This document shows positions 1 through 24,000 of a stretch of 24,000 bases of DNA, piece after piece; the stretch's first letter is position 1; each line of letters begins with the position of its first letter. The notes beneath the pieces were generated by a model that ran no database searches, was not told where the DNA came from, and saw only the letters and a program-made list of their open reading frames with translations. Source of the DNA: Candidatus Hamiltonella defensa 5AT (Acyrthosiphon pisum) (GTDB lineage Bacteria; Pseudomonadota; Gammaproteobacteria; Enterobacterales; Enterobacteriaceae); NCBI RefSeq assembly GCF_000021705.1, contig NC_012751.1, forward strand, positions 722,608-746,607, read 5' to 3'. The translations under genes were made by a program, and so were the position numbers.

Positions 1-655
1 ACAACACGCCAGTTAATAGCATGCCATTCCAGTTGTTGTTCATAGTTTTGATTTATTACGTTTGCCATAGGCATCTAACTCTTCTAAATCAATTCATAAC
101 CTTGGTAAAGGATTATATGGGTAAGTCACCCGTTCCACGTCAGCCTCTTTTCAGAGTAAAGTAATTACCTCTATCAATCCTGTTATGATTTCCAGTTGCC
201 TTTCGGCTGATTGCCTTCGCTTTTTGGAACGTCTTATGCCCACTGTCTCTTAGTATTTACATCAACACTAAAAGATTAATGGGGTTACCGTGTTTCACAC
301 CATGAAGATACATTGAGTGGGCTGCCTCCTCTATGCCGGGGAACGGGATCCGTCGTAAAGAACGAACACTCTTCTTTACCCGTTTCTAACTGTCGTTAAA
401 CTTCCCCATAACACGTCACATCTGATTTCGTGTTTTACTTGCTTACGACATTTTAATAACGGAGATTCACTTTATTCAACCCATTTCAGTTTTGCCTTGC
501 CCCTATTTCTTATTCAGCTTAATACTTTAGTTAGGCTTTCATTCTCGCTTAGCACAAGAGAATTACTCCTCTTGCACCGAGTAAGTGGCAATAAGGTTTC
601 GGATCAACCTTACCCTTTTTCAAGGGACTTCTGTGGTGCAACTTTCACGTCGCAC
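1..655 (-). mobile_element. Group II intron copy A, 5' portion only (rest lies off the left edge of the window). Includes the first 74 nt of the intron-encoded RT ORF (start codon at 74, minus strand).
   Basis: Positions 1-655 read identically to 17857-18511 (copy C). The minus strand starts GTGCGACGTGAAAG at 655, matching the group II 5' consensus GUGCG. The IEP N-terminus MPMANVINQ... starts at 74 by homology with copy C. Confidence 0.9.
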
Positions 656-1564
656 ACGCTCAGTCAAGATTTAGGCGGACAGTTAGAAGGAAAAAGAGAG
701 GACGTGCTACTCAGCCAAAAATTTGCTCAAAAATTTCCTTACCCGATTATTTTTGACGAATTGGGCGCTTATTTTGCCTCAGGTCTTGACAAAACAGCCG
801 CTCAAATGCGCTCTTTGCAATACATGCTCATGATAGCCGCACAGGATGTGCAATCCATGATGGACAAATCGATGCGCGAATTTTTGACGGTGAGCGCCAA
901 TCAGCGGACCAAATGGTTTATGGCCTTAGAGGATGCCCAGGACACCTTTAATCTGATTCGTTCTGCCGCAGGAAAAGGGTATTACAGCGAGCTGTCTTCC
1001 GTTAAGCGTAAAGGCAGTCTCAGTGGCAGTCGGTATGAAGACGCCGATACCCATCACATTCGTGAACGCGATAACATTGAACTCACGGAACTCAAAGCCC
1101 TCAACAAGGGGGAGGGCGTCATCGTATTTCAGGATGCCGTGGTACGAAGTGCCGCGATTTTTATTCCAGATGAGGAAAAATTGTCCTCAAAGCTTCCTAT
1201 GCGGATTAACCGGTTTATAGAGCTCAAACGCCCTGATTTCGACGCATTATGTGAGGTTGTTCCAGAGCTCAGGCACAAAGGAGCCGCTTTTAAACAAGAG
1301 GTACAGGGAATTTTACAACGCTTAAAAACAGCTGACACTCAAGAGAATAAAGGCACTTTGAACGTCAAGCTGTTCGATAAAACACTCCATCATCTCTGTG
1401 AAATAACACAGAATTTGGACCACCGTAACGACCTGTCTTACACCCACGAGGAGCGAGGAATAATCCTGTTCGAAGCGGCGCGTCATTCCTTAAAAATAAC
1501 CGAAGGGCAATACAGAGCAGACAAAGAGCCTAAAGAGATTACACTCGAACACTCAACACCCTGA
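656..1564 (+). pseudogene. C-terminal ~300 aa of a type IV coupling-protein-like (TraD/TraG/DotL-type) conjugation ATPase, cut off from its upstream part by antisense intron copy A
   Basis: The real coding part of ORF 497..1564 starts at the intron boundary (656); codons 497-655 are intron sequence read antisense. The pattern ANQRTKWFMALEDAQDTF...ELTELKALNKGEGVIVFQDAVVRSAAIFIPDE resembles the end of T4CP ATPase domains (recognised by eye only). Relaxase, MobC and FinO neighbours fit this context. Confidence 0.45.
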
Positions 1565-1570
1565 CGAATC

Positions 1571-2122
1571 TCACGGGTCAGGCCCCCTCAAATCTTCAGA
1601 AAAACAGCTTTTCTTGAGGCATTTTTGGGCAAACTGAGATTGCTCCTCGGTCACCTGCCCACAGGGCTGACCGTGCTTATCATACCGTTGAGCCCCCAGA
1701 ACCCCTTGTTCAAGATAATCACGAGAGCGCGCTATCGCTCTAATGCAGCGGCGGAGCCCTTTTTTTGAAAGCGGTAACTCCTGTGTGTTGATGTCCTCAT
1801 ACAAATCCTCAAGGAGGTCTATTTTCATTAATTTGAGCCCATGACCAAACAAGGCGGGCCAATAAGCAGAAAGGGTCTCTACTGCATGCTCAAAAGAGAC
1901 ATTAGGCTGCTTGTGCGGTTTTTTTTTGACTTTAGGGGAAACTAACGGAAGACGTTTGGTCTCAGCCACTTTCTCTGGCTCTTTTTGCTTCGGTTTCTTT
2001 TTTAAGGCAATAAGGGGTGCACAGGGAGAAGCGCCCCTACGTGGATTCATCAAACAGGGGGTTTTGCTTTCTGACCTTCTGGGGCCTAAGGTCAGCGTTT
2101 TTTCAAAGGGGATGGAGTTCAT
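1571..2122 (-). CDS. ProQ/FinO-domain RNA chaperone with a Lys/Pro-rich N-terminal region
   Basis: 183 aa. The segment HAVETLSAYWPALFGHGLKLMKIDLLEDLYEDI...LSKKGLRRCIRAIARSRDYLEQGVLGAQRYDKHGQPCGQVTEEQ parallels the E. coli ProQ N-terminal FinO domain ([51 protein letters not shown]). Confidence 0.8.
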   Translation of the reverse strand: MNSIPFEKTLTLGPRRSESKTPCLMNPRRGASPCAPLIALKKKPKQKEPEKVAETKRLPLVSPKVKKKPHKQPNVSFEHAVETLSAYWPALFGHGLKLMKIDLLEDLYEDINTQELPLSKKGLRRCIRAIARSRDYLEQGVLGAQRYDKHGQPCGQVTEEQSQFAQKCLKKSCFSEDLRGPDP

Positions 2123-2143
2123 GCGCTTTTTTATGAAGCCTCA

Positions 2144-2813
2144 TCAATGAAATAACCGAGCGATGTCTTCCACAGGTAGCCCCGTATATTTTTGGATTTT
2201 TTCTGGACTTTCTCCATCGGCCATCAGCTTTTTGGCGATGGTCAGGGTAGCCTGTTTCAGGCCCTCTTCTTTACCCTGCTGTATCCCCTGTTTTAAACCT
2301 TCTTCTAAGCCTTCCTTTCTCAGCTCTTCTGCTATCGTCATCACATTCTCCCGTTGAGTGGTCGAAGAAAGGGCCTCAAAAAATAACGGGCGAGAGGCCG
2401 TTTCTCCCTCTTGAAAGAGATAATACAACAAACTTTTAAACAGGTCATCGTTTAACGGGAAACGCTTATCCAGACGAATAAGATAAGGCGCGATGTCCAT
2501 CATGTCACGAACTCGGACCAGTTTCTGGACCAGTTCAAGCCAGGCAATCATCCCATGCTTCAGAATGTCTTCTTCGGGAATAACCGTCACATCTACCAAA
2601 GTAAAAGGCTCAGAATCTAATCTCCGCGCGGCTTCTTTGTCATCAAAATAATCGAACCAATCCAGACTGTACGGGTAAGGACTCGTTTCTCCATGGTAGA
2701 ATAACTGGCACGACCACCGGCAAGGTGTCGTTGCCCTGCTCCAGGTGCCGTTGCATGGCTGCCACCGCATACCTCAAAAGCCTAAACGCCATCAGTTTTT
2801 CAGGTTTGCTCTG
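2144..2813 (-). pseudogene. Rpn/YhgA-like PD-(D/E)XK recombination-promoting nuclease (putative transposase), exon 2, with a frameshift near 2699-2705
   Basis: From 2813 the minus strand reads QSKPEKLMAFRLLRYAVAAMQRHLEQGNDTLPVVVPV. The family-typical FYHGETSPYPYSLDWFDYF... then continues in another frame (ORF 2144..2770). The C-terminal repeat-like tail (EEGLKQGIQQGKEEGLKQ) is typical of the family. Confidence 0.85.
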
Positions 2814-5155
2814 ATTAGGTAAGCAGGCCGAAAGTGCCCACTCCCTCAAGAACCGTACGTGCGAGTTACCCCGCATACGGCTCACGCAACTTACTGACTT
2901 CAACATTTTTCCTTTTTTGCTATGTAATTGTCTGTGGCAATTAGCATGTAACAATCTTAAATTAGCTAGCTTGTTATCACCCCCTTCAGCTTTGGGCTGA
3001 ATATTATGAACATGTAATTGTTCACCATTGTCCAGCTCTTGATCACAGAGAGGACAATAACCTTTCTGTCGCTTATAGAGGTTAACTTTGACACCGTAAA
3101 TAAAAGGCTGCTTACGTGCCTGCCTATGACGCCAATAATCACGCAATTCAGGATTATCGGGGGAAGCATTCTTGGTAACTAGCCAATGACGCTGTATTTT
3201 TGTCCATGCATGCTTCCAGAGAAATCCACCGTTTGATTTATCCATAAATACTGAATAGTCTTCTCTACCTGGTATCTTGCCTAAATAGTGTTTTCTTCGC
3301 CACCACCAATGTTTATTGGGATGACGTCGATACAGATATCTACATTGGCGAATCCACATCCATTGGTCTATTGCACTGAATGTCTGTTTTGACGCACCAA
3401 TACGATAGTAATTACACCATCCTATTATTTTTTCATTCAGCTGCATTATGCCTTCTTTTGTCGGCATGCCAATGATCCTTTTCCAGGTCATTCTCATTTG
3501 CTGTCTGTACCTTTTAATCGACTCCTTTGACGGTTTCATTAACAACACATATCCCCGCTTTCTGTGGCGATTTTCATAATGTCGTATATTAAATCCCAAG
3601 AAGTCGAATCCTTCCTTCAGGTGTTTGATACTGGTTTTTTCTTCCGAAAGGGCTAACCCTCTCTGTGCTAACCAACTTCGCAACTTTATTTTAGCTGTTT
3701 CGCATTCTTCACGGGATTTACCTAATACAACAAAATCATCCGCATAGCGCACTACTGCATAAGGTTGGCCTTGTTTTGGCTTGCCATTTTTCCAGTATTG
3801 AATACCCAGCAAGGTTTCCATTCCGTGGAGTGCAATATTGGCCAGTAGTGGACTGATAATCCCTCCTTATGGAGTACCTGCAACACTGGGTATATAGTTG
3901 CCATGTTCCAGCACACCGGCTTGTAGCCATTTTTTAATCATGTTTCTTTCGGGAAATCCCCCGATTGTTTTTATGAGAAAATTATGGTCAATGTTGTCAA
4001 ATGCGCTTTTAATATCTGCATCCAGTACCCAATGCCTTGTCCCCCGTGCCCTGGCAATACAGAAAATTTTTTGTATTGCGTCATGAGCACTTCGTCCTGG
4101 TCTAAATCCGTAACTGACTGGTTCAAATTTTGCTTCCCAATAAGGTTCCAGCGCTGATTTAACTATCGCTTGTTTACATCGTTCGAGAATAGTTGGGATC
4201 CCAAGAGGGCGCTTTTTCCTATTCTTTTTGCTATGTAGACCCGTTTTACTGGATAAATCTTTTCTGAAGTTGTTTGGCTTAATAACTTATAAAGGTGTTC
4301 TCGTCCTTTATGGTCATCAATGACCTGATTATCTACTCCAGCTGTGTGTTTTCCCCGATTGATCTGTGTGACTTTCCTGATAGCCAGAAGATGATTAGCT
4401 CTTGATTTCATCATGAGTTTTTGCAAATTTCTGACTTTCTTTAAGTCACCTGTTGCTGAAGCCCTATATATCCTTTGTCTTAGATTATTAATCATGGTTG
4501 TCACAACACGCCAGTTGATGGCGTGCCATTCCAGTTGTTCATGGTTTTGATTTATTACGTTTGTCATTGACATCTAACTCTTCTAAATCAATTCATAATC
4601 TTAATAAAGGATCCTATGGGTAAGTCACCCGTTCCACGTCAGCCTCTTTTCAGAGTGAGGTAGTTACCTCTATCAATCCTGTTATGATTTCCCGTTCCCT
4701 TTCGGATGATAGCCTTCGCTTCTTGGAACGTCTTATGCCCACTGTCTCTTTCATATTTACATGAACATGAAGAGATTAATGGGGTTACCGTGTTTCACAC
4801 CATGAAGATACATTGAATGGGTTGCCTCCTCTATGCCGGGGAACGGGATCCGTTGTAAAGAACGAACACTCTTCTTTACCCGTTTCTAACTGTCGTTAAA
4901 TTTCCCCTTAACACGTCACATCTGATTTCGTGTTTTCGTTGCTGACGACATTTTAATCACGGAGATTCACTTTATTCAGCCCATTTCAATTTTGCCTAGC
5001 CCCTATTTCTTATTCAGCTTAATACTTTAGTTAGGCTTTCATTCTCGCTTAGAACAAGAGAATTACTCCTCTTGCACCGAGAAAGTGACAATAAGGTTTC
5101 GGATCAACCTTACCCTGATTCAAGGGACTTCTGTGGTGCAACTTTCACGTCGCAC
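2814..5155 (-). mobile_element. Group II intron copy B (2342 nt), full length but diverged, inserted in sense orientation in the rpn-like gene
   Basis: 5' end GTGCGACGTG at 5155 (minus). Domain V GAGCCGTATGCGGGGTAACTCGCACGTACGGTTC lies at 2850-2883. A domain VI helix has a bulged A 7 nt from the 3' end, which reads ...CTTACCTAAT at 2814. Joining the flanking exons gives a conserved Rpn motif. Clearly more diverged from copy C than copy A is, with many substitutions and a 3-nt deletion visible in the stretches I compared. Confidence 0.93.
2895..4573 (-). pseudogene. Degenerate intron-encoded protein of copy B (RT-maturase-HNH endonuclease)
   Basis: Homologous to the copy C IEP, with several lesions. 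Clustered homopolymer indels at about 4205-4232 give a net -1 frameshift. CAA to TAA at 3867-3869 interrupts GTP*GG in RT motif 4. The HNH motif reads HVHNIQ instead of HVHHIQ. The stop codon is lost (TGA to TCA at 2895-2897). Confidence 0.9.
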
Positions 5156-5398
5156 GTGCTCCAGCAAACAATATAAATACCCGTCCTTTCCCGTCGGGGT
5201 TTCAAACGAATACACCATATCGGAATGAGATTGCTTCAAAGTCGGCTCAACAAAAGAACCCGACACCCTTTTCAACGAAGACAGGCAGACTTGACTCAAA
5301 ACATCCGCCGGAAGATGCACTTCAAAAAAATTGCGGGCGAGGGCAATATCTCCCAAAAACTGCTTAAACAAAGCGTCGTGCGGCAGAAACATTTTCAT
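5156..5398 (-). pseudogene. Rpn/YhgA-like PD-(D/E)XK nuclease, exon 1 (81 codons from ATG 5398; a GTG at 5407 is an alternative start)
   Basis: MKMFLPHDALFKQFLGDIALARNFFEVHLPADVL...SGSFVEPTLKQSHSDMVYSFETPTGKDGYLYCLLEH is the typical N-terminus of the YhgA/Rpn family. The exon ends exactly at the intron 5' GTGCG. Confidence 0.85.
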
Positions 5399-5403
5399 GG
5401 AAG

Positions 5404-5763
5404 TCACTTTTTCCTAGATGACAAGGACGATGACTTTTTCTTCGCTCCGCTTTTTGATTTTTTAGCCACTTTAGTTTGTTTGGGCGCTTGTAAATGAACG
5501 GAGTCTTTCAGACTTTTCCCCGCAGAAAACACAGCGACTTCACGAGCAGGGGTTTTGATTTTTTCACCCGTTTTGGGATTACGAGATATCCGCTCTTTGC
5601 GATGGCGGACTTTAAAAGTCCCAAATCTGATGATTTGCACCGGCTCTTTTTTCCCCAATGCTTCGATAATACTCGAAAAAACAGCGGTGACCGCCTCGGT
5701 TGATTGCGCCTTCGTCAGGCCAGACTTGTCTCGGACTTGCTCAATTAACTCAGTTTTATTCAT
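5404..5763 (-). CDS. HU/IHF-family DNA-binding protein with a C-terminal Lys/Ser-rich extension
   Basis: 119 aa. MNKTELIEQV...LTKAQSTEAVTAVFSSIIEAL..GEPVQIIRFGTFKVRHRKERISRNPKTGEKIKTPAREVAVFSAGKSLKD is the canonical HU fold sequence. It is followed by about 30 aa reading APKQTKVAKKSKSGAKKKSSSLSSRKK. The stop abuts or overlaps the rpn-like start. Confidence 0.85.
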   Translation of the reverse strand: MNKTELIEQVRDKSGLTKAQSTEAVTAVFSSIIEALGKKEPVQIIRFGTFKVRHRKERISRNPKTGEKIKTPAREVAVFSAGKSLKDSVHLQAPKQTKVAKKSKSGAKKKSSSLSSRKK

Positions 5764-5893
5764 CCTTTATCCTTTCAAATTGTTATCAAATATACCGCCC
5801 GATAAATACGCTATCTCTGCCCATTTTTAACGAAATATCAACAAACAACAACCCATTTCCAACAAATGATAAAAATAAAAAGGGGCGATGCGC

Positions 5894-7786
5894 TCAGGGA
5901 GTCAAATTCGGAGAATCAAATACAATGGGAGCGGGTTTATCTTGAGACCGCATTTCACAGACCCGTTTCTGCTGAATAGGGTCTGTTAACCTCAAGGCAG
6001 TCTGACCCATTTCATTGAAATCTCGAACCAACGAACACGCTTTCTCAACGTACTCCCGCGGACCCGAGAAAACCCGTTTCTCTCCACTTTTTTGCTCTGC
6101 CAAATGTAACCCCGCCACCATATTGTCCCCCTCGTTTTCAAACGGTCTGGCCATCTCAATGGTTTCCCCTCGGTCAATCATTTGGGTGATTCCTTCCTTT
6201 TTGTATACAATCGCCCCGTCACGGTGGATATGATGGGTATAGCCTTTGAGCTCAACCGGCGCAATATCATCTGAAACGGCACATTCAATGACCGTATCAC
6301 TGAGGTAAGCCGTGCGCTCATCCCGCTTCGCTTGGTAAGCCCACCCTCTTAACTGGCTAATGGCCGCTTTATCCCCTTTTAACGCCTGCTGTTCCACCCA
6401 AACACGATAAGACAGTCGCCTATTTTCTGGAGAACGATACCAGTTCTCCCGCTCTTCCTTTAATTTTAAACGCAACTCGGCCATCGCTTTTTCTCGCTCA
6501 AAAGCCAACACATGATAGGCCAGTTTTCTCATTAAAGGATCGCGCACCGCAACACACACATGGGCTCTTCGGAAACGAAAGGTCATGGAAAGAGTTCTGA
6601 AACGATTTTTTGCGTCAAAAGAAGGGCATTTCGCTTCTTTTTTGTCATGTTGATAACGCAATTTTAACTCTTCTCGGGCCTCAGCACGTTCTAATCGGCG
6701 AGTCATTCGAGCTTGATGATCACGCAAATGAAGTCGATCATCATAATGTGAACTCACCATATAGTTTGTTAAGGTCACCTCCCCTTGTTCATTTTTAAAT
6801 TCCATCACTCGGGGCGCACTTTCAAATTCGCCAAGGCGAGGCACTAATTTCGAAAGAGTGAGTTGAGGATGTAAACTGCTGGCCTTCAAAGGAGTCTGTT
6901 CAGGATGTACGCGATCATAAATAGCCAAACCTCGGTCCTTCTTTTTCAGTTCCAGTCCCGCCCTAATCAAAACAGCATGGAATCGCTCCCAATAGAGGTT
7001 TTTTTCTCCCAGAATCTTTGAAATCTCTTCACGACATTCACGCACCGCATAACCATAAAAGCTTTCCTTATCTGAATAATATTCCAGTTTCTTAGCCTCA
7101 ATAGGCATGGGTTTTTGATGAGAGTACGAACGAACAACCTGATGATGGTCGTTAATCACATAGCACCCATGAGTTCTCGTCCAGCCATACTTTAATTCCA
7201 TTTCTCTACTGGCTTTATGTAATTTAGAAATATCATAGGCATCATCGGCAACTTTATAAGTCACAGGATGGATCCGATTCACGGCAACATGACAATGAAG
7301 GTGATCTGTGTCTCTATGAATGGCCGTGACATACTGATGTTCAGACATCCCTAATGCATCAAGACTATGACGCGCACTTTCAAAAATTTGCTCTACCGTC
7401 GGAGAGTCCGTCTCCGGCCAGGATAAAAAAAAGTGATAAACGGGATCTTTACAACGCGTATTTTTTAAAGCCACCGCTTACATTTCTACCGCCGCTGTGG
7501 CCACGCTCAGTGTATTCGTTTCGCATAAAACCTGATCAAAAAGAACCTGATGCCGACCATCAGGAAATCTCTCAGTGATAAGGCTTTTATCCGCATCTCC
7601 GTTGCGATGAATGTAACCCATTAAGCGTTCAAAAATGGCTTCTTTTGATTGAGATAAACGGGCTTTTTGGCTCTCTGGATCAATCACGTCATCATGATGA
7701 TGGTCATCACGAGTCGTCGTATAGGCCAATAAAGTGAGAAAACTTGATTTTCCATCCCTCCGTTTTTTTGCCTTACCCACAATCAT
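5894..7786 (-). pseudogene. MOBP-type conjugative relaxase (TraI/MobA/VirD2-like, relaxase/mobilisation nuclease domain) with one in-frame TAA at 7478-7480
   Basis: ORFs 7478..7786 and 5894..7474 are in the same frame, separated only by TAA: ...LSVATAAVEM*AVALKNTRCKDPVYHFFLSWPE. The His triad is HRDTDHLHCHVAVNRIHP. Together they encode 630 aa. Confidence 0.85.
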
Positions 7787-8095
7787 TTATTCTGCCCGCC
7801 CTAAGGTTAAAATAGCTTCCTGGATAGCCACGAAAACTTGTGCATATTCTTCGCTTATAACCCCTTTCCCTTCATCAAAAAGACGTTGCTGTAGAGACCC
7901 TAATCGACTCAATTCCATCACTAATTCCGGATCAAAGTGAGTTTTTATTCTGCGATTTAACCCACAGCGAATGAGGTAAGTACTTAAATTCAAACCTGCC
8001 GATTGGGCTTTCTCTTTGAGATGCTCTTTTTCTTCTGGAAAGCAACGAATACTGGGAATAAGGGCCGTTCTTTTTCGTTTTTCACTTTGGCTCAT
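7787..8095 (-). CDS. mobC: MobC-family relaxosome accessory protein
   Basis: 102 aa. IRCFPEEKEHLKEKAQSAGLNLSTYLIRCGLNRRI matches the MobC (bacterial mobilisation protein) pattern. The stop lies directly next to the relaxase ATG at 7786. Confidence 0.7.
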   Translation of the reverse strand: MSQSEKRKRTALIPSIRCFPEEKEHLKEKAQSAGLNLSTYLIRCGLNRRIKTHFDPELVMELSRLGSLQQRLFDEGKGVISEEYAQVFVAIQEAILTLGRAE

Positions 8096-8142
8096 GGCGT
8101 TATTTTCTATGGAGTAAATAAGAATTCTTTCTTAATTGGGGT

Positions 8143-8218
8143 GTCGGGGTGAAGCCCTGACCAAGAGTTTTGAAGGGCCGGTTGCTTGCAAGCGGTGCTT
8201 CAAAACATATCTTATCCT
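8143..8218. promoter_or_regulatory. Candidate oriT: two adjacent hairpins plus a nic-like TATCCT core
   Basis: A GC-rich patch sits in AT-rich spacer just upstream of mobC. Hairpin 1 is GTCGGGG-tgaag-CCCTGAC (8143-8161). Hairpin 2 has perfect 9-bp arms GTTTTGAAG/CTTCAAAAC (8167-8175 and 8198-8206) enclosing the palindrome GCTTGCAAGC. TATCCT at 8213-8218, 7 nt past the repeat, resembles the MOBP nic core YATCCTG. Confidence 0.4.
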
Positions 8219-8522
8219 TTTGTTAAATAGCAATTTTGATATTATGGCTTAATTTTTTTATAATGTCATGAAGGTAAAATACATCTTCTGTACAGGTGAA
8301 ATTTTTGTCGTTATGATTGAGTTTAAATCAGTTTTATGTAAACATTTTAAATGTTAAATATTTATTTAATAGATAAAAATTTATTAAAAATAAAAAGATT
8401 TATAGCGAAGAAATTGAAATAATCAGGCGGGAAGTGAGTATGATTTGAGTGGTAAAAAATAAGCAATGAGTATGAAATAAAAAACCAGGTAAAATGTGTT
8501 TCTTTTTAACGGAAAAAACGAA

Positions 8523-8780
8523 ATGACTTCTAAGAAATATTATACGGTCGAACAAGTTGAAAAAGCAAAAGAGATGCTAGAGGAATTACCTGACCTCAAA
8601 AAGATAAGACTAAATAAAGACGATGTCTTGGAAAATTTAAAGGCGCAAATAATCAAATTAGCTTTAAATAAAGGGTACGTTTCAGAAGATATTAAATCTG
8701 CACTTGAAAGCGCAGGTATAAAAGTGACATTAAAAGATATTCAAAAAATGATTTTTGATAAAAAAAAGAAAAATAATTAA
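8523..8780 (+). CDS. Small hypothetical protein, possibly HTH/DNA-binding (alternative GTG start at 8496)
   Basis: An 85-aa ORF in a very AT-rich segment. The C-terminal half (LNKGYVSEDIKSALESAGIKVTLKDIQKMI) looks like a helix-turn-helix. No family recognised. Confidence 0.35.
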   Translation: MTSKKYYTVEQVEKAKEMLEELPDLKKIRLNKDDVLENLKAQIIKLALNKGYVSEDIKSALESAGIKVTLKDIQKMIFDKKKKNN

Positions 8781-8892
8781 ATAAAATTTGAGTATTATTT
8801 TTAATAATAAAATTGAGATTCATTTTTTAGTGATGGTTATTAATATTTCAGTCACATTTTTCTCTTTTTTTAAATTCAATTAACGAAATTTT

Positions 8893-9198
8893 TTATAAAT
8901 TGTTTTGTTTCTTATATGCAGATAACATTTCTTCAAGTAACTCCACCAATTTTAAATTTTTTTCTTCCGCTATATCACGGAGTTCAGCATCAAATTCAGG
9001 ACTCACACGCGTCGCAAAAGGAAGCGTTCGGTTTGTTCTTCTAGTCCTTCTTGCATCTCTTCTTACATAAGAAAATTTTTTAATTAAGGTAGGATCAGGC
9101 GCTATTTCAGATGAATTCAAACTAGTCGCCGCTTCGTCAAAAGAAGGCGGAGTTCCCAATCCTTTTCGTTTCATTTTTGAAAAATCAGCCATACTCAC
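8893..9198 (-). CDS. Small ribbon-helix-helix partition/centromere-binding protein (ParG/ParB-like partner of ParA); ATG at 9192 is the likely start
   Basis: About 100 aa, overlapping the end of parA. It has a basic N-terminal half. The C-terminal segment FATRVSPEFDAELRDIAEEKNLKLVELLEEMLSAYKK fits an RHH fold. Confidence 0.55.
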   Translation of the reverse strand: MSMADFSKMKRKGLGTPPSFDEAATSLNSSEIAPDPTLIKKFSYVRRDARRTRRTNRTLPFATRVSPEFDAELRDIAEEKNLKLVELLEEMLSAYKKQNNL

Positions 9199-9820
9199 CT
9201 ACCTTATTAATTAAGGATTGAATTAATTGATCTGCTTTCTCATTAAGTCCTTTATAACGGGTTTCTGTTACTGAATAACCCTTATTTTGAGCTTGTCTAT
9301 AAGCAGGCCTTTCAAACAAACAACCTTCTAACACTTCATAACTCGCTTCTGCGATATAAGCTCTTGCATCAGTCTCTTCAGAATCAGTACCTATTCGACC
9401 TAAAGCAAAAACGAGTTTGTCTTTTCGAATGCCTGCTTTTACCAATCCATGAAACACTTTAATAGCAGGAACAAGATCGTCTAAAGAAGCCCCTGTAGGT
9501 TGTACAACGAGATTAGCTACCTGAGATATTTCGAGCGTTCCTTTACTGGCTCGAGCGGGGCCGTCAAGGATAAGTAAATCATAGTCTTCTGAGACTGAAA
9601 GGGCGTGAGCGGCGGTTGAAAATGCCTCTACAGAAACCCGAGGGTGAATATTCGCTTTTAAACGTCTCCTGTGCCATTGAACAGAAGTATCTTGCTCAAT
9701 ATCTAGATCGGCAATCTTTGTGCGCAATCCTCCCTCTGTGGCTTCTCTTGCTAATGCTCTGCTCAGAGTACTTTTACTCACACCGCCTTTTTGTGAGATA
9801 AAAGCAATAATCCACGCCAT
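9185..9820 (-). CDS. parA: ParA-family partition ATPase (start at ATG 9820 with AAGGAA SD; upstream ATG 9847 is an alternative)
   Basis: A deviant Walker A is present in FISQKGGVSKSTLS. A Walker B-like DYDLLILDGP follows. The length of about 211 aa is typical of small type Ib ParA proteins. Confidence 0.85.
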   Translation of the reverse strand: MAWIIAFISQKGGVSKSTLSRALAREATEGGLRTKIADLDIEQDTSVQWHRRRLKANIHPRVSVEAFSTAAHALSVSEDYDLLILDGPARASKGTLEISQVANLVVQPTGASLDDLVPAIKVFHGLVKAGIRKDKLVFALGRIGTDSEETDARAYIAEASYEVLEGCLFERPAYRQAQNKGYSVTETRYKGLNEKADQLIQSLINKVGEYG

Positions 9821-10072
9821 AGGTTTTTCCTTTTTATCATGCTGCATGATTGCTGCAATTCATCTGAAAAATCATTAAGACATATAAAAATACTAATAAC
9901 AAGATTGTTACTATATTGCTGATATATATCTGCAAGATTGCTTCAATCTATCTATAAAATAATTAAAACAGATAAAAACTTTAATAACAAAATTACTGAT
10001 AATTTAAAATATATATAGAAAAATGACACAAAAAATGCTTTGAATGATATCAAATTGTGATACTATAAACAC

Positions 10073-10327
10073 ATGAACAAACGACACCAAAAAATACTAT
10101 CAGATGTGTTCGCCCGTCCGGTGAACGGATCGATAAAATGGAAAGATATTGAATCTCTTTTCATCGCTCTTGGTGCAGAAGTTCACGAAAGAGAAGGCTC
10201 GAGGATTGCCGTATTGCTAAAAAAACAAAAAAAAATCTTTCATAGACCCCACCCAAAACCAACTACTGACAAAGGGGCAGTTAATTCCATTCGGGTGTGG
10301 CTAGATAGCTTAGGAATCAGACCATGA
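10073..10327 (+). CDS. hicA: HicA-family type II toxin (mRNA interferase)
   Basis: 84 aa. ILSDVFARPVNGSIKWKDIESLFIALGAEVHEREGSRIAVLL...IFHRPHPKPTTDKGAVNSIRVWLDSLG fits the HicA pattern (GS...H.PHP). It overlaps the next gene by 4 nt. Confidence 0.8.
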   Translation: MNKRHQKILSDVFARPVNGSIKWKDIESLFIALGAEVHEREGSRIAVLLKKQKKIFHRPHPKPTTDKGAVNSIRVWLDSLGIRP

Positions 10328-10665
10328 ACAATACACTTAAAATTGAGGGCCATGTTGCCGTCATCAACTTTGACCCTGAGATCGAAATGTTTCGCGGTGA
10401 GTTTATCGGCCTCAATGGAGGGGCTGATTTTTACGCTTACAGCGTGGAAGAATTAAAAAAAGAGGGCACAAAATCACTGGCGATTTTTTTTGATGAATGC
10501 TCTAAAGATGGGGTAAATCCTTACAAAACCTTTAAAGGTAAGGTAACCACCCGATTGACCCCTGAGCGACATAAAGCACTTACTGTGACAGCGCAGGCGC
10601 AAGGGGTTTCAATCAATGAACTACTGAATGAAGGGGTTGATTTGGTTATTCAAAAACACGCTTAA
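10324..10665 (+). CDS. hicB: HicB-family antitoxin with C-terminal RHH
   Basis: 113 aa. INFDPEIEMFRGEFIGLNGGADFYAYSVEELKKEGTKSLAIFFDECSKDGVNPYKTFKGKVTTRLTPERHKALTVTAQAQGVSINELL is the classical HicB layout. Confidence 0.85.
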   Translation: MNNTLKIEGHVAVINFDPEIEMFRGEFIGLNGGADFYAYSVEELKKEGTKSLAIFFDECSKDGVNPYKTFKGKVTTRLTPERHKALTVTAQAQGVSINELLNEGVDLVIQKHA

Positions 10666-10715
10666 CATCATCTTGGCCATAAGAACCCGAGGATCTGTTT
10701 TTAAATCTGCATACC

Positions 10716-11279
10716 TCATTGATTGCCTTTAGCAGCCTCGATATATTTATACAGCGTCGGCTTTGAAATCCCCATCATTTCGCAAATCTGATAAACCGTA
10801 TGCTTTTTATCATCGTACAGCTTCACCGACAGAGCTTGTTTATCTTGACTCAAGGCTTTGGGTCTCCCTCCGTGCCGACCTCGAGCACGAGCCGCTTTGA
10901 GGCCCGCCTGAGTTCTTTCTCTGATAAGGTTTCGCTCAAATTCTGCCAAAGCCCCGAAGAGATGAAAAATGAGCTTACCAGAGCTCGATGAAGTATCGAT
11001 GGCTTCCTGAAGACTTTTTAGACCAATCTCTTTTGATCCCAAAAGAGTCACGATGTCAATCAAATCTTTGAGCGAACGGCTGAAGCGATCTAAACGCCAG
11101 ACGACGATAGTATCGCCAGAGCGGGCATAATCTAAAATATTTTGCAAACCAGGGCGTTCTGATTTCGCTCCGCTGAAACGGTCTTCGAAGATTTTTTCGC
11201 ATCCAGCCAGATTGAGTGCATCGAGTTGTAAATGTAAATTTTGATCGTCTGTAGACACTCTCGCATAGCCGAGTAGCAC
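10716..11279 (-). CDS. Serine recombinase (resolvase/invertase family)
   Basis: 187 aa. The catalytic-Ser N-terminus reads MLLGYARVSTDDQNLHLQLDAL. VVWRLDRFSRSL and GALAEFERNLIRERTQAGL are also present. The C-terminal HTH is YQICEMMGISKPTLYKYI. Confidence 0.9.
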   Translation of the reverse strand: MLLGYARVSTDDQNLHLQLDALNLAGCEKIFEDRFSGAKSERPGLQNILDYARSGDTIVVWRLDRFSRSLKDLIDIVTLLGSKEIGLKSLQEAIDTSSSSGKLIFHLFGALAEFERNLIRERTQAGLKAARARGRHGGRPKALSQDKQALSVKLYDDKKHTVYQICEMMGISKPTLYKYIEAAKGNQ

Positions 11280-11301
11280 ACCGCCTCCCTAAAAATAGTC
11301 A

Positions 11302-11355
11302 ATTTACTCGTTTAAATGGAATCTATCTTAACATAGATATATTTACTGAGTAAAT
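11302..11355. promoter_or_regulatory. Three consecutive dyad-symmetric sites upstream of the resolvase gene (candidate res site/operator)
   Basis: Site 1 is ATTTAC-TCG-TTTAAAT (11302-11317, imperfect). Site 2 is ATCTAT-CTTAAC-ATAGAT (11321-11338, perfect 6-bp arms). Site 3 is ATTTAC-TGA-GTAAAT (11341-11355, perfect). Sites 1 and 3 share the half-site ATTTAC. Confidence 0.3.
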
Positions 11356-11482
11356 GAACCGTTTAATACAGTAAGGAAAATTCTATGAGCGTTTTAGGGG
11401 GGTAGTAGAGGAATTTTAGAGAATTTATACGGCAAAAATTTTCTTTTTTTCGAGTGAAGATTTCGGGTTCACGGAGAGCGTT

Positions 11483-12493
11483 ATGAATGAGTTGATTTTA
11501 TGTGATGCTGTAACAACAATCGGCCATGTAAAAAACGAAACGAAATCACCGAACAATCCTGCACTGAGTTATTTGTTACGGTTGAGATCGAAGAAGAGCC
11601 AAAAAACGATGCGTTCCTGTCTGACTAGCGTTTCTTCGATGTTCGGGTGCAACGAACCGTTGCATTTTGACTGGTCCTCGCTGACGAGGGATATGATACA
11701 GGTGGTTCTCCAACGGCTACTGAACGAACACAAAGCCCCAAATACCATTAACCTCATTCTCTGTGCTATTAAAGGGGTTGCCGAAGAAGCCAGAGCGTCA
11801 CGACTGATGGATGCAGACAATTACCATGATGTAAAAAACATAAAGAGAATTAGGGGCGCACGGATAAGTCGGGGTAGAATGCTGGAATGTGCTGAAATTA
11901 AACAGCTTTTTACTTTTTTGGATATTCAGACTACGGGAGCTGCGATACGGGATGCTGCGCTCATATCGCTCATGTTCGGCTGTGGGTTGAGGCGTTCAGA
12001 AGTGGCTGACCTCGATATAGACCATATTGATTTTGAAAATAACAAAATCGACATACACGGGAAAGGCAACAAGGAGCGGATCAACTATATGCCGCCTGAA
12101 ACGGCTAAGCGAATGTGTCTGTGGGTAGACTCGGTGAGGGGCGATCATAGTGGACCACTATTTACTCGGATCAGAAAAAACGATGATGTAACCAGTGACA
12201 GGCTTACCACAAACGGAATTGGCTTTATTATTAAACAACTCGTTACAAAACTGTCACTTAAATCATTCACACCGCATGATTTACGGCGCTCCTACGCTTC
12301 ATTACTACTGGAAAATGGCGAAGATATACTGACAGTGAAAGAAGCTCTGGGTCATGCCAGCGTGGTAACGACTCAACAATACGACAAACGGAGTATCAAG
12401 CGTTTAGAGGCTGCTGCGCTAAACTTTTCATTTGGAAAAAAACATGAGAGAGATAAGGTTGTGGACGGCATCAGAACATACGAAACGGTTTAA
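11483..12493 (+). CDS. Tyrosine recombinase/integrase (XerC/D-like phage integrase family)
   Basis: 336 aa with a GGAGAG SD 5 nt upstream. Catalytic signature: GLRRSEVADL (Arg), HDLRRSYAS (HxxR), ALGHASVVTTQQY (His...Tyr). Confidence 0.9.
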   Translation: MNELILCDAVTTIGHVKNETKSPNNPALSYLLRLRSKKSQKTMRSCLTSVSSMFGCNEPLHFDWSSLTRDMIQVVLQRLLNEHKAPNTINLILCAIKGVAEEARASRLMDADNYHDVKNIKRIRGARISRGRMLECAEIKQLFTFLDIQTTGAAIRDAALISLMFGCGLRRSEVADLDIDHIDFENNKIDIHGKGNKERINYMPPETAKRMCLWVDSVRGDHSGPLFTRIRKNDDVTSDRLTTNGIGFIIKQLVTKLSLKSFTPHDLRRSYASLLLENGEDILTVKEALGHASVVTTQQYDKRSIKRLEAAALNFSFGKKHERDKVVDGIRTYETV

Positions 12494-12583
12494 CACCCTG
12501 AAAGCACCGTTTTTTGTCGAAAAAATAGCAAGTTACACGGAAGCGCCTAGTGTGGGACGTTTATCAGATCATCGTCAATCCAG

Positions 12584-12627
12584 CGCTGATAGTGTCCCCA
12601 TTAAAATTTAAGTGGACACTATCAGCG
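12584..12627. repeat. Perfect 14-bp inverted repeat with a 16-nt AT-rich spacer at the backbone/cargo junction
   Basis: CGCTGATAGTGTCC (12584-12597) and GGACACTATCAGCG (12614-12627) are exact reverse complements. The spacer is ccattaaaatttaagt. Confidence 0.8.
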
Positions 12628-12830
12628 GTGACAGACACCCTACGCCCTACAACATGGCGCTTAAGTATATCTGGCTGGTAAGTTTAACTGAAAATAAATC
12701 TGAAAAACAAAGAGTTATTGAAATGTCGCTGTTTTTTGATAAACCAACCCACACCAAAAGAAACCTGATTAAGCACGGATGGCAAGTGGACGGTCACAAT
12801 TTGATTTCCCCTGAGTGGTGGAGTGAATAA
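12612..12830 (+). CDS. Doubtful small ORF (72 aa with GTG start inside the inverted repeat; internal ATGs at 12654 and 12723)
   Basis: The support is only an open frame that ends 2 nt before the next gene's ATG. There is no recognisable motif and the start is unclear. Confidence 0.2.
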   Translation: MDTISGDRHPTPYNMALKYIWLVSLTENKSEKQRVIEMSLFFDKPTHTKRNLIKHGWQVDGHNLISPEWWSE

Positions 12831-12831
12831 C

Positions 12832-13266
12832 ATGAAAGTTTTGAAAATGTATTTTTTATTATTTGTTTTTTCGTATGGGGCGTTTTGGTCTATCCCAACC
12901 GCGAGAGTCATTTCCCGTCAGATATTCTATATTGCGCTGATATTATACTGTGTGGGTACGATTTTTCATGTGCCTATTTTTGAGTTTATGGCGAAAAGCA
13001 CCACACTGGTTCTGGCTTTTGTGCCTCCAATTTGTTGCTATTCCTACTTCATGCTGCCAATTAAGCGCGAGATCCCGAATATCATTCGAGCCTCTACACA
13101 TGAGGATGCGAGGAATTTTTCACTGACGCTGGAGAATAATGGAAAAATCAGAACGCTTAATCTAATCCACCTAAAGCCTGTGATATTAACTTTTTTCATC
13201 AAATATATTGAATATATTGTTGACTACGCAAAACATAGAAATCTAATCATTAAGGGCGAAGATTAA
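12832..13266 (+). CDS. Hypothetical membrane protein (about 3 hydrophobic segments plus a ~65-aa soluble C-terminus); first gene of the cargo operon
   Basis: ATG at 12832 is preceded by GGAG (ggtggagtgaataacATG). Hydrophobic stretches are MYFLLFVFSYGAFW, IFYIALILYCVGTIF and LVLAFVPPICCYSYFML. ORF track 12823..13266. Confidence 0.6.
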   Translation: MKVLKMYFLLFVFSYGAFWSIPTARVISRQIFYIALILYCVGTIFHVPIFEFMAKSTTLVLAFVPPICCYSYFMLPIKREIPNIIRASTHEDARNFSLTLENNGKIRTLNLIHLKPVILTFFIKYIEYIVDYAKHRNLIIKGED

Positions 13267-13313
13267 GCGGTAAACCGCCAGAAAACAAAAAACTATTCGG
13301 TACTATCGTATGA

Positions 13314-14069
13314 TTGAATCATCAACTGAAAAATATTCTCATGTATGTGCTTGCCGTTGCGGTGATCCTATTTGAAATGAGGCGTTACCTGAAAAAAAAG
13401 AAAATACATTTTTTTTCTATCGCACTATTAGTTTGCATGGCAGTTGTAAGCATCGTTAAATCATTCTTTCTTGATTTTTACATTGTGCCGACAGCCTCAA
13501 TGTCTCCAACCATCCATTCGGGCGATTTAACGCTCTCCTTACCCTACAAAGACCGCCGTGACAAGCTATACAGGGGAGATGTGGTGATATTTCATCCTTC
13601 TGCGTTTCCTAGCTTTATTTATGTTAAACGCATCGTTGGAGTTGCGGGGGATACCGTTTCTTTTAATACGAACAAAGAAATACTGGTTAACAGAAAACCC
13701 GTTAGAATTGAAAAAGAAAAAAACAATTTCAATATAATATACGAAGGAATACAAGATCGTGACGGTAAAACATATCAATATATGACCGACAGGAATAAAC
13801 CGTTTATTGAGCCTATATACACCACTTGGCACGTTCCAGACGGGTATGTTTTTGTCATGGGAGACAACAGAGATAATTCTTGGGATTCTCGCTATTGGGA
13901 AAATCCAGTGGGTACACCGAAAGAATTGAGGGGCTTATTGCCGACAAAAAACATTATCAGTCGCTACATGGAAACCGCGATTAACATCCCATTTTTTAAA
14001 GAGGATTTTGATTTTGGACGCTTGGGATTAAATATAATGGGTGATGCTCAAAAAAAAGGAGAGAAGTAA
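13314..14069 (+). CDS. Signal peptidase I (S26 family, LepB/TraF-like) with an N-terminal TM anchor (TTG 13314 or ATG 13341 start)
   Basis: All the S26 boxes are present: catalytic Ser in PTASMSPTI, then GDVVIF, catalytic Lys in YVKRIVGVAGDTV, and GDNRDNSWDSRYW. Confidence 0.85.
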   Translation: MNHQLKNILMYVLAVAVILFEMRRYLKKKKIHFFSIALLVCMAVVSIVKSFFLDFYIVPTASMSPTIHSGDLTLSLPYKDRRDKLYRGDVVIFHPSAFPSFIYVKRIVGVAGDTVSFNTNKEILVNRKPVRIEKEKNNFNIIYEGIQDRDGKTYQYMTDRNKPFIEPIYTTWHVPDGYVFVMGDNRDNSWDSRYWENPVGTPKELRGLLPTKNIISRYMETAINIPFFKEDFDFGRLGLNIMGDAQKKGEK

Positions 14070-14071
14070 CA

Positions 14072-14665
14072 ATGATTTCATTAACCTTTAAAACCAGTAA
14101 TAAAAATCTGGTGGAAAGGTATAAAGACGCTCTGAACGTCTATGACGACTGGAAAACCAATACAAAAATATCATGTGTTGGGGCTGGGTTTGGTAAATTT
14201 ATGGGGATTGATTTAATGATCCCAATATTCTTTTTTCGCTCACAATCACTGGGTATTGTGAATGTAAATGATTTTGTGGAAATTTCCAAAGTCGGTTCAA
14301 TCATGTCTTTTACAGAACAGGGTAAACATTCAGACTTCTACCAAAAACTCTCAGAATATAGTCAGTCCGCCTTACATTCGATGAAAGTAAAAGACACTTA
14401 CGGGAACAAGGAAAATCACTCGTTCAGCCATGCCGTGACATACACCTTAGATGCGTTTTCGATAGCGAAGCACATTGGCATCGAAACGCATAGTCAGGCG
14501 TGGTTGGTGGAAGACGAACTTATTCTTATTTATCCAACTCTGATTTTTGATAATGACATAAATTACAAAAAGTTAGATGAAAATGACTGGTGGGAGATAA
14601 AAGCGAGCGAGTTTAAAAAGCTCTACATGAAGGGATTATTGAGTGAAGTTAGGCATCCGATCTAA
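14072..14665 (+). CDS. Hypothetical protein (197 aa), no family recognised
   Basis: ATG lies 2 nt after the peptidase stop, with an AAAGGAGAG SD. The protein looks mostly soluble with one hydrophobic patch (GIDLMIPIFFF) and a His-rich stretch (ENHSFSHAVTYTLDAFSIAKHIGIETH). Confidence 0.6.
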   Translation: MISLTFKTSNKNLVERYKDALNVYDDWKTNTKISCVGAGFGKFMGIDLMIPIFFFRSQSLGIVNVNDFVEISKVGSIMSFTEQGKHSDFYQKLSEYSQSALHSMKVKDTYGNKENHSFSHAVTYTLDAFSIAKHIGIETHSQAWLVEDELILIYPTLIFDNDINYKKLDENDWWEIKASEFKKLYMKGLLSEVRHPI

Positions 14666-15011
14666 TTTAACGGTTATATGCGGTGTTGTTTGTCTGTTGT
14701 TAACGGGCTGCGGGGCAAACACAAATACCCGCAATACCGAATTGGCTTACGCGAACAGCAAATATCAGGATTTTACTGGATTCAGTAAAAAAAGTGATGA
14801 ATTGTTGATAGTGAGAAACGAACTGAACCTAGATAACCAAAAAATAAAAGACTTTTATTTTTTGGATGGGAGTCAGGAAACTATAATGAAAGTAAGCCTT
14901 TCAACTATGCCGTGTTCCATGCTGCTGAAAAAGCATAATACATCATCGGGTCTTATGTGGTCCGTATTTGACATGAGTTGCGATGAAAACGAAGGTGATT
15001 ATGCCAATTGA
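14643..15011 (+). CDS. Small lipoprotein (122 aa)
   Basis: The signal peptide ends in a lipobox: VICGVVCLLLTG|C. It has a GTG start overlapping the preceding gene by 23 nt. Confidence 0.65.
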   Translation: MKLGIRSNLTVICGVVCLLLTGCGANTNTRNTELAYANSKYQDFTGFSKKSDELLIVRNELNLDNQKIKDFYFLDGSQETIMKVSLSTMPCSMLLKKHNTSSGLMWSVFDMSCDENEGDYAN

Positions 15012-15267
15012 ACACTTAATCACCAGCACGGTATTGTTCACCGCATTATCCGCAACAGCAATGTGAAAACTGCTTTTCATAGGATATTCACTCACCTATT
15101 TGCTAGCAAAAACATACAGTAAAGTCGCTTCTGCGGATATGAGGACTGTGCTAGGAACGGAATATATTCAATACATGAACGGGCAACAAATAATCACCAA
15201 TGAAGGCATACATGTGATCGATGCGAGTGCTAGGTTGACTTTTCAAACACTGACGTTCATGCAATAA
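15001..15267 (+). pseudogene. Small two-TM membrane ORF (88 codons) interrupted by an in-frame TGA at 15064-15066
   Basis: From ATG 15001 the frame reads MPIEHLITSTVLFTALSATAM*KLLFIGYSLTYLLAKTYSKVASADMRTVLG...TFMQ*, all in one frame. It overlaps the lipoprotein stop and ends 14 nt before the next gene. It is not in the ORF track because each half is under 60 aa. Confidence 0.4.
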
Positions 15268-15281
15268 AATCAAGGTAAAAA

Positions 15282-16175
15282 ATGAAAAGAAGACGTTACA
15301 GGAAGAAAACACCGCCACTGAATATACATCTGTTTCTGTGTGCTCTTTATATCGCGGGTGCTGTTTTCATGGATTTTCACTTTATCGTTTTATTGATTGG
15401 ATTGGTGATCCCTTACTTGGGGGTGATAACCCTATCCCCGTATGCGAAAGTCGTTCGGCTTTACAAAAAAGGGAACCCTGAGTGGGCGACAATCAACGTT
15501 AAAATAAAATCTCCTTTTTTAAATCCGTATATGACGATACCTATTATTATCATTACGATATTAGCAATATTTTTTATGGGCTATGACTATGTTTTTGCAC
15601 GGCTTATAGTTCATTACGGTGTTTTTGAGGTTAGAGATGCACTGGCGATATTTCGTAGTGAAAACATCATTAATACCTACTTCAACCGCGATCACATAAA
15701 TGCCTATGGCTATTTTATAGTAGGCTTGATTCACGCCATCACGCTATATCTGATCGCCCTCTATGCAACAACCTCCCTGTACCGATATAAGCAACAAACC
15801 ATGTTCACTGGCGTTATTAGGCAAGCCACGCAAAGCAAAGAAACTTTGGAGTTTATCCGAACGCTCTCTTGGCGTGAGTTTGAGGAATTTGTCAGGGAGT
15901 TGTTCAAAAGCAAAGGGTTTGAAGCCCAAACGACAAAGTACGGTCTAGACAACGTGAAAGATATTATCCTGCAAAAGGACGGCATGAAAGCCATTGCACA
16001 ATGTAAACACTGGAAAACAGAACAGGTTGGAATCGCAGTGGCAAGGGAAATGATTGGCGTATTGGAAGCAGATAAAGAAGCCACTCACGTTTTTTTAGTG
16101 ACTTCGGGATCGTTCTCGAATGACGCTATTCTATTCAGGAAACAAGTCGCTGACAGGCTCACGTTGATTAGGTAA
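15282..16175 (+). pseudogene. 4-TM membrane-anchored Mrr-like (Mrr_cat, PD-(D/E)XK) restriction-endonuclease-domain protein, C-terminus replaced by antisense intron copy C after codon 295
   Basis: Four N-terminal hydrophobic helices are present. The C-terminal domain reads LSWREFEEFVRELFKSKGFEAQTT..GLDNVKDIIL..AIAQCKHWK...VGIAVAREMIGVL...VFLVTSGSFSNDAILF, matching the Mrr_cat pattern (D...QxK). The last two codons and the stop (IR*) come from intron sequence starting at 16167. Confidence 0.75.
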
Positions 16176-18511
16176 GCAGGCCGCAAGTGCCCACTCCCTC
16201 AAGAACCGTACGTGCGAGTTACCCCGCATACGGCTCACGCAACTTACTCACTTCAACATTTTTCCTTTTTTGCTATGTAATTGTCTGTGGCAATTAGCAT
16301 GTAACAATCTTAGATTAGCCAGCTTGTTGTCACCCCCTTCAGCTTTAGGCTGAATATGATGAACATGCAATTGTTCACCATTGTCCAACTCTTGATCACA
16401 GAGAGGACAATAACCTTTCTGTCGCTTATAGAGGTTAACTTTGACACCGTAAATAAAAGGCTGTTTACGTGCCTGCCTATTACGCCAATAGTCACGCAAT
16501 TCCGGATTGTCGGGGGAAGCATTTTTTGGAACTAGCCAATGACGCTGTATTTTTGTCCATGCATGCTTCCAAAGAAATCCACCGGTTGATTTATCCATAA
16601 ATACTGAATAGTCTTCTCTACCTGGTATCTTGCCTAAGTAGTGTTTTCTTCGCCACCACCAGTGTTTATTGGGATGACGTCGATACAAATATCTACGTTG
16701 GCGGATCCACATCCATTGGTCTAATGCACTGAATGTTCTTTTTGAAGCACCAATACGATAGTAATTACACCATCCTATTATCTTGGCATTCAGTTGTCTT
16801 ATTCCTTCTTGTGTCGGCATACCGATAATACCTTTCCAGGTCATTCTCATTTGCTGTTTGTACCTTTTCATCGACTCCTTTGAGGGCTTCGTTAACAATA
16901 TATATCCCCGTTTTCTGTGGCGATTGTCATAATGTCGTATATTAAATCCCAGGAAGTCGAATCCTTCCTTCAAGTGTTTGATACTGGTTTTTTCTTCAGA
17001 AAGAGCTAACCCTCTCTAAGCTAACCAAATTTGCAACTTTATTTTGGCAGTTTCGCACTCTTCACGGGATTTACCGAATACGACAAAATCATCCGCATAA
17101 CGAACTACTGCATAAGGTTGCCCTTGTTTTGGCGTGCCGTTTTTCCAGTATTGAATACCCAGTAAGGTCTCCATTCCGTGGAGTGCAATATTGGCCAGTA
17201 GTGGACTGATAATCCCGCCTTGCGGAGTACCTGCAACATTGGGTATATAGTTGCCATGTTCCAGCACACCGGCTTGTAACCATTGTTTAATCATGTTTCT
17301 TTCGGGGAATCCCCCGATTTTTTTTATGAGAAAATTATGGTCAATGTTGTCAAATGCGCCTTTAATATCTGCATCTAGTACCCAGTGCCGTGTCCCTCGT
17401 GCTCTGGCAATACAGAAAATTTTTTGTATTGCGTCATGGGCACTTCGCCCCGGTCTAAATCCGTAGCTGACTGGTTCAAATTTTGCTTCCCAATAAGGTT
17501 CCAGCGCCGATTTAACTATCGCTTGTCTACAGCGGTCGAGAATGGTTGGGATCCCAAGAGGGCGTTTTTTTCCATTCTTTTTTGCTATGTAAACTCGTTT
17601 TACTGGATAAACCTTTTCTGAAGTTGTTTGGCTTAATAACTTATAAAGATGTTCTCGTCCTTTATGGTCATTAATTACCTGATTATCTACTCCAGCCGTG
17701 TGTTTTCCCCGATTGACCTGAGTGACTTTCCTGATAGCCAGAAGATGGTTAGCTCTTGATTTCATCATGAGTTTTTGCAGATTTCTGACTTTCTTTAAGT
17801 CACCTGTTGCTGAAGCCCTATATATTCTTTGCCTTAGATTATTAATCATGGCTGTCACAACACGCCAGTTAATAGCATGCCATTCCAGTTGTTGTTCATA
17901 GTTTTGATTTATTACGTTTGCCATAGGCATCTAACTCTTCTAAATCAATTCATAACCTTGGTAAAGGATTATATGGGTAAGTCACCCGTTCCACGTCAGC
18001 CTCTTTTCAGAGTAAAGTAATTACCTCTATCAATCCTGTTATGATTTCCAGTTGCCTTTCGGCTGATTGCCTTCGCTTTTTGGAACGTCTTATGCCCACT
18101 GTCTCTTAGTATTTACATCAACACTAAAAGATTAATGGGGTTACCGTGTTTCACACCATGAAGATACATTGAGTGGGCTGCCTCCTCTATGCCGGGGAAC
18201 GGGATCCGTCGTAAAGAACGAACACTCTTCTTTACCCGTTTCTAACTGTCGTTAAACTTCCCCATAACACGTCACATCTGATTTCGTGTTTTACTTGCTT
18301 ACGACATTTTAATAACGGAGATTCACTTTATTCAACCCATTTCAGTTTTGCCTTGCCCCTATTTCTTATTCAGCTTAATACTTTAGTTAGGCTTTCATTC
18401 TCGCTTAGCACAAGAGAATTACTCCTCTTGCACCGAGTAAGTGGCAATAAGGTTTCGGATCAACCTTACCCTTTTTCAAGGGACTTCTGTGGTGCAACTT
18501 TCACGTCGCAC
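16167..18511 (-). mobile_element. Group II intron copy C (2345 nt), full length
   Basis: 5' GTGCGACGTG at 18511 (minus). Domain V lies at 16203-16236. Domain VI has a bulged A, and the 3' end reads ...CCTAAT at 16167. The IEP sits in domain IV. The 5' 655 nt are identical to copy A. Confidence 0.93.
16248..17930 (-). pseudogene. Intron-encoded RT-maturase-HNH endonuclease of copy C, intact except for one in-frame TAG at 17016-17018
   Basis: ORFs 17016..17930 and 16248..16973 share one frame. RT motifs are RPLGIPTILDR, GTPQGGIISPLLANI and VVRYADDFVV. The X domain contains GWCNYYRIGASK. The En domain reads CPLCDQ...HVHHIQPKAEGGDNKLANLRLLHANCHRQLH. Copy B has CAG (Q) where C has TAG (LAQRGLAL versus LA*RGLAL). 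Confidence 0.9.
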
Positions 18512-18951
18512 GCATTCGCATTAGTACATGATAAAAAAATCATTACAGTCAATATAAGTGTTCCAGTACTGAAGTACATTTTTAAACTCCAATTTTTCTA
18601 TAAATTGATATGAAATAAACGATAATGTATTCAATATGTTTATTTATGATAAAAATAATTCAATTTTATCATATTGCCCTACAAGCAGTTAATCCAACGC
18701 AACCAAAAAATCGCAATAATTAAACGCTGAACACTCCGATGCTGGGATTTAACTCCTGTGATGACTTTAATCGGTATTATTTTGACTCAAAATTGAGGCT
18801 TTAAATTAAAAAAAAGAGAGCTAGATCTCAAAATTAAAAACTTAAGTTCGATTCACTTTGATAAAAGAAGGTTTTCATTTTAACCTATGCTAATCTTTTT
18901 GAATTATCTTTATATGATATAAAAAATCAGCTCAATCATCAGGAATTTTCT

Positions 18952-19377
18952 ATGGCAGTAGAACGTACTTTTTCTATCATCAAGCCGAAAGCGGTTACTA
19001 AAAATGTAATCGGCGCAATTTATACCCGTTTTGAAACAGCGAAATTGAAAATAATTTCAGCAAAAATGCTACTTCTAACGATAGAGCAAGCAGAAGGTTT
19101 TTACGTAGAGCACAAGAATCGCGATTTTTTTACGAATTTAATTCAATCAATAACATCAGGCCCAGTTATGATCCAAGTTCTTGAAGGCGAAAATGCAGTC
19201 AAACGAAATCGTGAAATCATGGGTGAAACCGATCCTAAAAAAGCCTTAGCAGGAACCCTTCGTGCAGATTTTGGAGACAGCCTGACAGACAATGCACTTC
19301 ATGGCTCAGATTCCCTTGCATCTGCTGAACGTGAGATTGCTTATTTTTTTAAATTTGACGAAATTTTTTCCAGATAA
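18952..19377 (+). CDS. ndk: Nucleoside diphosphate kinase
   Basis: 141 aa. [12 protein letters not shown]..., [26 protein letters not shown] and [18 protein letters not shown] (active-site His) are present. Confidence 0.95.
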
Positions 19378-19439
19378 AATCATTTATTTAAAAGATAAAC
19401 ATTCTGTGATCTATTTTTTAAAAAAGGCGCTCATTTTTT

Positions 19440-20621
19440 ATGTCTCAATTAAGACCGTATTCTGTTTCGTTATCAGATATTCCTGTCAGCATAATCCCAT
19501 CTGAAAGCACACTGCAGACTATCAAACCGACTAACAAAAAAATCAACTTGCTGGATTTTAATCGACAAAAACTACGGGATTTTTTTGTCAAAATAGGTGA
19601 AAAACCTTTTCGGGCTGATCAAATCATGAAGTGGATATATCATTATTGTTATGATGATTTTTCTTTGATGACAGATATCAACAAACAGTTACGTGATAAA
19701 TTACAAAAAATAGCAGAAATTCGTGCGCCAGAGGTCGCGAAAGAACAAAGTTCTTCTGATGGCACCATTAAATGGGCAATAAAAGTGGGAGATCAACAGG
19801 TCGAAACCGTTTACATACCCGAATCAGACCGTGCAACCCTCTGTGTTTCTTCACAGGTCGGCTGTGCACTTGAATGTCGATTTTGTTCTACCGCTCAACA
19901 AGGCTTTAACCGAAACCTGAGCGTCTCCGAAATTATTGGCCAAGTTTGGCGTGCTGCTAAAATCATCGGTTCTTTAAAATCAAAAGGTCAACGCCCTATC
20001 ACTAATGTTGTGATGATGGGTATGGGAGAGCCCTTACTGAACATCAATAATGTTGTGCCAGCCATGGCTATTATGATGGACGACTTTGGTTTTGGCTTAT
20101 CTAAACGACGAGTCACATTGTCCACCTCTGGTGTTGTGCCTGCTTTAGATAAATTAGGTGATATGATAGACGTTGCACTAGCGATTTCTCTTCATGCCCC
20201 GACGGATGATATCCGCAACGAACTGGTTCCCATTAATCGTAAATATAATATTGAAACCTTGTTAGCAGCGGTTCGCCGTTACTTGACAAAATCTAATGCC
20301 AATCAAGGCAGAGTGACGATTGAATACGTCATGCTTAATCATGTGAATGACAGTTTAAAACAAGCTCATCAGTTAGCTGATTGTTTGAAAAATACTCCCT
20401 GCAAAATTAATTTAATTCCTTGGAATCCTTTTCCTGGTGCTGACTATGGACGTAGCTCCAATAGTCGGATAGATCGTTTTGCAAAGGTATTAATGCAATA
20501 TGATTTCACGACGATTATACGTAAAACCCGAGGGAATGATATTGATGCTGCTTGTGGTCAATTAGCAGGAGATGTGATTGATCGCACCAAACGTACATTA
20601 AAAAAAAATAATAGATGGTGA
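19440..20621 (+). CDS. rlmN: 23S rRNA m2A2503 / tRNA m2A37 methyltransferase RlmN (radical SAM)
   Basis: 393 aa, collinear with E. coli RlmN as I recall it. Shared segments include [55 protein letters not shown] and [20 protein letters not shown]. Confidence 0.97.
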
Positions 20622-20718
20622 ATCCATATATTATTGAGTATTAAAATGTTTTAAGTATTCCCCTCACACCGTAAAATTTTTTTAAAAAATCAATACGAAA
20701 AAAGGTCAAGACTAAAAT

Positions 20719-21465
20719 ATGACCCTTCATATATTTTGGAAAATTTTTTTGATCAGCTCTTTTTTAATGGGTTGTACACATATATCAGATAAATCACGCG
20801 AACAAGCAGCACGGCAAACACGTTTACAGTTGGGCTTAGAATATTTAAAACAAGGTGATTACAAAGCGGCGCGTCAAAATTTTGAAAAAGCACTGCTTGA
20901 GAATGAAGAGGATTATCGAGCTCAGTTAGGTATGGCTCTCTACGAACAAAACGTGGGAGAAAATAAAGCCGCCCATCAACGTTATCAAAAAATTCTGAAA
21001 TTAGCACCGTTAAATGCTACGGTGATGAATCATTACGGTACTTTTTTATGTAAACAAGGAGATTATGCTTCTGCACAGGAACAGTTTAGTGCCGCAGTAC
21101 TTTCAACAGATTATATTGAAATTGCAGACAACTTAGAAAATGCAGGGTACTGTTTTTTTGAAGCTAAGCAATATAAATTTGCTCAAATGCTGATAAGCAG
21201 AGCCTTAAAATATGATGCAGAAAAAGGCAGATTTCTCATAGAAAAAGCAAAAAAACAATTTGAATTTAAAAAATACGACCACGCTCAATTTTTGTTAAAT
21301 GTGCATCAAAGTGTTTTACCTGTTTGTGCTGAAGTTCTATTGTTACAAATTTATTTATCCTATAAATTTGGAGATGAGGACAGCGTACAAAATATCGGCA
21401 AACAATTAGCGAGAGATTTCTCACACTCAAAAGAGTATAAAGATTATTTAGCCCATGAAGACTAG
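20719..21465 (+). CDS. pilW: TPR-repeat lipoprotein, type IV pilus biogenesis/stability protein PilW (PilF-like)
   Basis: 248 aa with lipobox SFLMG|C. TPR-like repeats are visible (LGLEYLKQGDYKAARQNFEKAL; NHYGTFLCKQGDYASAQEQF). The position between rlmN and rodZ matches many gammaproteobacteria. Confidence 0.75.
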   Translation: MTLHIFWKIFLISSFLMGCTHISDKSREQAARQTRLQLGLEYLKQGDYKAARQNFEKALLENEEDYRAQLGMALYEQNVGENKAAHQRYQKILKLAPLNATVMNHYGTFLCKQGDYASAQEQFSAAVLSTDYIEIADNLENAGYCFFEAKQYKFAQMLISRALKYDAEKGRFLIEKAKKQFEFKKYDHAQFLLNVHQSVLPVCAEVLLLQIYLSYKFGDEDSVQNIGKQLARDFSHSKEYKDYLAHED

Positions 21466-22128
21466 ATGTATTGAACATAAAATTGCAATAGAAACAATTG
21501 GAGCTCGCCTAAAAAAAGCTCGCGAAGCATCAAAATTAACACAACAAACGGTAGCGGATCGTTTATGCCTAAGATTGTCTACCATTCAAAAAATTGAAGA
21601 AAACAATCTTACGCCCAGTTTTTTTCTGCTTTTGAGCTCGGTTATATTCGTTCTTATGCAAAATTATTGAATCTACCAAGAGAAGCATTATTATCAAAAC
21701 TCAATGAAGAAATTTAGGTAATAAAAACATCTAATAAACTTTATTTTTATCTAATAAAAAGAGCAAAGAATGGCATAGATGTCTAATTCTATCTACTTAG
21801 TTTATTTTATTCACAATTTTTTGATTAACTGGTGCTTGGTGGTGTCAAAATAATAAAATTCAAAAAACAGAAATTAACAGCATGAATATCGAATCATCAG
21901 TAAAATTGTTGACACAAGACTCATTAATAAAAAAAACGACTCAACATCACCGATGACTGAAGTTCAACTACCTCATGCCTCTATTTTGGTTTGGTTCAAA
22001 AAAACAACCTGTCTGTCGCCGACAGTAATAATAAAAAGTCAATTGATCCTAAATTACTACTTAGTACACTCTAATATTCAAGTAAATGGCAACATTGGGC
22101 GCAATTTTTGACTTACAGGCGTTTAAGG
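21455..22128 (+). pseudogene. rodZ: rodZ (cytoskeleton/cell-shape protein) remnant
   Basis: The N-terminal HTH is intact (IGARLKKAREASKLTQQTVADRLCLRLSTIQKIEEN). A frameshift occurs at the T7 run 21619-21625. The family motif GYIRSYAKLLNLPREALL continues in another frame and stops at TAG 21715-21717. The TM and linker region is missing or riddled with stops. A faint C-terminal trace (NIQVNGN) lies near 22075-22110. Confidence 0.8.
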
Positions 22129-22135
22129 GAATATC

Positions 22136-23248
22136 ATGTATAACTTATCCTCCATCATTAGACGCAAATCGACCCGCATTTATGTAGGGAAAGTTCCTAT
22201 TGGAGAGAATGCACCGATCAGCGTTCAATCCATGACCAATACAAAAACCACAGATGTGGCTGCGACGGTAGCTCAAATTAAAGCATTGCAATCTGTTGGT
22301 GCAGATATTGTAAGGGTTTCTGTACCCACTATGGAGGCTGCGGAAGCGTTTAACCAGATCAAACAACAAGCTTCTGTTCCATTAGTTGCTGATATTCATT
22401 TTGACTATCGTATTGCTCTAAAAGTAGCAGAGTATGGTGTAGATTGCTTACGCATTAATCCTGGTAATATTGGTAGTGAACTTCGTATTCGCGATGTTGT
22501 TGCCAGTGCACGTCATCACGGGATTCCAATCCGAATCGGTATTAACGGCGGTTCATTAGAAAAAGACATTCAAGAGAAATACAAAGAACCGACACCAGAG
22601 GCACTATTAGAATCGGCAATGCGCCAAGTCTCGTTTTTAGAACGCCTCAATTTTGATCAATTTAAAATCAGTGTAAAAGCATCAGATGTTTTTTTAGCTA
22701 TCCATTCATACCGCCTTTTAGCAACTCGTATCGATCAACCCTTACATTTAGGCATAACAGAAGCGGGGGGGGCTCGTAGTGGCTCTATAAAATCCGCGAT
22801 AGGTTTAGGAATCCTTCTCTCTGAAGGAATAGGAGATACTTTGCGCATTTCTTTGGCCGCCGATCCAACAGAAGAAATCAAAGCCGGCTTTGATATCTTG
22901 AAATCTTTGCGTATCAGGTCTCGAGGTATTAACTTTATTGCGTGCCCAACCTGTTCGCGTCAGGAATTTGATGTTATTGGTACCGTTAATGCGCTTGAAA
23001 AACGTCTAGAAGATATCGTCACTCCTATGGATGTTTCTATTATTGGTTGTGTTGTTAATGGCCCAGGTGAGGCGTTAGTGTCTACTTTAGGCGTCACTGG
23101 AGCACGTAACAAAAGTGGCTTTTTCGAAGAGGGTGAACGTAAAGGTCGACTTGATAATCAACAAATCATTGATCAACTCGAAGCCAAAATTCGTGCCAAA
23201 GCAGCCTTATTAGATAAAAAAAATCGGATTCAAATAAATCAACTTTGA
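22136..23248 (+). CDS. ispG: 4-hydroxy-3-methylbut-2-en-1-yl diphosphate synthase (flavodoxin) IspG
   Basis: 370 aa, collinear with E. coli IspG. Shared segments include [58 protein letters not shown] and [12 protein letters not shown]. Confidence 0.97.
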
Positions 23249-23270
23249 TCTTTTCGGAAGTAATGAAAAT

Positions 23271-24000
23271 ATGACAGATGTGATGAAAAAGTTACAGGCC
23301 ATTCGCGGAATGAATGATTGTCTGCCTCCAGATTCCGAATTATGGGAGCAAATTGAAAATACTTTGAAAAATATACTTGCAACCCACTGTTATAACGAAA
23401 TTCGCATCCCAATCATAGAAACTACAACATTGTTTAAACGAGCGATTGGTGAAGTCACTGATGTAGTAGAAAAAGAGATGTATACCTTTGATGACCGCAA
23501 TAGTGAAAGTGTAACCTTGCGTCCCGAAGGGACAGCAGGCTGCGTTCGTGCCGGTGTTGAGCATGGTCTTTTTCACAATAAGGAACAACGTTTTTGGTAT
23601 ATTGGCTCCATGTTTCGTTACGAAAGACCACAAAAAGGCCGTTACCGTCAGTTCCATCAATTAGGTGTAGAAGTATTTGGTTTGTATGGGCCAGATATTG
23701 ATGCAGAACTTATTTTAATGACCGCCCGATTCTGGAAGAAGCTAGGGATTTTAAATTATGTTCAATTGGAATTAAATTCAATTGGTTCGATAGAAGAGCG
23801 TTCAAGGTATCGTGAATCTTTGTTGAAATTTTTAGAAAAAAATAAAGCTCAATTGACTGAAGAAGCAATTCATCGAATGCACAAAAATTCATTACGGCTA
23901 TTAGATTCGAAAGATCAGGTTGTTCAAAAAATACTCGCAGATGCCCCCCTATTGTCCGAATATCTCAATGATGAATCGAAACAGCATTTTTTAACACTCT
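23271..24000 (+). CDS. hisS: Histidine--tRNA ligase, N-terminal ~243 codons (runs off the window; alternative start ATG 23283)
   Basis: The frame is open to the window end. It reads (MTDV)[15 protein letters not shown]...[23 protein letters not shown]...[13 protein letters not shown]...[20 protein letters not shown], collinear with E. coli HisS. It is absent from the ORF track only because it has no stop in the window. Confidence 0.95.

Follow-up and report, generated by a model that had tools for sequence, protein, structure and literature searches.

In the IncT plasmid Rts1, orf184–orf192 form the start of a 60.8-kb conjugation-related region that has been dissected by systematic deletion (Murata, Gotoh and Hayashi 2024, PMC10838148; Table 1 and Supplementary Table S1). 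Loss of orf185, which encodes a LepB-like peptidase, lowered relative conjugation to 0.00097, and loss of orf186 lowered it to <0.0001, a defect that was complemented; the values were 0.45 for orf184, 0.056 for orf191, 0.018 for orf192 and 0.00065 for orf191 and orf192 together (PMC10838148). Deletion of the lipoprotein gene orf187 (0.35) or of orf188–orf190, the block with a membrane Mrr nuclease (0.38), was tolerated, so the lipoprotein and the nuclease are dispensable for donor function in E. coli-to-E. coli laboratory matings (PMC10838148). Because the orf185, orf186 and orf191 mutants did not mobilise a CloDF13 derivative, all three products act in mating-pair formation, as reported for Orf185 and Orf186 (PMC10838148). 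The authors left the substrate of the peptidase undecided, allowing for "some other proteins"; the mutants were assayed solely as donors, and exclusion is never mentioned in the main text (PMC10838148).

Other conjugation systems, too, encode or recruit an enzyme of the signal-peptidase family: R27 (IncHI1) has TrhP, to which Orf185 itself shows 25% identity at 47% coverage, and in RP4, TrbC is processed by LepB plus TraF (cited in PMC10838148). The closest intact layout is that of pPrY2001-like blaNDM-1 plasmids of Proteus and Providencia (e.g., NC_022589), which reads int, (DUF4365), 336-aa protein, TM protein, lepB, lipoprotein, SGNH esterase, TM-Mrr without a Zn ribbon, two genes, uvrD, traA, dsbC and mobH; the published description of the pPrY2001 backbone omits these operon genes (PMC6737455).

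The locus considered here lies on the Hamiltonella defensa 5AT chromosome, within a stretch of 24,000 nucleotides (the window). Six same-strand ORFs (G1–G6) are packed with gaps of +47, +2, -23, -11 and +14 nt, in agreement with the spacings given in a preliminary description of this DNA. The features, by window position, are:

11483–12493, plus strand: tyrosine recombinase (Pfam Phage_integrase 7.7e-30)
12432–12830, plus strand: pseudogene of a 336-aa protein, N- and C-terminal remnants
12832–13266, plus strand: G1, small polytopic membrane protein, hydrophobic segments detected
13314–14069, plus strand: G2, S26 signal peptidase I of the LepB type; translation may in fact begin at ATG 13342
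14072–14665, plus strand: G3, soluble 197-aa protein, homologue of Rts1 Orf186
14643–15011, plus strand: G4, small lipoprotein (lipobox LLTG|C), homologue of Rts1 Orf187
15001–15267, plus strand: G5, pseudogene of a secreted SGNH/GDSL (DUF459) esterase
15282–16175, plus strand: G6, homologue of Rts1 Orf189, with four TM segments and a predicted cytoplasmic Mrr_cat PD-(D/E)xK domain
16170–18511 (approximately), minus strand: group II intron (Rfam RF00029 match at 16167–16238; 5' end GUGCG at 18511)

The block corresponds to Rts1 orf184–orf192, the ORF numbering being anchored by the exact fit of the published deletion primers. The two share, in the same order, a small TM protein, a LepB-like S26 peptidase, an Orf186-family protein, a lipoprotein and a 4-TM Mrr_cat nuclease, with sequence homology for four of these five genes, although identity is only 22–37%. 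The exception is G1 (65% identical to its Xenorhabdus copy), which we take as the counterpart of Orf184 by position only, homology not being demonstrable by hhalign against the Orf184 group (probability 0.6%). G2 is 37% identical to Orf185 (E 2.8e-47), matches Pfam Peptidase_S26 (2e-35) and TIGR02227 (114.5 bits against a cut-off of 47), and retains the SM(S)PT serine, the YVKR lysine and the GDNRDNSWDSRYW box. It is a complete enzyme of the LepB type, has two TM segments and is no TraF/TrhF-type cyclase; assignment to the TraF type was rejected, since TIGR02771 scores 27 bits where the cut-off is 100. G3 matches no family in Pfam, NCBIfam, PADLOC or PHROG. It is related to Orf186 (BLASTP E 3.5e-11), and a profile search of 1.84 billion proteins retrieved only the 211–214-aa Orf186 family (E 9.5e-12 to 1.2e-6), with a collinear alignment and 18 invariant columns; structure prediction gave no confident model (pLDDT values of 33 and 48). 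G4 aligns with the Orf187 group (hhalign probability 95%, E 3.4e-8) and has PC...W...GC motifs in common with it.

G6 combines four hydrophobic segments with a C-terminal Mrr_cat domain (7e-20) and is 30% identical to Orf189 (E 8e-33); its intact allele in A. nasoniae is 310 aa long. E201, D223, D227, Q240 and K242 are invariant in nine lineages with an overall identity of 23–70%. The domain shares the D...D...QxK signature of PD-(D/E)xK Mrr_cat enzymes with E. coli Mrr and other Type IV enzymes, whereas four TM helices replace the Mrr_N-type domain (a typical Mrr N-terminal DNA-recognition domain was not found in G6) and the gene family is encoded inside a tra region. Most versions of the nuclease carry a DNA-binding Zn_ribbon_Top1 domain, which G6 in the window lacks, in contrast to the Rts1 protein with its Zn-ribbon tail. 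The preliminary description had read four genes correctly from the letters: a complete S26 signal peptidase I, a 197-aa protein without a recognised family, a small lipoprotein and a 4-TM protein ending in Mrr_cat. It had also named matches to T4SS, pilin or exclusion components as speaking against a defence-like system, and two genes of the block (the Orf185 and Orf186 homologues) do show such matches.

The fifth ORF does contain the in-frame TGA noted earlier (15064–15066), but the proposed 2-TM membrane protein was rejected, as G5 has no TM-grade hydrophobic segment. It is instead what remains of an SGNH/GDSL esterase of 192 aa with a signal peptide, which Xenorhabdus and pPrY2001-like plasmids carry in intact form (matches of the intact protein: DUF459 2.6e-22, Lipase_GDSL_2 1.6e-11). 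Residues 1–53 of G5 align to 1–53 of the intact Xenorhabdus protein and residues 36–88 to its residues 140–192; the lesions comprise the TGA, an internal deletion of ~104 codons and a change of GDS to GYS. Rts1 has a 125-aa TM protein at this position; the esterase is absent from IncT and pKOX plasmids, which retain the peptidase, and the Rts1 deletion set accordingly covers no esterase homologue. Further differences from Rts1 are that the window has no ParB-like gene, lacks orf191/192 homologues, traA and a T4SS, and has the tyrosine recombinase upstream of the block where Rts1 has TelA-like genes. The pPrY2001-like plasmids, with peptidase and nuclease 45–48% identical to those of the window, have intact esterase and 336-aa genes and no Orf186/G3 gene; they are nonetheless typed as conjugative, and the essentiality of Orf186 is therefore not universal.

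The gene order recurs in at least eight MOBH/MPF_F plasmid lineages, beside traA, dsbC and mobH: small TM protein, S26 peptidase, Orf186-like protein, lipoprotein, TM protein or SGNH esterase, TM-Mrr, Orf191-like and Orf192-like. It is found on pArsFIN8, Xenorhabdus TH1, IncT p18001477_Rst, pKOX-type pMH15-269M_2, Citrobacter p26019-2, Providencia pPROV162-1 and three metagenomic contigs, and the pPrY2001-like plasmids keep it minus Orf186. Wherever the flank suffices, a pilin gene (traA or TrbC-family) adjoins the cluster, and in annotated plasmids a dsbC-like thioredoxin/DsbA gene and mobH do so as well. By tblastn, 221 plasmids carry the peptidase and 254 the nuclease, with near-identical genus counts, which bears out the suggestion that S26 peptidase and TM-Mrr are co-localised elsewhere; among the loci examined, no nuclease homologue was seen outside a conjugation region. 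The block was earlier described as a self-contained six-gene cargo unit. In relatives, however, the conserved unit runs two genes further downstream (and in one lineage also takes in the upstream 336-aa gene), and this synteny identifies the block as a backbone segment of a MOBH/MPF_F plasmid conjugation region, not cargo.

Positions 11362–16168 of the window share 98.7% identity with a plasmid scaffold of A. nasoniae, and 12500–16168 match A. nasoniae plasmids at 99%. Between the Hamiltonella and Arsenophonus copies of G1–G6 there are 16 synonymous and 8 non-synonymous codon changes. G2, G3 and G6 are exact matches to the 5AT proteins ACQ67474, ACQ67475 and ACQ67476, and G4 to H. defensa ATW22192/WP_044612266; ndk is ACQ67477. 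The block has a GC content of 0.389 against 0.443 for the mob genes, and is thus AT-rich relative to the transfer backbone as had been observed; positions 658–2800 stand at 0.471 and the chromosomal flank at 0.364. The relaxase in the window is of the MobA/VirD2 type with NikA, and no MPF genes are present in the window.

The recombinase accompanies the block in the pPrY2001/Xenorhabdus/Arsenophonus lineage and lies immediately 5' of the operon in relative loci L002, L003, L004, L005 and L010. In the window its 3' end is frameshifted (336 aa vs 321 aa), with a 1-bp deletion at ~12435 relative to A. nasoniae. The 336-aa gene, intact in Xenorhabdus TH1 and pPrY2001-like plasmids, is reduced to ORFs 12432–12611 and 12612–12830, which resemble, respectively, the ~35 N-terminal and the ~35 C-terminal residues encoded by L003 11157–12167 and L005 4881–5891. 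As the preliminary description had recognised, G6 is truncated by an antisense intron, its final 14 codons being replaced by R-stop at the junction. The intron reverse transcriptase/maturase ORF is split (17016–17930 and 16248–16973), and repeat families tie this copy to two others in the window, at 1–655 and ~2800–5060. Homology to the A. nasoniae plasmids ends at 16168 and is not resumed past the intron, which is the right edge of the plasmid-derived DNA.

Taken together, we consider the block to be a decayed fragment of an Rts1-type (MOBH12, F-type MPF) conjugation-region accessory operon, acquired via a mosaic Arsenophonus-type plasmid, with a probability of roughly 0.78; such a plasmid would have brought the fragment into the 5AT chromosome. 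By homology with Rts1, where the role is experimentally established, G2 and G3 would help to build the mating apparatus in the donor. The peptidase probably cleaves the N-terminal leader off a T4SS component that is exported, most likely the TraA propilin, and TraA leaders end in AYA|NGTEQ or AYG|KGTEQ, a type I signal-peptidase site. A plasmid-borne enzyme may free pilus biogenesis from the host LepB, with G3 as its putative obligatory cytoplasmic partner, and the G4/Orf187 lipoprotein, the periplasmic esterase G5 and the inner-membrane-anchored nuclease G6/Orf189 would be conserved operon passengers. It should be noted that the functional data come from Rts1 homologues at 22–37% identity and concern the donor role in E. 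coli-to-E. coli matings only. The conjugation-remnant alternative that the preliminary description had held in reserve was right in its gist, but the peptidase is LepB-type rather than TraF-like, and no evidence was found that the lipoprotein is TrbK-like.

The earlier report was correct in seeing a decaying module. In the window, the operon no longer has its esterase, the C-terminus of its nuclease, orf191/192-like genes, traA or any cognate T4SS, which leaves it probably inert and most likely without function. G2 and G3 are intact with mostly synonymous change, so they may still have some residual function in Hamiltonella.

The block is not a new defence system. The favoured idea of the preliminary description, an uncharacterised defence-like cargo in which peptidase, lipoprotein and membrane proteins detect or process a signal at the envelope and control an Mrr effector, would fit the tight same-strand packing, the occurrence of S26 peptidase and TM-Mrr together across many plasmids and the inactivating lesions. 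It is largely refuted by the Rts1 deletions, which lower conjugation at least 1000-fold for orf185 and orf186 as against 0.38 for orf188–orf190, a phenotype independent of the nuclease. The cluster is also backbone adjoining traA/mobH rather than an accessory island, the G5 lesions are found in identical form in cultivable A. nasoniae plasmids, and the proposed PADLOC check of the locus returned no defence system, only matches to the Mrr catalytic domain. We therefore regard this reading as very improbable. The nuclease itself is a different matter: strong purifying selection acts on its active site, so the plasmid gains something from the enzyme, and as the enzyme is dispensable for Rts1 donor function, the selected role must lie elsewhere. 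A tentative and on balance unlikely answer, compatible with G2 and G3 as mating-pair-formation genes, is a non-transfer module within the tra operon, in which the membrane nuclease, perhaps with lipoprotein and esterase, shields the cell that bears the plasmid, at its envelope; DNA entering via or near the conjugation apparatus (pilus-specific phages, competitor plasmids) could be cut, or the enzyme could restrict in a Type IV-like manner. Its presence in every lineage examined, the invariant E, D, D and QxK, the DNA-binding ribbon of most versions, the donor-only Rts1 assays with a main text silent on exclusion, and PADLOC matches to ZorD (3.4e-8), PDC-S02 (5.5e-8) and mREase_IV (2.9e-5) all favor such a role. 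Against it, those matches span the generic catalytic domain only and the other five block proteins match nothing in PADLOC, homologues keep to conjugation regions in the loci examined, and G6, a candidate protective nuclease, lacks the typical Mrr N-terminal DNA-recognition domain.

A secretion pair of the SipW-TasA type, with the peptidase maturing a product of its own operon (the SGNH esterase or the Orf191-like protein) in a role unrelated to DNA transfer, seems improbable. The esterase does have a signal peptide, the Orf191-like protein has an N-terminal anchor, and the Rts1 authors' "some other proteins" would accommodate either (PMC10838148). However, the IncT and pKOX plasmids keep the peptidase without the esterase, and without orf185 an unrelated plasmid is no longer mobilised, which means that the peptidase must have a substrate with a role in mating-pair formation. 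Lipoproteins, moreover, are processed by signal peptidase II and not by an S26 enzyme.

As a conserved plasmid nuclease among tra genes whose Rts1 homologue is dispensable for transfer, G6, read as a passenger of the conjugation operon, resembles Nuc of pKM101/R46, a conserved transfer-region nuclease likewise dispensable for conjugation. Nuc has a phospholipase D family fold and is periplasmic, whereas G6 has a PD-(D/E)xK fold and an inner-membrane anchor, and its catalytic domain is predicted to face the cytoplasm. PLD-family genes of the Nuc kind adjoin traA in the IncT, pKOX and Citrobacter relatives.

The six same-strand genes that we call G1-G6 form an incomplete member of a conjugation accessory operon that is already known and was characterised recently; its best-studied relative is on the IncT plasmid Rts1. 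The preliminary description had presented them as a defence-like cargo operon with a nuclease effector, and had offered a conjugation remnant as its fallback. Its observations largely hold but its headline interpretation is not supported, and it is the fallback that proved essentially correct. What appeared to be a new defence system is explained as a fragment of plasmid backbone, the key genes of which have a conjugation phenotype in Rts1. Both the ORF listing and direct reading show six ORFs on the same strand, with spacings of +47, +2, -23, -11, and +14 nt:

12832-13266, + strand: G1, transmembrane (TM) protein (ORF listing and direct reading)
13314-14069, + strand: G2, LepB-type signal peptidase
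14072-14665, + strand: G3, 197-aa Orf186 homologue
14643-15011, + strand: G4, lipoprotein
15001-15267, + strand: G5, esterase pseudogene with an in-frame TGA
15282-16175, + strand: G6, four TM segments followed by an Mrr_cat domain

Exact protein matches were found for G2 (ACQ67474), G3 (ACQ67475), and G6 (ACQ67476), all from strain 5AT, and for G4 (WP_044612266/ATW22192); exact look-ups also identified the ndk and ispG of the window as Hamiltonella genes. By these matches, the window is chromosomal DNA of Candidatus Hamiltonella defensa. The GC content is 0.389 in the G1-G6 block, 0.443 in the mobilisation genes, and 0.364 in the chromosomal flank.

Rts1 ORF numbers were tied to an IncT locus identical to Rts1 (L007) via exact matches of the published deletion primers. 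On this basis, G2 is homologous to the LepB-like Orf185 (37% identity, E 2.8e-47), G3 to Orf186 (BLASTP E 3.5e-11), G4 to Orf187 (hhalign probability 95%, E 3.4e-8), and G6 to Orf189 (30% identity, E 8e-33), with which it shares an architecture of four TM segments plus Mrr_cat. Homology of G1 to Orf184 was not detectable with hhalign (probability 0.6%); G1 is a TM protein of similar size in the same position. Gene order is kept as in the Rts1-type operon, with the Orf186-family gene directly 3' of the peptidase gene, and the Orf187-like lipoprotein gene followed by that of the Orf189-like TM-Mrr nuclease. Four "hypothetical" genes of Hamiltonella and Arsenophonus are thus linked to experimentally characterised Rts1 ORFs.

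Those experiments are those of Murata, Gotoh and Hayashi (DNA Res 2024; PMC10838148), who deleted every Rts1 gene.

Relative conjugation of Rts1 deletion mutants (PMC10838148)
orf184: 0.45
orf185 (LepB-like): 0.00097
orf186: <0.0001, complemented
orf187: 0.35
orf188-190: 0.38
orf191: 0.056
orf192: 0.018
orf191-192: 0.00065

Because mutants of orf185, orf186, and orf191 do not mobilise a CloDF13 derivative (PMC10838148), these genes are placed in mating-pair formation. The window holds a fragment of the operon, and not a complete member of the Rts1 type (orf184-192, on MOBH12/MPF_F plasmids), because the Orf191- and Orf192-like genes, traA, dsbC, and mobH are missing from it.

The preliminary description had proposed that co-occurrence of the S26 peptidase with the TM-Mrr protein, in conserved order, should be sought in other genomes, and tblastn and annotated neighbourhoods reveal exactly that. 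The order is small TM protein, lepB-like, Orf186-like, lipoprotein, TM protein or SGNH esterase, and TM-Mrr nuclease, continuing with an anchored protein of ~300-470 aa and then a protein of ~190-240 aa. It is seen on Arsenophonus nasoniae pArsFIN8, a Xenorhabdus TH1 plasmid, pPrY2001-like plasmids of Escherichia coli and Providencia (minus the Orf186-like gene), the IncT plasmid with the Rts1 conjugation region, the pKOX-type pMH15-269M_2, Citrobacter p26019-2, Providencia pPROV162-1, and three metagenomic contigs. By tblastn, 221 plasmids have the peptidase and 254 have the nuclease, and the counts by genus are nearly equal (peptidase/nuclease: Providencia 62/61; Citrobacter 65/58; Klebsiella 19/19; Escherichia 13/13; Moellerella 10/10). 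A. nasoniae and Xenorhabdus carry Orf191- and Orf192-like genes, as do the other relatives for which the sequence reaches far enough downstream. A traA pilin gene, a dsbC-like gene, and a mobH relaxase gene lie within a few kilobases of the cluster in most such plasmids, and the traA and dsbC-like genes are near it on that of A. nasoniae and most annotated relatives. The block is therefore backbone in at least eight plasmid lineages, and its designation as cargo was rejected. The paper on the pPrY2001 backbone does not discuss the block genes.

That G2 is a complete S26 signal peptidase, as first described, is clear from Pfam Peptidase_S26 (PF10502, 2e-35), from TIGR02227 (114.5 bits vs. a cut-off of 47), and from the active-site boxes in the translation, namely Ser62 (ASMSPT), Lys105 (YVKR), and the GDNRDNSWDSRYW box. 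A pilin peptidase of the TraF/TrhF type was considered for G2 and rejected (TIGR02771, 27.2 bits vs. a cut-off of 100.25; NF010459, 14.2 vs. 156). Rts1 needs two peptidases, the LepB-like Orf185 and the TraF-family TrhF, and its authors give the substrate of Orf185 as unknown (PMC10838148). TraA leaders end in classic type I sites (AYA|NGTEQ in Rts1; AYG|KGTEQ in the pPrY2001 and Arsenophonus types), and G2/Orf185 may trim the leader of an exported T4SS subunit. Orf185 and Orf186 serve assembly of the mating apparatus in Rts1, and their counterparts G2 and G3 would presumably have done the same.

The Orf186 family is extremely narrow: among 1.84 billion proteins, it forms approximately six clusters at 50% identity. 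When a profile of G3 from Arsenophonus and Xenorhabdus was searched against 1.84 billion representatives, only six proteins matched, three of them Orf186-family members of 211-214 aa (HMMER whole-library E 9.5e-12 to 1.2e-6), and an alignment of nine G3/Orf186 sequences is collinear over its full length. G3 probably acts from the cytoplasm, because it has no hydrophobic segment. No Orf186/G3 homologue separates lepB from the lipoprotein gene on the pPrY2001-like plasmids L005 and L004. As these plasmids are nevertheless typed as conjugative, the requirement for Orf186 in Rts1 may be lineage-specific.

The lipobox reported for G4 is present (VVCLLLTG|C in the window copy), and its Cys is kept in the Xenorhabdus, pPrY2001, and IncT homologues. 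Matches of G4 to known families were all insignificant (KorB_C 0.14, LptM 0.34, phrog_902 0.0026), and no families were found for G1, G3, G4, or the Orf192-like protein in Pfam, NCBIfam, PADLOC, or PHROGs. The Orf191-like proteins have only sub-threshold NCBIfam matches, to GltJ and VirB9, with scores well short of the cut-offs. In the Orf191 family (Rts1 Orf191, L007 10024-11256), the VirB9 match is a weak one between the family's conserved C-terminal domain and the N-terminal part of VirB9 (E 3e-4; 20.5 bits vs. a cut-off of 217.7).

G5 was originally taken for a small protein with two TM segments. This does not survive alignment, in which G5 proves to be the remnant of an SGNH/GDSL esterase. 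Its first 53 residues align to positions 1-53 and its last 53 to positions 140-192 of a signal-peptide-bearing esterase of 192 aa (DUF459 match 2.6e-22) that is intact in the Xenorhabdus plasmid and the pPrY2001-like plasmids. Three lesions, all common to the A. nasoniae copy, separate G5 from an intact hydrolase of this type: a deletion of ~104 codons, the in-frame TGA that had been noted from the outset, and a change of the block I GDS serine motif to GYS.

Five of the six block proteins have no match in PADLOC-DB v2, and the matches of G6 (ZorD, PDC-S02, mREase_IV) are made via its catalytic domain only. The description of G6 itself was accurate, with four strongly hydrophobic segments followed by Mrr_cat (7e-20; PF04471, 71.7 bits vs. 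a gathering threshold of 21). Unlike the Type IV restriction enzyme Mrr, G6 has no Mrr_N DNA-recognition domain by Pfam; residues 1-170 are instead occupied by the four TM segments. These segments follow a K/R-rich N-terminus, and for this reason the Mrr_cat domain is predicted to be cytoplasmic. A word-indexed search with the N-terminal TM half of G6 returned two close relatives only. Five residues, E201, D223, D227, Q240, and K242, do not vary among the nine lineages compared, at identities down to 23%. A C-terminal topoisomerase-type Zn_ribbon_Top1 domain is found on six of nine nuclease versions, the IncT, pKOX, Citrobacter, and PROV162 versions among them (L007 7872-8945, L006 7980-9002, L008 8893-9972, L009 9260-10330, L011 10426-11502, and L012 10485-11561), and is lost in the pPrY2001, Xenorhabdus, Arsenophonus, and Hamiltonella lineage. 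Given the invariant active site and the zinc ribbon on six of the nine, the protein appears to be an active DNA-binding nuclease kept under selection, despite being dispensable for donor function.

It should be noted that the Rts1 mutants were used solely as donors, and that exclusion, phage resistance, and native hosts are never mentioned (PMC10838148). The Orf189-family nuclease might be a T4SS-associated DNA barrier that cuts foreign DNA at the membrane of the plasmid-bearing cell, although we consider this improbable. Its targets could be the genomes of pilus-dependent phages or competitor plasmids entering that cell, and the co-conserved lipoprotein, plus the SGNH esterase in one lineage, could be envelope accessories of the nuclease. 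If true, this would place a defence or exclusion role of new architecture inside a tra region. The conserved membrane nuclease is present in a clinically important plasmid clade that includes IncT and pPrY2001-like carriers of NDM-1.

Returning to the operon fragment, we find that window positions 11362-16168 (4.8 kb, starting a short way upstream of the tyrosine recombinase and ending at the intron junction) are 98.7% identical to an A. nasoniae plasmid scaffold (comparison with L001/NZ_CP038620), and that 12500-16168 matches four complete A. nasoniae plasmids at 99%. Across G1-G6, the Hamiltonella and Arsenophonus copies differ by 16 synonymous and eight non-synonymous codon changes. Near-identical plasmid DNA is thus common to two unrelated insect symbionts, which, judged by sequence comparison, indicates probable recent horizontal exchange between them. 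In the window, the esterase is dead and the nuclease clipped, and neither traA nor the orf191/192-like genes remain; the block is best regarded as an inert leftover of a mosaic plasmid. A literature search on Hamiltonella mobile elements found nothing relevant, and in an attempted leftward extension of the window no database record was found for the ProQ-like protein.

The clipping of G6 by an antisense intron was read correctly: the intron (~16170-18511) removes the last 14 codons of an allele that is 310 aa in A. nasoniae. Three copies of this one group II intron, all on the minus strand, occur at 1-655, ~2800-5060, and 16170-18511, with 94%-100% mutual identity. The intron matches RF00029 (60.6 bits vs. 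40) and has the 5' end GUGCG; the RT/maturase frame is split in both full copies, in the one at ~16170-18511 into ORFs of 304 and 241 aa. Plasmid homology ends at 16168, and the intron is followed by the ndk region instead of the Mrr gene. At the right-hand copy, plasmid DNA (the Mrr gene) meets chromosomal DNA (upstream of ndk), and at 656 the left-hand copy borders a plasmid gene. This arrangement suggests that integration or deletion made use of intron copies as recombination substrates. As the window has three copies and there is no return to the Mrr gene, the downstream genes were likely lost via recombination between copies.

Upstream of the operon, the "intergenic" stretch at 12432-12830 is in fact what is left, at either end, of a 336-aa gene. 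Xenorhabdus TH1 and the pPrY2001-like plasmids have this gene intact, between the integrase and the operon, and its product, which has three "...AP.WW..." repeats, is assigned to no family. Compared with its A. nasoniae counterpart, the tyrosine recombinase gene (11483-12493) is 1 bp short near 12435, and the C-terminus of the protein is altered as a result (336 vs. 321 aa). No mating-pair-formation genes were found in the window. The mobilisation genes at 5894-8095 encode a MobA/VirD2-type relaxase plus NikA, and not the MobH type that accompanies the operon elsewhere. An ORF at 497-1564 starts inside intron sequence and has no Pfam match. Just left of the integrase, a toxin-antitoxin pair resembling HicA/HicB is accompanied by a serine resolvase/invertase (10073-10665 and 10716-11279), and VapBC occupies the corresponding place on the A. 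nasoniae plasmid.
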